A stretch of 64,000 nucleotides of DNA, taken from positions 49,772 through 113,771 of the forward strand of contig JALGVJ010000010.1 of assembly GCA_029838195.1 (NCBI GenBank). The letters run 5' to 3'. Made by a program: the position numbers and the translations under genes. Origin of the DNA: Promethearchaeota archaeon (GTDB lineage: Archaea > Asgardarchaeota > Lokiarchaeia > Sigyniarchaeales > SOKP01). The notes under the pieces were generated by a model. That model made no database searches. It had not been told where the DNA came from and was given only the letters and a program-made list of their open reading frames with translations. Positions within the stretch are counted from its first letter, which is position 1; each line of letters opens with the position of its first letter. This document shows, one piece after another, positions 1 to 64,000 of the stretch.

Positions 1-98
1 CATGAATTTTTGTAATGATATTTTTTTTGTGAACTTATTTTTACATAATTTGAAGCTTATGAAAGTAATAAATTGGAAAAAAAAGAATAGGAGTAAGA

Positions 99-878
99 AT
101 GAAAAGTGATGACATGACAAAAAATAAAGAAACCGTTGGAGCCAATTCCATAATAGGAATTCTAGGTGGCATGGGCCCAGAAGCGACAGTCTATCAATAC
201 CAATTAATTGTGAAACATACCCCCGTATCTAAAGATCAAGACCATGTTCCAACCATTATATATTCAAATCCATTAATTCCAGACCGCACCGAAAGTATTC
301 TTACTAATTCGCATGAAAAAATAATAAAAGAACTCATCAAAACGGCTAAAGTATTAGAATCCGCAGGAGCCAGTTTTATTATCATTCCATGCAATACTGC
401 TCACTATTATTTAGAGCATGTTCAAAAAGCCATTTCCATTCCGATTATTGACATGATTCAAATTACAGCAGAAAAAGTAAATCAAGACTTTGATAATTCA
501 GACAAAAAAAAGAGAGAATATCGGATTGGATTATTAGCAACTAATGGAGTTATTAAAACACGAATATATCATGAAAAATTTAAAACTCATGAAATGCAGA
601 TTTTAACGCCTAATGATGAAGACCAAGAAAAACTCATGAATATCATCCACGATATTAAAATAAATGGAATTAAAAATAGCTTAAAAAAAGATTGTATCCG
701 AATTATAAATAATTTACAAGATAAATATCCCCTAAGCCACGTGATATTAGGATGTACGGAATTACCCTTACTTTTTCAAGGAAATAATAAAATCAACCAA
801 ACCTTGCTAATAAATCCGATGGAAATTTTGGCAAAACATCTTATAATTAATATCAAGGGAAAAATAAAAGAAAGTTGA
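99..878 (+). CDS. Aspartate/glutamate racemase family protein (PLP-independent)
   Basis: IGILGGMGPEAT N-terminal motif, DQDH, and both catalytic Cys motifs (PCNTAH, LGCTELP). Confidence 0.92.
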   Translation: MKSDDMTKNKETVGANSIIGILGGMGPEATVYQYQLIVKHTPVSKDQDHVPTIIYSNPLIPDRTESILTNSHEKIIKELIKTAKVLESAGASFIIIPCNTAHYYLEHVQKAISIPIIDMIQITAEKVNQDFDNSDKKKREYRIGLLATNGVIKTRIYHEKFKTHEMQILTPNDEDQEKLMNIIHDIKINGIKNSLKKDCIRIINNLQDKYPLSHVILGCTELPLLFQGNNKINQTLLINPMEILAKHLIINIKGKIKES

Positions 879-1152
879 AAAAATTAAAAAATTCTCGTTC
901 AAAATCTAAAATTAACTATAAGATGGCCAAAATTCTACTTTTAATTAAAGTTCCCGGAGGATATATTACATGACGATTGGAATTTTCCTCTCGTTAAAAT
1001 CTATCCTAAGAAAAATCATAATTAAAACACGTTATAGGCATCCCGGATTATTAAAGCGTGTCATTTCTAGTTGTCTTTTTTTGCCTTTAATTCTTTTTAT
1101 TATTATTCAATACATTCTAATGAGAAATAAAAATAATTTTGGAAATAGAAAA

Positions 1153-2121
1153 ATGGTTGAATATGCGGATATTTTAGAAGCTTATCAAAGAATTAAAACT
1201 GAAATAAACAAAACCCCAGTAATGACCTCAAGAACATTAAATGCAATGGTGAATGCTAAAGTTTTTCTTAAATGTGAAAATTTTCAGAGAATTGGAGCTT
1301 TTAAAATGAGAGGAGCATTTAATGCCATTTCTCAATTGACAGAAGAAGAAAAAAAGCGCGGGGTAATTGCTCATTCCAGTGGAAATCATGCGCAAGCCGT
1401 GGCGTTAGCTGCGAATTTGCTCGGGGTCAAAGCTACAATTGTAATGCCTTCTACCTCTCCAAAAGTTAAAGTTAATGCCACGAGGGATACTTATGGAGCA
1501 GAAGTTGTGTTTTGTGACCCTACAATAAAAGCGAGAAGTGAAACAGCTCAAAAATTAATTGAGCAACATGGGTATACGCTCATTCATCCTTATGATAATG
1601 AGGACGTCATTGCGGGTGCTGGAACTGCTGCCCTTGAATTATTTGACCAAGTTAATGGATTACAAATGGTTTTTGCTCCCGTAGGAGGTGGAGGACTCTT
1701 GAGCGGAACCTCCTTGTTCGTGAAAGGATATAATAAAGAAATTAAAGTTATTGGAGTTGAACCAAAAAATGTAGACGACGCATATCGTTCCTTTATATCG
1801 GGTAAAATTGAGGTAAATGAAACGACAAATTCCATTGCGGATGGATTGCTGACCAATTTGAGTGAATTAACTTTCAGCATTATCAAAAAGAATGTTGATC
1901 AAATCATTACTGTTTCTGAACGAGAGATACTCAATGCCATGCGCTTTGCTTGGGAGAGAATGAAAATTATTATCGAGCCTTCGGGAGCATGCTCGTTAGC
2001 AGGCGTAATGTCTAAACAAATACCCGTTGAAAACAAAAAAATTGGCGTGATAATAACCGGAGGCAATGTGGATTTAACTGACTTTTTCAATCTTCTAGAA
2101 AATAAAATTTCAAATTTTTAA
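1153..2121 (+). CDS. PLP-dependent serine racemase / serine-threonine dehydratase family protein
   Basis: KCENFQRIGAFKMRGA PLP-lysine motif, HSSGNHAQ, PVGGGGL, EPSGA. Start moved from 970 to ATG 1153 (MVEYADILEAY) because the upstream extension is non-homologous. Confidence 0.9.
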   Translation: MVEYADILEAYQRIKTEINKTPVMTSRTLNAMVNAKVFLKCENFQRIGAFKMRGAFNAISQLTEEEKKRGVIAHSSGNHAQAVALAANLLGVKATIVMPSTSPKVKVNATRDTYGAEVVFCDPTIKARSETAQKLIEQHGYTLIHPYDNEDVIAGAGTAALELFDQVNGLQMVFAPVGGGGLLSGTSLFVKGYNKEIKVIGVEPKNVDDAYRSFISGKIEVNETTNSIADGLLTNLSELTFSIIKKNVDQIITVSEREILNAMRFAWERMKIIIEPSGACSLAGVMSKQIPVENKKIGVIITGGNVDLTDFFNLLENKISNF

Positions 2122-2140
2122 TTTCTTATTTTGGAAGATA

Positions 2141-3319
2141 ATGACATTAAAATTATATTGGAAAACACCTTACAAATCAGAATTTCAAGCACGCGTGAAA
2201 TCCATTTCAGAAAAAGGGCTTCTCCTTGATAAAACGTTATTTTATCCCCAAGGAGGAGGACAGAAATGTGATAAAGGAGTACTCTTTAAAAAAACAAAAA
2301 CGGTTCCCGTTTTAAGAGTAATTCAAGAAGATAAAGATATTTATCATCAAATTCCTATTCCCGATTTAAATCATTTTAACGTTGGGGATGAGATTAAAGG
2401 CAAAATCGATTGGGAATATCGTTTTGGTTTAATGAAAGCTCATTCTTCACAACACGTGTTTTCCGCCGTGCTATATAATCATTTCAAAATTTCTACTACT
2501 AAAGTTTTTATTAATTCTGAGGAAGTATCCATTCATTTTGATAAAAACATCACAATTGAGCAATTAAAAGCCGCATTAAAGAAGGTAAATGAAATTTGCA
2601 TTTCCAAAAATCATTTAATAACTTCCAAAATTTTAAGCCCTTCGGAAGTCATGAACTTGACAAATAAAATAAGAGGACACATTCCTGATAAAAAAACGCT
2701 CCGGCTAATTGAAATAGATGAGGTGGATAAAACTTTCTGCGGAGGAACTCATGTTAAAAATACTATTGAAATTGGACCACTTTTCATCCATGAGTTTAAA
2801 AAAGGAAGAGAAATTAAATATTACCTGGGAAAGAAAGCTTCAGATCTTCTTTCCGTGATTAATGCTGATTTATTGGATTTAACAAATCAATTAAATAACC
2901 CCCTCACGGAATTAAAATACTTGATATCCAAGAGATTTGAACAAAATGAAGCCTTAAAACGAGAAAAAATAAAAATATTATCTCAACTTTTTAAAAAATG
3001 TGCAACCCATCCCGACCAAACCATACATGACATTAAACTATCCATAATAGAATCGGATCTAGAAAGCATCATGCTCAATAAGATGATGAAAGAATTTCCT
3101 CCTGAGCACGTGCTTATTTTGATATTAAATGAAAATAAAATTAAAATTTTATCAACCAGCGAAAAAATAACGGCAAACGTGCTCATGCAACAATTATTAA
3201 AAAAATTTAAAGGTAGAGGGGGAGGGTCTCCTTCACAAGCTCAAGGTAAATTAAAAAATTTCCCAGTAGATTTAAGTTCTGAAGTTATAAATATCATTAA
3301 TTTCTTACTAGGGTCTTAA
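2141..3319 (+). CDS. AlaX-type trans-editing (alanyl-tRNA editing) protein with C-terminal DHHA1/C-Ala domain
   Basis: TLFYPQGGGQ, HSSQH (HxxxH), CGGTH (CxxxH) zinc ligands, and C-terminal GRGGGS. Confidence 0.88.
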   Translation: MTLKLYWKTPYKSEFQARVKSISEKGLLLDKTLFYPQGGGQKCDKGVLFKKTKTVPVLRVIQEDKDIYHQIPIPDLNHFNVGDEIKGKIDWEYRFGLMKAHSSQHVFSAVLYNHFKISTTKVFINSEEVSIHFDKNITIEQLKAALKKVNEICISKNHLITSKILSPSEVMNLTNKIRGHIPDKKTLRLIEIDEVDKTFCGGTHVKNTIEIGPLFIHEFKKGREIKYYLGKKASDLLSVINADLLDLTNQLNNPLTELKYLISKRFEQNEALKREKIKILSQLFKKCATHPDQTIHDIKLSIIESDLESIMLNKMMKEFPPEHVLILILNENKIKILSTSEKITANVLMQQLLKKFKGRGGGSPSQAQGKLKNFPVDLSSEVINIINFLLGS

Positions 3320-3620
3320 TTCCTGATTTTTTTCAAATATGATAAAATGTTCCAAAAAAGACATGCTCTTATTTATTTATATTTTATGATTCCATTGAAT
3401 CGGTATTAATTATCTCTTTTTCTCTTGATGATTTATTTATTATCTTGATATTACCTGAAAAAATAAAATTTCATGGAAATTTTTTCAAAAGTATTAATAT
3501 TTAATATTACTCGTTTAAAATTTAATGAGAAGTTTAATAATAAAAATATGAACTTGGATACTGAAAAAATCAAAGATTATTAAAAAAAAACAAAAGAGTT
3601 ATTTAAATATTATTCATTGG

Positions 3621-5039
3621 TTAGTGGAGATCTTTCTCATGTAATTGATGTTCTAACCACGCTTTCTTCTCTCCCTTAATATCATAAGTTAGCGCAAATA
3701 AAAGCGTGAAAAGCGCTGTAGATATCATGGGGATTATGGCAAAAGTGAGGATTATTCCTAATTCTGCTAAGGGCGTTTGCATTCCTTTTCCTATAGGAGC
3801 TGCGGCATTAAATCCCGTGATATCGTGAATGAATACCATGAAAAACGTGAATACGATGATTCCTAATCTTCCAAAGAAAATATAAATGCCAACATAGACA
3901 CTAGAATCTCTCTTTCCCGTTTGTATGGATAAACTATCTAGTGCTTCTGACAAAATAGGTGCTAGCATGCTCCATAAGGCCGCATTTCCGAAACCCGTGA
4001 TGAAGATGAAGATATAAGCCGTATTTACATCCCTAATAAACACCAATGGCAACGTAGTCATGCTTTCCAAGAACCCACCGAGGACAGCTGTCTTATAGAA
4101 ACCTATCTTTTTAGAAATCCAAGTAAAAATGGGCACGCAAACGAATTGTCCGATAATGAAAAATACATAAATTAAAGTTAGCTCTGACGCCGGAACGCCT
4201 AATATCCACTTGGCGTAATAATTCACGCCCCCTATAACGAACAAGTCCCACATCTTATTTCCAAAATAAAATAAAATATATCCGAGGAAGGCTTTGTTGC
4301 TCAAGGCAATTTTGAGCGATTTGAAGAATGGATCTTGTTTGACCATGCCTTGCTGAACTTCTAAAGCTTTTCGAGCGGGATCTTCTCTAGCACCATAGAT
4401 AACAACCAAACCTGCCACAACACCGATAAGAAGTATGACAGCTGCCATTTCAGCGTATGATTCCACGACATCATATTCATATATATTAGGAGGTAAAAGA
4501 GTTCCTATGATAACGCTAAATATGGCTAATATAAGCTTAAACATGTTTCCCTTGCGCTTAGCATCATCCGTTCGAAATTTCTCCGGAAACATCCCATACC
4601 ACGCACAGAAAAAAGCTGAATAACACGTGTCAGCAAGGCAGAGCATCGTGCACATCCAAAAGAATAATCCAATGGGACCTAAGGTGCGTGGAGGCGCAAA
4701 AAGGAGGAAATAAAAGACATACATGGGAATGAGCATGGTAGCAATCCATGGAAATCGTTTTCCGTACTTTCCCCACCAAGATCTGGGTGTTTCCTCAATG
4801 TATCCAATGATGGGGTCATTCACGGCGTTCCATATGGCAAATACCACGTTTGCAATTATCAAGAAGATGCCCGGCAATAGGAGTTCCGTTTCATAGAAGA
4901 AAAAATATAAGCCTGCGAATGCATTTCCTACGAGTTCAAAGCCAAAAGCGCCAAAGCTAAAACTAATCATGGACTTTAAAGAAGTATGCCATTCAGCCCA
5001 ATCATCTAGTTTTTTAATATCTTGTTGTTCACTTGTCAT
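3621..5039 (-). CDS. MFS transporter, GPH/MelB-like family
   Basis: WNAVNDPIIG and GKRFPW motifs, ~12 hydrophobic segments. Confidence 0.88.
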   Translation of the reverse strand: MTSEQQDIKKLDDWAEWHTSLKSMISFSFGAFGFELVGNAFAGLYFFFYETELLLPGIFLIIANVVFAIWNAVNDPIIGYIEETPRSWWGKYGKRFPWIATMLIPMYVFYFLLFAPPRTLGPIGLFFWMCTMLCLADTCYSAFFCAWYGMFPEKFRTDDAKRKGNMFKLILAIFSVIIGTLLPPNIYEYDVVESYAEMAAVILLIGVVAGLVVIYGAREDPARKALEVQQGMVKQDPFFKSLKIALSNKAFLGYILFYFGNKMWDLFVIGGVNYYAKWILGVPASELTLIYVFFIIGQFVCVPIFTWISKKIGFYKTAVLGGFLESMTTLPLVFIRDVNTAYIFIFITGFGNAALWSMLAPILSEALDSLSIQTGKRDSSVYVGIYIFFGRLGIIVFTFFMVFIHDITGFNAAAPIGKGMQTPLAELGIILTFAIIPMISTALFTLLFALTYDIKGEKKAWLEHQLHEKDLH

Positions 5040-5166
5040 GTTATATAATCCCTATTCTCCATGAAAATTGAACGGTGATTAATAAATTTTCATATCATAT
5101 TTAAACTTAATTAATTAATCATCATTTAATTAACTAAACTTTAAAAAATAGAGAGTATGACTTGTC

Positions 5167-6591
5167 ATGGAACAAACAAACAAAAAAAAAATACCCGAAA
5201 AAAAAATAGAAAGACTTCCCTTATTTTTAAATAACACGGAAATTGCCAAGGAAACAATAGAATTTCTCCAAAACAGCATCCAAATTAATACCACCAATCC
5301 GCCAGGCAATGAAATTGCTTTAGCCCGCTTCATACAAGAGAAATTTGAAAATGAAAATAATCCACGCATAAAAACCAAATTAATCGAGACCAGACCTTCG
5401 CGAGGAAATTTAATAGTCACGGTTGAGGGGGCTGATCCAAAAAATAATCCTATTTGGGGTTTTGCTTCGCATTTAGACGTGGTTCCTGTTAGTGAGGATG
5501 AGCATTGGGACCATCCCCCTTTTTCAGGGGAGCTCGTGCAATTAGAACACGATCAATTCATTTGGGGGCGAGGAGCATTTGACATGAAACAAATTGGAGT
5601 AGCTCATGCAATGGGGCTAATAGTTCTCTTGCGAGAGGGATTTCAACCAAGAGGAACGATAAAACTGATCTATGAAGCGGATGAAGAGAGAGGCGGGGAA
5701 GAAGGAATGGCCATTTTAATGGAAGAGTATTGGGATGACATGAAGGTGGATTATTTAATTACAGAGGGAGGAGGATATAAACTTCCCACGGGGCGAGATT
5801 TTGCCATTCAAACAGGAGAAAAGGGAAAATGCCAGACATTAATTAGAGCAACAGGCGTAGCGGGTCATGGATCTACGCCAGATCCTTATGAAAAGTTTGC
5901 AATTTATAAGATAGTAAAAATTCTGGAGAAAATTCGTAAGAAAAAACGTAAAATTTACATGCTAAAAGAATACAAGCAACTTATTGATGCTGCTTCCTTG
6001 CCCACGTTATTAAAAATATTATTAAAGAGAAAAAGGATGGTTCGAAAAATCCTCTCTCTTGCCTCAAAACTTACTCATGAACCTTTTGATAAATTTTTCA
6101 TTCCCATGTTAACGGATACCATCGCACCCACTATTATTCGTGCGGGCAATAAAGTTAACGTGATCAGTCCCACAGCAGAGCTCTCATTAGATATAAGGGT
6201 ATTACCCGGTCATGACCGTGAATTCATTTATAATAAATTAGAAAAAATCATTGGAAAGAAACTTTTTCGAGAATTGGAATTAGAGTCAATTGATTATGCG
6301 TTAGCCACAACCTCTCCCATTAACACGATCCTTTATGATAAAATTCAAGCGACTTTAGAAGAGATGTATCCTGGTGCCAATTTAGTACCCATTTTAGATA
6401 CAGGAGGGTCTGATATGAAGCATTTACGCAAAAAAGATATTCCTTGCTATGGCTTTTCTTTATTATTGAAAGATCCGGACCTCACCTATGATGATTTGGT
6501 GGGCATGTCCCATGCTCCTAATGAGCGCATTTCTGTGACTAATCTCATGCTTGCAACGGAATTTACTTATCGACTCATGAAAAAATTATGA
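5167..6591 (+). CDS. M20/M25/M40 family metallopeptidase
   Basis: SHLDVVP, GRGAFDMK, ADEERGG, GHGS and HAPNE motifs. Confidence 0.92.
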   Translation: MEQTNKKKIPEKKIERLPLFLNNTEIAKETIEFLQNSIQINTTNPPGNEIALARFIQEKFENENNPRIKTKLIETRPSRGNLIVTVEGADPKNNPIWGFASHLDVVPVSEDEHWDHPPFSGELVQLEHDQFIWGRGAFDMKQIGVAHAMGLIVLLREGFQPRGTIKLIYEADEERGGEEGMAILMEEYWDDMKVDYLITEGGGYKLPTGRDFAIQTGEKGKCQTLIRATGVAGHGSTPDPYEKFAIYKIVKILEKIRKKKRKIYMLKEYKQLIDAASLPTLLKILLKRKRMVRKILSLASKLTHEPFDKFFIPMLTDTIAPTIIRAGNKVNVISPTAELSLDIRVLPGHDREFIYNKLEKIIGKKLFRELELESIDYALATTSPINTILYDKIQATLEEMYPGANLVPILDTGGSDMKHLRKKDIPCYGFSLLLKDPDLTYDDLVGMSHAPNERISVTNLMLATEFTYRLMKKL

Positions 6592-6802
6592 GTTAACCGA
6601 TTTTATTTGTAATAATTTTTTAGTCGTTGTTTTTTCATGTTTCGCTATCGTGGGCCTCCTCTTAGAAATAATTCTATTTTTTTTAATTAATTAATGATAT
6701 TACGAGCTTAGAGGGGGGTAATCTTTAGAGAAATTAAGGTTCATGAATCCAACTCAAGTGAAAATGAAAAAGAAAAAATCGAAAAAAAGAATTTAAATAT
6801 GC

Positions 6803-7306
6803 TCACGCTACCATTTCCGTTTTTTGAATTTCGAAACCTTTCCCACAATACTCGCAATACACGCGTCCGCGAGAGTTTAAAAACTCCTTCATTTTTAACG
6901 TAAATTTTGCGCCACATTCATTACAAAACTTAATTTGAGAGTCAATTTTCTGTTTTTTTATTAAAGTGGAATGTACTTCGGTAGGTGATTGGATTTTTTG
7001 TTGATGAGGATGATCAGGTTGATGAGCTCCTTGATCAAATATCATGCGATAAATACCCTTGCTTAATCTAAGTAAGAGATGCCCGACTTCCTTTAATAAA
7101 TAATACAAACCTTTCAATAGATAATAGACGACATATCCAAGTCCCAATATAATGTAAAAAATTAACGCAAAAATTAAAGCAAGAATTGCCATGATGCTTA
7201 AAACTATTAGAACTTGACCAAAAAGCGGTAGGCTAAAATACCAGTCAGCTAATTGCTCTCCAGTCATGCTATATTCTCCTAATTGGAAAAAAATCATATC
7301 AGACAT
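6803..7306 (-). CDS. Membrane protein with C-terminal double CxxC zinc ribbon
   Basis: Long hydrophobic segment followed by FCNECG...YCEYCG. Confidence 0.75.
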   Translation of the reverse strand: MSDMIFFQLGEYSMTGEQLADWYFSLPLFGQVLIVLSIMAILALIFALIFYIILGLGYVVYYLLKGLYYLLKEVGHLLLRLSKGIYRMIFDQGAHQPDHPHQQKIQSPTEVHSTLIKKQKIDSQIKFCNECGAKFTLKMKEFLNSRGRVYCEYCGKGFEIQKTEMVA

Positions 7307-7555
7307 TATATTACCTCTTATTCGTGATTATTGACATGTATTTTTCTTATATTTTAAACATTTTTCTTCGATAATAAAAAAATTGGAGTCCAATTTTTAA
7401 AAACTCTCGATTTTATCGATATTTTCCATGAATGCTTATATTCATACCAAGAAATTCCTTATAATAAGGAAGTAAAATAATTAAATGATATTTAATTATC
7501 TTTTTTTTATTCATCATGAATTTTTCAAATTTTAAACAATTTAAATAACCTTTTC

Positions 7556-8290
7556 ATGAAAATGGATACAATTAGAATTGATGAAATGAATTGGGTGGAT
7601 ATCAAGGAAAAAATTGAAAGGGGATATACAACGGTGATATTTGGAGTAGGATCTACTGAACAACATGGGCCTTCCTTACCAGAGCAAACGGATGCATTAC
7701 AAGCGGATAGATTCGCAAATCTAATTGCTCGTGAACTTGGCAAAGCATTACAAGCCCCTACGATTTCCGTTGGGTTTTCTGAATATCATTTAAACTTTCC
7801 AGGTACCATTTCCCTTCGTGAATCGATATTAACCGCAGTAGTTGAGGATTATATTAGTAGTTTGGCTGGACATGGATTTAAAAATATTGTTATTTATGTT
7901 TCGCATGGAGGGAATGAAGAATCCGTGAAAAAAGCCATCGCTAACATGCAAAATAAATTTCCTCACATCAAAATGATTTATTATTATACTCAAGACATTT
8001 ATCCGGCCATTCGAGCTATGGGGCAAAAATATGGATTAACCGTTGGCGAGATAGGTTCGCATGCGGGAGATATGGAAGCCTCAATAATGCTATATTTAGC
8101 ACCAGAATTGGTTAAAAAAGAACGATTAGTAAAAGGATTAACAAAAGTAATTACACCCAGGTTGAGGAAAAAATTTCGAGCTGAAGGGTTCAATGCCATA
8201 ACGGAAAATGATGTTGTTGGAGATCAAACAAAAGCTTTGGCAGAAAAAGGCTTCGACAGAAAAAGGAAGGAAGTCATTGGACATCAATGA
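7556..8290 (+). CDS. Creatininase/creatinine amidohydrolase family protein (C-terminus probably frameshifted)
   Basis: GSTEQHGPSLP, HLNFPGTI, SHGGN, HAGDME motifs. A 16-bp imperfect duplication at 8234-8265 alters the C-terminus. Confidence 0.88.
   Translation: MKMDTIRIDEMNWVDIKEKIERGYTTVIFGVGSTEQHGPSLPEQTDALQADRFANLIARELGKALQAPTISVGFSEYHLNFPGTISLRESILTAVVEDYISSLAGHGFKNIVIYVSHGGNEESVKKAIANMQNKFPHIKMIYYYTQDIYPAIRAMGQKYGLTVGEIGSHAGDMEASIMLYLAPELVKKERLVKGLTKVITPRLRKKFRAEGFNAITENDVVGDQTKALAEKGFDRKRKEVIGHQ
8234..8265 (+). repeat. Imperfect 16-bp tandem duplication
   Basis: gctttggcagaaaaag followed by gcttcgacagaaaaag (2 mismatches). Confidence 0.6.
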
Positions 8291-8551
8291 TTTGCCTCGT
8301 CCTCCATCTCATTAAAATTAAAACGTAGAAATGTAAATTTTTTTATTTTTATAATTATAATTAAATGAATAAATGAATTAATTCCGGCTTTCAAAAATTC
8401 ACTCGCGTTTAATTTATTAAGAAGATTTAGAAATTTGTGTGCCTCATTCTTTTTTTATTTATTCTATCTTTTTCAATAATATATGATTTATATTGCTCAA
8501 TCATAATTTATGAGCTTCTAATTAATGAAGTACGCAAATTAAAGCAAATGT

Positions 8552-8974
8552 TTGATTTACATGTATGATGATTTAAAAGAATTTCAGAATAAGAAATATA
8601 GCGGGATGAAAATAGGAAATTCTCATTCATGGCATTATTCCAATGGAAGATGGTATGAAACAAAAAAAACTCCGGATGAATGGGAAATTAATTTTGAATG
8701 CGTGAAGAAACGCATGAATCCTGCTCCATTTAATTCCGGTGCAAAAATTGGAACAAAATATCATTGGTATATACTTGCTGACCAATTTGCCATTAAATTA
8801 GATCCGAATTCTTACATGACAATAATGAGGGGTGTGAAATTTAAAATTGGGCACAAGCGCCCTCATTGGAAGAAATTTAGTTATGAATACCCCCAACAAC
8901 TTAGTTATAAAGAACGAATTATCAATATTTTAGAAGAGACTTTAAAAAGATTAAAAAATGATTTTTCATGTTAG
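8552..8974 (+). CDS. Conserved hypothetical protein (aromatic-rich, YSGMKIGxSHxWxY family)
   Basis: Intact ORF with a Trp/Tyr/His-rich pattern (SHSWHY, YHWYILA, KIGHKR). ATG probably at 8561. Confidence 0.75.
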   Translation: MIYMYDDLKEFQNKKYSGMKIGNSHSWHYSNGRWYETKKTPDEWEINFECVKKRMNPAPFNSGAKIGTKYHWYILADQFAIKLDPNSYMTIMRGVKFKIGHKRPHWKKFSYEYPQQLSYKERIINILEETLKRLKNDFSC

Positions 8975-9130
8975 ACGAATTGAAAATCATTTTTACATGT
9001 TATCCTAAGTGCCGCGAAAATGGATGAGATGTTATATTATTGATCATGGCAAATTTTTTGATATTTTAATTTAACTTGTAAAGAGATTTGAAATCATCGC
9101 ATATTTCAAGAATTCAAATAGTCTATGAAT

Positions 9131-9175
9131 ATTTTCGTGAACTCTCCTTGAACCTTAAAAATCTTTCACGAAAAT
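9131..9175. terminator. 11-bp perfect inverted repeat between convergent genes (possible bidirectional terminator or protein-binding site)
   Basis: attttcgtgaa (9131-9141) / ttcacgaaaat (9165-9175), 23-nt spacer. Confidence 0.4.
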
Positions 9176-9224
9176 GTAAAAAGTAAGAAAAAAAATTATC
9201 GAAATGCTATTAATTTATTTAATT

Positions 9225-9878
9225 TTATTTATTCCCTATTTTTTCATGAAATATATTTATTGCCACTAACGTGATCCAAGCTTCTGCTATATAAATTGCT
9301 ATGAATTCCATGAAAAAATTCCATCCTCCCGGAAGATCGATAAAAATTAAGATAACACTCATCAAACCCGTTAAAAAACCAAAATAAGCAATGGATTTTT
9401 TAAATTTTGGGTGGGTTAAAAGCACACCATTAATGAAAAATTCTGCTACAATTATGCTTGTAAAAATTACCATGCTCCAGAAAGCGTGAGTTTCTCCAAA
9501 ATCCTCTGAAAATATTCCATTCATTACCAAACCAATGCCCGCAAGTATCCCAAAAAATTGCGCAATGTATAATACAAGGTTTTTGAGTTTATTGTCCATG
9601 TAGAAAACGTATAAACCTCCGGTAAATAATATTATCGTTAATCCCATCCAAACTTGTCCTGTATTATAGAATTGTGCTCCTAATGGGCTATTATAAAAAT
9701 TGCGCGTGGGATGAAGGGTAGTTCTTCCCAGATCGCTATGATAATTCGTGAATGGACTAAAAGGAGGGACCTCAGAAGGCCATAAAAGATAGGCGGGAAT
9801 ATTAAAAAAAAGATCCGTACACCACATTAGCAGAGTGGCAAGCACGGATAAAGGCCATTTAAAAGGATTTTTTTCCAT
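9225..9878 (-). CDS. DUF998-like multi-pass membrane protein
   Basis: FSPFTNYHSDLG (NxxSDLG), GIFSED..H motif, 5-6 TM segments. Confidence 0.7.
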   Translation of the reverse strand: MEKNPFKWPLSVLATLLMWCTDLFFNIPAYLLWPSEVPPFSPFTNYHSDLGRTTLHPTRNFYNSPLGAQFYNTGQVWMGLTIILFTGGLYVFYMDNKLKNLVLYIAQFFGILAGIGLVMNGIFSEDFGETHAFWSMVIFTSIIVAEFFINGVLLTHPKFKKSIAYFGFLTGLMSVILIFIDLPGGWNFFMEFIAIYIAEAWITLVAINIFHEKIGNK

Positions 9879-10146
9879 AATATCTTCACGGTGTTAAAAT
9901 TGTTTTATAATATTGTAGTAATAACATGAGCTAAATGAAAAGTCTATGAATAGTGATAGAATTAAAATAATAAAAATACTTTTTCTTCCCTTCAACACCC
10001 ACCACGGGATGGCTGATTTTCATTAAATAATCTTGCTCATTTAATAATTTGAAATCTTTCAATTAAAAATGAAGCTTCTTTTGGTGGGAATTTATATTAT
10101 TTTTAACATTGTATCAAATATTAAAACTAAAAATTTAACTTGAAAA

Positions 10147-10866
10147 ATGTTTTGTACTATAGAAGGTATTAAAATTCCGCTTGTAATGACCGGAAGCTCC
10201 ACATTTGTCGGTTCTGCTCAATTTGGAAAAAATGCCCGGATTTATCGGAAGAAGTTTTTAAAAAACACGGAAGCAATGTTGGAAATTTTAAAAGCTAGTT
10301 ATCAAGCAGGAGGAAGAGGGTTTCACGTGGTGGATGCTGGCAAAATCGTGGAGGCGGCAAAAATAATGCTTGAAACCCATAATGATTACGTCGTAATTGG
10401 TTCTACTTTTCCCGGCCCAGATCCCTTGATTGAGAATTTAATTGCTATCGGAGCAAAAATAATTTTCATTCATGCAAGTGCTGCGGACAGAAAAGATCAA
10501 AGATTAAATGCACTCATTGAGGAAATATCTTCTCGTGGAGTTCATATTGGGTTAGCTGTTCATAATGCTATATCCACATTAACCTATGCTTTTGAGAATC
10601 TACCTGATATTAAAACCTTTTTGACGCCATTCAATAAAGCAGGACTTTACATGGGTTATAAGGAACAATTAGAACAGTTAATCGATCAAAAAAAAGACTG
10701 TTTCTTCATCGGAATGAAGACCATGGCTGCGGGAAAATTAAATCCAGAAGAGGCATTTGATTATATTTCCAAACATAATATTTGTGCGGCGACCATCGGA
10801 ATGGTAACTCTCGAAGAAGCTACCATTACGACGAAAATGGCATTAGAAATGTTTTCAAAAAAATAG
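10147..10866 (+). CDS. Aldo/keto-reductase-like TIM-barrel hypothetical protein
   Basis: GLAVH, PFNKAG, IGMKTMAAGKL.PEEAFDY motif typical of an AKR-like C-terminus. Confidence 0.65.
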   Translation: MFCTIEGIKIPLVMTGSSTFVGSAQFGKNARIYRKKFLKNTEAMLEILKASYQAGGRGFHVVDAGKIVEAAKIMLETHNDYVVIGSTFPGPDPLIENLIAIGAKIIFIHASAADRKDQRLNALIEEISSRGVHIGLAVHNAISTLTYAFENLPDIKTFLTPFNKAGLYMGYKEQLEQLIDQKKDCFFIGMKTMAAGKLNPEEAFDYISKHNICAATIGMVTLEEATITTKMALEMFSKK

Positions 10867-10916
10867 TTTTATTCTTCTTTTTTTTTAGAAAAAGATTGAA
10901 TTTTGAATTTTGAATT

Positions 10917-11824
10917 TTAGCTAAGTAATTCAAAAATATCCTTGATTTTTGGTTTAATATGGCTCTTCTTTCCAAAGCGGTTTAAAATCCACCAACAACT
11001 CACGCAATAAGTTGTCACGTAATCAATATCATCTCGATTAAAATCCTTCATTCTTTTATTCGCAATGGCCTCTATAATATCCGTTCGATGTTGATAGCCG
11101 ATACCTCCTCCACAACACCAATGGGGCACGTTGGCTATTTTATATCCACTTTTTTTCATGATTTCCTCAACTTGTTTATCGAGGTCGGGAAATCCGCGAT
11201 TTTTTAATTGGCATAAATGTTGGAATGCAACCGTTCCTGATTTTTTGGTTTGGCTGGGTCTTAAATAATCCGTGATATATTTTATCTCAACATTTTTTAA
11301 TTCGGGGCAATAATAATTTGCATATAAATAAAAACAAGCGGGACAAAGGCAAATTATCCTCTTGAACTGAGAGAAAATCTCCAAGTTTTCTTTTTTACAC
11401 GTGTCAATCTCGACAGTAGAGCCCGAGACATGCCATGTTCGGTATATCGTGGAATTCGAATGGTAGAAAGGCACCCCATGAAGAAAAGTGTATCAGATTT
11501 TTTTGGAATGCCCTCTGGAATTCTAATGCGCATGGTATTGGAGGGATAAGGAGTTCGATATTTTTTAAAATACTCTTGCATTTGTTCCCATCCCTCGAAC
11601 GATTTCACTTGTTTTAGATATTCTCTTTTTAGCTGGATTCTCTCTTCTTCAGTTGGGCATTCACCGCAATGTACGCAATTATAGAGTTTCTTAAAATCTT
11701 CCGGAACAAACTTGATTTGGTCTACATGTTTAATCATGTCTTTAATATCTTCATCCTTGATGAAATTCTCGGGATCAATTTCTTTGGTAGGATAATTTTT
11801 TCTTCCGGGAATTCTTTCATTCAC
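10917..11824 (-). pseudogene. Fe-S/CCG-domain oxidoreductase (HdrD/GlpC-like) broken by an internal deletion and frameshift
   Basis: 5' frame has CVHCGEC and FFMGC. 3' frame has CPAC, HLCQL, WCCGGG, YCVSC. The frames switch at about 11431-11438, and the expected first CCG motif is missing. Confidence 0.8.
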
Positions 11825-12180
11825 TTTAGCTCATCTATTCTCTTAAAATTTCAAGGCATTTTTAAATATTATTCTTCTTTTTAATAAATCGACGATAACA
11901 ATCAATATTTAACTCAGGAAATTTATTTTTTTTTAAAGAGGCTTCTTAAAAATCGAGAAGTTTATTTTCGTGCTTTACTCTCATTTTTATACGTAAGTAA
12001 AATTAAGCTCTTTTTTGGTATACATCGCGCAGTCCTTTAGAATAAATAGGGTTATAAATTTAAAATGAATTAATGAAGAGGTTCCAACGGATGAAATAAT
12101 ATTTAACATTAAAAGAGGGAAACAAATTTCAGGAAAATAAGAAAGGAAAATTCGTAGGATACTTGGTTAAGTTTCAACTT

Positions 12181-12510
12181 TCATTTATAATCTTCTCGTG
12201 TAGGGCTAAAAATTTCTACGACTTCACTATATTCTAACATCTTAGCACCATGCTTTTCAAAAGAATCAAATACGTAGCTATCACCTTCTTTTGCTATAAA
12301 TTCCCCCTTTTCCGTAATGAATTTTATTTTTCCCTTTAAAACATAACCAATTTGATGCGCCTCATGATCATGAAGGGGAATTTCCGCATCTTTTTCGAGA
12401 ATGAAAAAACAAGACATCACGGTGTCATTATAAGCTAACGTTTTTCGATAAACACCTTCGAGCATTTTTACCATATCTACACCATCCTTATTGATCGGAC
12501 CTTTTATCAT
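12181..12510 (-). CDS. Cupin domain protein
   Basis: PLHDHEAHQIGYVLKG...KHGA...FSPTREDY. Confidence 0.9.
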   Translation of the reverse strand: MIKGPINKDGVDMVKMLEGVYRKTLAYNDTVMSCFFILEKDAEIPLHDHEAHQIGYVLKGKIKFITEKGEFIAKEGDSYVFDSFEKHGAKMLEYSEVVEIFSPTREDYK

Positions 12511-12653
12511 TTTATTCCCTTTTTTATTTTTTTTAATTTTCTCTATTTATCATGTAATTTAAAATTTCTTAGTTCAAGAAAATCACGAGGGCTTTCAAGG
12601 TTATGGCCATTCATTTTCGTGGGAATAAGTTGATAGTAATATCTCTAACTATT

Positions 12654-12738
12654 ATGGAACCGTGATATCATTATTCGAAATGGAACTTTAATTGATGTAA
12701 CTGGAAATCCACCATGTTCCGCAGAAATGGGAATAAAA
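12654..12738 (+). pseudogene. N-terminal remnant of an N-acyl-D-amino-acid deacylase/amidohydrolase
   Basis: Manual translation from 12661 gives RDIIIRNGTLIDVTGNPPCSAEMGIK, matching the DxxIxNGxxIDGTGxPxxxADIGI N-terminus. The ATG at 12654 is out of frame. Confidence 0.65.
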
Positions 12739-12919
12739 TCCTCGGATTTAAAAAATTCTTCAACTATATTTTTCACTATATATTCCAATTTTAACCGGGA
12801 TCCCCGAAAAATTAGAGAGGATGAAAAATAAAAAAATTAGGAAACTTCATGCCTACAATGCTTATATATTTTAAGGATTTTAAATTAAAATTAATAATAT
12901 TTTTTCTTAAGGGGGTACC

Positions 12920-13492
12920 ATGCGAGAATTGAAATTTTTTATTAAACCTTTGAAATTCTCTGATATAATTTTTGATTCTAACGTGTTTTCCTATTGTAAA
13001 AATGAAAAATTCACATGTCCGAATTATGGTCATTCTTGGGCATGTCCTCCGGCTTCTACTTCTTTAGAAAGGGAGTTTTCGCACTATAAACACTTTTATC
13101 TAATAGGTGTAAAATTAAATTTAGATAAATATATTAAGCGCTTGCAAAAGAAATTTCCAAAAAAAAAAAGAGAACGTTTGATTAATGAATTATATAGAAA
13201 AAAAATCCTCGAGCGCGAATTGAACAATTTTATCATAACTTTTTTAGAAAAAAAGAAAGAAAAACACGAAAACTTTTTTATACTATGGGCAGGGTCGTGC
13301 GATACATGTGAACTTGAAGGAAAAAGGTGCACTTATGAGGAAAATGAGCCTTGTCGCTATCCCGAGAAAATGAAACGTGGAATGACCTCTGCTGGAATAA
13401 ACACGGTTGAAACCGTAAAAAGATTTGGATTAAATCTTAACTGGAAAAATGAAAAATACACCTACCGATTTGGATTAGCGTGTTTTAATTAA
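12920..13492 (+). CDS. DUF2284 family metal-binding protein
   Basis: CPNYGHSWACPP and GSCDTC...C...PCRYPEK...SAGIN motifs. Confidence 0.85.
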   Translation: MRELKFFIKPLKFSDIIFDSNVFSYCKNEKFTCPNYGHSWACPPASTSLEREFSHYKHFYLIGVKLNLDKYIKRLQKKFPKKKRERLINELYRKKILERELNNFIITFLEKKKEKHENFFILWAGSCDTCELEGKRCTYEENEPCRYPEKMKRGMTSAGINTVETVKRFGLNLNWKNEKYTYRFGLACFN

Positions 13493-13556
13493 AAATTTTT
13501 GATTAAGCATTTTTCCCTTTTCTTAAGATATATTACTCCTATTAAATTATCTTTAT

Positions 13557-14690
13557 TTGAAAATGCAATCTTCGAGTATCTACCAAGAATTAAAAGAGAA
13601 ACCATTTAACAAGGCGGATATCCCATTATATCGATTATATTGTCATGGATTTCGCTCTGGAGGATATGTAGATGTCATCAATAGAGAAATCAACCGCATG
13701 AGAAGGGAGAGACTGGATTTAAAAGAGTTCGATGCCTTATTTAATGCCCAAATCGCGCTTGAAAAAATTTTAACTTTGCGGGAAGAGCCCATCCCCATTG
13801 ATAAACATGTAGTACGACGATTTCTTCATTATGACTCTCTCCATGAAAGAGCTTCAAAGCATTTAAAGGAAGCTGGAAAACAATATAAAGAAATAAAAAG
13901 ATTACACCAGATTTTCATCGAGATTTTTAGAAAAATTAAGAATAGTGGAGGGTATTTTATCATTAATTGGTTAGATCCTTTTTTATTAAACCATGGTGCT
14001 CTTGATCTTCCTGATCAAGGATTGAAAATTATTCAAGGAGTTTTTGCTGATAATTTTAGTTTAAATCATGCCGTGGTTTCTCCGGGATGTTCATTCTATC
14101 ACGACCATGCACATCTTTGGGAATTTCATTTTATTGATCATTATAGTAAGGAATTACTTTATGAACATTTTCGGGCGGGAAAAAAATTTAAAATCATCGG
14201 TAATGACATCATCTCAATGGGACCTACCATTCCTCATGGCGGAAATAATCCTGAAAATAGCATTCCTTTTTTATTAGGATTTGTTTCTGGAAGCTTAAAA
14301 CATGGTCCATGGCGATTTGATTTTAATGATAGAGGCGTGCCTCCATGCGAAAATTTATTGACCGAAGATAAAATTGAAGCGTTAAATGGTGTTCAGCTAG
14401 ATCCTATTTTGAAAGACCTTTCTTCGAATTCTCGAAGTAACCAAATCAACCATGTTGTTTTCCCGAGTCAAGATTGCGATATTACCGTGAAACTCACGAC
14501 AATTCGAGGAAATTTTACCATTCAACCCATAAAAGAAGACACTATCGTTAAAATCTTACAAGGAACTGGATACATGCATTATGAGGATATGAATGAGCAA
14601 GATATTGGTTCAATGGATTCTTTTATCATCCCTAAAAACATGAAATGTTTTCTTCAATCAAAGAACATATCATTATTGGTGTTTGGATAA
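13557..14690 (+). CDS. Hypothetical protein with helical N-terminus and cupin-like domains
   Basis: HDHAHLWEFH...PHGG metal-site pattern, and a second degenerate cupin-like repeat (ILQGTG...SFIIP). Confidence 0.6.
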   Translation: MKMQSSSIYQELKEKPFNKADIPLYRLYCHGFRSGGYVDVINREINRMRRERLDLKEFDALFNAQIALEKILTLREEPIPIDKHVVRRFLHYDSLHERASKHLKEAGKQYKEIKRLHQIFIEIFRKIKNSGGYFIINWLDPFLLNHGALDLPDQGLKIIQGVFADNFSLNHAVVSPGCSFYHDHAHLWEFHFIDHYSKELLYEHFRAGKKFKIIGNDIISMGPTIPHGGNNPENSIPFLLGFVSGSLKHGPWRFDFNDRGVPPCENLLTEDKIEALNGVQLDPILKDLSSNSRSNQINHVVFPSQDCDITVKLTTIRGNFTIQPIKEDTIVKILQGTGYMHYEDMNEQDIGSMDSFIIPKNMKCFLQSKNISLLVFG

Positions 14691-14755
14691 ATTTATTTGT
14701 GATGGTTGGAAATTAGTCTTGGACGTTTTTTTAAAAATTCTCATTCCCCTTCTTA

Positions 14756-15310
14756 TCATTTAACATGAGAAGCAAAATTTTTTGCGAATTCAAATATCTG
14801 CTCCCAATTTCGAAAATCGTTTCGTTTACCTTTCATGATATTAGGATCTTCTTTAGAAGCCAATTCCATCATTTTTTTATTTAGAAACCCAAGAGTAGAG
14901 TTTTCGGATAAATCTAACACGCCCCCGAACGCTTGTTTTAAACCTGGTGAGAGACCATATTGATTTAATATTGGATCAATATATTTTTCTCTTGCTACTT
15001 CACATTTATTAGGATTCATGGCCTCTCCACAGCTCACATAAATACCTAATAGGTTTTCTTTTTGTTTTAAGGCTTTCGTGTTTTCTTTCAAAAATTTCTT
15101 GGCTTCTTTTGTCCAAGAACCGATTTTTATTCCCGAACCAATTAAAATCCCATCGAAATCGTCAATCTTTAATTTTTTCTTGGACGATTTATCTTTTAGA
15201 TTCATTAAAGTGGTGGTAAAACCTTCCTTATTAAGATATTCGGAAATTTTTTCTGATATTTCAGCTGTACTTCCAAATCGTGAACCATATATAATTAAGA
15301 TTTTTTTCAT
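14756..15310 (-). CDS. Flavodoxin-domain protein (HemG-like)
   Basis: IIYGSRFGSTAEI FMN loop, AFGGVLD, DFRNWEQI. Confidence 0.88.
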   Translation of the reverse strand: MKKILIIYGSRFGSTAEISEKISEYLNKEGFTTTLMNLKDKSSKKKLKIDDFDGILIGSGIKIGSWTKEAKKFLKENTKALKQKENLLGIYVSCGEAMNPNKCEVAREKYIDPILNQYGLSPGLKQAFGGVLDLSENSTLGFLNKKMMELASKEDPNIMKGKRNDFRNWEQIFEFAKNFASHVK

Positions 15311-15433
15311 GGATTTTCATCTTCTTTAAATTTTTTTTTTTTTTTCATGAATTGAGTATTCTTATTTTTTATTTTACTAATCTTTTATCTTTTTTATGAA
15401 AAAGTAGAAAATTTTTAATTTTTTTAAAAAATT

Positions 15434-17775
<2,342 letters not shown>

Positions 17776-18098
17776 TTATTTTCCGCATTCTCAACTTACT
17801 TAAATCTCAAATTTTTTCTTCCAAAATCCAAAATCTATATTCCTTTAAAAAATTTTCAATTATTTTTATCTCAACTTGTCAGTTCAATTGTATTTGAAGG
17901 GATAATTTTAAATATTACGCATTCCTTAAGCGTGATTCAAATATAAATTCGATCTTTTTCTAAATCCTTCCCTTTAAATAGAAAAATGAATAGAGGATCC
18001 ATGCATCCGCTTTTTTAAAGGAAAATGGTATCCAATGATTTATATATGAAGTTTTTCATTAAAGAATTAACAAAGATAAGTTAATTTTTTTTTTTACA

Positions 18099-19064
18099 AT
18101 GCCGTCGAGCTTGAATGGAACCATCCTTTTTGATTTATATCACGGTGAAATGCTGGATCTGGAGAATCAAGAATATTCGGAATTCAAGAATCTATTAAAA
18201 AAACAAGACATGAATGTCTTAAAAAATGATAATCAACCCCTTACCAGAAAACTATTAAAAGACATTGACCTTCTCATTCTGGGAAATCCCATCAATAAAT
18301 ATTTTTCTGGTGAAGAAATTAAGGAAATTGAAGATTTTGTACGCATTGGGGGCAATCTATTATTAATTTCCGAATATGGCTCCGATTATCTCCAAAAAAC
18401 TAATCTAAACGAATTAGCAAAACGTTTTGGCTTCTATTTCTTACCAAATATCGTAAAAGAACTAAATTCCTCTAATGAAAATTGTCAAAGTATCATATCC
18501 ATCAAGATTTTACATGACAATGAAAATGAATTATTATCTCATGTAAGATTCCTTCAAATTGGAGGATGCTGTTCTCTACTCTTGTTGAATCGATTTGCTC
18601 AATCATTTTTGAAAATCAAGCAAAGAGAAGGGATCTGGACGGAAACCTACGATGCTTTGACCAAATCATGGATCATCAATGATAAAAAAGAAAAAGAAAA
18701 AAAGAAAGAAATCATCTTGGCAGCATGTTCACATCACGGCAAGGGGAAAATTATTGGAATCGGAGATGTGGATATCTTTTCCAATACCCCTCGCATCGGA
18801 ATCAGCGCTAATGATCATGAGAGATTACTTTTAAATCTGCTCAAATGGTTTAAAGAACCGGTTGCAGAATCAAAATTACGAATTTGGATATTAAATCAAA
18901 TAGGAATGCTTCAACATTCTGTAAAAGAGATTAATTTAAAATTAAATAATATCATCGAAACCCTAACTCTTTTAGAAAAAAGAATTAGCTTAGTGGAAGC
19001 AAATTCAACTTCCCTTCCTGTTAAAACCTTTCATGAAGAAATCGTTGAAAGAAATGATTCATGA
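18099..19064 (+). CDS. GIFT/DUF4350 (IFT52/GldG-like) domain protein with C-terminal coiled coil
   Basis: ILFDxxHxE, LLILGNP..F...E...I..FV..GGNLL......G...TNLNEL...FG, GKGKIIGIGDVDIF, heptad-rich tail. Confidence 0.7.
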   Translation: MPSSLNGTILFDLYHGEMLDLENQEYSEFKNLLKKQDMNVLKNDNQPLTRKLLKDIDLLILGNPINKYFSGEEIKEIEDFVRIGGNLLLISEYGSDYLQKTNLNELAKRFGFYFLPNIVKELNSSNENCQSIISIKILHDNENELLSHVRFLQIGGCCSLLLLNRFAQSFLKIKQREGIWTETYDALTKSWIINDKKEKEKKKEIILAACSHHGKGKIIGIGDVDIFSNTPRIGISANDHERLLLNLLKWFKEPVAESKLRIWILNQIGMLQHSVKEINLKLNNIIETLTLLEKRISLVEANSTSLPVKTFHEEIVERNDS

Positions 19065-19250
19065 TCTATTATTTTTATGGTTCCAAAATTGTCATGCCCT
19101 TCGGCTAAAAAGAAATACTTTAATAGAAATTTGTTAAGCACGATTCACGCTTAGCTAATAAGATTTCAAAATTCAATTATTATAAATATTAATATAGTTC
19201 TATGATTAATTAATAATTAATCAAATATCTATTAACATGGAGATCTAAAA

Positions 19251-20576
19251 ATGAGTGAAGAAAAAGTTAGAAGCAAATTCGAATTATTTGTCATATTAAC
19301 TGCCGCAGTTATCGCATGGATGCATGATGGATATTCTCTCGTTATCATAAGCCTTCTCGCAAACGACCTAAAAACATTTTTTGGTGTAGGCGACGCAGCA
19401 ATAGGGTTAACAATATCCCTACAATTTGTAGCAACGGTTCCTGGGGCAATTTTATTTGGCGAATTGGGAGATCGATTTGGAAGGAAAAAAGCACTTATCA
19501 TTTCTATTGCATGGGATGCTGTATTCTCGGCAAGCACAGCCTTCGTCCCAGCTGGAGAATATTTTTTATTTGCTGTTTTGAGATTTATTTCTGGGCTCGG
19601 CGTTAGTTGGGGAATTTCCTTTTCTTTAATTTCGGAATACTTTCAGCCTCAAAGAAGGGGAGCGGCAGGAGGATTAGTTCATTCCACGTTTGTCGTTGGA
19701 TATGTTTCCGCAATCATTGCCACTCTTCTCATATCGCCTTATGGGTGGCAATATTGTTTTTTAACTGCCCTATTTCCTTTTCCCTTTTTGGTACTCTTTT
19801 GGTTTGCATTGCCGGAATCTGCTGTTTGGGCGGAATATGATCAATTAACAAAAGAAGGGAAAATTGAGCAAAAAGTAAGAATTAAGGAATTGTTCAGTGG
19901 TCGCTGGTTAAAAATCACGGTGCTACTCATAATTCTGTTCTGGTTATGCGAAGCCGCCTATCACATGCTTGTCGATTTTGCCCCCGTATTCTTTGAATAT
20001 CTTTTTGCATATCAAGGTGTGGCGAATCCAGGAAACGCCGCATTATTTTTCATGTTAGGTCTCATGGTGGTTGCAGCATTTGTCTTATTTGGTTTCGGAG
20101 CCCTTTCTGACTATATTGGACGGAAAAAAGCATTTTACTTGGATAATATTTTTGGCGTCGTGGGAGGCTCGCTATTTGGAATATTTCTATTGCTTTCTTT
20201 TAACTCTACCATGATCTTAGTCGCATCTATATTAATTACGGCAAGTTTTGGCCTACACGGAATTTTTGGTGTATGGAGTTCTGAGCTATACGACACGGAA
20301 CTTCGAGCCTCGGCAAATGGTATCATTTTTTCAGTGGCACGCGGAGCTGGGTTCGGCGGATTCATCGTGGGCTTGATTTCCGATGCTTTAAATCCTTATG
20401 AAACTACTGCTGAGCGCCTTGCGAATCCTTTTGTTTCTCTACAGGCATTAGGAACGGGCATGCTCCTCTGTCTTGTTGCTTATATTGGTATAATGATTGT
20501 CTTGTGGTTTGTTCCCGAGCCCTTAGATAAAACGATTACAGCTTTACCAAAATCCTCAAAACTCATGAAACCCTAA
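19251..20576 (+). CDS. MFS transporter (aromatic acid/sugar porter-like)
   Basis: GELGDRFGRK and ALSDYIGRK motif A repeats, LPES, 12 TM. Confidence 0.92.
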   Translation: MSEEKVRSKFELFVILTAAVIAWMHDGYSLVIISLLANDLKTFFGVGDAAIGLTISLQFVATVPGAILFGELGDRFGRKKALIISIAWDAVFSASTAFVPAGEYFLFAVLRFISGLGVSWGISFSLISEYFQPQRRGAAGGLVHSTFVVGYVSAIIATLLISPYGWQYCFLTALFPFPFLVLFWFALPESAVWAEYDQLTKEGKIEQKVRIKELFSGRWLKITVLLIILFWLCEAAYHMLVDFAPVFFEYLFAYQGVANPGNAALFFMLGLMVVAAFVLFGFGALSDYIGRKKAFYLDNIFGVVGGSLFGIFLLLSFNSTMILVASILITASFGLHGIFGVWSSELYDTELRASANGIIFSVARGAGFGGFIVGLISDALNPYETTAERLANPFVSLQALGTGMLLCLVAYIGIMIVLWFVPEPLDKTITALPKSSKLMKP

Positions 20577-20823
20577 TTATATTCGGATAAAAATCATTAA
20601 TTTTTATTTTTTTTTATTTTTCTCTTTAAATTCGAGGAAAAAATTCTTTCTCTATTTGCTTTCTTTAGGAAAAGAATTAAAACGTGATTTTTTTCAAAGA
20701 AAAAGGAGTAAAAATAATTAAATAACAAGAATAAGAAATAAAATTAAGATATTTATTAGTATTTCCAGTTTTTATGAAATGTAATTAGTAGCTCATCCAC
20801 AACTTTAAATAAATTTTTCCAAT

Positions 20824-22269
20824 TTAATCGATATCAAGGATATCTTTTGCAAATTGTTTTTTTTCCCCTAATTTGGATTCTCTATAAATCATAATTCTTT
20901 GTGCTTGAGGAGAGCCGGCGCCATGCATGCTCTCCGTTCTATAGCTCACGGAAGCGACTCCCATTGTTAAATTTTCAATGAAACGCAAGATTTTATACCG
21001 ATCTTCAGGCGAGAGATTTTCACAAGTAGATAAATATTTTTCTAAAAGAGGGCCAATCTCATTTGATCTTAGATCTGCTTCAGAGGGCATCGTACAAATT
21101 AAACCACCAGCAATATCTTCGGCTAATCTGGCAATCTCATAGGGAAAGCGGGTAACATTTTGCTTGCAAACATTTGCCAAGAGCATGTTCATTTCATAAT
21201 TTCCGGCTTGCCGTGGAAAACCAAGAGAACTACAAGCAATTCCACAGCTAAATAGGGTCTCATTTAAGTGGGTCATTTCGATTAGTTTATCCCGAACGTG
21301 AGAAGCATTTTGCACTCCATTAAATTCTGCTGCTAATGCGGTGGCCCCTATGAGAACATCTCCCACTCCCACCTTGCAACCTCCATAAGATTGTCGATGA
21401 AAACCGGCAAATCTATTTACTAATTCTCCTGAAAATTCTATTTCCCCGTTCATGAACACGTGCTCTTTGGGAACAAATACGTCATCAAAAATCACGAAGA
21501 TTTCCTGACCCCCATATTTATAATTTCCAATATCGAGAGGATTTTTTTCTAATTTTCGGGTGTCGCACGACTGCCTCCCATAAATCATGATGATCCCCTT
21601 TTCATTAGTATCCACTCCAAAGCTCACGGCATATTTCTCTTCTCCGGGACGCAAGGCTAAAGTAGGCATGATGATGGCGCGATGGGAATTAAGAAAACCC
21701 GTTTGATGTATTTTAGCTCCTCTAACCACGATCCCGTCCTCTGAATCCTCCACGACATGTAAATAAGCGTCGGGATTAGGTTGCTCGATCGGTCGCTTGC
21801 TCCGATCTCCTTTAGGATCAGTCATTGCCCCTCCTACCATTAAATCTTGGGCTTGTACTTCGCTCCAGTATTTTTTAAATCGCTCATGATAATCTGTACC
21901 GAATTTTTTATCCATTTCAAATGTGACGCTATACAATGCATTCGCAGCATCAAATCCCACGCATCTCTGAAAGCAACATGCCGTATGCTGTCCTAATAAT
22001 CGAAGCATATTCACTTTTTTAATTAGATCTTCCGTGGATTGATGAATGTGAGTGAATCGATTAATGATCTCCCCCGTGAGATGGGAGCGTGCCGTCATGA
22101 TCTCTTGATAGTTAGGATCTTGCGCTAATTCATAAATTTTTTTCACGGTATTAATAGAAGGTTTGATAATCGGATGATTCCAAAAATCTTGTATTTTCTC
22201 TCCAAAAAGATAGAGGTTTACGGGACGTTTAATGCTTTCAAGATATTCCTCCGGTGTTTTTAATACCAC
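20824..22269 (-). CDS. abfD: 4-hydroxybutyryl-CoA dehydratase/vinylacetyl-CoA isomerase
   Basis: CFQRCVG and HRQSYGGCK [4Fe-4S] ligands, MTDPKGDRS, ESMHGAGSPQAQ. Confidence 0.93.
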   Translation of the reverse strand: MVLKTPEEYLESIKRPVNLYLFGEKIQDFWNHPIIKPSINTVKKIYELAQDPNYQEIMTARSHLTGEIINRFTHIHQSTEDLIKKVNMLRLLGQHTACCFQRCVGFDAANALYSVTFEMDKKFGTDYHERFKKYWSEVQAQDLMVGGAMTDPKGDRSKRPIEQPNPDAYLHVVEDSEDGIVVRGAKIHQTGFLNSHRAIIMPTLALRPGEEKYAVSFGVDTNEKGIIMIYGRQSCDTRKLEKNPLDIGNYKYGGQEIFVIFDDVFVPKEHVFMNGEIEFSGELVNRFAGFHRQSYGGCKVGVGDVLIGATALAAEFNGVQNASHVRDKLIEMTHLNETLFSCGIACSSLGFPRQAGNYEMNMLLANVCKQNVTRFPYEIARLAEDIAGGLICTMPSEADLRSNEIGPLLEKYLSTCENLSPEDRYKILRFIENLTMGVASVSYRTESMHGAGSPQAQRIMIYRESKLGEKKQFAKDILDID

Positions 22270-22544
22270 TTGAGATTTTCACCTAATTAAAACGTGATTT
22301 GATATCGTTTTATTGTTGAGTTTAGACATAAAAAGAAATTAAGAATTAAAATTCTTTCTTTAATATTTAAAGCCTTTTTCCCTTAAGTCCTTCATTTTTT
22401 AAAAATACTGAAGAAAAATTGTTCTTTTTAAATCTTCTTTAAAGAGAAATAATTCTTATTTAGCTCATTAAATATTTCCCGTGCTCGAATGGTTAAAAAT
22501 TAAACAAATTTAAAAGTAAAAAATCTGACTTTTAAACCGTCAAT

Positions 22545-24218
22545 TTACTCGAACTCTAAAATTGCTCCTTTAGAAGCGGAACTTACTAATTTTCTGTATT
22601 TTAGTAGGGTTTTACTCTTGATCTCTCTTTCAACAGGTTGCCAATTCTTTAACCTTTTCTTGATCTCCTCTTCTGAAACTTTAAAATCTAATCTCCTATT
22701 TGGAATATCAATTTGAATGAGATCTCCATCCTCTACCACGGCTATAGGACCCCCGACGTAAGCCTCCGGACTGACATGCCCAATACAAGGCCCTTGAGAA
22801 GCTCCGGAAAATCTTCCATCCGTGATCAAAGCAAAATCGGTCATATCTTGTCTCACCATTAAATTGGACGTGAGAGCAACTAACTCCGGCATTCCTGGCC
22901 CACCCTTTGGCCCTTCATAACGAACTATGATGACATCTCCATTTTTAATTTCATGCGATGATAATGCTTTTATTGCCTCTCGCTCTGAATTATAGCATCG
23001 AGCAGGACCTTCAAATTTTAATAAACTTTCCTTCCCTACAGCAGATTGCTTCACAACGGCGCATTCTGGAGCAAGATTTCCCTTCAAGATTACGGTTCCT
23101 CCCTCGAGAGACACCGGTCTATCAAGAGGACGAATTACCTCATCATCGAGCACCTTAACTTTTCTTAAAAGTTTCTTTAATGGTTTTTCCGACACGGTCA
23201 GGCAGTCCAAGTTCAAGTGATCCGCGATTCTTTTCATCACTGCCGGAACGCCTCCTGCCTTATATAAATCCACGATTCCATACACGCCGGAAGGGGATGT
23301 ATTGACAATCATGGGTATTTTCTTGCTATATTCATTAAATTTCTCCAGGTCAAACTCGATATCCATCTCATGAGCAATAGCTGGGATGTGAAGCGTGGCA
23401 TTTGTAGAGCCCCCAATTGCCGCATCCATTAACAGCACATTTTCCAAGGATTTCTCAGTCATTATCATGGAAGGTGTTATGCCATGCTCTAATAAATCCA
23501 TGATCTTTCGACCAGAATTTTTTGCAATGACTAATTTCTTGCGCGTGAAGGCAGGTGTGGTTGCCGCATTGGGTAAGGTCATTCCGAAAGCTTCCATTAA
23601 AATTTGAGTCGTATTCGCTGTTCCCATGAATTCACAAGCTCCAGCTGTAGCACATGCTATGCAATCTGTTTTATGTTGAAAATCCTCGTAATATTTTACA
23701 TCAACGCCTTTATAATCAGGGGAAAAAGCGATTTCAAATAAATTGGGTCCACCTGGCACGCATATGGCAGGGATGTCCAATCTTACTATCGCCATTAATA
23801 CTGCTGGATTGATCTTATCGCAGCTCGAGAGCGTGACAATCGCATCGAGTCGATGTGCTTCTACCATGGCTTCGATGGAATCAGCTATTATTTCTCTCTG
23901 AGGAAGGATAAAACGCATTCCAACATGGCCATTAGCCCATCCATCGCAAGGGGCAATGGTATTAAATTCTAACGGAACTCCGCCTCTCTCAGCTATTCCT
24001 AATTTTACCGCATCTGCTAATTGTCTCAAATGCATGTGCCCTGGATTAATCTCGTTCCAAGTGTTTACAATCCCTATAAATGGTTTTTCATGAAGTTCTT
24101 TCTCATCTATGCCCGTTCCCATTATCATCCCCTTGGTTGCGAAGTAATAGGCAGTATTTTTAATAACTTCAAAGATCTGATTGCTACGTGCTTTTACATT
24201 TATTTTTTTTTCATTCAT
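22545..24218 (-). CDS. ilvD: Dihydroxy-acid dehydratase (IlvD/Edd family)
   Basis: PCDG, SCDK, GACEFMGTANT, GGSTN, EGPKGGPGMPE, TDGRFSG. Confidence 0.92.
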   Translation of the reverse strand: MNEKKINVKARSNQIFEVIKNTAYYFATKGMIMGTGIDEKELHEKPFIGIVNTWNEINPGHMHLRQLADAVKLGIAERGGVPLEFNTIAPCDGWANGHVGMRFILPQREIIADSIEAMVEAHRLDAIVTLSSCDKINPAVLMAIVRLDIPAICVPGGPNLFEIAFSPDYKGVDVKYYEDFQHKTDCIACATAGACEFMGTANTTQILMEAFGMTLPNAATTPAFTRKKLVIAKNSGRKIMDLLEHGITPSMIMTEKSLENVLLMDAAIGGSTNATLHIPAIAHEMDIEFDLEKFNEYSKKIPMIVNTSPSGVYGIVDLYKAGGVPAVMKRIADHLNLDCLTVSEKPLKKLLRKVKVLDDEVIRPLDRPVSLEGGTVILKGNLAPECAVVKQSAVGKESLLKFEGPARCYNSEREAIKALSSHEIKNGDVIIVRYEGPKGGPGMPELVALTSNLMVRQDMTDFALITDGRFSGASQGPCIGHVSPEAYVGGPIAVVEDGDLIQIDIPNRRLDFKVSEEEIKKRLKNWQPVEREIKSKTLLKYRKLVSSASKGAILEFE

Positions 24219-24443
24219 GAGTCTTGCCTCTTTCTATTTAACTTATTGTTATTTTATTAATTAATAAGATACATTGATGTAAAAATACATCATGAAATTA
24301 AAAAATTAATTAAAATTTGAGATAGAGCTTTAATGAAAAAAGTTTGGAAAAAAATATTTATCACGGGTTTTTTTTAAAGGGTGCTCTACTATCCTTTTTA
24401 TCATTCACGAGTTAGCATATTTCGAATGAATCCGGATTAAATC

Positions 24444-24620
24444 TCATTTTAAATCATAATAACATCGTTTAGGAGAATAGACGAGACCTTCTTCTCTTAA
24501 TTCTTTAATGATTTTGGATACCTCTTTGGATTCGATTCCTATTGCTTTTGCTATATCTCCGGGACGCAAGGGTTTTCCTGCATTTTTAAAAGCTTCCAAT
24601 ACTTTTTCTTTTTCTGACAT
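24444..24620 (-). CDS. Small winged-HTH protein (58 aa), absent from the ORF track
   Basis: Manual translation: MSEKEKVLEAFKNAGKPLRPGDIAKAIGIESKEVSKIIKELREEGLVYSPKRCYYDLK*. Confidence 0.85.
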   Translation of the reverse strand: MSEKEKVLEAFKNAGKPLRPGDIAKAIGIESKEVSKIIKELREEGLVYSPKRCYYDLK

Positions 24621-24705
24621 GAGGATCAGTTGCTAAATTAATTAATTCATTTGATAATTCTTGTATTTAATCAAGAATTTGTTTTTAAAAATGTTTTCAT
24701 TTTCG

Positions 24706-24923
24706 ATGTTTATCGAAGAGAAAGCAAAAATCATGATATCCTGTTTTATTAAAAAGGAGAATTAAAAAATCTAACCATCTTGAGAAAATTAATGGGCATT
24801 CCAAAAGAGGAGTTAAGAATAAAATTAAACGACGTGATTAACCGGGGTAAACTTCGAAAAATTACCCCTTATTATTACGTGTTGCCTTATTCTCCCGGAG
24901 GATTTCGCGCTGATTTTAATTAA
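24706..24923 (+). pseudogene. Remnant of the N-terminal HTH region of a 4Fe-4S-binding protein (family of 56400..57491)
   Basis: MFIEEKAKIMISCF..., then after stops and a frameshift LRKLMGIPKEELRIKLNDVINRGKLRKITPYYYVLPYSPGGF. Confidence 0.55.
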
Positions 24924-24986
24924 TTCGTGAAGAAGAGATGAATTTAGGCATGTTTTATATCATTCGTGCTCAAGAGATGGAAAAAG

Positions 24987-25433
24987 CTAGAAACTCGGTG
25001 GCTTCCACTTTTTATAATAAGATTCATATTTCTTTAATATTTCAGTGGGCTCAATTTTTCTATTTTCTTGAAGAGCTCGCAAGGCTTCCAATAATATCTC
25101 TGTTTGTAGTAAAACAAATTCTTGGTGTTTGATATCACTGGTGGTTAAGAATCGGTGAGTTATTTCATTCGATTTCAGTGTATCCATGGTGTTTATGTTA
25201 AAAACGTCTAAAAAATATCCTATAATAAAAGCAGCTAATAAAATAATGGGGAATATTAATATTATCATCCAAAATTCGATATTAAATGCCAAAGAAATTA
25301 ATGAAATCGCACTTAATGTAGATACGATAATGGAATAATACGATTGCCCTAATTTTAATCTAGAAAGTTGACGTCCAATGAATTGAGCAGATTTTACGGT
25401 CTTAATAAAATCTGTCTTTTTGATTCTTAGCAT
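24987..25433 (-). CDS. Hypothetical two-TM membrane protein
   Basis: Intact ORF with two hydrophobic helices. Confidence 0.65.
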   Translation of the reverse strand: MLRIKKTDFIKTVKSAQFIGRQLSRLKLGQSYYSIIVSTLSAISLISLAFNIEFWMIILIFPIILLAAFIIGYFLDVFNINTMDTLKSNEITHRFLTTSDIKHQEFVLLQTEILLEALRALQENRKIEPTEILKKYESYYKKWKPPSF

Positions 25434-25826
25434 GGTTCCTACCTCTAATTTAGTGATCTTTTAATTGATATCATGGAAGATAAAACGTATCATTTCTATT
25501 ATTTTATTGCATGTTTTATTATCCGAGGAGAAATTTTGTGTTCCCTAAAAGGAAAGAATTCGATTCTTTCATTTCTCCTTCAATTTCATTCAAGATTTTT
25601 CCAAGCATGTCAAAGTAATCTTTTAAATTCGAAAAAAAATCTTGATCAATTCTTTTCAAATTCCTCTCGTTCCGTACTAAAATTTCCCCTGCCACGGAAA
25701 TAAAACGGATTTCTTGACTCGGGGTGCTTCTTTATTATTTTTGGTAAATTTAAAATGAAACCATGTACTAGTTAATTAAACACTTTTGAATTCGTCATTT
25801 AAAGGATGAAGCAAAAATGAATAGTA

Positions 25827-27083
25827 ATGACTATGAAAGAGAATAATGAATATTCCAATTACATGTTCAATTTAATTGAAACAATCTGTAAAAAATTTGG
25901 CTCAAGATATTCTTGTAGCCAAGCAGAAAGAGAAGCAAATGAATGGCTCAAAAAAGAATTAGAGACTTTTTGCGATGAGACTCATTTAGATACATTTGAA
26001 ACTTATCCCGGTTTATATCCTCAAGGGCTCATAAAAGTTACAGGCTTTTTCGCTGGTATTTCCTTTATTTTCATGCCGCTCATCTTTCCCTTTCCCATTT
26101 TATCCATGATTTTTGTCTTGTTCGGTTTATTCATATTATATACGGAATTAATCCTCATGAAAGAATGGATCAAGTTTCTCTTTAAAAAAGGGACCTCCAG
26201 CAACGTGTTTGGCATCATTAAGCCATTGAAAGAACCGAAATTTCGAATAATCTTTGAAGGACATACGGATAGTGCCAAGGAAATGAACATTGCAAGCTAT
26301 AATTATAAATTAAGAAAATTCGTAAGCACGTTTGGCATTGCTTATTTAGCAATTACAATTGCGTTCTCCATCCTTAAATTTGTTAGTCAAATCCTCTTAG
26401 GAAATGCGATTATTTTCGCAGGATGGGGCATGTTTTCTTGGACCATCATTGACACGTATTATTTCATTCTATTTGCAATCACGTACCCTTTTTTCTTGTT
26501 GCTTCTTAGAGGATTCCTTGGAAAAACAATCGTGTTGGGTGCTAATGATAACTTATCCGGATCCGCAGTTTCATTAGCCATTGGAAAATATCTAAGCGAA
26601 AAACGACCTAATAACGTGGAAGTGTGGGTCTGTTCGCAAGGCTCGGAAGAAGTAGGTGATAAGGGTGCCCGTGCTTTCGTTCAAAAATATGGAAAGTTCT
26701 TAGAAAATGCGTATAGTGTTGTTTTAGAGTGTTGCGGTGCAGCAGGTGCCATGTTCATCATCCATAAGGACATGCATAAAGCAATTTATAGCGAGAAAAT
26801 CAATGAAAAATTAGAACAAGCCTATCAACAACTCAAGAAAAAATATCCGGATCTCTTACCCCTCAGAAAGGGCCGGTTAAGAATAGGAGCATGCGATGCT
26901 GGGCGCTATATTGAAGAGGGATATGAAGCTGCCGCCTTATTTGGTCGAGAAAAAGATAGAAATAAGGCTGTCAATTGGCATTCCGTTTTAGATACCCCGG
27001 AAAACATCGATAAAAACGTGTTAAATCAATTCTTCCAAGTATGCTTGGAATTCGTCCGGATAATTGATAAAGAGTTTGATTAA
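25827..27083 (+). CDS. Membrane-embedded M28 family peptidase
   Basis: GHTDS, GANDNLSG, GSEEVG, WHS..D motifs, with TM insertions. Confidence 0.88.
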   Translation: MTMKENNEYSNYMFNLIETICKKFGSRYSCSQAEREANEWLKKELETFCDETHLDTFETYPGLYPQGLIKVTGFFAGISFIFMPLIFPFPILSMIFVLFGLFILYTELILMKEWIKFLFKKGTSSNVFGIIKPLKEPKFRIIFEGHTDSAKEMNIASYNYKLRKFVSTFGIAYLAITIAFSILKFVSQILLGNAIIFAGWGMFSWTIIDTYYFILFAITYPFFLLLLRGFLGKTIVLGANDNLSGSAVSLAIGKYLSEKRPNNVEVWVCSQGSEEVGDKGARAFVQKYGKFLENAYSVVLECCGAAGAMFIIHKDMHKAIYSEKINEKLEQAYQQLKKKYPDLLPLRKGRLRIGACDAGRYIEEGYEAAALFGREKDRNKAVNWHSVLDTPENIDKNVLNQFFQVCLEFVRIIDKEFD

Positions 27084-27124
27084 CCTTGAAATTTTGGAGG
27101 AAAAAAAATTTATTACCCAATTTC

Positions 27125-28354
27125 TTATTTTTGTTTATTTATTTGAACCTCTATTAAGGAATAATTCCTTGAGCCGAGGCCCATTTCTTCCGCCGCTTGT
27201 AATTGAAACTCCCAATTCCTAAAAACCTTCCCTTCCTTGTTTAAATCATATTCTCCCGTGTTAGGATCAAAACGGGGTGTAAAAGAAAACCACGGCTTTT
27301 TTTCTTCTAAAGATAATTTATCTATCCCACCTAAAATCGAATACGGATTCATGTAAGAAGAATGGGCTAAATCAATACATGCTTGATCCAAGGCAACGGG
27401 ATCTAAAGAAGATAAAATACCAATGTCAGGAATAAAAGGCGTATCACTCCCACCTGTACAATCACATTGCCAGGTAATGTCTATAGCATAATTTATATAG
27501 AAAATCCTATCCCTTCCAAAGTAATCCACCACCCCCCTCGCATTATCTACCATTTGCAATAGGAATTCCTCGTTCGTAATGGTATCAGTAACTATAACAC
27601 CATTCTTGCAAACAGACCTACAGACATAACAATATCCGCAAAGCTCCCAATTTTTAATCAAATTATTATCATTATCTTTCCTTAATGCACCCCTTGGACA
27701 TGCTTTAATGCATTTATCGCATTCCGGAGCACAATTTTTCAAGACATACTCAAATTTCTTTCCTAAATGCGCTTGAACTTTCCCACCTTTAGCAACGCAG
27801 CCGATTCCTAAATTCTTTATGGCTCCTCCAAAACCAGCACCAACATGTCCCTTAAAATGAGAGGCTAATATCAAATGATCAAATTCTCTTAATCTCCCCG
27901 CTACTAACACTTCTTGAAACCGCTTCCCCTCGATTTTTTGAATTTCAAAATCCGTTCCATCGGGACCATCCAGCATTAAAATCTCTGCACCCATTGTTTC
28001 TTTTGTGTATCCATGCTTTAAAGCAACTTCTAAATACTCCTTTTCTGTAGCTCGCCCGCTGTATTCCGTGTGAATACCCGTTATTTCTTCGGGAGCCCCC
28101 CAACCACACGATTCAGCAACGCTCGGAATTGCTCCAACACTCTTAATATAATCACAAAGAAACCGGATGTATGATGGCCTGAGATGCCGCACGTTTTCTA
28201 ATGCTCCAAAATGAGTCTTTATCACTACCTTATCTTTTTGCCTAACTTTTTCTTCAAACCCTAATTTTTCCAAGGAAAGCGGACCTTTTACCATGGACAT
28301 GCTCTCCTCTTTCGACAACGTGCGGGCTGTAAAAAAATATACCTTCGATTTCAC
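27125..28354 (-). CDS. DUF362 domain Fe-S protein
   Basis: IKTHFG, SHFKGH..AGFGGAIKNLGIG, ferredoxin insert, CDC, DPVALDQAC. Confidence 0.9.
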   Translation of the reverse strand: MKSKVYFFTARTLSKEESMSMVKGPLSLEKLGFEEKVRQKDKVVIKTHFGALENVRHLRPSYIRFLCDYIKSVGAIPSVAESCGWGAPEEITGIHTEYSGRATEKEYLEVALKHGYTKETMGAEILMLDGPDGTDFEIQKIEGKRFQEVLVAGRLREFDHLILASHFKGHVGAGFGGAIKNLGIGCVAKGGKVQAHLGKKFEYVLKNCAPECDKCIKACPRGALRKDNDNNLIKNWELCGYCYVCRSVCKNGVIVTDTITNEEFLLQMVDNARGVVDYFGRDRIFYINYAIDITWQCDCTGGSDTPFIPDIGILSSLDPVALDQACIDLAHSSYMNPYSILGGIDKLSLEEKKPWFSFTPRFDPNTGEYDLNKEGKVFRNWEFQLQAAEEMGLGSRNYSLIEVQINKQK

Positions 28355-28602
28355 ATTATCTCCTCATCAATTATCTTTAAAAAAATCCGTGCTTCTTGTT
28401 TTAATGATGAAATGTATTGTATGATTTAAAGGACGTGATTATAAGATCTTAAGTTTCCCTCCCATTCATTGAATTGGAACTCTTATTTAATGAGAAATTG
28501 AGCGCATGAGAATAAAAATAGTGAACACTTGAACCATGATCTACATTTATTTCAAATTCCAAGCTAAAATAAGGCAAAATTTTTTAGTAATGTCTGCTTG
28601 TA

Positions 28603-28836
28603 TTGTGTATGAGATGCCCTGAATGCGCAGGAAAAATGAAGTGGCAATCCTCGATTAAGCGTTTAGTATGCGAATCTTGTGGATTATCGTTAACCCAATA
28701 CGAATTAGATACTTATTGGAAAAAAATTAGAGAGCAAAACATTAATGAATCTGATGAACTTGATAAAAGGAAGCAGAGAAGGAAAGAGTGGCTGGAATGG
28801 TATTCCAAATCAAAGATAGAAAAAGAGCGCTATTAA
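28603..28836 (+). CDS. Small zinc-ribbon protein
   Basis: MRCPECAG...VCESCG followed by a charged helix. ATG probably at 28609. Confidence 0.75.
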   Translation: MCMRCPECAGKMKWQSSIKRLVCESCGLSLTQYELDTYWKKIREQNINESDELDKRKQRRKEWLEWYSKSKIEKERY

Positions 28837-29088
28837 AAGTATTTCAATTTTCCTGAGAACATCAAAAAAAAATTCTAAAAATTGCAGGAAGCTAACATAA
28901 AAGTTTAATATAAACGCATTTAGGCAGAAATATTTACTTAGGTTGATTTTTTAAGAAATTTTAGCATTTTTCTTACAGCAACATGATTGAGAAGTAAGTA
29001 ATTAAAACTTTTCTTTTTACAATAATAATTAAGAGTCGAATTCAATTCATGATGTTGTAACGAAGGAAAAGGTTTAGAAAAACCGGGT

Positions 29089-30288
29089 TTAAAACTTCTT
29101 TTGGAAAATGTCTTCTAGCAATTCCATTAATTTTTGGGGTGGTATATCGAGCAGAGTTATACGCAGATGGCGTCCTCGTTCCGAATCTTCGATTCGTTCT
29201 GTTTTGGAGGATATAATTTTTAATGATTTTAATTGGCGTACATATTTTCGGAAACTCATTTTAACATGCGCTTCCACGTTATATGTATTACAAATCTCTT
29301 GATATTCATCATAGGCATCATCAACGAGGGTATAGGGTTCTTTATTACTGAGCAAGGAACGTGCGATGCCATATAAAGCCAATAATTCATGGTCTTTTAA
29401 CTTATCGACGATATCGCCGCGGAAAGTGGGATAGACGTCATTAGAGGCTTCTCGTACCATATCGGCAGTAATGGTATTTAATCCTTCTTTATCGGCGTAC
29501 ATTCCACATTTTCGTAGGATTTCTATTCCGTGGCGCATGTTTTTGTGATCTACAACAATTTGAGCTATCATTTCGAGGACATCTTCGTCAAGACTTTCTT
29601 TAAATGCCAGTTCACTCCTGTATCTTAGGATTTGAAGGCTTTCTTCGAAATTATAGGGTTTTAATTTGATTTTTTCATTAATTCGGCTAAGGATTCGTTC
29701 GGTTTCGATTCGCATCCAATCTTGGATTCGTGAGATGAGCAGGATAGACAATTTAGCGTTTTGATGGCCATAAGTTTCTGCGATATCGAGCAAGGCGAGT
29801 ACTTCCTCGCTGCTCAAGATTTGGACCTCGTCGAGGATGAGGAGCATGTAGCCTTGTTCATTTATTAATTTTGCTAAAATTAACTTAATGGCTTCATCAT
29901 CGCTAAACCCTCGTCCGGATCCATGAGTATATTTAGCTAATAATTCTCTTATTATTTTTGATTTGCTTCTGAAATTAATGCAATTAAAATATTCGATGAA
30001 AAGATTCACATCATATTCCAAGGCGATGGTTCGAAAATTTCTGCCGAAGTAGCGTGCCGTCACGGTTTTTCCCGTGCCTCCCTTTCCCAAAATCAAGCAA
30101 TTTATTGAAGGTTGCTCTTTTTCTTCCAAGATTCTCCTGAAGTTAAAAATTAATGTTTTAATGGGTTCATCCCTGCAGAATAATTTTTCAGGGACATAGC
30201 TCAAGTCGAGGGAACTAGCCTGTCTGAACACCGATTTAGCGGAGAATTGCGCTCTAAATTCGTTTTCATCCATTATATACGAAACCAT
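29089..30288 (-). CDS. cdc6: Orc1/Cdc6 replication initiator family AAA+ ATPase
   Basis: SYVPEKLFCRD, Walker A GKGGTGKT, Walker B LILDE, C-terminal winged helix. Confidence 0.93.
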   Translation of the reverse strand: MVSYIMDENEFRAQFSAKSVFRQASSLDLSYVPEKLFCRDEPIKTLIFNFRRILEEKEQPSINCLILGKGGTGKTVTARYFGRNFRTIALEYDVNLFIEYFNCINFRSKSKIIRELLAKYTHGSGRGFSDDEAIKLILAKLINEQGYMLLILDEVQILSSEEVLALLDIAETYGHQNAKLSILLISRIQDWMRIETERILSRINEKIKLKPYNFEESLQILRYRSELAFKESLDEDVLEMIAQIVVDHKNMRHGIEILRKCGMYADKEGLNTITADMVREASNDVYPTFRGDIVDKLKDHELLALYGIARSLLSNKEPYTLVDDAYDEYQEICNTYNVEAHVKMSFRKYVRQLKSLKIISSKTERIEDSERGRHLRITLLDIPPQKLMELLEDIFQKKF

Positions 30289-30438
30289 GAAAATATTTTA
30301 ACATTCAATTAAAGTTTAATCTAATATTTCTAATATATTTTAGGTTAATTAAAGATTAATGAAATCTTTCCACCTTAGGGTTTCACGAGAGGTAGAAAAT
30401 GAGGAAAAAATAAAAGAAGATTATATTCTTTTAATCTA

Positions 30439-31365
30439 TCATTCGAGGAATGCGCCATTATTTAGCGGATGCATCAAGGTATATGATTTTTTAATCCGGG
30501 TAATGTCATTTTTCGCATAAATTCTGGTAGTATTGGGGCTACTATGCCCTAAGATATCTTGCAGCTCACTAATATCCATTCCCGAGCGGCGTAAATGAGT
30601 AGCTCCCGTATGTCGAAAGACGTGCGGTGTAATGATTCTGGACTTTGAAAATCCGCATTTCTCCTTGATAATGTTTATATCTTTTTGGATGACACGAGCG
30701 GATAGTTTCTTACCTCGCGTGTTAACTAATAAATAATCATCCGGTTCCCATGTTAGTCTATCAATTAAGCTCTGTTTAAGTACTTGAAGGGTTTTGGAGT
30801 CAACGGGGACGATTCTTTCCTTGTTTCCTTTCCCTCTTAATCGAATGTATCCTCGAGAAAAATCCACGTCTTTAATTCTAATATTACAAATCTCACTTAC
30901 TCTTGCCATGGTGGAATATAAGAGGCGTATTAAAATATAATACCGTTGGCTTTTTTTTGAATTGAAAAGGGTTTTATTGGTTAATTTCTTGAAAATAAGT
31001 TTCATTTCCTCAATGGTTAAGAACTTGGGCAAATTTTCCTCCATTTTAATTTTCGGTGATTTAATTTTTTCCATGGGGTTGTTTTTTAAGAATTCATTTA
31101 GAGTTAAGAACTTAAAAAAGGAGCGCAAGCAAGCAATTTTTCGGCTGATAGCTTTCTTGGTATAATTTTTTTCCTTTAATTTTTTTAAAAAAAACCGTAT
31201 TTTCTGCAAGAGAAAGGGCGAATTAATATCTAAATCCCCGACAATTTCAATGAACTTGCATAAATCATATTTATACGCTTTAATCGTGGAACGAGAACAT
31301 CCTTCTTCGATTTCTTTTGCGATTAAAAAATCTTCAATGAACTGAGAAATCTTCATTCCATCCAT
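30439..31365 (-). CDS. xerA: Tyrosine recombinase XerA (XerC/D family)
   Basis: SAM-like N-terminus. Catalytic R (ARVSE), K (GKGNKER), HxxR (HVFRH), H (LGHS) and Y (RIYA). Confidence 0.9.
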   Translation of the reverse strand: MDGMKISQFIEDFLIAKEIEEGCSRSTIKAYKYDLCKFIEIVGDLDINSPFLLQKIRFFLKKLKEKNYTKKAISRKIACLRSFFKFLTLNEFLKNNPMEKIKSPKIKMEENLPKFLTIEEMKLIFKKLTNKTLFNSKKSQRYYILIRLLYSTMARVSEICNIRIKDVDFSRGYIRLRGKGNKERIVPVDSKTLQVLKQSLIDRLTWEPDDYLLVNTRGKKLSARVIQKDINIIKEKCGFSKSRIITPHVFRHTGATHLRRSGMDISELQDILGHSSPNTTRIYAKNDITRIKKSYTLMHPLNNGAFLE

Positions 31366-31370
31366 GTTAT

Positions 31371-31413
31371 GTAGATATTATTCTAGTACTTATTAAAGGT
31401 AAGTAATATCCAC
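31371..31413. promoter_or_regulatory. Inverted repeat straddling the putative xerA TATA box
   Basis: gtagatatta (31371-31380) / taatatccac (31404-31413), 9/10 match. Minus-strand TTTAATAA lies ~25 nt upstream of the ATG. Confidence 0.4.
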
Positions 31414-31488
31414 GTGATACATGAAGAAATTAAGAAACGTTGAAGTTTTTTAAAGGAATCATTAAAAAAGAAGAGAAGAAGTTCTTTT

Positions 31489-32433
31489 TCATTCTTTTTT
31501 TTTCGTGCGTATGTACTTGTTCGCATTAATAGCGGCACGGGCTCCCTCTGCTGTAGCGAAAACGACTTGAAAAAGCCCCCCCGTCACATCGCCTGCTGCA
31601 TAAATCCCTTTAATATTGGTTTCCTGCTCTTCATTTACTTTAATATTTCCTTTATCATCCAGTTCAATACCGGCTTTCTTAAAAATAGAATTGGAAGGAA
31701 GATGGGACAAGATAAAGAGGCAATCTAATTCAAACACTTCAACACGCCCCTCTTTTTTAGGATCAAGGGATTTGGCAACAATTTTTTGAATGGTTCCTTC
31801 CTTGGTAGGTACAATTTCGGTAATTTCCATTTGATCTATTATTTCGATTCCTTTTTCTCTAACTTCTTGGACTTGTTCGGGCAATTGTTCCATGGGTACT
31901 TTCGTGATGATTTTTATCTTGCAACCCATTTGATGGAGAACAAGAGCATCCTCTATGACTTCTTCATCCCATCCATAGAGATATACGGTTTTATCCTTGT
32001 ATAAAGGTCCGTCACAGAGTGCACAATAAGATACACCAAATCCAATGAGTTTTTCCTCTCCTTTTATTTGTTCTTTTCTATGACCTCTTCCAGTGGTGAT
32101 GATGACAGCATCTGCTGTAAAATTAGCATTCTTAGTCGATATCAAGTTAGCGCCCATTCCCACCATGAGCGAAATCACGTCTCCTCCCATGATTTTAACA
32201 TTGGAATAAGCTTTTAATTGTTCTCTAAATCGTGATAATAACTCGGAGCCCGAAATATTCCAATAACCGGGATAGTTCGAAATTTCTTTGGCTTGAGTTA
32301 ATGCTGAAGGTTCTTTTCCTTGAAGAATGATCGTGTTTCTATTAGCTCTCCCACAATATAAGCCAGCAGTTAATCCAGCAGGGCCTGCTCCTATTATTAA
32401 CACTTCACATGAGTAATCTTCCATAAAGCTCAC
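31489..32433 (-). CDS. trxB: Thioredoxin reductase (TrxB family)
   Basis: GAGPAGLTA, GVSYCALCDG (CxxC), GIYAAGDVTG. Confidence 0.88.
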   Translation of the reverse strand: MSFMEDYSCEVLIIGAGPAGLTAGLYCGRANRNTIILQGKEPSALTQAKEISNYPGYWNISGSELLSRFREQLKAYSNVKIMGGDVISLMVGMGANLISTKNANFTADAVIITTGRGHRKEQIKGEEKLIGFGVSYCALCDGPLYKDKTVYLYGWDEEVIEDALVLHQMGCKIKIITKVPMEQLPEQVQEVREKGIEIIDQMEITEIVPTKEGTIQKIVAKSLDPKKEGRVEVFELDCLFILSHLPSNSIFKKAGIELDDKGNIKVNEEQETNIKGIYAAGDVTGGLFQVVFATAEGARAAINANKYIRTKKKE

Positions 32434-32729
32434 TTTTAATTCTCATTTTGATAAACAATAGAATGATTTTATTTTTAAATTTTTTTATTCCGTGAAATAA
32501 AAACATAATCTCAAAAAAGAATGTTATTAAATGCTTGATTGATTTTTTTCCACTCTCTTGAGAAACTATGCCCAATAAATATTAACGATAAAGTATTAAT
32601 GATAAATAAGCATGAAACACGTGCTCTTACAACCATCCTCATGAATTTAAATTAGAAAAATATTCAAGATTTATTAAAAGATACCCTGAAATTATTCTTG
32701 AAGCATTTTATCTAATGAATTAATTATTC

Positions 32730-35000
32730 TTGCGAAAAAATATAATGAATGAATTTAAAAAACTATTTCACTACACAATACTTAGCAAAAAGCAAATCTT
32801 TTTCTTCGCTTCCATACCATGTATGGCATTAGTTTTTTTAAATTTAATTTACCTCGATGTTTTGATTGATTTACAGCAATATTATTATATAATGAGGCTT
32901 TATCGTGGATTAATTATAATGAGCAGTATAAGTATCATTCTTTTTTTCCCTTCTGCTCCGTTATTTTTCCTGATTCTTAAGAACAATAAAGATTTTACCT
33001 TTTTAGAAAAATTGAGTTTAACCATTATCACTAATACTTGCTTCTATATTATTTTTGGATACATTGCTGCGATTTTTAATATCCCCATAATGGGACATTA
33101 TTTTTTTTCAATATTAATTATCTTTTTTCTCCTACAAGTAGGTTATTTAAAATTCCAAGCGCATAAAGGAAAAACTAAGAAAATGCTGAAAACAAAATCA
33201 TCAGTATTAACTAATATTAATGAATTTACATTAAAACAAATTTTCTTAAAGAATTTTTCCCTAAATTCAATATTGCTCATTATTTTTATCTTTTTAATTT
33301 GTATCCTGAATTTAGTTAGAAATCCTTATTTTTTTGGAACAGATCCTTGGCTTCATATTTTAATCATTAAAAAAATAACCGAAATGAATTATTTACCGCT
33401 AATGGATTATCACGATGAATTGGGGCTTCATATTTTTTGTGCCGTCATTCAATTTTTTTCTGGAGTAGATCATCTTTCCATTCCGCGATATTTCATATTT
33501 TATACTTATTTCATTTCAGCTCTTGTTCTTTATAACCTTTTCATGAGAATTTTTAAAAATCAGAACCTGGCCGTTTTTGGCGTGTTCCTTTTAGAGTTTT
33601 CTATGTTAGGATTTTCTTACATGATGCTACAATTTTGGCCTTCTGGCTTAGCTTTTATTATCGGGTTGGAAATATTTTTTCTTTTTTATGTTCGATTTCA
33701 ACGATTCATTCAACCAAACCGTCCTGAATGGGGGCAAATTCGCTCGTCTCTCAAGCTCTATTATTCACTCATCCTTCTTTTTTTCACCTGCTCTACACTT
33801 ACTCATGCCATAACCTCCATAACATTATTGCTTCCCTTGATAAGTACTTATTTTATTTACTTGTTAAAAGATTGTAGACGAGGTTTTGATTTTCTCTTAT
33901 TAATTGGATTATTTGGAATTTACCTCGTTCTTACTTTTTTAGGAGTAGGATATGGACATTATTATTTTTTACAGCCCATGAGTATTCCATGGTATTACGT
34001 TTTGGGAGCAGTCCTCATCGTCGGAACCATAGTTTGGAGATTTAAAAAATCTTTGATATTTACGAGCGGAAGATTTTCTAAAGCCATTAAGGGAGAACGC
34101 TCGCTTTTATATAAAAAAATTGAAGATAAAATCATCTTGCCTCTTATTTCTTCTATATTGCTTCTCATTTTAGTAATTTTTATAATTGGAAACATCTTGA
34201 TATTAAACTTAAATATTTCTTTTTTATTTTTATTCTTTGACATTTTTGCTTTTTTTTCCTTTTCTTTCTGGGGACTTGCTGTATTTCAAAAGAAACCCCG
34301 TGGAAAACCTATAACCATTTGGGCTTTATCCATTAATTTTATTTTCTTAGGTGTTTTGTTTATCGATTTAATGACTATAAATGAAAAAGTATGGACAAGG
34401 ATTCTTTATCTAGGCTCCGTGGCCATTATCATCGGTTTTGTCTCATATATTTATAAAATTATTAAAACAGATGGCATCTCATTAATGAAATACAAGATAC
34501 TCCTCTTATTTATTGTATTTTTCTCAATACCCGCCACGGCTTACTATGAGCATCTTGGCATTGCTAATTTTTCCATGAGGCAACGAGAAGTCCGTGCCAT
34601 TGAATGGTTATCCCAACACACTTCCGGGAAAAAAGTTCTCATCATGGAATTTGGACACGATTACGTATTTCTTTATTATGATTATCCGTATGATTTGGAT
34701 AATAAGTCTTTAAGAAATTTTGATCTTCATTATATTATTAGCCATGAAAATAATTATTTTGACCCGGCAAATCACGTGGATGAAAAAGGAGTAAACCAAT
34801 TAAAAAAGTTAAAAGAGGAATACGGAACGGATGTATACGTAGTAGTTGATAATTTTTATTTTTTAAACGTGGGATGGCAAGTATATGGCCAATTATCTGA
34901 TGAACAATTAGAACAATATTATCATTTGGATTATTTAAACAGAATTCAATCCTCTCGTTCCATTAACGGCCAAGGGACCTCGTATTATTGGGTAATATAA
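32730..35000 (+). CDS. Large polytopic membrane protein, probable GT-C fold glycosyltransferase
   Basis: Many TMs, GTDPWLH loop motif (AglB/PMT-like DPWxH), THxxT motif, soluble C-terminal domain (AIEWL). ATG probably at 32745. Confidence 0.6.
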   Translation: MRKNIMNEFKKLFHYTILSKKQIFFFASIPCMALVFLNLIYLDVLIDLQQYYYIMRLYRGLIIMSSISIILFFPSAPLFFLILKNNKDFTFLEKLSLTIITNTCFYIIFGYIAAIFNIPIMGHYFFSILIIFFLLQVGYLKFQAHKGKTKKMLKTKSSVLTNINEFTLKQIFLKNFSLNSILLIIFIFLICILNLVRNPYFFGTDPWLHILIIKKITEMNYLPLMDYHDELGLHIFCAVIQFFSGVDHLSIPRYFIFYTYFISALVLYNLFMRIFKNQNLAVFGVFLLEFSMLGFSYMMLQFWPSGLAFIIGLEIFFLFYVRFQRFIQPNRPEWGQIRSSLKLYYSLILLFFTCSTLTHAITSITLLLPLISTYFIYLLKDCRRGFDFLLLIGLFGIYLVLTFLGVGYGHYYFLQPMSIPWYYVLGAVLIVGTIVWRFKKSLIFTSGRFSKAIKGERSLLYKKIEDKIILPLISSILLLILVIFIIGNILILNLNISFLFLFFDIFAFFSFSFWGLAVFQKKPRGKPITIWALSINFIFLGVLFIDLMTINEKVWTRILYLGSVAIIIGFVSYIYKIIKTDGISLMKYKILLLFIVFFSIPATAYYEHLGIANFSMRQREVRAIEWLSQHTSGKKVLIMEFGHDYVFLYYDYPYDLDNKSLRNFDLHYIISHENNYFDPANHVDEKGVNQLKKLKEEYGTDVYVVVDNFYFLNVGWQVYGQLSDEQLEQYYHLDYLNRIQSSRSINGQGTSYYWVI

Positions 35001-35055
35001 AAAAATAAATTCTTTTTTTAAGAATTAAAATCATTTTCTCAAGGAAGTAGATATC

Positions 35056-35961
35056 ATGGAAGAAAAAAAAACAATCCCGATTTATAAATATTATCTTTAT
35101 TCCATTCTCATCATGTCGGCAGTTCTTACATTTTTAAGAATTTATTTTTATTTTTTTCAAGATCCATTTTTTAGCTATAATAGAGATATTGATTTTAATA
35201 CATTGTACGTGTTCATGGAGAGCGGATTGGTCAATTATTATAATACGGATTCTATTGGTGGATTTAGAGCATATTATCTCTACTATTGGTATTTTTTGTT
35301 TTATCCCATCTATTTATTTCCCGTACATGTAGGCGTGTACATTTGGGATGCTCTTAGAGTAATTACCAGTATCTTCGTGGCGAAAAGGATTGATTCGATT
35401 ACTGAAAATGATGTGGATAAGGTTATTTTTTTTGTTTTAAGCGGACTTGGTTTTTTTGCTGATGCATATTTAAACAATAACAATTGGTTAATCCAAGCGT
35501 TTTTGGTTCTCTCTTTTGACATGCTAAATGAAGATAAAAAGTGGCATGCGGGCTTATTATTTACCTTGGCGATGTACAAAATCATTGTAATTATATTTCC
35601 ATTCATGTTATTAATTGTCAAGAAAATAAAATTAAAAGACCTAATTTACTATTTTCTGCCATTGAGTATTTTTTTCCTGCCCTATTTAATATTTCCCGAC
35701 TATTTCCTGGCCATGTATTATAATTGGACATACATGGAAATTAAAGTGGAGGAAATGAATTTTTTATTATTAATCTATTTATACTCCTGGCAAGTCTTTC
35801 AAACTGCTCAATTAATGTTTGAAGGGTTTATCATTTTAATTTTTTTAGAAAACATCAAGACTTTCAAGTGGCGCAAGAGATACCGAATTTTAATCCTTAC
35901 TTTGCTAATTGCCTTGAATACAACCTTTCCTTTTATTTTATGGCCGCTTTTATATGATTGA
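35056..35961 (+). CDS. GT87/DUF2029-like membrane glycosyltransferase
   Basis: DIDF, YYLYYW..LFYP, LNNNN, AGLLFTLAMYK pattern. Confidence 0.65.
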   Translation: MEEKKTIPIYKYYLYSILIMSAVLTFLRIYFYFFQDPFFSYNRDIDFNTLYVFMESGLVNYYNTDSIGGFRAYYLYYWYFLFYPIYLFPVHVGVYIWDALRVITSIFVAKRIDSITENDVDKVIFFVLSGLGFFADAYLNNNNWLIQAFLVLSFDMLNEDKKWHAGLLFTLAMYKIIVIIFPFMLLIVKKIKLKDLIYYFLPLSIFFLPYLIFPDYFLAMYYNWTYMEIKVEEMNFLLLIYLYSWQVFQTAQLMFEGFIILIFLENIKTFKWRKRYRILILTLLIALNTTFPFILWPLLYD

Positions 35962-36017
35962 TAAAATAGTTTCCTTTTTCAATTCTCTCAAACCATGAGC
36001 AAGTTAAATTTAGAAGT

Positions 36018-36782
36018 TCAATATCTTTTATAAAAATAAATGGTAACGAGAGAAAAAGCAAGCACTAAAATAAGAAATACGGGGAATTGGTAAATAAATT
36101 TGGATATTAAAGAGATATCAATTAAAACTTGATGATTTCCAATATATAGTTTATAGGAGACCAAGATTCCTTGAGAATCATAAAGTGCCATGACTTTAAA
36201 ATCTTCTGAAGGATTTCCTCCCTGCTCATCCCCTTGTTTCACTTCTAAAGAAAGAGTTAATAAATATGTCACGTCCACTTCATAGCCTTCATGAAGTGTA
36301 GTTTCTAATTCTTTTAAATATTCTCCCACGGGTATTGGCAACCAAAAAGGAACGTAATCCAGAAAAATAAAGTTTTCTGGAAAATGATTTGGATTAATGA
36401 AATAGTATAATCGCATTTCCAAAGGGGTACCTTGAGTTCTTTCACTCTCTGTCCATCCCAAATGATTAAAAACAATTTTAAGTGCTCGTTCATTGCTTCC
36501 CGTTCTCATGCTATAAACGAGGTCATTCTCACTTGTCTCTAAAATCTCCCATTGCATTATCGCTCCTTCTCTTATCCCTTTTAAAAGTAGGAATTTTTCT
36601 TGCCATCCTATTCCAAATAGCTTCTGTAATTTTTTCTCATCAACTATATTACATTTCCAAGCAAGATTATCCCCTTGTTTTACTCCAATTTTATATTCAT
36701 TACCAAGAACTAAAATTGTAGTTGTCCCTAAAAGCAATAAAAACAGGATTAAAGCAGTAAATAAGAATTTAGTTCTTCTCAC
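36018..36782 (-). CDS. Secreted/surface protein with signal peptide and C-terminal membrane anchor
   Basis: N-terminal hydrophobic signal, GVKQGD start motif, C-terminal TM plus KRY. Confidence 0.75.
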   Translation of the reverse strand: MRRTKFLFTALILFLLLLGTTTILVLGNEYKIGVKQGDNLAWKCNIVDEKKLQKLFGIGWQEKFLLLKGIREGAIMQWEILETSENDLVYSMRTGSNERALKIVFNHLGWTESERTQGTPLEMRLYYFINPNHFPENFIFLDYVPFWLPIPVGEYLKELETTLHEGYEVDVTYLLTLSLEVKQGDEQGGNPSEDFKVMALYDSQGILVSYKLYIGNHQVLIDISLISKFIYQFPVFLILVLAFSLVTIYFYKRY

Positions 36783-38046
36783 CGTGAAGTTCTACTCCTT
36801 TTTCGGATTTTCCTAAAATTTTATCGAGAAAAACGCAACATTTGCAAGTTCCGATAAAAATAATGATGAGAAAAACAGTCGAATAGAAATTGTAAGGAAA
36901 ATAAGGGGCGGTAAGAAACCAGAAACTCATGAATAGTAGATCAAAAAAATTGAGGAAGAAAAAACCTCTTTTAAAATACGGGGTGGTCATCTTAGAATGA
37001 CGGGGTAAGTTAAACATGAGGATGATTAAAAGAGGAGTCAGATTTAATAGATGATGGTCCCAAGAATCATAAAATACTAATAATTGGATTAAAATCCCAA
37101 GTACATATCCGTAAATTATTTTATATTGGTTTGGTTTTCCCAAGAGATATGCAAAAAAAGCCACGCCAGCGACAATTGCTCCCACGACAAATAAAATTTG
37201 CAGTTGATTGAAGGGAATGTTATAAACATAGCAAAAATTAATAATGAGCTTGGTAATGCTAAAAGAAAAATTTATCCGTATGGGACTTGCCCCCGTGAAG
37301 TTAGTGATCATGAATCCTTCAAACATTTCAGGATATAAATAAAATAATAAAACATTCAATGAGCTAGGAATCAACACGCCTAAAATTCTCATGAAGCTTC
37401 TTGGAAAATCAAAAATTATTTTTTTTTGTTTCACGTTCAATTGAATGATCAATAAAAAAGGAACGAGAGCAAGGGAAATGGGTTTAAAAATAATACTAAG
37501 TCCTATTAAAATTCCCGCTACTAGCTGCCATTTTAGTTGGTTTTTTTTAAGTAGAATGTATAAGGAGAGCAAGATCACGAATATAAAAGGAACATTAAAT
37601 TGCCCCAATATGTAATTAAACACGTGGGGTACTCCCATTAAATAAAAACAGGTGTATAATATCACTCTATCATCATTTTTTTCATGGTCGGAATGTCTCA
37701 CGAATAAAGCAATTTTATATATCAACACGCTCGTGTAAATGTTAAGAACTAAGCTCAAGGTATTAAAAAGAACAAAACCTAAATCAAATCCCGCCAAATA
37801 AAAAGGAATGAAAAAGATCGCAACTAAAGGCAAATAACGAAAATCCCATAAATAATTATCTTGATTATATAGAATCCTAGGGTCGCTCATGAAAATTTCC
37901 CCTGCTTTCATGAAGACGATAAAATCATTCTGATTTCGAAAGAATATTAATGTCAAAATTACCGCCAAAATAAAATAAAACGAATGTAAAAACACTGCTG
38001 CTCGAAATATTTTGAAATTCCATAATTCTTTTAGCCGTTCCTTCAA
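36769..38046 (-). CDS. GT87/DUF2029 family glycosyltransferase
   Basis: DFIVFMKAG, FRYLP..A.FF.P, LGQFN, IIFKP, SWDHH. Confidence 0.8.
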   Translation of the reverse strand: MKERLKELWNFKIFRAAVFLHSFYFILAVILTLIFFRNQNDFIVFMKAGEIFMSDPRILYNQDNYLWDFRYLPLVAIFFIPFYLAGFDLGFVLFNTLSLVLNIYTSVLIYKIALFVRHSDHEKNDDRVILYTCFYLMGVPHVFNYILGQFNVPFIFVILLSLYILLKKNQLKWQLVAGILIGLSIIFKPISLALVPFLLIIQLNVKQKKIIFDFPRSFMRILGVLIPSSLNVLLFYLYPEMFEGFMITNFTGASPIRINFSFSITKLIINFCYVYNIPFNQLQILFVVGAIVAGVAFFAYLLGKPNQYKIIYGYVLGILIQLLVFYDSWDHHLLNLTPLLIILMFNLPRHSKMTTPYFKRGFFFLNFFDLLFMSFWFLTAPYFPYNFYSTVFLIIIFIGTCKCCVFLDKILGKSEKGVELHGEKN

Positions 38047-38394
38047 AATGAAAAAACCTCTTCTCGAATTTAAATGGTAGCGCTCAATTTGGAATACTCA
38101 ATAAGAATTAATTCCTTCATGACATTCCTTCTTCATAATTTAAAGGGTTTCTTAAGTAAGAATAAAATCTTGACTTCCAAAATATTACATGCTTGAAAAG
38201 GTTATTTATCTCAAGCAAATATCACATCTATCTCAAACCTTTATTTTCCCTTGAGTTAATGTAAAAGTCAGCAAGAATATTTCTTTTTTATTAATTCGAA
38301 AAAATTATTAGGGAGAAATCAAGAATTTCAAAAATAATATGTAGTGCGGATGATTTTAATTAAGTACATTTACTTTAAATGTTCGTTAAATACC

Positions 38395-38544
38395 ATGAAT
38401 GATGTAAAAGAGAAAAAACAAATAGATGAAAAGGAAATAGAGAGAAAACTCGATATCTTGTGGAAAAACTGGGAATCTCGAAGACGATGTGAAAAAACAC
38501 ACGTCCCTAAATTTATTCAACAGGAAAAAAATGAATCAAATTAA
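38395..38544 (+). CDS. Small charged hypothetical protein
   Basis: MNDVKEKKQIDEKEIERKLDILWKNW..., immediately upstream of the next gene. Confidence 0.4.
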   Translation: MNDVKEKKQIDEKEIERKLDILWKNWESRRRCEKTHVPKFIQQEKNESN

Positions 38545-38569
38545 ATGTCTAAATACAAGGATTTTATGA

Positions 38570-39460
38570 ATGATGATTTGGCAAACTAAAATAACTAAAA
38601 TGACTAAAATTAAGTATCCACTCATCATGGGTGCTTTTGGAGGATGGGGAAAAGCAGAGTTCGCTTCTCATTTCTCTAATGCAGGAGGTTTGGGGATTAT
38701 CGCAGCACTTAATTTTCCGGATTTTAACGATTTTCGAAAAGAATTGTTTAAAATGAAACAACTAACCGATAAACCCTTCGGAATTAATTTGTCTTTACCT
38801 CATTCGAATTTAGAAAACCCCAAGAAAAAGACTCGATCCATGGAAGATTATTTGAACTACGTGGAGATGGCTTTAAAAGAAAATATCACGATTTTTACAA
38901 CTTCGGGTTATAAAGCTAGCTTTATTGGAAAGCGTATTCATGAAGGCGGAGGCCTCTGGTTTCATAAATGCGTGCTCATGAAACATGCGTTATCGGCACA
39001 AAATGACGGTGCGGATGCAGTCACGATAGTTGGTCTTGAAGGAACGGGATTCAAGCATCCATTAACAAATACTACATTAATAAACATTACCATGGGGAAA
39101 AAATTATTGAAAATCCCCATTATAGCAGCCGGAGGTATTGGAGATTCTCGAGGTTTTTTAAGTGCACTGCTAATGGGCGCAGAAGCCGTGTGCTTGGGAA
39201 CAGCCCTCATGGGTACAAAAGAATGTCCGGTATCCGAAAAAATTAAAAATAAATGGCTGCATCAAGACATATTTTCAAAAGAATTTCATGAAAAAATTTA
39301 TCTTTATAACACGAAAAATTTCATGGCGCCTTCTACCGCAATCGGGCATTGTAATAAAATAGTTTCACTAAAAGAATTTATTGATGATCTAATGAAAGGA
39401 GCAGAAGATATTTTAAAAAATTGGGGATTTAAATCAGGCTTTTTTAAAACTATAAGCTGA
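38570..39460 (+). CDS. Nitronate monooxygenase / FabK-like flavoprotein
   Basis: SNAGGLGII, TDKPFGIN, GLEGTG, PIIAAGGIGD, GAEAVCLGT. Confidence 0.9.
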   Translation: MMIWQTKITKMTKIKYPLIMGAFGGWGKAEFASHFSNAGGLGIIAALNFPDFNDFRKELFKMKQLTDKPFGINLSLPHSNLENPKKKTRSMEDYLNYVEMALKENITIFTTSGYKASFIGKRIHEGGGLWFHKCVLMKHALSAQNDGADAVTIVGLEGTGFKHPLTNTTLINITMGKKLLKIPIIAAGGIGDSRGFLSALLMGAEAVCLGTALMGTKECPVSEKIKNKWLHQDIFSKEFHEKIYLYNTKNFMAPSTAIGHCNKIVSLKEFIDDLMKGAEDILKNWGFKSGFFKTIS

Positions 39461-39601
39461 TTTCCGTTTTTCAAAAACTTAAATTAAGTTTAGAGTTCTA
39501 AGCAAGAAGAAAAATTAAAGGAAATTTACTTCACCCTACATGATTTTATTTTTATTGACTTGATAATTTTAATAAATACTGCTAATTACTTGTCATGAAT
39601 T

Positions 39602-39780
39602 ATGAAAAATAACGAAACTTTAAATGTGTATGAAAAATTAAGGCAAAAAATGGATCGCTGGCCAACACGTGCTCCAAAATCCAGAGAAATCATTGCAATT
39701 CTTTAAGAATTATTTACTCCCCAAGAAGCCGAACTGCTTACTTATTTTTAAGCTCCCTTAACAGATCGGGCTTCTCCTCG
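39602..39780 (+). pseudogene. N-terminal remnant of an HTH/4Fe-4S protein
   Basis: MKNNETLNVYEKLRQKMDRWPTRAPKSREIIAIL*ELFTPQEAELLTYF*APLTD, with two in-frame TAA codons. Confidence 0.75.
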
Positions 39781-39811
39781 TCTTATTTTAATTCTCCTCG
39801 TCTTATTTTAA
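39772..39811 (+). repeat. Perfect 20-bp tandem duplication
   Basis: ttctcctcgtcttattttaa x2, at the point where the pseudogene homology ends. Confidence 0.9.
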
Positions 39812-39915
39812 TATTTAAACCAAATGGTAATCTATCGAAAAGAAATTAATGCTCTGAAAACGATAAGGTAAGATTCCGGCTAAACTATAAATGGGATCCT
39901 ATATTTCACGCAAGG

Positions 39916-39931
39916 GGTATTTCGAAATACC
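39916..39931. promoter_or_regulatory. Perfect 16-bp palindrome, possible operator
   Basis: ggtatttcgaaatacc equals its own reverse complement. Confidence 0.4.
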
Positions 39932-40103
39932 ACTTAATAAAATTCAAGCTGGACGGGATGGACCGATTTTTTCATTTCACTTCTATAGAATGATTGTTTT
40001 TGTATGGGAAGGAGGAATCTATAATATCTATTTGATAAAAATGTAGAAAAATCATCACAAAATAAGTAACCTTTTTAAGAATAGAAACCATATTAGATAT
40101 AAG

Positions 40104-40296
40104 TGATGAGTGTGAATAATACTACAATATCGATGTTATTAGTACAAAATCTTTTATTACTGATTATCGAGATTATTGTAGTACTTATTTTATGAGCGAA
40201 TGAATTCCGCTTGATCTTTTTCTTTCACTTGTCCCGGAATCGTTCGCTCGCATGAGACATTTTCAAGAAAAAGATCAAGGTGGGAATTTTTTTCGC
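40104..40296 (+). ncRNA. Structured non-coding RNA / long 5' leader with alternative pairings
   Basis: Long hairpin 40112-40193; 15/15 perfect stem 40210-40224 with 40265-40279; competing 15-bp stem 40194-40209 with 40235-40249; T7 tract 40287-40293; TATA-like TTTTTAAG at 40072-40079. Confidence 0.55.
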
Positions 40297-40330
40297 CCTT
40301 GAAAATAAAGAGAAATATTAGGTAAGGAAC

Positions 40331-41764
40331 ATGTTAAAAAAAACGGAAAAAAATTATGATTTGAATTCGGATCTCCTCGGAATTGGATTTCAAACCCTAA
40401 AGGAGAGCATAGTGAATGAAAATAACTGTGTTTTATGCGGACTCTGCGCCTCTCTGTGCCCAAGGATCGAAATGAATGAAGTTTCGCCCTTGCTTTTGGA
40501 ATATGACCCGGAATGTTCAATGTGCTTTCGCTATTGTACAAGAACTCATTTTCCCATGGATATAGTTGAAAAAGAAATTTTCAATGAAGGAACGAAAAAA
40601 GATATCTTGATTGGATATCATCGAGCTCTTCTGACGGGCAAGAGTACCGATGAGCAAATAAATGATCAAGCCCAAAATGGGGGCATGGTAAGTTCTTTAT
40701 TAATTAATGCTTTAGAAAAAGGATTCATTGATGGAGCTCTCTTAACGGCTCGGGAACCCGATTGGAAACCCAAGCCGATTATCGCTAGGACTTCTGAGGA
40801 AATTTTGAGTGCTATGGGCTCAAAATATACAATGGCACCCTCTTTATTGACCTATCGGGAAGCCATAGATAAATACCATCTTAAAAACTTAGCCTTCGTG
40901 GGAATGCCTTGTCAAATAAGAGCCGTGAGAAAACTACAATTATATCCTCCTCTTTCAGAATCTTTTGGGCAAATATCATTAATAATTGGACTCTATTGTT
41001 CTGCTAATTTCTCAGATGACTTACGACATGAATACATCAAGAAAAATTTAAATCTATCCTTGAATGATATCAAGAAAATGGATATTTCTAAAGGAAAATT
41101 TATTTTAACCAAGGAGGATGGAGTGATTCTAAAAATTCCCTTGAAAGAAATCCTTCCATACAAATGGCCTGGATGTGAAACATGTAAAGATTATACGGCT
41201 GAACTTGCAGATATCTCCATTGGAAGTGTTGGTGCTCAATCTGATGATTGGAATAGTATTATTATTCGAACTAAAAGAGGAGAGGAAATGTTTAATGATG
41301 CTATCAAAAGTAAAAAAATAATGACAAGTCCGGAAGTTCAAAAATCTCAAATTGAGAAGGCTAGCCTACGAAAGAAGCTGGAAAAAATAAAGATAAATGG
41401 GGAAATAATCAAAGCTTTGAATTATTTAAACGTATCCGACATTCAAATTAGAATTTATGGAAATTTAGTGTCGTTAAGTGAATCGCCCCTTGAATTATTG
41501 AAAAAAGCATTAGATATTAATGATGACACCTTGTTGGAAAATTTAAATTCTTTAATGAAGAGAGGTTGGATTTATAAAAATAACGGATATTATTATCCTA
41601 ATAACCCAAAAGTCGTATTGGAAAAAGAAATTAGAGCGTATCAAGAAGAATTTAAGAGACAAATTGAAGAAGTGCGTCAAAAAGCATTAATCCCCTTAAA
41701 AAAGATGTTCCTACGCAATAACGCTGAAAGACTTGAGCTTAATGATTTTATAGATTATCCGTAG
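40331..41764 (+). CDS. Coenzyme F420 hydrogenase/dehydrogenase beta-subunit (FrhB/FdhB) family protein fused to a C-terminal TrmB-like HTH
   Basis: CVLCGLCASLCP, AQNGGMVS, GSKY, VGMPCQ, IGLYC, GCETCKDYTAELADISIGSVG. Tail LNVSDIQIRIYGNL...LNSLMKRGWI...YYPNNP. Confidence 0.85.
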   Translation: MLKKTEKNYDLNSDLLGIGFQTLKESIVNENNCVLCGLCASLCPRIEMNEVSPLLLEYDPECSMCFRYCTRTHFPMDIVEKEIFNEGTKKDILIGYHRALLTGKSTDEQINDQAQNGGMVSSLLINALEKGFIDGALLTAREPDWKPKPIIARTSEEILSAMGSKYTMAPSLLTYREAIDKYHLKNLAFVGMPCQIRAVRKLQLYPPLSESFGQISLIIGLYCSANFSDDLRHEYIKKNLNLSLNDIKKMDISKGKFILTKEDGVILKIPLKEILPYKWPGCETCKDYTAELADISIGSVGAQSDDWNSIIIRTKRGEEMFNDAIKSKKIMTSPEVQKSQIEKASLRKKLEKIKINGEIIKALNYLNVSDIQIRIYGNLVSLSESPLELLKKALDINDDTLLENLNSLMKRGWIYKNNGYYYPNNPKVVLEKEIRAYQEEFKRQIEEVRQKALIPLKKMFLRNNAERLELNDFIDYP

Positions 41765-41885
41765 AACTTTAAGAAATGAGTTTTTCTTTATTCTTTCTAT
41801 CTTTTTAATCGCAAATCCTATTCAATTAATTTATTTTAAAATATTAAAAAAATCTACGAGAAAACAATCTCGAATTATTTAAAAA

Positions 41886-42125
41886 TTAACGTGGCTCAAT
41901 CACGCTTTTTTTTTCTTCACGTTCGAGCAAGCGAATGATTATCATTAAAAAAATGGTAATCGAAAAGGTCATGCTCCAGGAAATTAATAAGATATTGTTA
42001 ATGGAAATATTAAGCTCGAGAAGTTGGTCTTTTAACAATATGTATACTGGTATGATTAACAAGTTTAAAATTGCCACTAAAAAGAGACTAACATTCAGAT
42101 AATTAATGATAATTTTCTTGTTCAT
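41886..42125 (-). CDS. Small two-TM membrane protein
   Basis: Two hydrophobic helices and a charged C-terminus. Confidence 0.55.
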   Translation of the reverse strand: MNKKIIINYLNVSLFLVAILNLLIIPVYILLKDQLLELNISINNILLISWSMTFSITIFLMIIIRLLEREEKKSVIEPR

Positions 42126-42336
42126 TACAAGTTAGTTTATATCATCAACTTATTTTAAGCTTTATTAAAAAGTGGAAAAAATAGAAAAAAAAGTTAAACA
42201 TTATATAAATCTCTCTCTAAAAGTTAAGAGCGTGAGAGTACACGATTTAACAAAAATCCTTCTCATGTGATATGGACTTCTCAAGATTGTAAAAAGTTAA
42301 ACATTTATTAGGAAAGAGATTTAAAATATATTTAAA

Positions 42337-43617
42337 ATGCAAGAGCAATCATTTAAAATATTAATAATACTCACGTTAGTGTCCTCAACACTCTTCAGTA
42401 TTATTAATCCAATGGCTCGCGAGCTCACGGCAGCCTTGAATTTAGAAAGTGAAGAGAGAGTGATTTTTGTAAATTCAATATTTTTAATGGTAGCCGCTTT
42501 TAGTTCCTTAGCTTGGGCATTCTTGGGAGATAGATTTTCTCGTAAAAAACTCTTGCTTGCTGCCACTTTTTCATGGACTCTCTTTACCTTTCTTACCCTT
42601 TTTTCCACGGATTTTTATTCTTTTCTGACTTTTCAAGCTTGTACTGCTGTTGGATTTGGAGCTATCATCCCCTTAGTATTCTCTTTGACCATTGACCTCA
42701 TTCCTCCCGCAGAACGAGGCATGAAATTTGGATATTTGAGTGCAATATACGTGTTGGGAAATGGACTTGGGCAAATTCTTTCGGGAACTTTAATCGATTA
42801 CTACACGTGGCATGCTCCTCTCTTGATCATTTCTATTAGCGGTGTTTTTTGTCTTCTTTCATTATTTTTCTTAGAAGATCCTAAAAGAGAAGAAATAAAA
42901 GAACTTGATAAAAAAGCAGAGAATTCAGACGATTATTACTTTTATCACGTTAAACTGAATGATTTAAAAAAAATTTGGCAAAAAAAATCCATTTTTTGGA
43001 TCTTGCTTTTTAACTTTTGCATGTTTATTGGAATTGGAGCCATCTCCTCCTTTCTCATTTCCATGTTTAAAAAAGATTTTACCCTTCCCTCCTCCATTGC
43101 GACCTCCTTATTGATTGTTGTTTTTGGCACTCAAGTTCCTTCGGGGTTAATATTTGGGAAAATAGGTGATAAAAAATATGAAATGAAAAAAAGAGGAAGA
43201 ATCAACGTGGCTTTTACATGCCTATTAATGGGCTCTCTAAGCTATATTGCGGGATTTTCCATCGTTTTAATATCAAAACAAGCATTATATTTTTCCTTTT
43301 TTCTTGCTTTTCTTATCATGGGAGCATTTTTTTTTGGAGGGATTGATCCTCTAATTCAAGCAACATTAGGGGAAAGCACTCCTCCCCCCATTCGTTCCAC
43401 CGTATATTCTATTAATTATTTAACCACAACAACACTCGGAAGATCCCTTAGTTTACTTGTATTAGGTCGGTGTTATCTCTTTTTCAATTATCACTATGTA
43501 CCGGGTTATCTTTTACTCTCCCTAATTGCTTTCTGTTGCGCCTTGTTTTACTTACCTATATTGAAAAATCTCATTAACGACCTCCAGTGGAATAATAATA
43601 TAAAAAGTGAAAACTGA
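42337..43617 (+). CDS. MFS transporter
   Basis: LGDRFSRKK, GKIGDK, DLIPPAERG, 12 TM. Confidence 0.88.
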   Translation: MQEQSFKILIILTLVSSTLFSIINPMARELTAALNLESEERVIFVNSIFLMVAAFSSLAWAFLGDRFSRKKLLLAATFSWTLFTFLTLFSTDFYSFLTFQACTAVGFGAIIPLVFSLTIDLIPPAERGMKFGYLSAIYVLGNGLGQILSGTLIDYYTWHAPLLIISISGVFCLLSLFFLEDPKREEIKELDKKAENSDDYYFYHVKLNDLKKIWQKKSIFWILLFNFCMFIGIGAISSFLISMFKKDFTLPSSIATSLLIVVFGTQVPSGLIFGKIGDKKYEMKKRGRINVAFTCLLMGSLSYIAGFSIVLISKQALYFSFFLAFLIMGAFFFGGIDPLIQATLGESTPPPIRSTVYSINYLTTTTLGRSLSLLVLGRCYLFFNYHYVPGYLLLSLIAFCCALFYLPILKNLINDLQWNNNIKSEN

Positions 43618-43655
43618 TCAAGGCAAGCACTACAAAAAAATAAAGAAAAAAATTC

Positions 43656-44867
43656 TTAATTAATTATTTTTTTTGCTAATTCTTCTAATTCTTGCTCCGT
43701 GATAAATTGTCTTTGTTGAATCTCTTCTTGGATCTTTTCACGCAAGATTCTAATGTGGGTATCCGTGAAGGATAATCCCATTTTTGTTAACTTTGCTTTA
43801 ATCGCTCTCTCTTGTAAGGTAGTAGCCCCAAAAATTAATTTACGACTCTGACCCACGACGTGAGGCTGGAAAAGCTCCCAAAACGTCCAATTACCAATTA
43901 ATATTTGTTCTACATGTAAATCTGACTCGTGGATGAAACAATTTTTTCCAACAATCGCTTTATGAGGTTGCAGGGGCACGTTGCTGTATTTTTCAATGAG
44001 CCTTGAAACTTCCATGATCTTTTCCAATTTAATACCCGTATCAATTCCATATAAAATCTCAAGACTCATGATGACCTCCTCCGTGGCTGCATTTCCCGCT
44101 CGATCACCTAATCCATTAAATACGACATCTGCTACTTCTGCGCCTCCTTCTATTCCTGAAAGGGTATTAGCTACAGCTAACCCTAAATCATCATGCGCAT
44201 GAACTTCTATGGGGATGTTTTTCACGATTCTTTTTGTAAAAGCAACATATTCTCGAAAAGAAAGAGGAAACATGCATCCATTTCCATCATACACGACAAT
44301 CCTATCCACACCCGCCTCCATTGCCAATTTACAAAATTTCTCCCAATATCTTGGAATCACGCGCCCTGAACCAAAAGCCACGTGAGCTCCCATGGATTTA
44401 GCAAGTTCAATCCCCTCCGTAATCCTATTGAATACAGCTTCTTTAGACTTCAAGGCCGGACTTGGAACTAATAAGAAATTTACAGAATCTGCTTCTGCAG
44501 CCAAGATATCTTCTACTTCCTTTCTAATATCTTCAGCATATAAACGAGCATGGGAGGATAATCGCATGTTGATCCCTTCTTTTTTTAACGCTTTAAACGT
44601 TTTCGCGTGTTCTTCAATACCGGCTGCATATCCAACTTCGATTTCCGGAATTCCCATTTCTTCTAATAGTTTAGCAATTTCAATCTTTTGGTCAATAGTG
44701 AAATATGTTCCGGGAGTTTCTTCTCCTTCTCTCAATGTATCATCCTTAATGATAACTTTCTGCGGTAATTTCATTTTATTCCGAATGGATGTTTCAAAAT
44801 TATAATCAAAACTCCACCATCTCTGGTCCTTGTCCATTTTCATGGACGCCCAAGCATTAACCCACAT
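43656..44867 (-). CDS. Homocitrate/isopropylmalate synthase-like (DRE-TIM) enzyme lacking the regulatory domain
   Basis: DDTLREGEETPG, HAHDDLGLAVAN, NGLGDRAGNA, PHKAIVG. Confidence 0.85.
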   Translation of the reverse strand: MWVNAWASMKMDKDQRWWSFDYNFETSIRNKMKLPQKVIIKDDTLREGEETPGTYFTIDQKIEIAKLLEEMGIPEIEVGYAAGIEEHAKTFKALKKEGINMRLSSHARLYAEDIRKEVEDILAAEADSVNFLLVPSPALKSKEAVFNRITEGIELAKSMGAHVAFGSGRVIPRYWEKFCKLAMEAGVDRIVVYDGNGCMFPLSFREYVAFTKRIVKNIPIEVHAHDDLGLAVANTLSGIEGGAEVADVVFNGLGDRAGNAATEEVIMSLEILYGIDTGIKLEKIMEVSRLIEKYSNVPLQPHKAIVGKNCFIHESDLHVEQILIGNWTFWELFQPHVVGQSRKLIFGATTLQERAIKAKLTKMGLSFTDTHIRILREKIQEEIQQRQFITEQELEELAKKIIN

Positions 44868-45181
44868 TTATCGTCCCTTTTATTCAATTTATTTTAATTT
44901 TTACGGATAATTTATAACATGAAAAATTAACATGTTCATATAATTAATTTTTCGCTTGAGCATTGATAAAATTAACTCAGTTTCCAAATGAGCATGGAAA
45001 AAAGTTTCATTACATTTTAGGAAAATAATAATTCTAAACAACAAATATATATCAATCGCATTGAATTATTGATAATTTGGTTCCGGCCAATTAAGCAGTT
45101 AGGAGAAGAAATAGAATGGTAGCAAGTAATTTCATCATATGAATGAAAAGCTCCGGTAATGAAATTAACCTTTTAATTTAA

Positions 45182-46399
45182 TTAAATAAACACTTCAGGA
45201 ATTGTTTGGTCGTTTTCGAATACGGATTTAATTTTTTTCATCATTTCAGGAATATTTATTTGCTGAGGGCATTTTTCCAAACATTCTAAGCATTCAATAC
45301 ACAAACTTGCAGCGCCTTCATACTCATCACCTTGGATTTTCCTGTTTTCAAGCTCTTGAGGTGTTTTTACCATTCTTTCATAAAGATTAGCTATTTTTTT
45401 TCGATGTTTTTCTCCCCAATATGCAAGCTCATTTACAATATTAAAATTCGTTGGAATTGACACACCATTTGGACACGGAAGGCAATATTGGCAATTTGTG
45501 CACGGTATGATTTCGAGCTTTCGATAAGCGGCTCTTAAATCTGCTATGACTTTAAGTTCTTCTTCCGATAAATGATTAATTCCGGAATTCTCAGCGGATT
45601 TTACATTTTCGATCACGTGTTGCATGGAACTCATTCCACTCAATACAACGGAAACTTCGGGATGGCTCCAAACGAACTGCAAGGCCCAATCTGCTAATGT
45701 TCTTTTGATTGGAGCGTTATCAAGGACGTTTTTAATCTCCGGTTTTGAATCTAATAAATGTTGAGGAATGGCCAACTTACCTCCACGTATTGGCTCCATG
45801 ATTATTAAAGCTACTTTTTTCTCCCCGGCATATCGAACACCTCTCGTTCCCGCTTGATAATTAATGTCAAGATAATTATATTGGATTTGACAGCAATCCC
45901 AAGCATGATAATCCAAAATCTCCTTGAATACATCAAAATTATCATGAAAAGAAAATCCAATATACTTAAATAATCCTTTTTCCCTTGCTTTTTCCATCTG
46001 TTCAATTAAATCAAGGTTTTTTACCACCTCAAAACGAAATTGATTCATTCCATGAAAAAGATAAATATCGGGAGTCGTTTGTAATCTTTTAATTTGTCGA
46101 TTTAGATACCGATCAAAATGATTCGCTTTTTTTATCATCCAAACGGGTGATTTCGTGGCTAAATAGACCTTTTCTCGGTATCCATCTTGCAGCGCTTTCC
46201 CGACAATTGTTTCACTTTTTCCCCCGTGATAAGGATAAGCCGTATCAATATAATTCACGCCGTTATCAATCGCATGTCTTATCATGCGAATCGCCTCTTC
46301 TTCCATGATTCTACTCTGCTCATCCAAGGGTAATCTCATGGCTCCAAAACCCAAAACCGATACTTGAAAATCCAGAGAACCAAATTTTCGATATTTCAC
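45182..46399 (-). CDS. Aldo/keto reductase with C-terminal 4Fe-4S dicluster
   Basis: LGFGAMRLP, YIDTAYPYH, MEPIRGG, CTNCQYCLPCP, CIECLECLEKCP. Confidence 0.92.
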   Translation of the reverse strand: MKYRKFGSLDFQVSVLGFGAMRLPLDEQSRIMEEEAIRMIRHAIDNGVNYIDTAYPYHGGKSETIVGKALQDGYREKVYLATKSPVWMIKKANHFDRYLNRQIKRLQTTPDIYLFHGMNQFRFEVVKNLDLIEQMEKAREKGLFKYIGFSFHDNFDVFKEILDYHAWDCCQIQYNYLDINYQAGTRGVRYAGEKKVALIIMEPIRGGKLAIPQHLLDSKPEIKNVLDNAPIKRTLADWALQFVWSHPEVSVVLSGMSSMQHVIENVKSAENSGINHLSEEELKVIADLRAAYRKLEIIPCTNCQYCLPCPNGVSIPTNFNIVNELAYWGEKHRKKIANLYERMVKTPQELENRKIQGDEYEGAASLCIECLECLEKCPQQINIPEMMKKIKSVFENDQTIPEVFI

Positions 46400-46608
46400 T
46401 CCTTTTAACCTCTCTTATTTATCTACTCTTGATTTTTAAAACAATATTTCAAATTATAAATAAATTCTAATTAATTTTTATAAAAATTTTAACATCTCTT
46501 AAAGCATCGGAAACGGAATTGTTCTTGAAAATAATGTGTATTAACATTAAACCGAAAGCTTGATTTTTTTCTCAATAAAAAATATAGAGCAGAAAGCCCC
46601 TCATATTT

Positions 46609-47676
46609 TTATCTGAGAATTACCATTTCATGAAAAGTAGCTCCTTCCTCTTCATGACTTTTATTCTCAATGTTCAATTGCATTTTAAATTGTGAAAAAA
46701 ATCGGAAATAACACGGATTCAATTTCAAAATATTTTTTGCAATGAATCTGACCACGGGATTTAGTTCAAAGAGAAGATTATCGGAATCAATAATTTGTTG
46801 AACGTTCAATTCAACTCGATTGTTTTCATGTATTTGAAAGATGAGCTTATTCGGATACGTGCTTTTTATTTTTTCATTAAATCGAAAATCTTCTTGGACT
46901 AATTCGTATTCTCCCGTGCTTTCAAGGATTTCGCCATCCTTGGCTAACATGAGCACTTTTATCGGATAATTCCCCCATTTTTTATTGCATTTAATGAACG
47001 CATAAATCAAGGTGAAATTATCAGAGTACATGCGGCCCCACATCCAATAGTCAATGATCTTAATTGGATTAAAATCAAGCCAATTGTGATCATGATACCC
47101 CATTCCTTTCACGTTCATCTCCTTGCCATCAATTTTTATCTTGCCTTGAACTGTAGCGAGGGGTAGAGGGATGACCCAACCAAAGACGCCTAAGTTTCCA
47201 AATCTCGTGTATCCCTTACCCGGCATCCAGCTTGGAACCGTGGCGGTATAATTTAAATGGACGCCATGCTCTCCCTCATCTAAATAAATTTCATAGGAGG
47301 GAAATTTTTCATTAGAATAATCCACGTGAATGTAATTCTTTCCAATTTTTACTTCGGCTTGCTGAAGCGAGGCCGTGAAATCAGAACGTTTATAATTATA
47401 TATTTTTTGAATCTTTTCATGAGTTGGCTTATAGATAACAAGTTCCACTCCCGTTTTTCCCGTCCTTTCATGTTTTGCCCTAAAAAATACCACTACGGTA
47501 TATCCATTATCCAAGCGGGCGTCAAAATACCACCATTCAATATTTCCCCGCTTGTTCATGTCAATGTGCAGGGCATCATGTTCCGGCTTAAAGGGCGTGA
47601 TCGTGCCATCTTTCTTTCCAGGTCCCGTCCAGCCTTCGAGAATCTTCCTTGAATTTTTCCTTTCATCGTACATCAT
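46609..47676 (-). CDS. CrtC-like (hydroxyneurosporene synthase / AttH-lipocalin fold) hydratase-like protein
   Basis: EWWYFDA and GYHDHNW motifs, WMWGR. Confidence 0.75.
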   Translation of the reverse strand: MMYDERKNSRKILEGWTGPGKKDGTITPFKPEHDALHIDMNKRGNIEWWYFDARLDNGYTVVVFFRAKHERTGKTGVELVIYKPTHEKIQKIYNYKRSDFTASLQQAEVKIGKNYIHVDYSNEKFPSYEIYLDEGEHGVHLNYTATVPSWMPGKGYTRFGNLGVFGWVIPLPLATVQGKIKIDGKEMNVKGMGYHDHNWLDFNPIKIIDYWMWGRMYSDNFTLIYAFIKCNKKWGNYPIKVLMLAKDGEILESTGEYELVQEDFRFNEKIKSTYPNKLIFQIHENNRVELNVQQIIDSDNLLFELNPVVRFIAKNILKLNPCYFRFFSQFKMQLNIENKSHEEEGATFHEMVILR

Positions 47677-47776
47677 GCAAATTCCTCCTTCCTTTTATTT
47701 CCTTCCCTTTTATATTCATTATCTTGATCACCAAGAATAATTAAAAATTTTAATGAGCTATGAGAATATTTAAATA

Positions 47777-48181
47777 TTAACTTAATAATTTAAATACTTT
47801 TAATAACGTCAACAACTTTCTGAGTCCTCTCATTTTAATCTTGCCCGCCATCCAGTTCCTCATCACTCCAAGAAGAGAAAGCCTATTCATGGCTAACATC
47901 AAAAATAGCTCGGAATTCATCTCTAAAAACGCATCCCAACCAATTAAGTTCCGATCTAAATTGCCTGGAGGCTTGTTCTTCACACTTTTTATCCCAATCT
48001 CGCCTTTATTAATAATAATCAATGCTGCATGATCTAAATTTGAGGCGTTCAGTAGAATCTTTAATGAAATGCTTGAAAATTTTTCTTTAAAAACGGGATT
48101 AGAATTTAGGGGTAGTAAAGCATTTTTAATAATGCCCGCAAACCCGCGAGCTTCCTCATTAATGATCGTGGAAGTATTCAT
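47777..48181 (-). CDS. SCP2 sterol-carrier-like protein
   Basis: C-terminal WMAGKIKMRG..KL pattern of the SCP2 fold. Confidence 0.6.
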   Translation of the reverse strand: MNTSTIINEEARGFAGIIKNALLPLNSNPVFKEKFSSISLKILLNASNLDHAALIIINKGEIGIKSVKNKPPGNLDRNLIGWDAFLEMNSELFLMLAMNRLSLLGVMRNWMAGKIKMRGLRKLLTLLKVFKLLS

Positions 48182-48193
48182 CTTACTTTACCC

Positions 48194-49774
48194 TCACTCG
48201 TGTTTATTTTCTCGTGGTTTCGCAGAAATGTAAAATCCCGGATCTGACACGCCATTCGGGTCGAACTCTGCCTTTATTTTTCTTAACCAGATGTGATAAT
48301 TCATCATGTGAGGGCCCCATTCATCATGTAACTTATCACCTTCAATAAAAAATGGAGCTCCCAGCTTCTTCAAGAGGTCCATTTGATTACTCTCTTCCAT
48401 GTATTCTGCCATCCCTTTCACGCTCTCCTCATTCGTTTGATCAAACATCGTGGGTGCCTCCATGTGAAAATAATGCCCTCCTTCATAACTCGTCATCCAT
48501 GCACCTTCCCCAAAATCGTTGGCAAGAACTCCTTTCTCAATATATTTCTTTTTTAAAGGAATGTTTAATCGCTCCGCCCGCAAACAAGTAGCTGCCGTAT
48601 CGCATTGCCCTTTTGAAGATTGAAAGCCCCCTGTCGCAATGAATCCATGATATCCTAAATTCGCACGCAAGCATTCTGCATAAAAGATCGATTCAGGCTC
48701 GTATTTCGTGTCAATTATATTAGTTAAATTCAATTCTTCGAGAACATATTCCATTACTTTTTGTTTATATTCAAATTCTCGTTTCGTACGAGCTGTAATG
48801 ACGACTAATAAAGGACATTTCATGGTGCCAAGCGCCATTTTGTCCATTAAATCTTCTATGTTGTGGGAAAATATCGCCATGACTGCAAAACTTGATAAAT
48901 GAGAACATATGAACGCAATCTCCTCCTCTTCCACCCTTAACATCGCTTTTTCTAAGTGCTTGAAAGTTCCACAATCCATGACATATGCCCGAATATAATC
49001 CGGAATTTCAAATTCATATTTCGGCCCATGCCCTTTTAATTCATATTTCGTATCACACGGATAGGGAAATAACTTGATAGCAACTTTCGTGAAAATTCCA
49101 AGCCCCGATTTCGCGCCTACCCACCCACGCATGATACCCCGCAAGCTGGGACCTGGTCCATCGCCAGAAAACCAGTCTGCTTCATTTTTTAATCCCAAGG
49201 AACCCAAGCGTAGAATATCTCCCGTTGGTAATACCCATTCCGTTGCCAACACGTTCCGGGCGCTATGGCCGGTTGTAGGTGAAGTAAATCCGGGACCTGC
49301 CATGCTCGTGTGGCTCGCAAGCGGGCTTGCCATCGAGCCAGCACCCGGCATATGGAGAGTCAATCCAAATTTCATGACTTCTGCTTGTAATTGGGCTCCA
49401 CTCACGTATGGTTCAATCACGGCAAACAAGTTTTTTACATTGATCTTTACAATTTTATTCATCCTACGTAAATCTATTATGATAGAATTGCCCGTGCTTG
49501 GTTGATTCCACGGACCAAGTCCCGTACTCTGCGCTTTAAATACAAGATTATATTTATTGCATGCCTGAACGATTTTTTGTACCTCCCTCGTTGTAGAGGG
49601 CAGGATGACCGCTTTTGGCACGGCTGAGAAGGGAATAGGCTCTTTACCATCCATGTAGTTCACGAATTCCGTACACCAATTATAGGCATATACGTTCGTA
49701 ATCACTTCTCCATCATTCACGTTTTCCTTTCCCACGATTGCTTGAAATTCTTCGAGTATTTTTTGTTCTAACAC
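48194..49774 (-). CDS. FAD-linked oxidase (VAO/PCMH family)
   Basis: VILPSTTREVQ, IDLRRMNKI, EWVLPTGDILRLG, GLGIFTK, KIKAEFDPNG. Confidence 0.88.
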   Translation of the reverse strand: MLEQKILEEFQAIVGKENVNDGEVITNVYAYNWCTEFVNYMDGKEPIPFSAVPKAVILPSTTREVQKIVQACNKYNLVFKAQSTGLGPWNQPSTGNSIIIDLRRMNKIVKINVKNLFAVIEPYVSGAQLQAEVMKFGLTLHMPGAGSMASPLASHTSMAGPGFTSPTTGHSARNVLATEWVLPTGDILRLGSLGLKNEADWFSGDGPGPSLRGIMRGWVGAKSGLGIFTKVAIKLFPYPCDTKYELKGHGPKYEFEIPDYIRAYVMDCGTFKHLEKAMLRVEEEEIAFICSHLSSFAVMAIFSHNIEDLMDKMALGTMKCPLLVVITARTKREFEYKQKVMEYVLEELNLTNIIDTKYEPESIFYAECLRANLGYHGFIATGGFQSSKGQCDTAATCLRAERLNIPLKKKYIEKGVLANDFGEGAWMTSYEGGHYFHMEAPTMFDQTNEESVKGMAEYMEESNQMDLLKKLGAPFFIEGDKLHDEWGPHMMNYHIWLRKIKAEFDPNGVSDPGFYISAKPRENKHE

Positions 49775-49777
49775 GAT

Positions 49778-51106
49778 TCATTTCACCTCTCTAAGAATAA
49801 ATCTCAATTTTTCCGGAGCTAATCCTAATGCCATGAGGATGATTTCACTAATATCAAAAAACTTTAATTTTGAGCCTTTTTCCTTGATTGCATCTTGGAG
49901 ATTCGTGGAGCAAAAGGGACAAGCAGAAATAAGGATATTTGCTCCGGTATCCTCTGCCTCTTCAATTCTCATGAATGCTGTTTTAAGCGCCATCTCCGGG
50001 AATGCAGCCTTCACACCTCCTCCTGCCCCACAACAATAAGCGTATTCCTTTATTCTTTCCATCTCTATCAGTTGTAATCCTGGAATTTTTTCGAGGATTT
50101 TTCTCGGAGCTTCGTATATTCCGTTCGCACCCATACGTTTTGGCTTTGGAGGCACGTTAATATTTACCAACGTCATGATCGGAACGGTATCGCCATTCCA
50201 TTCTTCATATCTCTCGGCATTTCTCCCTAAATGGCATGGGTCATGATAGGTTGCGCGGAAGGGAAGATTTTGAGTAAATTTTAACCGCCCTTTCTCAATT
50301 AATTCCTGGAAAAGCTCAACTGAATGTCTTGTTTTAATATCGTACTCTCGAAATAAGGGATAATCCACCGTGAATGTATCATAACACCCGGCACAACTAA
50401 ATATTACGGTTTCAATTCCCTTGGATTCCAATACATCTAAATTCTTGTTCAAATATTCTTGAAAGGCTTTAACATTTCCCGTCCTTAAAACAGGACTTCC
50501 ACAACAAAATTCTTCCTCCCTTAAAATGGTGAAAGGAATCCGGGCGGCCTTTAAAATTCTGGCCGTAGACACGGCAATTTCTTTCCTTCGATAAGAAGAT
50601 GTACAACCCACGAAATACACCGTTTTAGCATCCGGATCAAGAGAAATATCGTCAGGCAACCAATCAACGCGCGCTTCGTGAGGCTCATTATAGGGATTAT
50701 GGAGTTTTTCAATGGACTCCGTGTATTTCACGTGTTGCGGCATGGGTCCGACGCCCGCAGCTACTAATTTCTCTCTTAAAGTCATTATAATTTCCAATGG
50801 CTCTAATGTGTTGAGATATTTACAGGAAATCGCACAATTGCCACATTCCGTACACTTATATACGATATCCCTCACTTCTTCTGAGGGTATAAGGCGTCCC
50901 ATTTCAAGAGCTAAGGCAAGAATGATTTTTCCTCCCCCGCTGTAAGGATGAAAATTATAAACATCAATGGCCGGACATGCGGAGGCGTATTTTTGACTTT
51001 TTATTTGAACTTGGGGAATCCATTTACAAATGCTGCATCGAAGGCAGCGCTTAATCATCTTTTTATATTCTATCTCATCCATCCTCCATCCTTCTCTTTT
51101 CCTCAA
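49778..51106 (-). CDS. Fe-S/CCG-domain oxidoreductase (HdrD/GlcF-like)
   Basis: CLRCSIC, CTECGNCAISC, FVGC, CCG, HDPCHLGR, CCGAGGG, ACPFC. Confidence 0.9.
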   Translation of the reverse strand: MRKREGWRMDEIEYKKMIKRCLRCSICKWIPQVQIKSQKYASACPAIDVYNFHPYSGGGKIILALALEMGRLIPSEEVRDIVYKCTECGNCAISCKYLNTLEPLEIIMTLREKLVAAGVGPMPQHVKYTESIEKLHNPYNEPHEARVDWLPDDISLDPDAKTVYFVGCTSSYRRKEIAVSTARILKAARIPFTILREEEFCCGSPVLRTGNVKAFQEYLNKNLDVLESKGIETVIFSCAGCYDTFTVDYPLFREYDIKTRHSVELFQELIEKGRLKFTQNLPFRATYHDPCHLGRNAERYEEWNGDTVPIMTLVNINVPPKPKRMGANGIYEAPRKILEKIPGLQLIEMERIKEYAYCCGAGGGVKAAFPEMALKTAFMRIEEAEDTGANILISACPFCSTNLQDAIKEKGSKLKFFDISEIILMALGLAPEKLRFILREVK

Positions 51107-51115
51107 GAATCTTGA

Positions 51116-52585
51116 TTAATCATCAAAGCATAACACTCCTGGGTTCAATACATTATTAGGATCGAAAATATTTTTAACTTTCTTCAAAGCTCTAATGGTT
51201 TCTTCCGAATAATTTTCGAATATCATTTTAGCCAAGAGACCATGAGGCCTGTTGAAAAAAGCCCCTTGTTTTATTAACTGCTGACCGATAGTTAAAAAGA
51301 GTTGTTTCACTCTTGAAAGCTTGTTCCCCTCCATGGGGTCATGAAACAGGTCAAACTCACAATGATAGGCGGTTCCTTGGTTAATTGCTTGAATGTAGGT
51401 TCCCACTTCTACCTCTTGTCCCACGAGTTTTTCCACTAATTCCACGTGTTCCGGCAGTTTTTCAAACAGGGTGAGAAAGTAAATATCTTGAAAGCTTCCC
51501 TTATAGCGTGCCCTCCACGGAAGAGGAGTAGATTCACTCGTGCAATGAATGATTTCTTTTTCTTCGATTAAATCCTCGCATTTTACATTTTTTAAGTCTA
51601 GGTCCTGCATTAAATCCGTGATATCTCCTTCCAGATAAGCTAATCTATCATCCGCTAATCCGCCTCTACCCGAAATGATGTAGATTAAATTCCATTTTCC
51701 CAATATATCAGCTAATTCCTTGATTTCTTGCGGTTCTTTTTTCACTAAGGAAGCAAGTGCCAAATCGTTTAAAATGAAAATCTCATTACACAAGCGATAT
51801 TTAATTAATTCTTGCTGCAATGCAAGTAAAGAGTGTAAATCTTCTGAATGATAATGAAACACTTTTTGTTTGGAGGGAATTAGCTCTAACTTCATGGTTG
51901 CCCACATTACTATTCCCATGCTTCCTTGTGCCCCTTGAAGGATTCGAAACGGTGAAAAATGCGTCGGACCCATGGGATTTACTTGGGCTTGCCCTCCTTT
52001 CCACTGTTCTTTAATTGTTCCGGGACCCGCAGCCGTTCCCGTTCGAAAAAGATCGCCCGTACCAAAAATTACTTCCGTACATAAAAGCGGGTCAGACGAA
52101 TCCCATTGATAGCGTGGAATGGTAATAGGAACCCGGTCTAAGGCAGCAGTCACTACGGATTTATTATCTCTGGGATGCAAGGGCAACAAGAGTTGCAAGC
52201 CTTTTTCTTTCAGAATGGGAATTAATTGCTTGAATGTTACTCCCGGTTCAATCATGACCACGCGGTTTTTCTTGTCAATTTTAATGACTTTTTTGAAGTT
52301 AGAAAGATCTAATATAAGCGTGTTCTCTTTTCTCGGAAGGGTATCTCCATGAAGTCTATTAGTTAACCTCGAACTGATGGGAATCACGTGATATTTAAAA
52401 TCATTAGCTAATTGGAGGATCTTCTCAATTTGTTTCTTATTTGATGGCCAAACCACGTGACTAGGAGAAACTCCTTCCACGAAACTCGAATCAGAAGCAT
52501 GAATCATTAATAAGGAATTGGCCGTGCTCACGCGCTTCTTACCACACGTGGCTATTAATTGTTCATGAAATTCTTGAACCCTCAT
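51116..52585 (-). CDS. FAD-linked oxidase (VAO/PCMH family), second subunit/paralogue
   Basis: VVWPS, LDLSNFKKVI, IEPGVTF, GAQGSMGIV, FDPNNVLNPG. Confidence 0.88.
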   Translation of the reverse strand: MRVQEFHEQLIATCGKKRVSTANSLLMIHASDSSFVEGVSPSHVVWPSNKKQIEKILQLANDFKYHVIPISSRLTNRLHGDTLPRKENTLILDLSNFKKVIKIDKKNRVVMIEPGVTFKQLIPILKEKGLQLLLPLHPRDNKSVVTAALDRVPITIPRYQWDSSDPLLCTEVIFGTGDLFRTGTAAGPGTIKEQWKGGQAQVNPMGPTHFSPFRILQGAQGSMGIVMWATMKLELIPSKQKVFHYHSEDLHSLLALQQELIKYRLCNEIFILNDLALASLVKKEPQEIKELADILGKWNLIYIISGRGGLADDRLAYLEGDITDLMQDLDLKNVKCEDLIEEKEIIHCTSESTPLPWRARYKGSFQDIYFLTLFEKLPEHVELVEKLVGQEVEVGTYIQAINQGTAYHCEFDLFHDPMEGNKLSRVKQLFLTIGQQLIKQGAFFNRPHGLLAKMIFENYSEETIRALKKVKNIFDPNNVLNPGVLCFDD

Positions 52586-52647
52586 GGCATGATCCCAATT
52601 GAAATATTACTATAAAATGGTGGGGGCTTAAAAAACCCATTATATTA

Positions 52648-52790
52648 AAATAAGTGCCGCTTATTTATTAATTTAAATAGTTGTTGTTTTCCCCTTGTTA
52701 AAAAATACTAAGACTCTCCACGCGAGCTATAAAAAATTCTTGGTAAGTCAAAAAATTTTAAAGAGAGATCCATCTCATCTTCAATGAGAT
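52648..52790. promoter_or_regulatory. Two 7-5-7 palindromes in the divergent promoter region
   Basis: aaataag-tgccg-cttattt (52648-52666) and atctcat-cttca-atgagat (52772-52790). Confidence 0.35.
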
Positions 52791-52880
52791 CAATTTTGAT
52801 AACATTTTTTATAGAGAAACCCAAATATTCATTTAAGAAATCTATTCACGATAAAAAATAGTTAACATGAAAATAGAATC

Positions 52881-54275
52881 ATGAATCAGTATGACTTAAT
52901 AATTGTGGGAGCGGGTCCCGCAGGCTCGATGGCCGCTAAAACGGCGGCAGAATTGGGTTTAAAAACCATCTTTTTCGAGCGGGGGAGAAAGCCGGGTGAA
53001 AAAAATAGCTCAGGGTGTGGTCTTGGTCCGAGATTATGGCGCGAGTTTGATATCATGAAAGAATTAACTCCGGAAAAATGTCCTTCCATGAGAGCGGGGA
53101 CAGCCGCTAGAAATTATTTTATCAATAAAGAAGGAGAAGTGGCAGGCTATATAATGACAAGGCCAACGGAAAGCGTATCTTACAAGCCCGCTAGAGATTG
53201 GATCACCATGAATGTATATCGAAGCGAGTTTGACCCGTGGTTAGCTCAACATGCCGTGGATGCTGGAGCCGAATTGAAAAGCTCTACCCTCATCGTGGAC
53301 CTCTTGAAAGAAAATGGGCATGTAAAAGGTGTCGTTGATGAAAAAGGAAATAAACATGAAGCTCCCGTGGTTATTGGTGCTGATGGGGTCATATCTATGG
53401 TAGCAAAACAAAGTGGGCTGCGGACTAAATGGGAGCTGGACCAAATTACCGTGGTGCCCCAGTACGATTTTTACGCCCCACCTGATAAAATCGATGATAT
53501 CATGGGGGATGAGACCCTTGCAGTATGGTGGTCCGCTCAATTTCCCGCCTCTTATCAAGTTTTTTTTCACGATGGGTTTCATCAAGGCTTGGGGAATTGG
53601 TTAAATAAATGGGATAAAAACCCATTGTTTTACTTGAATCGTGTAATCAATCTTAAATATTACAAGCGATTGTTAAAAATACTTGAAGCTAAACCGCGAG
53701 AACTTCAATCCCATTGTCTCCCTTGGTTAAAATATCCCTATAATACGCATGGTAATGGGGTCATTTTAGTGGGTGATGCGGGAGGATTTCCTTGTCCGCT
53801 TGAAGCAGAAGGCATTTATCCCGCAATGTTAACGGGGAGTATAGCTTCGAAAGTTGCCGCAGATGCCATTTCCTCCGGAGATGTCTCTAAGAAGGCTCTC
53901 TCTAAATTTGATGACGCGTGGAAAAAAACAAGCATTGGGGAAGATTTTGAGGCAGGAGAAGAACTATACGAGATTTGGAAAGCACTACCTTTTTCTCCAG
54001 AAGAAACGATGACGTGGTTCGTACCCCTATTCATGGAAATAATGGGAGGAATTTACGACTGGTCCGAGCCTCATCCCAAAAGAGTGCGACAGATTGCTTC
54101 TAAAATTAAATCTTACATGCCCGTAGCATTACCTTTCATCATGAAATACGTATTTCCCTTAGTTGCAAAGATTTTTGAAAATGATCTCGACAAGATGATG
54201 GATGGAGCGAAATTAGCGCCCATGCTTCCAAGGTTAATAGAAATGATTCCTAAAAAACGGAAAAGGAGGAAGTAA
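52881..54275 (+). CDS. FixC/geranylgeranyl-reductase family flavoprotein
   Basis: IVGAGPAG, ERGRKPGEKN, RSEFDPWL, GADG, LVGDAGG..PLEAEGI. Confidence 0.85.
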   Translation: MNQYDLIIVGAGPAGSMAAKTAAELGLKTIFFERGRKPGEKNSSGCGLGPRLWREFDIMKELTPEKCPSMRAGTAARNYFINKEGEVAGYIMTRPTESVSYKPARDWITMNVYRSEFDPWLAQHAVDAGAELKSSTLIVDLLKENGHVKGVVDEKGNKHEAPVVIGADGVISMVAKQSGLRTKWELDQITVVPQYDFYAPPDKIDDIMGDETLAVWWSAQFPASYQVFFHDGFHQGLGNWLNKWDKNPLFYLNRVINLKYYKRLLKILEAKPRELQSHCLPWLKYPYNTHGNGVILVGDAGGFPCPLEAEGIYPAMLTGSIASKVAADAISSGDVSKKALSKFDDAWKKTSIGEDFEAGEELYEIWKALPFSPEETMTWFVPLFMEIMGGIYDWSEPHPKRVRQIASKIKSYMPVALPFIMKYVFPLVAKIFENDLDKMMDGAKLAPMLPRLIEMIPKKRKRRK

Positions 54276-54276
54276 G

Positions 54277-54552
54277 ATGGATGTTAAATATAATTTAGAA
54301 AATCTAACCAAGCACGTTCAGGGAACCGGAGAATTTATTAGATTAGATAAAGATAAATGTAATGGATGTGGGGCGTGCACCCTCGTGTGCGTTTTAAATT
54401 TGTGGGGAATCAAAAATGATATGGCTTTTATTAGAGAAGAATATAAAGAGAAATGTCTGGAATGCGGTAGTTGCTATCTAGTATGTGCCCCAGGAGCAAT
54501 AGAATTCATGTATCCTGCGGGAGGAACGGGGATCGTTTATGAAAGAGGTTAA
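54277..54552 (+). CDS. FixX-like ferredoxin
   Basis: CNGCGAC, CLECGSCYLVC, and the FixX-type tail YPAGGTGIVY. Confidence 0.85.
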   Translation: MDVKYNLENLTKHVQGTGEFIRLDKDKCNGCGACTLVCVLNLWGIKNDMAFIREEYKEKCLECGSCYLVCAPGAIEFMYPAGGTGIVYERG

Positions 54553-54634
54553 ATTTTAATAAAAAATCGCCAAAGGCTAAAAGAAATTCTATGCCGTTTT
54601 AAGCGTGCCATCTTTTTAATTTAATTCACTTATT

Positions 54635-55495
54635 TTAGGGAAATCCATCACTACACGATACATTAACTTGGCACAAGCCACAAGCATAGATATTAATATT
54701 ATAGTGTTCTTTTATGTAGGGTATGGTACCCGTAACTTTAATAGAGCATTTTTGCTTATCATATCCGTTCTCAAACGTTATCGCCCCTACGGGACATCTC
54801 TTCACGCAATCCCCACATCGGTTACAATATTGATACGGAGAAGCAGGTCGTTTAGAAGAATCGGAGGGTAATTCATGAGCAATGATAAAACTCCCGCATC
54901 TCAAGGCTTTTCCCCTTTCATTAATGAATCCGTCCGATAATCCAAATGAGCCCAGTCCTGCCGCAAAACAAGCGTGTCTGTGGGACCACGTGGAAGCCCA
55001 AACGCCTTGATAAGCTTCCGCATGCATTCTGTGAACTTTAAATAATTTTGGTTCAGTTGATGGAGCAATTCCAAAAATGCCAAATTCGTTTTTTAATTCT
55101 TCCAATAAATATCGTTGTAGTTCCACGTTAGCCTTCTCTCCGAACAATCGGGTATGAGCCCATTTTTCTGAAGGCCATTCTCTCGAATACTCGAAATTTT
55201 GTCTTTTAGTCTCTCGATGGATGGGTAAAATATAGGCAATTACGGTCAAGTGTTTGGTATTCTTGCATTTCATTTCCTTTATCTTACAATATCGTTCAAT
55301 AGCTTCGATGGGAGTTAAATGAAAAGGCCCCACGTATTTTTTATATTCCAAGAAAATGGGATCCGTTCCCGCACAAAAACCAACAAGAGCATTTGGCTCG
55401 AAAAAAAGCTGTCCATCCACGCCTTCCATTCGGTTGTGGGGATCGTTTTTCAAATAATAATTAATCTTCTCTTCAAACTATTTTTTATTCAACAT
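54635..55495 (-). CDS. QueG/reductive-dehalogenase-like Fe-S (cobalamin) protein, with an in-frame TAG near the likely start
   Basis: WSHRHACFAAGLGSFGL, CxxCGDCVKRCP, CGLCQ. ATG 55495 has an SD-like sequence and reads MLNKK*FEEKINYYLKND (TAG at 55478-55480). Confidence 0.75.
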
Positions 55496-55777
55496 GGTGT
55501 CATTCCTTCTTATTTTCCTCATATCGTGAAATTAAGATATAAATGATCTTTTTCTTATACATCTTTCCCTTAGAAGTTCGAAAACTTGATAATAACACTG
55601 AAAATATAATGATATAAGAATCTCTTCTTTATAAAATTGACAAGATTCATATAAATCCTTCAATATCTTGCATTATCTTGCTTAGAAATCCAAGATTTTA
55701 ATGATAATTCAATAAAAAAAAAGAAAGTAAGTCCAAATTAAATTAAAGTAGATTTATTTTTCCAACTTTATTATCAT

Positions 55778-56194
55778 TTATTCTTCAAACTCATCTTGTA
55801 TCATGCTCAAGATTTCACCAAAAGCTATAGCATCTTGGAGGTTTCCTTCAATTAAAAGATCTCCGGACATGTATAGGCTTGTAGCATCCGCTTCTCCGCC
55901 GAACATGTTCGCCCAGTTTTCTTGAGTCGTAGAAAGGGTAACACTCGGCTCGCTCGCTTCACCTTCACCATACTCAAACTTTCCTTCTCCTAATTTCACC
56001 CACCATTTATAATCGACATCATTCATGATGAATTGAACGGTCATTTCATCCATGTCTTCGAGCTCTTCTTTCATATCTTCCGATTCTTGGGATAATTGTT
56101 TAGCAAGCTCGAATAGCTTTAGCACATCCGAAGGTCCACTAGGCCCTTCTTCTCTCATTTTTTTCAAATCATTTAATAAATTTTCGTCAACCAT
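55778..56194 (-). CDS. SCP2 sterol-binding domain protein
   Basis: PSVTLS...DATSLYMSGDLLIEGNL. Confidence 0.88.
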   Translation of the reverse strand: MVDENLLNDLKKMREEGPSGPSDVLKLFELAKQLSQESEDMKEELEDMDEMTVQFIMNDVDYKWWVKLGEGKFEYGEGEASEPSVTLSTTQENWANMFGGEADATSLYMSGDLLIEGNLQDAIAFGEILSMIQDEFEE

Positions 56195-56399
56195 TCGAAT
56201 TATTCACTTTTTCACGTTATTCATGTTATGAGAAGTTACAATTGGATAATATGTAACATTCTATATAAATATGAAATATTTTTATTCTCAAGGGCAAAGA
56301 TGATTCAAAAGCATGACAAGAATTTTTAATCTTTAATTTTTTTAATAGAAAAATATAATTTTTAATTTGAGGAATAATAATCATTCATTAAATTAATTA

Positions 56400-57491
56400 T
56401 TGAGGTGGTTTAAAATCATTAAAAATGAGGAACATGAAGCCAACTTGAAACAATTGGCAAAAGACTATCTTTATTCCGCACAATCGTATCCCCATGATGA
56501 GAATGGAGAGCCCAAACGAGAATATCTGGAATATCTCAGTCTCATGTATGATGAGGAAATCGCTAAACTCATGCTCGAATTTCCCATCATGCCAAAAACC
56601 ATTTCTATAAAGAAGGTAGCCAAAAAATTAAACATGGATAAACAAGATTTAGAAGATAAATTAAAGGAACACGTGAGACGGGGTTTTATAGTAAAGATAG
56701 GGAATCATTACGCCAGGCCATCTCCCCTTCAAATCCACGATCTCCCCTTCATATTACAAGCAAACCTTGATAGAGAAGATATTGTTGAATTTGCAAGATT
56801 AAGCAGGCAATATTTTGAAGATGGATATTATAAAACCTGGGAAACCAGTAGAAAAGGCATTCCAAGAACAAGAGTTCTCACCGTGTCTGAAAAAGTAGAG
56901 TCTCAAAGACAAATTATACCTGTGGAAGAAGTTTATGCCATTATTGACTCTCATGAGGATTTTGTAGTCATCCCTTGTCCATGCCGCCAAAGAAAAGAAA
57001 TAGAAGGAATTAGAGCGTGTAAAGATAAATATCCCATTCATAACTGCATTCTATTCGGAGCCTTCGCAAAACAATTAATTGAATTAGGAGATCCTGCTGT
57101 TAAGGCAGCTACAAAGGAAGAAATAAAAAAAATCACGCAAGAAGCGGCTGAATTAGGACTCGTTCACATGACGGATAACAATGCTGCCAATACTCATATT
57201 TTATGCGCCTGTTGTGAGTGTTGTTGTGGTAATTTGGCAGGCCTATTGCGCTTTAAAGATAATCCAAGAGCCATTGCTCGAGCCAATTTTATTTCAAATA
57301 TTGATGTGGATAAATGTATTGCCTGTGGAACGTGCGAAAAGCGATGTAAGTTTGGAGCCATTACCATCGAGGAATATGCTATTGTAAATCCCGAAAAATG
57401 CGTTGGATGTGGACTCTGCGCCGTGACATGCCCAGAAGAAGCGATTACAATGCGCCGTCTCGAACGAGAGCTAATACCGGGGATGAATTAA
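56400..57491 (+). CDS. 4Fe-4S binding protein with N-terminal HTH-like region
   Basis: PCPCR, GLVH...ICACCECCC, CIACGTCEKRC, CVGCGLCAVTCP. Confidence 0.88.
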   Translation: MRWFKIIKNEEHEANLKQLAKDYLYSAQSYPHDENGEPKREYLEYLSLMYDEEIAKLMLEFPIMPKTISIKKVAKKLNMDKQDLEDKLKEHVRRGFIVKIGNHYARPSPLQIHDLPFILQANLDREDIVEFARLSRQYFEDGYYKTWETSRKGIPRTRVLTVSEKVESQRQIIPVEEVYAIIDSHEDFVVIPCPCRQRKEIEGIRACKDKYPIHNCILFGAFAKQLIELGDPAVKAATKEEIKKITQEAAELGLVHMTDNNAANTHILCACCECCCGNLAGLLRFKDNPRAIARANFISNIDVDKCIACGTCEKRCKFGAITIEEYAIVNPEKCVGCGLCAVTCPEEAITMRRLERELIPGMN

Positions 57492-57576
57492 TTATTTCTT
57501 AATTTTTTTTTATTTGGCCGAATTATTAAAAGCATTAAATCTTAAAATACTAAAAATTAAAAAAACTCAGGCCTGA

Positions 57577-58488
<912 letters not shown>

Positions 58489-58581
58489 AAGAAAATGTGA
58501 GATTAAAAATGTAAAAGCATGAAACATGTAAAAAAAAAGGCTAATTTTTTTATTGATTTCATGAAATCATTAAATTAAAAT

Positions 58582-59406
58582 TCACGATAACCCTTTTACC
58601 TTTTTGGGAGGACGAGGTGGAACTCGATAAAATTTAACGTCGGGATATCCCAATGTGAAACCTCCGAAAACGCTTCCCCGTAATTTTATCATCTTTTTTA
58701 ATTTTGGATTTCTTTGAAATGCCAGCGTGATATAGCCAATCCAACACGTGCCTAGTCCTAAGGCCTGCGCCGCTAATCGCCCGTACGTGGCGATGATACC
58801 GATGTTAAACCCTTCCATTATCATGTTAAAATTCGATGTGATGATGATGATATGAGGGGCATTATAAAATACGGGGTCTCGATTTGTTTTACCATATCGT
58901 TCTTTTCTTTCTAGCCAATGCTCTTTTTCGGCGGGATCGCTAATGAAATCTTCATATATAGCACTTGCTAAGGCTTGAATTTGTTCTGTATCTGAAAGAA
59001 CGTAGAAATTCTCGGAGCGCATGTTGGCTGCGGTGGGAGCTTGTTCCATGGCGCGAATTACTTTTCTCAGCAACTCTTCCGGAACTTTCTCTTGCTTATA
59101 AAAACGGACGGAGCGATTTGCTGCTAAAAATTTAAAGAGGGTTTCATGGTCGATTAACTCGGGAAGTTTTTGGATCTCATCGAAAGTAAAACTTTCCCCC
59201 ATTGTTTCGTAGATAATAGCATCCTCAGGACATTGAGCAATGCACTGGCCGCATTGAATGCATTGCTTGTTTGGGTCCTCAAAAATTACTTTATTTTTTT
59301 CAGAATCAAATTTAAAATATGCCTCTGGCTCAGTACAAGCTTTTAAACAAATCTTACACGTGATACACTTGTCATAATCAATTCCTACGATGGGCATAAA
59401 GATCAC
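58582..59406 (-). CDS. Nitroreductase family protein with N-terminal ferredoxin domain
   Basis: CITCKICLKAC, CIQCGQCIAQCP, RSVRFY, APTAAN, LGLGTCWIG. Confidence 0.92.
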   Translation of the reverse strand: MIFMPIVGIDYDKCITCKICLKACTEPEAYFKFDSEKNKVIFEDPNKQCIQCGQCIAQCPEDAIIYETMGESFTFDEIQKLPELIDHETLFKFLAANRSVRFYKQEKVPEELLRKVIRAMEQAPTAANMRSENFYVLSDTEQIQALASAIYEDFISDPAEKEHWLERKERYGKTNRDPVFYNAPHIIIITSNFNMIMEGFNIGIIATYGRLAAQALGLGTCWIGYITLAFQRNPKLKKMIKLRGSVFGGFTLGYPDVKFYRVPPRPPKKVKGLS

Positions 59407-59854
59407 CTTCCTATTAATTTTTACTGAATTATATTTACAATTACAAGCAAGAACATAAAAAGATTATCATGTAAAAGGAAGCTAAAATTGGTAAAAATTA
59501 ATACCACGTGTTACTAACGTTTTTCAAGCCAGTTAATAAAATTAAGATATTATTTTCCTTAAAATATTTTTCATGAAGGAAGTTTCTTATTTCTCCCTAC
59601 TTTAAAAACTTTAGAGTTTTTCTAAAGATTGGGATGGTAAAACTCGGAAGATCCATTGCAGTTGAAAAATTGGTGCTACATGTTGAACGCCGCTAATCTC
59701 GGGTATCCTGATATTGCTTTCCAAAATGTATTTGACCTCACCCGTTTTAATTCTTTCATTCATTATCCCTTAAAGTATTGCGACCAAGGTTTCTATAAGG
59801 AAAAAAAACCATGATTTATTACCTTGAATTATCATTATCATTAAAACCTTAAAG

Positions 59855-60754
59855 GTGAAAAAAATGGGAAAGTTTGAAAAAATGAAAAAGGCTTATCAAG
59901 CTTCTTCCAAAATCATGGAAAAGCGCATGCAAAAAGAAAGACCTTTAGATTTGGAAATCTTAAAAAAAGTTAAAGAATCTTCAATCATAGTTGTAGCTGG
60001 CGAGTATGATAGAATAGAAATGGTATTGGATTTGGTGAAAATCCCTTATATTTTAATTAACCCAAGAGATGTAGAACGTATCACCTTGAATCCCGATCAA
60101 ATTCTCATCATTAATTGCCCGGGAAACATTTCCGATAAAGGTCTTGCCAAGATCAAGGAATTCGTCAAGCATGGAGGGTTTTTATTCACCACGGACTGGG
60201 CCCTCCTACATGTATTAGAGAAACTTTTTCCGGAATACGTGGAATATAACCATAATCCTACAAGAGATGACTGCGTGAAAGTGGAAATATTAGATAAAAA
60301 CAATAAATTTTTAGAAGGATTATTCGAGCAAGATGCGGACCCTATTTGGTGGTTGGAAACTAGTTCTTATCCCATTGTCATAAAAGATAAAGAGAGAGTA
60401 AAAGTGTTAGTAACTAGTCGAGAAATGAAAGAAAAATACGGCGAAGCTCCCATCATCATTCTTTTTCATTATGGTTACGGTGGAATGGTTCTACACATGA
60501 CCAGCCATTATTACTTGCAAAGAACAGAATTACGCTCTCGCCGACATCAAGCCAGCGCTAAGGATTATGTCAAGACAGAAATGAAATTTTCATCCAAGGA
60601 TGTCGAAGAGATGAAAGAAGATTTAAAAGATTTAACCCTTGGAGAAGCAGAAGCTGCCTATTCTTCAATGCAGTTTATTAGCAACGTGATTATTGAGCAA
60701 CAAAAAAAAATTAAAAAACGTAAGGAAAAAGAATCCGAAAATAAGGAGCCATGA
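59855..60754 (+). CDS. Conserved hypothetical protein (class I glutamine-amidotransferase-like fold)
   Basis: VVAGEYDRIE.VL, LIINCPG, FVKHGGFLFTTDWAL, WWLETSSYPI. Confidence 0.65.
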   Translation: MKKMGKFEKMKKAYQASSKIMEKRMQKERPLDLEILKKVKESSIIVVAGEYDRIEMVLDLVKIPYILINPRDVERITLNPDQILIINCPGNISDKGLAKIKEFVKHGGFLFTTDWALLHVLEKLFPEYVEYNHNPTRDDCVKVEILDKNNKFLEGLFEQDADPIWWLETSSYPIVIKDKERVKVLVTSREMKEKYGEAPIIILFHYGYGGMVLHMTSHYYLQRTELRSRRHQASAKDYVKTEMKFSSKDVEEMKEDLKDLTLGEAEAAYSSMQFISNVIIEQQKKIKKRKEKESENKEP

Positions 60755-60989
60755 ATTCAGCCTCCTTTAACTTTATGTAAAGGAACACCATGCAATTTAT
60801 TATCACCATCCCTTCATTTCATCGTACTTGTTCTCCAAATTTTAATGAAATCAGCCTCATCTCGATTTATTTCCATGTTGGTATTCATTTTCAAATCCTT
60901 TTTATTTAAACATTAATTAGGAATAACAACAACATGCAACTCGATATAATTGCATTTAAAACATAATTAAAAACTAAAAAAGATAAAAG

Positions 60990-63116
60990 ATGAGCTATCA
61001 GATATTTTTAACTATAGGTTTAATCGCAGGGATAATTTCCATTGTTATGGCGTTATATCTCCGATCGATCGTCCTTAAACAAGACCCCGGCAATGAACGT
61101 ATGATTGAAGTAGCGGGATACATCGAATCCGGCGCTAAAACCTATCTAAAAGTTCAATACAAAATCCTCGGCGCATTCGTCATCGTCCTGGCAATAGCCT
61201 TATTATTTCTGCCGTCTCCCTTAGAAAACAGTGACACTTACACGAGACTTACGCCCGGCGCACTAAATTGGGAACAAGCTACAGCTTACGTGATCGGTGC
61301 TGTCGGTTCCATGTTCGCAGGTTGGCTTGGCATGTACGTCGGTGTTAAAGCTAACACGCGCGCCGCCCAAGGATGTTCTGTCAGCACTAAAAAGGGATTC
61401 GATATCGCCTTTTTCGGAGGGTCCGTTATGGGACTTACTGTTGTAGGCGTGGCTCTCATTGGTATATCAATTCTCTACTGGATCGTCCCTGATCCTAATA
61501 TCGTGCTCGGATTTAGCTTCGGTGCGAGTTCCGTCGCCCTATTCATGAAGTGTGGAGGCGGGATCTACACCAAAACAGCTGATGTGGGAGCAGACCTCGT
61601 TGGTAAGGCAGAATATGATTTGCCAGAAGATGATCCCCGCAATCCAGCGACCATAGCTGACAATGTTGGGGATAATGTGGGCGACATTGCCGGAATGGGT
61701 AGTGATCTTTTCGACAGCTACGTTGCTTCTATCATTGCGGCTATGATGCTTGCGGCGTCCATTGCCTTTACTCGGGCCAACGTGACAATGGAATTGAGAT
61801 ATTATTTCGTGATTTATCCGGTGTTATTATGCGGAATTGGATTACTTGCTTCTTTGATTGGAATTTTCTTAATCAAGTGGAAAGGTTCGGAAGATCCCGG
61901 AAAATCTTTAAACGCGGGGACGTATATAGCGACACTTATATTTGCCGGGCTTTCTGCCTTGTTCACGTTCTTCTTAACTCTTGCTGTTCAAGAAACTACA
62001 GTGGTGGCTGAAATTTGGAGATTATATGGCGCCTCGATTATAGGTCTTTTTTCAGGAATAATTATTGGGTTTACGAGTGATTACTTTACTCGAGATGATA
62101 AGGCTCCCACGAGAAATATGGCATATGCGGCTCAAGAAGGACATGCAGTGGTGATTTTAAGCGGGTTTTCTTATGGCTTGTTGAGCGTGGTCCCTCCGGC
62201 GATTGGAATAGTAATAGCCATGACAATAGCGTATCTTCTGGGTGGCATCTTCGGGGTGGCGATGAGCGCAGTTGGCATGCTCTCAATCGTAGGTACTATT
62301 GTTTCAAATGATGCATATGGGCCGATCGTGGATAATGCTCGAGGCATAGCAGAACAAGGCGAATTGGGTGAAGATGTTATCAGTCAAGCGGACAGATTAG
62401 ATTCCGCCGGTAATACGGCAAAAGCTATAACGAAGGGTTTCGCGATTGGTGCGGCAAACTTGACGGTATTAGCATTACTCTTTTCCTTTAAAACAGAGGC
62501 TAACTTGCTTTCGGCCGGGACTATTGAAATAATCGATCTTCTTACTATAAACGTTTTAATCGGAGCGTTTATTGGCGTGGTCGTTCCGGCTTTTTTCTCC
62601 GCATTACTAATTTTAGCGGTGCAGAGGAACGCTGCCAAGATGGTAGATGAGATCAGGAGGCAATTTGAGGAAAATCCCAAGATCTTAACGGGAGAAGAGG
62701 CAGCAGATTTTAATAGGTGCATTGCCATCGCTACTAAAGGCTCACTAAAGGAATTGCTAATTCCGAGCATCATTTCCATCGTAATTCCCCTTGCTGTCGG
62801 AATAATATTTGGAGTTTCGGCATTAGGAGCATTCTTAGCTGGGGCTATCTTAAGCGGATTCGTGTTTGCCGTGTTTATGGCAAATGCTGGAGGCGCATGG
62901 GATAATGCTAAAAAGTGGATCGAGGATGGACACTTAGGAGGTAAGGGAACGGAAACTCATAAGGCTTCTATTACAGGGGATACAGTCGGTGACCCATTTA
63001 AAGATACGGCTGGCCCCTCTATTAACACGCTTTTAGTGGTAATGTCCCTGACGGCTTCCATATTCCTTGGATTATTGATGGTGTTTAATAGCGGTGCCGG
63101 ATTACTCGTGTTTTAA
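60990..63116 (+). CDS. hppA: Membrane-bound proton-translocating pyrophosphatase, K+-independent type
   Basis: GGGIYTKTADVGADLVGK.E, EDDPRNPATIADNVGDNVGD, GNTAKA (Lys at the K+-dependence site), GDTVGDPFKD. Confidence 0.95.
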   Translation: MSYQIFLTIGLIAGIISIVMALYLRSIVLKQDPGNERMIEVAGYIESGAKTYLKVQYKILGAFVIVLAIALLFLPSPLENSDTYTRLTPGALNWEQATAYVIGAVGSMFAGWLGMYVGVKANTRAAQGCSVSTKKGFDIAFFGGSVMGLTVVGVALIGISILYWIVPDPNIVLGFSFGASSVALFMKCGGGIYTKTADVGADLVGKAEYDLPEDDPRNPATIADNVGDNVGDIAGMGSDLFDSYVASIIAAMMLAASIAFTRANVTMELRYYFVIYPVLLCGIGLLASLIGIFLIKWKGSEDPGKSLNAGTYIATLIFAGLSALFTFFLTLAVQETTVVAEIWRLYGASIIGLFSGIIIGFTSDYFTRDDKAPTRNMAYAAQEGHAVVILSGFSYGLLSVVPPAIGIVIAMTIAYLLGGIFGVAMSAVGMLSIVGTIVSNDAYGPIVDNARGIAEQGELGEDVISQADRLDSAGNTAKAITKGFAIGAANLTVLALLFSFKTEANLLSAGTIEIIDLLTINVLIGAFIGVVVPAFFSALLILAVQRNAAKMVDEIRRQFEENPKILTGEEAADFNRCIAIATKGSLKELLIPSIISIVIPLAVGIIFGVSALGAFLAGAILSGFVFAVFMANAGGAWDNAKKWIEDGHLGGKGTETHKASITGDTVGDPFKDTAGPSINTLLVVMSLTASIFLGLLMVFNSGAGLLVF

Positions 63117-63305
63117 GAATTCTATTTAATTTTTTTTTTAATTTATTTTTTCTCTTTAATAAGTTTTTTTAGCCCATGAAGTTCATTGATTCAATACAAT
63201 GAATAAAACGTGGAACCAAGCATTAATAAACGGGGATCAAAAGAAGAAGTAGTAGGGTTCGCGAAGAATGGATGTTCATGGATGTAATAATGATGGGTAA
63301 AATCT

Positions 63306-63917
63306 TTATTTCATGCTAATGGTCCCTCCAAAAAAATCCGAGATGCCATATTTTCTTTTTTCTACTTTTTCAAATCCAAAGGTTTCGATAAATTTTTGTG
63401 AAGTGTTATTCCCTTCATAGACTTCACATAAGATCTCTTGGACATTTTTAGTTTTGAGGTAATTCCAAGCTGCCAGTCCTAAGGCCGTTCCCAAGCCTTC
63501 TCGCTGATATTTGGGAATAATGCCTAATCCTGCAATGAGAGCAATCTCATCGTTCCTGCCGGCAAAATCGATTAAAATGAACCCGGCTATTTCGTGGTCT
63601 ACACGTGCAATGAGAAATACCGTTTTATCATCCTTGAAGATTTTTTCAAATTTTTCCAATTCTAAAGGACGGAAAGGAGCGCACGTGGAAGGCCAGCTTT
63701 CATTATAGATTTTTTTTATAGTATCTAAATCCTCTTCTTCAGCTGTTTGAATCTCTAAAGCTCTTTCGATTTTCGAAACGCGTTGTTCTAAATATTTTTC
63801 AAATTCGGGGGTGATTTTTTCAATGGGCAATCGCATTCGAATATATTCCAATCCCCCTTCACAGGCATTTTCATGAAATTTTTTCTTTTTTTTTATGAGG
63901 TAGCAAATTAATCTCAC
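63306..63917 (-). CDS. GNAT family N-acetyltransferase
   Basis: LGIIPKYQREGLGTAL acetyl-CoA motif, NNTSQKFIETFGF. Confidence 0.88.
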   Translation of the reverse strand: MRLICYLIKKKKKFHENACEGGLEYIRMRLPIEKITPEFEKYLEQRVSKIERALEIQTAEEEDLDTIKKIYNESWPSTCAPFRPLELEKFEKIFKDDKTVFLIARVDHEIAGFILIDFAGRNDEIALIAGLGIIPKYQREGLGTALGLAAWNYLKTKNVQEILCEVYEGNNTSQKFIETFGFEKVEKRKYGISDFFGGTISMK

Positions 63918-64000
63918 CTCCGACTAAATTGCGGCCTCGCTTTTTTTTATTTTTTGTCGAACATGCTTATTCACATCCACGTCAAATTCCCTGTATTGCT

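Follow-up and report, generated by a model that had tools for sequence, protein, structure and literature searches.

The gene for FrhB-HTH in a Promethearchaeota archaeon is preceded by a long leader with two competing folds, which raises the question of what signal such a leader would read and by what means. The locus lies on contig JALGVJ010000010.1 of assembly GCA_029838195.1, within a stretch of 64,000 nt (positions 49,772 to 113,771 of the forward strand). This whole stretch is referred to here as the window, and all coordinates are those of the window unless stated otherwise. A preliminary description presented the leader as a bistable structured noncoding RNA resembling a riboswitch or an attenuator. 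Comparison with related genomes, together with predicted folds, points to a ribosome-mediated leader-peptide attenuator at the 5' end of the FrhB-HTH mRNA, a reading to which a probability of roughly 0.7 is assigned.

The FrhB-HTH locus and its leader open reading frame

FrhB-HTH (40331 to 41764, plus strand) comprises 477 amino acids and shows, according to Pfam, a 4Fe-4S ferredoxin motif and the N and C domains of FrhB/FdhB, followed by a C-terminal winged HTH of the TrmB type. The TrmB match of the protein in the window scores 19.4 bits and thus stays under the Pfam cutoff of 25.6 bits, which is exceeded by four orthologues with 27 to 33 bits. NCBIfam yields frhB-like matches of sub-cutoff score. 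Full-length orthologues with 45 to 58% identity occur across the window's own GTDB family, and the protein is regarded as a putative redox-cofactor-binding transcription factor. The sequencing runs that contain the locus are DNA metagenomes from hydrothermal vents and sediment, with no RNA runs among them. The spacer between a FabK/NMO-like gene (38570 to 39460) and FrhB-HTH is unusually long at 870 nt and houses, upstream of the leader promoter, a perfect tandem duplication of the 20-nt unit TTCTCCTCGTCTTATTTTAA (two copies, 39772 to 39811, plus strand).

The leader promoter contains the TATA-like box TTTTTAAG (40072 to 40079, plus strand). The preliminary description had already called this box, and the call is borne out by the sequence and by its spacing: the first T of the box lies 34 nt ahead of an ATG at 40106, and 34 nt is the modal distance from TATA box to ATG in the leader family (62 of 103 members). 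Archaeal TATA boxes are centered about 26 to 27 nt ahead of the transcription start. The most likely start of transcription is therefore at about 40103 to 40106, some 30 nt past the box, and the 34-nt spacing predicts a leaderless or nearly leaderless start for the reading frame that opens at this ATG.

This upstream open reading frame (uORF) extends from 40106 to 40195 on the plus strand with 29 sense codons and a TGA stop codon, and it encodes the peptide MSVNNTTISMLLVQNLLLLIIEIIVVLIL. GTG 40103 is an alternative start in the same frame, giving a 30-codon frame from 40103 to 40195. Pairing in helix A, the first strand of the competing helices, begins with the last two bases of the stop codon (40193 to 40195, plus strand). 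The last 10 codons (40163 to 40192, plus strand) are the candidate sensing codons and read I I E I I V V L I L, with 5 Ile, 2 Val, and 2 Leu codons; LLLL stands just before this IIEIIVVLIL end, so that the tail is mixed. The frame from 40103 to 40195 spans the whole first structural domain of the leader and ends on helix A, contrary to the earlier statement that no plus-strand open reading frame precedes ATG 40331. Of the label "structured noncoding RNA," the structured leader stands, but half of the element is a conserved open reading frame.

Conservation of the frame is seen throughout the family. All 107 members keep it open for at least 25 codons, and the two other frames are interrupted by stops in 107 and 91 of these 107. 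A separate frame test took only the TATA box to fix the start and only helix A to fix the stop, an arrangement that would fall in frame by chance in about one-third of cases. The first ATG located 28 to 44 nt after a perfect box proves to be in frame with a stop on helix A, without an intervening stop, in 86 of 88 members, at uORF lengths between 18 and 32 codons. In each member inspected, a frame ends with a stop codon at the margin of helix A. In the alignment, this stop falls on the identical three columns in 79 of 95 members and, within the FrhB class, in all 18. The peptide has a conserved N terminus, M-I-S-N-N/K-T-A, and a hydrophobic tail, and codon-position entropy gives no more than a weak coding signal. 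The frame and spacing data thus describe a conserved short open reading frame in the 5' leader, placed for first translation, and the uORF is predicted to be translated from a leaderless start.

Competing helices in a family of leader RNAs

The uORF contains the hairpin P1 (40114 to 40190, plus strand), in which codons 4 to 9 pair with the Ile/Val/Leu codons of the tail. Its 10/10 stem (40120 to 40129 with 40174 to 40183) and the additional pairings TCGAT/ATCGA and ATTAGTA/TACTGAT had been noticed before and are recovered by inspection of the sequence, the repeat finder, and folding. Five further segments follow on the plus strand. Segment A (40194 to 40209) is the shared strand, which pairs with either C or E. 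Segment B (40210 to 40224) carries a T5 run at 40217 to 40221, 24 nt past the stop codon, and pairs with D (40265 to 40279) at 15 of 15 positions in the window. Segment C (40235 to 40249) is the first-transcribed partner of A, and segment E (40283 to 40296), which includes a T7 run at 40287 to 40293, is the second. The B:D pairing is found by the repeat finder, and the A:C pairing by the repeat finder and by folding, at the positions originally described.

The minimum-energy fold of 40100 to 40335 consists of P1 and one long A-B/D-E hairpin, with -61.5 kcal/mol; the alternative pairing of A with E that extends B:D, as first proposed, is therefore also the most stable structure. The z score is -4.1 on the plus strand, with none of 200 shuffles as good, and -6.2 on the minus strand, again with no shuffle as good. 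Stepwise folding in the order of transcription gives P1 and A:C once C is present (-42.2 kcal/mol), B:D after D (-45.6 kcal/mol), and the combined AB:DE hairpin after E (-58.0 kcal/mol). This hairpin of about 30 bp exceeds the A:C fold in stability by about 16 kcal/mol.

The two-domain element is present with compensatory changes upstream of FrhB-HTH orthologues at 15 of 30 fetched loci. A covariance model built from domain 2 (R1) matches 93 of 135 genomes of one Promethearchaeia GTDB family, representing 8 of its 13 genera, with one to three copies per genome. In 18 genomes of two sister families, no match was found with this R1 model. The copy before FrhB-HTH and the leaders before leuS form one covariance-model family, and at the 110 family loci the element is always followed on the same strand by a gene, at a distance of 5 to 50 nt. 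A FastTree phylogeny of the 125-nt elements places 16 FrhB-class copies in one clade with the window copy and that of a congener nearby, at too little signal to order the duplications.

The helices covary. Pairing in the 95 aligned members amounts to about 86% for A:C, with double-sided changes in 11 of 12 pairs of the main helix, and to 91% for B:D, with such changes in 8 of 9 pairs. No shuffle equalled these values, and slid controls reach 34 to 57% pairing. A:E is 65 to 85% paired with many double changes, a count that leans toward this structure as the alignment was fitted to it. Independently of the alignment, the A:E duplex has -10 to -15 kcal/mol compared to -5 to -8 kcal/mol with shuffled E in all gene classes, and it is better than shuffled E in 70 to 89% of the members of each class. 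Both partners of A thus covary, and the two competing folds suggested for the window hold for the family. The resulting arrangement is one of mutually exclusive helices, A:C versus A:E, within ribosome reach of the end of the uORF, whose stop codon overlaps A.

Transcription factor palindromes or the remnant of a MITE or IS end would place the signal at the level of DNA, and the good folding of both strands (z = -6.2 for the minus strand) is compatible with this. G-U cells nevertheless outnumber A-C cells in all three helices (112 versus 48 in A:C, 114 versus 33 in B:D, and 173 versus 81 in A:E, a 2.1- to 3.5-fold excess), which indicates that the plus-strand RNA is under selection and extends to the family an argument made from the wobble pairs of the window. 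The compensatory changes keep the pairing and not the sequence. BLAST of the element against the window's 4.5-Mb assembly returns only the locus itself, and R1 detects one further, diverged copy in this genome; with two copies in total and none dispersed, the element is not a MITE. It is also syntenic before orthologous genes across 8 genera. A DNA-level or mobile origin is extremely improbable, and the element stands as what the preliminary description had proposed in this respect, a conserved cis-acting 5' leader at a single locus on the plus strand, with family-wide conservation and covariation in orthologous loci.

A:C and B:D share no bases and could coexist as a pseudoknot. They are the best-conserved helices (86% and 91%), and the conserved core of B:D, with 9 bp, appears short enough to fit the loop of A:C. 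The leader might then be a static, constitutive pseudoknot that serves stability, a protein site, or autoregulation by the HTH protein or LeuRS, with the open reading frame being incidental. Such a static fold leaves three observations without explanation, namely, the A:E pairing, which covaries and beats shuffled controls in all classes, the stop codon fixed on helix A, and the class-specific codon content of the uORF. It is considered quite unlikely, and an attenuator with alternating partners of A is preferred.

The uORF folded alone has a median z score of -3.1 across 106 members, with 82% below -2. In the FrhB class, P1 forms a 9-bp stem at fixed offsets from ATG and stop; anchored alignment gives no common P1 register across all classes, the register being shared only within classes. 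A scan of the element against Rfam 15 gives chance-level matches, the best being a plant miRNA family (E = 0.11), and the Phe_leader family of Rfam 15 reaches 21.9 bits against a threshold of 55 bits. With no match at the gathering threshold, the RNA does not belong to a family in Rfam 15, in keeping with the first impression.

Codon content of the leader and downstream genes

The 110 family loci fall mainly into three classes according to the downstream gene, and Leu, Ile, and Val were counted in the last 10 codons of the uORF. The leuS class (71 loci) shows on average about 6.0 Leu, 0.03 Ile, and 1.3 Val codons. The FrhB-HTH class (18 loci, 17 counted) shows 1.8 Leu, 4.7 Ile, and 2.0 Val codons, and Ile ranks first among these amino acids in 16 of 17 tails. 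Leaders before a small acidic protein of about 41 to 65 amino acids, which has no Pfam match, form the third class (16 loci), with 3.3 Leu, 0.5 Ile, and 3.8 Val codons. Typical tails are DLLAVLLL-stop in the leuS class and LSIIILAVLII-stop in the FrhB class. According to NCBIfam, the leuS loci encode archaeal type 1 (63 loci), a second archaeal type with about 38% identity (4 loci), and bacterial-type LeuRS (4 loci). In the leuS class, the codons thus match the amino acid of the regulated gene, with Leu codons before three unrelated types of leuS. The amino acid run is swapped on one RNA platform in agreement with leuS in three lineages, and no other observation argues more strongly that the codons are read. 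The tail of the uORF is also constrained by P1 pairing, and part of its hydrophobic makeup may be structural.

The same data bear on a metabolite or cofactor riboswitch, in which binding of a ligand to the RNA itself (F420, a flavin, an amino acid, or a metal) would decide between A:C and A:E. A long structured leader without an Rfam match and with two covarying partners of A is what such a riboswitch could look like. Half of the supposed aptamer, however, coincides with an open reading frame that is conserved as such, and the invariant columns lie mostly in helices and not in junctions or loops. Instead of a conserved unpaired pocket before the genes of one metabolite, the same RNA is found before leuS, FrhB-HTH, and the small protein, and its class-specific part is the amino acid content of the uORF, which fits codon sensing. 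The idea of a ligand-binding aptamer is accordingly given up as very improbable. The codons of the miniature open reading frame vary with the downstream gene while the helices stay constant, which argues for codon supply read by the ribosome as the most likely signal.

The uORF could alternatively encode a functional small hydrophobic peptide, membrane bound or similar to a type I toxin, with the helices acting as a structured 3' region or as a stabilizer of the mRNA 5' end. Small toxin genes typically have highly structured mRNAs, and the high structure of this leader, the conserved N terminus M-I-S-N-N/K-T-A, and the hydrophobic tail agree with this explanation. The tail composition, on the other hand, tracks the downstream gene (Leu with leuS, Ile with FrhB-HTH, and Val with the small protein), and the hydrophobic run often has just 8 to 12 residues. 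Furthermore, the conserved N-terminal codons are the P1 partners of the tail codons, and the element invariably keeps its position of 5 to 50 nt before a gene on the same strand. A functional peptide is therefore unlikely compared to codons that are read for their supply.

Other loci show features related to these classes. The second copy in the window's own genome, located outside the window (L101:2259-2382 on the minus strand, equal to G000:C28:13258-13381), scores 41 bits and has a Val-rich tail, EVVVLLVVVL-stop. It lies about 50 nt before a small acidic open reading frame of about 41 amino acids, with an AGGAGG ribosome site and no Pfam match, which is convergent to an aminotransferase-like gene. 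LeuRS itself is diverse in the genomes of the family, with up to three highly divergent types, each of which is found behind the Leu-rich leader of this RNA (bacterial leuS_bact at L189 and L193 and archaeal type 2 at L190 to L192). In the own assembly (96.6% complete, 94 contigs), a search for archaeal-type leuS with an archaeal LeuRS query returned only other class I synthetases with 25 to 26% identity, and the leuS gene of this genome may lie in the unassembled part.

FrhB-HTH paralogues that have no R1 element (L049, L050, L057, and L063) show a conserved promoter-like motif, GATCATTTATATG, upstream instead. At least four FrhB-HTH loci without R1 contain short open reading frames in which three Ile codons stand at the end or close to it (PIII-stop, KIII-stop, LIII-stop, and LIIIEIF-stop), which hints that a different leader may tie these paralogues to isoleucine too. 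Within the window, a 15-codon open reading frame, MMKLLATILFLLLTA-stop, with 6 Leu codons (45091 to 45138, minus strand) is found about 220 nt upstream of a gene of the isopropylmalate/citramalate/homocitrate synthase family (43656 to 44867, minus strand), two genes from FrhB-HTH. This open reading frame may be another leader peptide.

Proposed switch, its output, and related systems

In the proposed mechanism, scarcity of charged tRNA-Ile (and of charged tRNA-Val or tRNA-Leu) would cause the ribosome to stall on the 3' arm of P1, with 4 to 10 codons left to the stop. Segment A would be left bare, and A:C would form once C emerges, with B held in its loop. In this state D and E would be open and the gene would be on. 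With good supply, the ribosome would reach the stop codon. The footprint of a ribosome extends about 12 nt ahead of its A site, so that it would cover segment A while C emerges. With A covered, B:D would nucleate, and after release of the ribosome, A:E would zip into the long hairpin, which represents the off state. This direction of the logic, with starvation as the on signal and the long hairpin as the off state, is held at somewhat better than even odds and is adopted by analogy with pheST and with the T-box control of synthetases.

Different candidates have to be considered for the output step. The hairpin and T7 run of the window had been taken as a possible terminator. The T7 run is indeed present, but it is a feature of the window's genus and one other member only, and runs of at least five T in or after E occur in about 14% of the members compared to 20% of background windows, without enrichment. 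A hairpin followed directly by a U tract, as in an intrinsic terminator, is thus not a property of the family, for which reason the element is filed as attenuator-like and not as a classical member. The sole conserved oligo-T run of at least five lies in B/L2 (89 of 106 members compared to 13% of background windows) and begins a median of 24 nt past the stop codon in the three larger classes. No stable hairpin stands ahead of this run, the pairing probability being 0.2 to 0.4 and mostly local. A pairing of the mRNA 5' end with A3'/B5', immediately ahead of the T5 run, is possible in the window but is not family-wide.

The ribosome site of the main gene and its AUG are similarly accessible in every modeled state, without consistent masking. 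In the free, A-blocked, and upstream-stall states, the unpaired probability of this region is 0.74, 0.54, and 0.72, respectively, in the FrhB class and 0.58, 0.52, and 0.55, respectively, in the leuS class. An SD-like GGTGG in E was examined as a hidden ribosome site and rejected, as no conserved start codon follows it. Mimicry of tRNA or a T-box, suggested by a UGGU motif and a T-loop-like GGGTTCG, was likewise rejected, since these motifs are not conserved in the leuS class. Archaeal RNA polymerase terminates at oligo-U without the need for a hairpin. Candidates for the output of the off state are oligo-U termination, factor-dependent termination, and RNA decay.

The position of the T run 24 nt past the stop codon makes a tnaC-like or coupling-based control of termination a live alternative, as a polymerase at the U tract would abut a ribosome on the last codons. 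In tnaC-type control, a ribosome held at the end of the leader open reading frame blocks factor-dependent termination. The present leaders resemble tnaC in that the sensing codons are the very last ones and in the U-rich tract 24 nt past the stop, from which the ribosome-polymerase geometry is deduced. No evidence of a termination factor site or of an arrest peptide as in tnaC is found in this leader family, and the archaeal termination factor FttA/aCPSF1 is not Rho. Control of this kind at the B/L2 U tract could reverse the logic of the switch.

Among known systems, the attenuator proposed here is comparable in the first place to those of enterobacteria, ilvL of ilvGMEDA, ivbL of ilvBN, and leuL of leuABCD. 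Common to both are a short leader open reading frame full of Ile, Val, and Leu codons directly upstream of the regulated gene, an end of this frame that overlaps the first strand of competing helices, and, as proposed here, a logic based on the position of the ribosome. In contrast to the enterobacterial examples, the host is archaeal, a conserved terminator hairpin with a U tract is missing, and the leader open reading frame is apparently leaderless. The P1 hairpin, in which the sensing codons are paired to the opening codons of the frame, is an additional feature. The 1:2, 2:3, and 3:4 scheme is replaced by a strand A with two same-sense partners, C and E, and an interleaved B:D helix. The target is a putative transcription factor gene instead of a biosynthetic operon, and there is no sequence similarity according to Rfam.

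T-box leaders are tRNA-sensing riboswitches before synthetase and amino acid genes in Firmicutes. The family resembles them in its location before leuS-type genes, in its competing helices, and in the proposed response to tRNA charging. It differs in that there is no Rfam T-box match, specifier loop, or conserved antiterminator bulge and in that the amino acid identity is carried by the open reading frame and not by a tRNA-binding stem. Classical attenuation regulates pheST in the pheM-pheST arrangement of gammaproteobacteria, and classical attenuators have been predicted before leuS and trpS of Streptomyces (PMC1262725). Most members of the present family are similar to the Streptomyces leuS prediction, as they sit before leuS with a Leu-rich leader open reading frame. 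They belong to another domain of life than these two examples, however, with an unrelated RNA sequence and architecture and without a terminator hairpin with poly(U), and the window copy sits before FrhB-HTH and not before a synthetase. By analogy, the element may be described as a variant that works like an attenuator, with its function closest to that of the ilv, leu, and pheST attenuators and the predicted Streptomyces leuS attenuators.

In bacteria, leader-peptide attenuation is a textbook mechanism, and it requires ribosomes that keep close behind RNA polymerase. A full-text literature search found no paper on leader-peptide attenuation in Asgard or other archaea. That the Asgard family uses true ribosome-mediated attenuation, with one modular platform (P1 and segments A to E) recoded through the tail codons of its leaderless uORF to sense Leu in front of leuS, Ile in front of FrhB-HTH, and Val in front of the small protein, is judged marginally more probable than its opposite. 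Such a codon-swappable Asgard version would mean that coupled transcription and translation are used for regulation in these organisms, and one would then have to ask how a polymerase whose termination does not depend on hairpins is switched. The copy in the window would extend the device beyond synthetase and biosynthesis genes to a putative regulator. Its Ile codons give a first functional hint for the uncharacterized FrhB-HTH fusion, namely, a link to isoleucine supply. If the reading is correct, the charging of tRNAs for isoleucine or branched-chain amino acids would directly control the cofactor-binding transcription factor FrhB-HTH and would couple amino acid supply to a wider regulon in a lineage near the eukaryotic stem.

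Follow-up and report, generated by a model that had tools for sequence, protein, structure and literature searches.

The open reading frame at positions 40331 to 41764 (+ strand, ATG start) of the 64,000-nt window, by which we mean the whole stretch of Asgard archaeal DNA analysed here (part of contig C86), encodes a genuine fusion, with a complete F420-type flavin/iron-sulfur redox module ahead of a TrmB-type winged-helix tail, as the initial annotation had proposed; profile searches, AlphaFold and Foldseek support this assignment, as do Pfam matches for the redox half and for the tails of most relatives. The 477-residue product (P0001, called FrhB-TrmB below) consists of an N-terminal two-cluster ferredoxin domain, an FrhB/FpoF-type module and a TrmB/TrmBL2-type winged helix followed by a 38-residue helix; the AlphaFold2 model of the whole protein has a pLDDT of 82 and a pTM of 0.83. 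No description of such a fusion was found in the literature on FrhB in combination with Asgard archaea, TrmB or helix-turn-helix domains. The reading we favour, at a probability of about 0.45, is that FrhB-TrmB is a dimeric F420/Fe-S oxidoreductase of the FpoF/zeta-subunit type, whose tail serves dimerisation and whose synthesis is under amino-acid attenuation.

A complete F420-type redox module

FrhB-type modules are the standard adaptor for F420-dependence, as in F420-reducing hydrogenase, formate dehydrogenase and sulfite reductase, and have more recently been recognized in the same role in CO dehydrogenase and formylmethanofuran dehydrogenase. The ferredoxin-like domain that precedes this module in FrhB-TrmB (residues 27-75; 40409-40555, + strand) gives a weak Fer4 match in Pfam (residues 27-44), and its counterpart in 8RIU_B, by alignment, is a two-cluster ferredoxin domain. 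Its first motif, C33-x2-C36-x2-C39-x3-C43-P44, is followed by a second, D59-x2-C62-x2-C65-x3-C69, in which Asp replaces the first Cys, and all eight motif residues are invariant in 48 full-length relatives. The flavin and [4Fe-4S] module (residues 101-335; 40631-41335, + strand) belongs to the FrhB/FdhB superfamily, as both Pfam domains score above their gathering scores: FrhB_FdhB_N (PF04422) at residues 101-172 (E 6e-23, 81.2 bits against 22) and FrhB_FdhB_C (PF04432) at residues 185-335 (E 6e-42, 143.5 bits against 23.3). Invariant in the 48 relatives are Q115..G118, G163..Y166, G191-x-P193-C194-Q195, G220-L221-x-C223, C282-x2-C285-x-D287 and D294-I295..G298..G301, a set that includes the cluster cysteines C194, C223, C282 and C285 and the QNGG and GSKY motifs and that aligns with solved FrhB chains. 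The FrhB/FdhB and ferredoxin motifs listed in the initial annotation are thus present and also invariant. Binding of FAD and F420 and electron transfer by this module are plausible, with indirect evidence in the F420 biosynthesis genes of the genome.

The closest solved relative is 8RIU_B, both by sequence (E 7e-65) and by fold of the whole-protein model (8riu_B, E 7e-28, TMt 0.81); the model has the FrhB fold, matching 8riu_B, 6qgr_B, 9r51_B and 4ci0_C at E values of 1e-22 to 7e-28. Both 8RIU_B, which is zeta of the F420-reducing CO dehydrogenase/ACDS, and a second chain, 8RJA_E, which acts as F420-reductase subunit in Fwd, come from Ca. Ethanoperedens (Lemaire et al. 2024, PMC11493965). The zeta subunit is an F420-reductase subunit that docks via its N-terminal ferredoxin domain and homodimerises via a C-terminal extension, residues 350-370 (PMC11493965). 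The tail of FrhB-TrmB starts at the same point as this dimerisation extension, and both proteins place a two-cluster ferredoxin domain before an FrhB-type FAD/[4Fe-4S] domain. Zeta, however, ends after about 20 extra residues, whereas FrhB-TrmB adds a 120-residue TrmB-type winged helix and long helix; the second ferredoxin motif has Cys in zeta where FrhB-TrmB has Asp59; and, unlike the zeta and Fwd subunits, FrhB-TrmB has no CODH or Fwd genes adjacent to it.

With FrhB, the beta subunit of the F420-reducing [NiFe] hydrogenase, the protein shares the FrhB_FdhB_N and FrhB_FdhB_C domains, the cluster cysteines and the flavin motifs, and with FpoF/FqoF, the input subunit of F420H2 dehydrogenase, it shares the ferredoxin-then-FrhB order. 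It differs from both in its extra tail, in having no FrhA, FrhG or Fpo genes nearby, and in scoring under every NCBIfam cut-off (frhB, TIGR03289, 250 bits against 331.5; FpoF/FqoF, NF040616, 159 against 475, and NF006808, 164 against 444).

The organism plausibly makes F420, since cofH, cofD and cofE score over curated cut-offs in this genome and a weak radical-SAM match adjoining cofH is a candidate cofG. Eleven FrhB-family genes are present; of the ten scanned with Pfam (all except an 865-aa gene on contig C4), 40331-41764 alone has a TrmB match. The flanking ORFs (38570-39460 and 42337-46399) are NMO/FabK-like, MFS, IPMS-like and aldo-keto reductase genes, with neither frhA nor frhG among them, and no Fpo genes lie near FrhB-TrmB. 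The earlier observation that hydrogenase and formate dehydrogenase genes are missing from the vicinity holds: the sole [NiFe] large subunit of the assembly maps to contig C82, and its molybdopterin enzymes to contigs C42, C31, C35 and C45.

A survey of domain architectures across Asgard genomes, suggested in the initial annotation, recovered at least 120 full-length relatives of the same build (460-499 aa, 45-57% identity over 95-100% of their length), nearly all from Asgard MAGs apart from a small clade in Ca. Argoarchaeum. Their distribution is patchy, with 36 of 301 Asgard genomes carrying FrhB-TrmB. In one related protein (locus L045, adjoining mvhD), a 49%-identical core carries a polyferredoxin C-terminus in place of the TrmB tail, and the C-terminal add-on of the FrhB core is therefore exchangeable.

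The winged-helix tail as dimerisation, DNA-binding or docking module

The winged helix occupies residues 357-425 (41399-41605, + strand; recognition helix H3 at 398-411, wing at 414-423) and is followed by the long C-terminal helix, residues 426-463 (41606-41719, + strand). The window copy matches PF01978 (TrmB) only weakly, at residues 366-420 with 19.4 bits (E 1e-3), below the gathering score of 25.6. An Argoarchaeum relative scores 28.0 bits, most orthologs have a precomputed PF01978 match, and a search of solved structures with a profile built from 46 tails detects TrmBL2 (E 4e-4) and TrmB (E 2e-3). AlphaFold and Foldseek analysis of this region, likewise proposed earlier, gave a winged-helix fold in the order H1-strand-H2-H3-wing-long helix at a pLDDT of about 90 (about 90-97 over the winged helix in AlphaFold2; 87.6 for the isolated tail), with TrmBL2 ranked first (probability 1.00, TM up to 0.66, rmsd 2.9 Å). 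The last ~120 residues thus do form the TrmB-like winged helix plus coiled helix described at the outset, and the model has the TrmB arrangement of a winged helix followed by a long dimerisation helix, at about 23-25% identity to TrmB/TrmBL2 (3QPH, 5BPD), a family of archaeal regulators and chromatin proteins. In that family, though, the winged helix is N-terminal, whereas in FrhB-TrmB it is C-terminal, the protein ends 14 residues past the long helix, and the C-terminal effector (sugar)-binding domain of TrmB is absent.

The long helix carries three to four spaced hydrophobic residues and ends at the invariant N463 and nearly invariant N464. Modelled as a homodimer, the tail forms a predicted antiparallel interface with a score of 0.75 (best control, 0.00), at least 92% of contacts shared by three runs and a partner pLDDT of at least 81; since solved TrmB-family dimers exist, this pass may reflect resemblance to them. 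Among proteins solved as one-chain pairs 20 of 30 attain this mark, and among those solved as single chains 1 of 23; the counts hold only roughly for the tail, for which a separately built alignment was used. The predicted interface comprises residues 356-366, 377-383 and 423-467, including N463, N464, L379 and L382, and leaves H3 and the wing outside and solvent-exposed. A passing homodimer model with invariant residues in its interface, together with the dimerisation of the closest solved relative by a C-terminal extension, argues for a dimeric oxidoreductase, and the tail looks closer to a device for dimerisation than to a gene switch of the classical kind.

The complete winged helix, recognition helix and wing included, persists across hundreds of Asgard sequences and also in a second phylum (Ca. 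Argoarchaeum), which is more than a coiled coil needs and counts against a purely dimerising tail. The exposed H3 and wing, the R/K/N/Q residues of H3 with the invariant R411, and the solitary position of the gene, which has no conserved electron partner beside it, count in the same direction. A rival reading is a trigger enzyme or one-component redox sensor, in which the exposed winged helices of the dimer would bind DNA with an affinity that depends on the redox state of FAD and the Fe-S clusters, itself governed by F420/F420H2 or ferredoxin, and would thereby control transcription; DNA specificity might be low or lineage-specific. Trigger enzymes and redox regulators of this general design, in which a flavin or nicotinamide module is joined to a DNA-binding domain, are exemplified by PutA and Rex, which serve as the working model for such a sensor and have no homology to FrhB-TrmB.

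We regard the sensor as possible but doubtful. The tail shares ancestry with genuine DNA-binding domains, and the closest Asgard proteins outside the fusion family are TrmB-family members of 245-272 aa (E about 1e-12); the family-consensus H3 residues and R411 fit backbone contacts with DNA; the predicted dimer leaves H3 and the wing free; and, as with many regulators, a long upstream region precedes a monocistronic gene. The net charge of the winged helix (family mean +0.9, range -4 to +5) also resembles that of five TrmB-type domains of the same genome (-6 to +7), although over such a spread charge does not discriminate as a test of DNA binding. Set against these points is the pattern of conservation. 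Mean pairwise identity falls from 69% in the ferredoxin domain and 62% in the FrhB domain to 46% in the winged helix plus coil and 43% in the recognition helix, the fastest-evolving segment; the order of ferredoxin and FrhB domains over tail holds in every divergence bin, and even in pairs with FrhB domains 70-80% identical the recognition helix is 46% identical. A control TrmB regulator of 264 aa from the same archaeal family shows the reverse, with 92% identity in the winged helix, 99% in the recognition helix and 71% in the effector domain. H3 of the window copy reads DDTLLENLNSLMKR, and by sequence alignment T400, L401 and L402 stand where TrmBL2 has R48, T49 and Y50. Furthermore, the most conserved region is a two-cluster ferredoxin domain for which a pure F420 sensor has no need, a close relative (L045) has a polyferredoxin instead of the tail, and no shared palindromic operator was noticed when related upstream sequences were read by eye. 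The initial annotation of a one-component F420 sensor is therefore right about the architecture, while the step from there to a regulator finds no support in a recognition helix less conserved than any other segment.

A third use of the tail would be docking. The winged helix of FrhB-TrmB may be an adaptor through which the F420 module attaches to HdrA/MvhD-type complexes, which bear an N-terminal winged helix of their own (DUF7347), to give an F420-linked Hdr/hydrogenase assembly. In loci L007 and L032 the gene directly follows those for FrhB, a wHTH-HdrA-MvhD protein (849 aa) and the [NiFe] small and large subunits; HdrA/MvhD genes also adjoin it in the Borrarchaeum loci and in L037. In the present genome the only [NiFe] hydrogenase (contig C82) has beside it an 852-aa open frame with a DUF7347 match; because this frame resembles the L007 protein of 849 aa, we take it to encode wHTH-HdrA-MvhD. 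Yet neither Hdr nor Mvh genes lie near FrhB-TrmB in about two thirds of the loci, that of the window among them, and the exposed surfaces of H3 and the wing are too poorly conserved to suggest a fixed protein partner. A docking role is improbable.

Gene neighbourhood was rejected as a pointer to the partner, as only a minority of loci adjoin Hdr/Mvh or FrhB-paralog genes. FrhB-TrmB is usually solitary with its own promoter, and no common neighbour gene was found across six long-contig loci or across 32 loci overall; in about 10 of the 32 it lies beside HdrA/MvhD, [NiFe]-hydrogenase or FrhB-paralog genes. Those ten or so loci, the exchangeable add-on and the presence of F420 genes all favour a dimeric F420-linked oxidoreductase, as does a redox module that is both complete and under the strongest constraint in the protein.

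A conserved leader upstream of FrhB-TrmB

The region upstream of the gene contains a structured leader, as the initial annotation had noted, and this leader proves to be conserved. A AAAAGTTTA(T/A)A(T/A)A-type BRE/TATA-like box, TTTTTAAGAAT in the window (40072-40083, + strand), is conserved in 13 related loci about 30-40 nt 5' of an invariant ATG, a position that predicts a transcript start near this ATG. The ATG opens a mini-ORF of 29 codons (40106-40195, + strand; starting MSVNNTT and ending IIVVLIL), predicted to be leaderless, whose frame is open in 14 of 14 aligned loci, with a fixed stop position and a single indel of 3 nt, while both other frames contain stops in every locus. The last 12 codons of the mini-ORFs that precede FrhB-TrmB average 4.4 Ile, 2.9 Leu and 2.1 Val.

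Three pairings are supported by covariation. Hairpin P0 lies within the mini-ORF (40119-40184, + strand; arms 40119-40128 and 40175-40184) and has 10 pairs, with 91% of cells paired and compensatory changes at 3 pairs. Hairpin P1 (40193-40250, + strand; arms 40193-40209 and 40235-40250), whose first bases are the mini-ORF stop codon (40193-40195), has 14 pairs, 95% of cells paired and 4 pairs with compensatory changes, and carries a U5 tract in its loop, where runs of at least 5 U occur in 12 of 14 loci. The P1 loop (40212-40221) in turn pairs with 40268-40277 to form a pseudoknot (40212-40277, + strand) of 10 pairs, 91% of cells paired and 3 compensatory pairs, among them many G-U pairs, which indicate an RNA fold of the + strand and not a DNA operator. 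Over the whole leader, 90% of cells are paired across 42 pairs, compared with 38-49% when partners are slid, and 13 pairs show compensatory changes; none of 500 shuffles reaches these values. A T7 tract 3' of the pseudoknot (40287-40293, + strand) is a candidate archaeal termination signal, read from the sequence and weakly conserved, with T runs of at least 4 after the pseudoknot in 6 of 14 loci.

A conserved short ORF with an Ile/Val/Leu-enriched end and RNA structure at that end are the features of a leader-peptide attenuator. In the enterobacterial attenuators ilvL and leuL, a short ORF ends in the relevant codons and is followed by competing RNA structure. The FrhB-TrmB leader likewise couples a codon run to conserved RNA structure, and the same RNA model finds leaders before leuS with Leu-rich mini-ORFs, in which Leu averages 7.2 of the last 12 codons. 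It differs from ilvL and leuL in its archaeal host and probably leaderless mini-ORF, in having a pseudoknot and U tracts instead of a bacterial hairpin terminator, and in preceding a redox protein, not a biosynthetic operon. The leader pairing, the conservation of the mini-ORF and the Leu-rich leaders of leuS together argue for the attenuation part of the favoured reading. Rfam gives nothing credible for positions 38000-43000, so that the leader could not be assigned to a known RNA family, and no description of archaeal leader-peptide attenuation with leuS was found in the literature searched on that topic.

The leader is conserved 5' of 14 of the 32 orthologs examined, which could suggest that the tail binds this structured element, as RNA or DNA, and closes an autoregulatory loop, the self-regulating module envisaged in the initial annotation; this is very improbable, because the leader is not private to FrhB-TrmB but is also found ahead of leuS and of small ORFs, turns up in at least 11 genomes with no tail detected at E<=1e-10 (for example G071, G083, G099, G113 and G141, each 99-100% complete), is missing from 18 of the 32 orthologs and was not found by the RNA model in other families that carry the fusion, and because its G-U pairs are those of an RNA fold.

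The upstream palindrome assigned to the same module, probably the perfect 16-bp palindrome GGTATTTCGAAATACC at 39916-39931, is likewise rejected as an operator: the 4.5-Mb genome has no second copy, other sites having at least 2 mismatches, and no counterpart was seen in those related upstream sequences that were read, which stop short of the matching distance. The 870-nt intergenic gap 5' of FrhB-TrmB is accounted for by the remnant of a wHTH-like/4Fe-4S gene at 39626-39778 (+ strand), the N-terminus of a protein of ~380 aa interrupted by two in-frame stops, which a tblastn search with P0122 matches at 80% identity over 51 residues (E 1e-23).

A working model and its implications

As an F420-linked oxidoreductase, FrhB-TrmB would be a soluble homodimeric iron-sulfur flavoprotein that exchanges hydride with F420/F420H2 by means of FAD and the FrhB [4Fe-4S] cluster, and whose two ferredoxin-domain clusters would carry electrons in either direction between the flavin module and ferredoxin, or a ferredoxin-dependent enzyme whose gene lies elsewhere. 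Its C-terminal module, probably descended from a TrmB/TrmBL2-type DNA-binding domain, would have as its conserved role the joining of two subunits via an antiparallel long-helix interface, extending the short segment by which zeta dimerises at its C-terminus. Within this archaeal family the gene would have its own promoter, and the leader-peptide RNA switch may gate its expression, the position of the ribosome on the Ile/Val/Leu-rich 29-codon mini-ORF selecting either P0 or P1 with the pseudoknot; because ribosome position would set the RNA fold, expression would be tied to the supply of branched-chain aminoacyl-tRNA.

A combined alternative, which we think rather unlikely, is that FrhB-TrmB is a flavin/Fe-S trigger enzyme whose dimer binds DNA via its exposed winged helices, according to the redox state of F420 or ferredoxin, and whose synthesis is licensed by the Ile-sensing leader in one Asgard family. 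We know of no F420-responsive transcription factor, and a redox-dependent DNA-binding FrhB-TrmB could, if this were true, be the first, linking amino-acid supply to redox-dependent gene control.

FrhB-TrmB adds a transcription-factor-derived domain to the F420 adaptor module. If the tail only dimerises, it would clearly exemplify the recruitment of a DNA-binding fold to a structural task in Asgard archaea, the archaea closest to eukaryotes, where winged helices often make protein-protein contacts; if it binds DNA, the protein would be a new kind of redox-sensing regulator. The leader extends a candidate archaeal attenuation system beyond leuS, and its Ile/Val/Leu switch offers, in the supply of branched-chain amino acids, a testable physiological handle on FrhB-TrmB.

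Domain architecture and the redox core

The FrhB-TrmB fusion gene (40331–41764, plus strand) encodes 477 residues and lies in an AT-rich window (G+C ~33%), whose contig (C86) is part of a 4.5-Mb, 97% complete genome of an Asgard (Promethearchaeota) family. Pfam places FrhB_FdhB_N at residues 101–172 (E 6e-23) and FrhB_FdhB_C at residues 185–335 (E 6e-42), together with a weak 4Fe-4S match at residues 27–44 and a sub-threshold TrmB match at residues 366–420 (19.4 bits, where the gathering score is 25.6). The nearest NCBIfam models are FrhB and FpoF, with scores below every curated cut-off. Across 48 aligned sequences, the first ferredoxin motif (C33, C36, C39, C43 and P44), the second (D59-x2-C62-x2-C65-x3-C69), the FrhB cluster cysteines (C194, C223, C282 and C285) and the key residues of the flavin-site motifs are all invariant. 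With both Pfam domains found and the cluster cysteines invariant, the FrhB/FdhB motifs claimed in the initial annotation are confirmed.

Among solved structures, 8RIU_B is closest in sequence (E 7e-65); FrhB chains from three hydrogenases (~1e-58 to 3e-52) and that of Fsr come next. An AlphaFold model of FrhB-TrmB (pLDDT 82, pTM 0.83) superimposes on 8RIU_B with a TM score of 0.81 and an rmsd of 3.0 Å over 353 columns. 8RIU_B is the zeta subunit that enables an ethane-oxidising archaeon's CO dehydrogenase to reduce F420; its two-cluster ferredoxin domain, which anchors zeta to its partner, is followed by an F420-reductase domain, and its homodimer interface is a C-terminal extension at 350–370 (PMC11493965). 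Both proteins combine a ferredoxin domain with an FrhB-type module but differ at Asp59 of FrhB-TrmB, which is a cysteine in zeta. This invariant aspartate of the second ferredoxin motif (window 40505–40537, residues 59–69) replaces a cysteine of the canonical motif as well, and could, judging from the alignment, make for an Asp-ligated or a 3Fe cluster. N-terminal to the ferredoxin domain, a family-specific motif, (L)GIGFQxL, in which F20 and L23 are invariant (window 40379–40399, residues 17–23), is not found in 8RIU_B and falls in a low-confidence region of the model; it may be a docking peptide. The genome carries cofH and cofD (467 and 318 bits) as well as two cofE genes, all above cut-offs, and a weak radical-SAM match adjoining cofH (52.5 bits to the cofH model) is a candidate cofG. 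By this gene content, the organism probably makes F420.

Fold, dimerization and conservation of the TrmB-type tail

A profile of 46 tails compared with all PDB sequences retrieves TrmBL2 (E 4e-4), TrmB (E 2e-3) and AF2008. Folded alone (pLDDT 87.6), the tail is predicted to run from a helix through H1, a strand, H2, H3 and the wing to a 38-residue helix, and Foldseek ranks TrmBL2 chains at the top (probability 1.00, TM up to 0.66, rmsd 2.9 Å); a fold search with the whole-protein model found no solved structure spanning both halves. Profile, AlphaFold and Foldseek bear out the proposed TrmB-like winged helix-turn-helix (wHTH) and coiled helix at the C-terminus, and the modelled tail is a genuine TrmB-type fold.

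The tail is also predicted to form a homodimer, with a score of 0.75, where the highest-scoring of three controls has 0.00; the three runs share no less than 92% of contacts, with pLDDT of at least 81. Of 30 proteins solved as one-chain pairs, 20 reached this mark, as did 1 of 23 solved as single chains, counts that apply only approximately here because our own alignment was used; the pass may also partly reflect likeness to known structures, since TrmB-family dimers have been solved. The predicted interface comprises residues 356–366, 377–383 and 423–467, the long helices pairing antiparallel about a two-fold axis at residue 441. N463, which is invariant, and N464, L379 and L382, which are nearly so, belong to it; H3 (the recognition helix, residues 398–411) and the wing fall outside. 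The model supports, but does not prove, dimerization through the tail. A 588-aa relative (locus L045, 5446–7578), encoded directly 3′ of mvhD, has a core that matches FrhB-TrmB at 49% identity over residues 20–372, with an additional ferredoxin at the N-terminus and, where the TrmB tail would be, a C-terminal polyferredoxin; going by this relative, the C-terminal add-on of the FrhB core is exchangeable.

The initial annotation regarded the tail as that of a regulator reading the F420 redox state. As a control we took a genuine TrmB-family regulator encoded in this genome (264 aa), which 61 of the family's 71 genomes carry, and compared mean pairwise identity region by region. In this control, identity is 92% in the wHTH, 99% in the recognition helix and 71% in the effector domain, whereas in FrhB-TrmB it is 69% in the ferredoxin domain, 62% in the FrhB domain, 46% in the wHTH, 43% in the recognition helix and 46% in the long helix. 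The order of conservation is thus opposite to that of the control, and is so at every level of divergence; in pairs with 70–80% identical FrhB domains, the recognition helix is 46% identical. R48, T49 and Y50 of TrmBL2 align with T400, L401 and L402 of the window's copy, whose recognition helix reads DDTLLENLNSLMKR. The ferredoxin-FrhB module is complete and under strong constraint. The constrained residues of the tail map to the predicted dimer interface, and the DNA-reading surface drifts.

A redox-sensing DNA-binder, the closest rival reading, is less probable than the favoured one given a recognition helix so much less conserved than that of the control. It draws some support from the family consensus of H3, in which several positions are R, K, N or Q and R411 is invariant and which is, as a sequence, friendlier to DNA than the window's copy, and from the position of H3 and the wing outside the predicted interface. 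Net charge of the wHTH does not discriminate for DNA binding. The case for FrhB-TrmB as the first F420-responsive transcription factor, which would be more exciting if true, is weakened but keeps some probability.

Distribution and genomic neighbourhood

A search of 5.8 billion proteins yielded 290 relatives, of which the best 120 are 460–499 aa long and 45–57% identical at 95–100% query coverage; PF01978 and the two FrhB domains are already annotated in most of these 120, and their named sources are MAGs of Promethearchaeota, Lokiarchaeota, Thorarchaeota, Heimdallarchaeota or Hodarchaeota. When each species is sampled by a single genome, all full-length matches are Asgard except a 471-aa protein of Ca. 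Argoarchaeum ethanivorans, which sits in a clade of four close relatives and whose tail scores 28.0 bits, above the TrmB gathering score, and aligns with Asgard tails at a probability of 98.6%. Of 301 Asgard genomes sampled, 36 have FrhB-TrmB according to a tail-specific profile, as do 14 of the 90 of high quality; most hits fall in the window's own family (23/68) and one other (5/5). FrhB-TrmB is a conserved family, but an accessory, patchy gene. We found no paper describing the fusion, which is a domain-architecture variant of a well-known redox module.

The gene looks monocistronic, no neighbour is conserved across 32 loci, and about 10 of the 32 have Hdr/Mvh-type genes or FrhB paralogs next to it. 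Two of the loci, L007 and L032, place it immediately after FrhB, an 849-aa wHTH(DUF7347)-HdrA-MvhD protein and the small and then large [NiFe] subunits (FrhB to large subunit at 1934–7758 in L007). Docking of the protein on Hdr/Mvh complexes by its tail, the reading these loci would favour, appears improbable. The hydrogenase said to be missing nearby is indeed outside the window: on contig C82 (2117–6720), an 852-aa open frame with a DUF7347 match adjoins the genome's only [NiFe] hydrogenase. We take this to be an L007-type cluster by likeness, its confirmed elements being the DUF7347 match and the [NiFe] large subunit only.

In these genomes, winged helices are repeatedly found fused to redox proteins. 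The window's genome has 11 FrhB-family genes; of the ten scanned with Pfam (all but an 865-aa gene on contig C4), FrhB-TrmB alone has a TrmB match. Two paralogs, of 503 aa (C1:91484–92995) and 499 aa (C75:13595–15094), have N-terminal extensions of ~150 residues that lack a Pfam match and look winged-helix-like by eye, and a third, of 608 aa (C90:29430–31256), is fused to a PyrK-type FAD/NAD/2Fe-2S reductase. In two Borrarchaeum loci (L024, 5885–8146; L028, 7646–11481), with gene names assigned by eye from sequence, FrhB-TrmB is followed by an FrhB paralog, a GlcD-like FAD oxidase and a GlcF/HdrD-like Fe-S protein; the corresponding 753-aa ORF in L024 suggests a fusion of paralog and oxidase.

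A structured leader and a proposed working

Window 39626–39778 (plus strand) matches, at 80% identity, the N-terminal end of a ~380-aa Fe-S protein with a winged-helix-like N-terminus and a 4Fe-4S dicluster, and is broken by two in-frame TAA stops; this decayed gene partly accounts for the 870-nt upstream gap. The protein family has thirteen further tblastn matches in the genome, mostly near full length, and intact members lie 2–7 kb from FrhB-TrmB in L004, L005 and L006.

Downstream of the decayed gene is a ~230-nt element common to 14 of 32 orthologous loci. It comprises a BRE/TATA-like box (40072–40083), a mini-ORF of 28–29 codons with an invariant ATG at 40106, a hairpin P0 within the mini-ORF frame, a hairpin P1 starting with the mini-ORF stop codon (40193–40195) and a pseudoknot between the U-rich P1 loop (40212–40221) and 40268–40277, all on the plus strand. 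The mini-ORF is open in 14/14 loci with one 3-nt indel, the other two frames being closed. Over 42 conserved pairs, 90% of cells are paired compared with 38–49% with slid partners, thirteen pairs have changed on both sides and 0/500 shuffles reach the observed values, which upholds the structured leader proposed earlier. The frequent G-U pairs indicate an RNA fold on the plus strand rather than a DNA palindrome. Rfam has no match to it. Leaderless orthologs (L007, L023, L025, L032, L033, L035 and L037–L042) have a different signature ~100 nt upstream of the ATG, the BRE/TATA-like GATCATTTATATG preceded by an ATATAT-rich repeat.

A covariance model of the P1 and pseudoknot region, run on 151 Asgard genomes, matches in the window's family only (16 of 25 genomes). 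Of the 19 matches examined outside the window, one precedes FrhB-TrmB, 11 precede leucyl-tRNA synthetase (613 bits to PRK12300, from a half-gene) and the rest precede small ORFs. A second copy in the window's genome (C28:13268–13379, minus strand; L100 1501–1612) has a TATA-like box, its own 25-codon Val/Leu-rich mini-ORF, and P1 and pseudoknot with compensatory AGCGAA-to-AGAGAA changes. It is followed by an acidic ORF of 41–54 aa ending in PAELYIFDETIAW, with a good Shine-Dalgarno sequence; in L108 and L119, too, small ORFs of this kind come after the leader, and none of the three has a Pfam match. Before leuS (L105–L107, L109 and L111–L117) the mini-ORF ends in 5–8 Leu codons, its last 12 codons averaging 7.2 Leu; before FrhB-TrmB the same codons average 4.4 Ile, 2.9 Leu and 2.1 Val.

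At least 11 genomes have the leader and no detectable FrhB-TrmB tail, so the protein is not the leader's required partner. The suggested self-regulating module is not supported in view of this and of the leaders before leuS and small ORFs, and binding of FrhB-TrmB to its own leader is highly improbable.

We favour, at a probability of roughly 0.45, a dimeric F420-linked oxidoreductase whose synthesis answers Ile/Val/Leu-tRNA supply. Its ferredoxin domain would pass electrons to ferredoxin or a ferredoxin-dependent enzyme encoded elsewhere, as zeta does for CO dehydrogenase. A ribosome stalled inside P0 would leave P1 and the pseudoknot free to form, and one at the mini-ORF stop codon would have to melt P1; as ribosome position would decide their formation, synthesis would be tied to charged-tRNA supply for these amino acids. 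A gene of the isopropylmalate/citramalate/homocitrate synthase family (43656–44867, minus strand), scoring under every equivalog cut-off, is found 1.9 kb downstream on the opposite strand; its presence there could be coincidental or could point to branched-chain amino-acid metabolism. Speculatively, branched-chain supply may be linked to a redox protein through this synthase-like gene or through 2-oxoacid:ferredoxin oxidoreductases. FrhB-TrmB occurs widely across an important lineage, and experiments could address its function.
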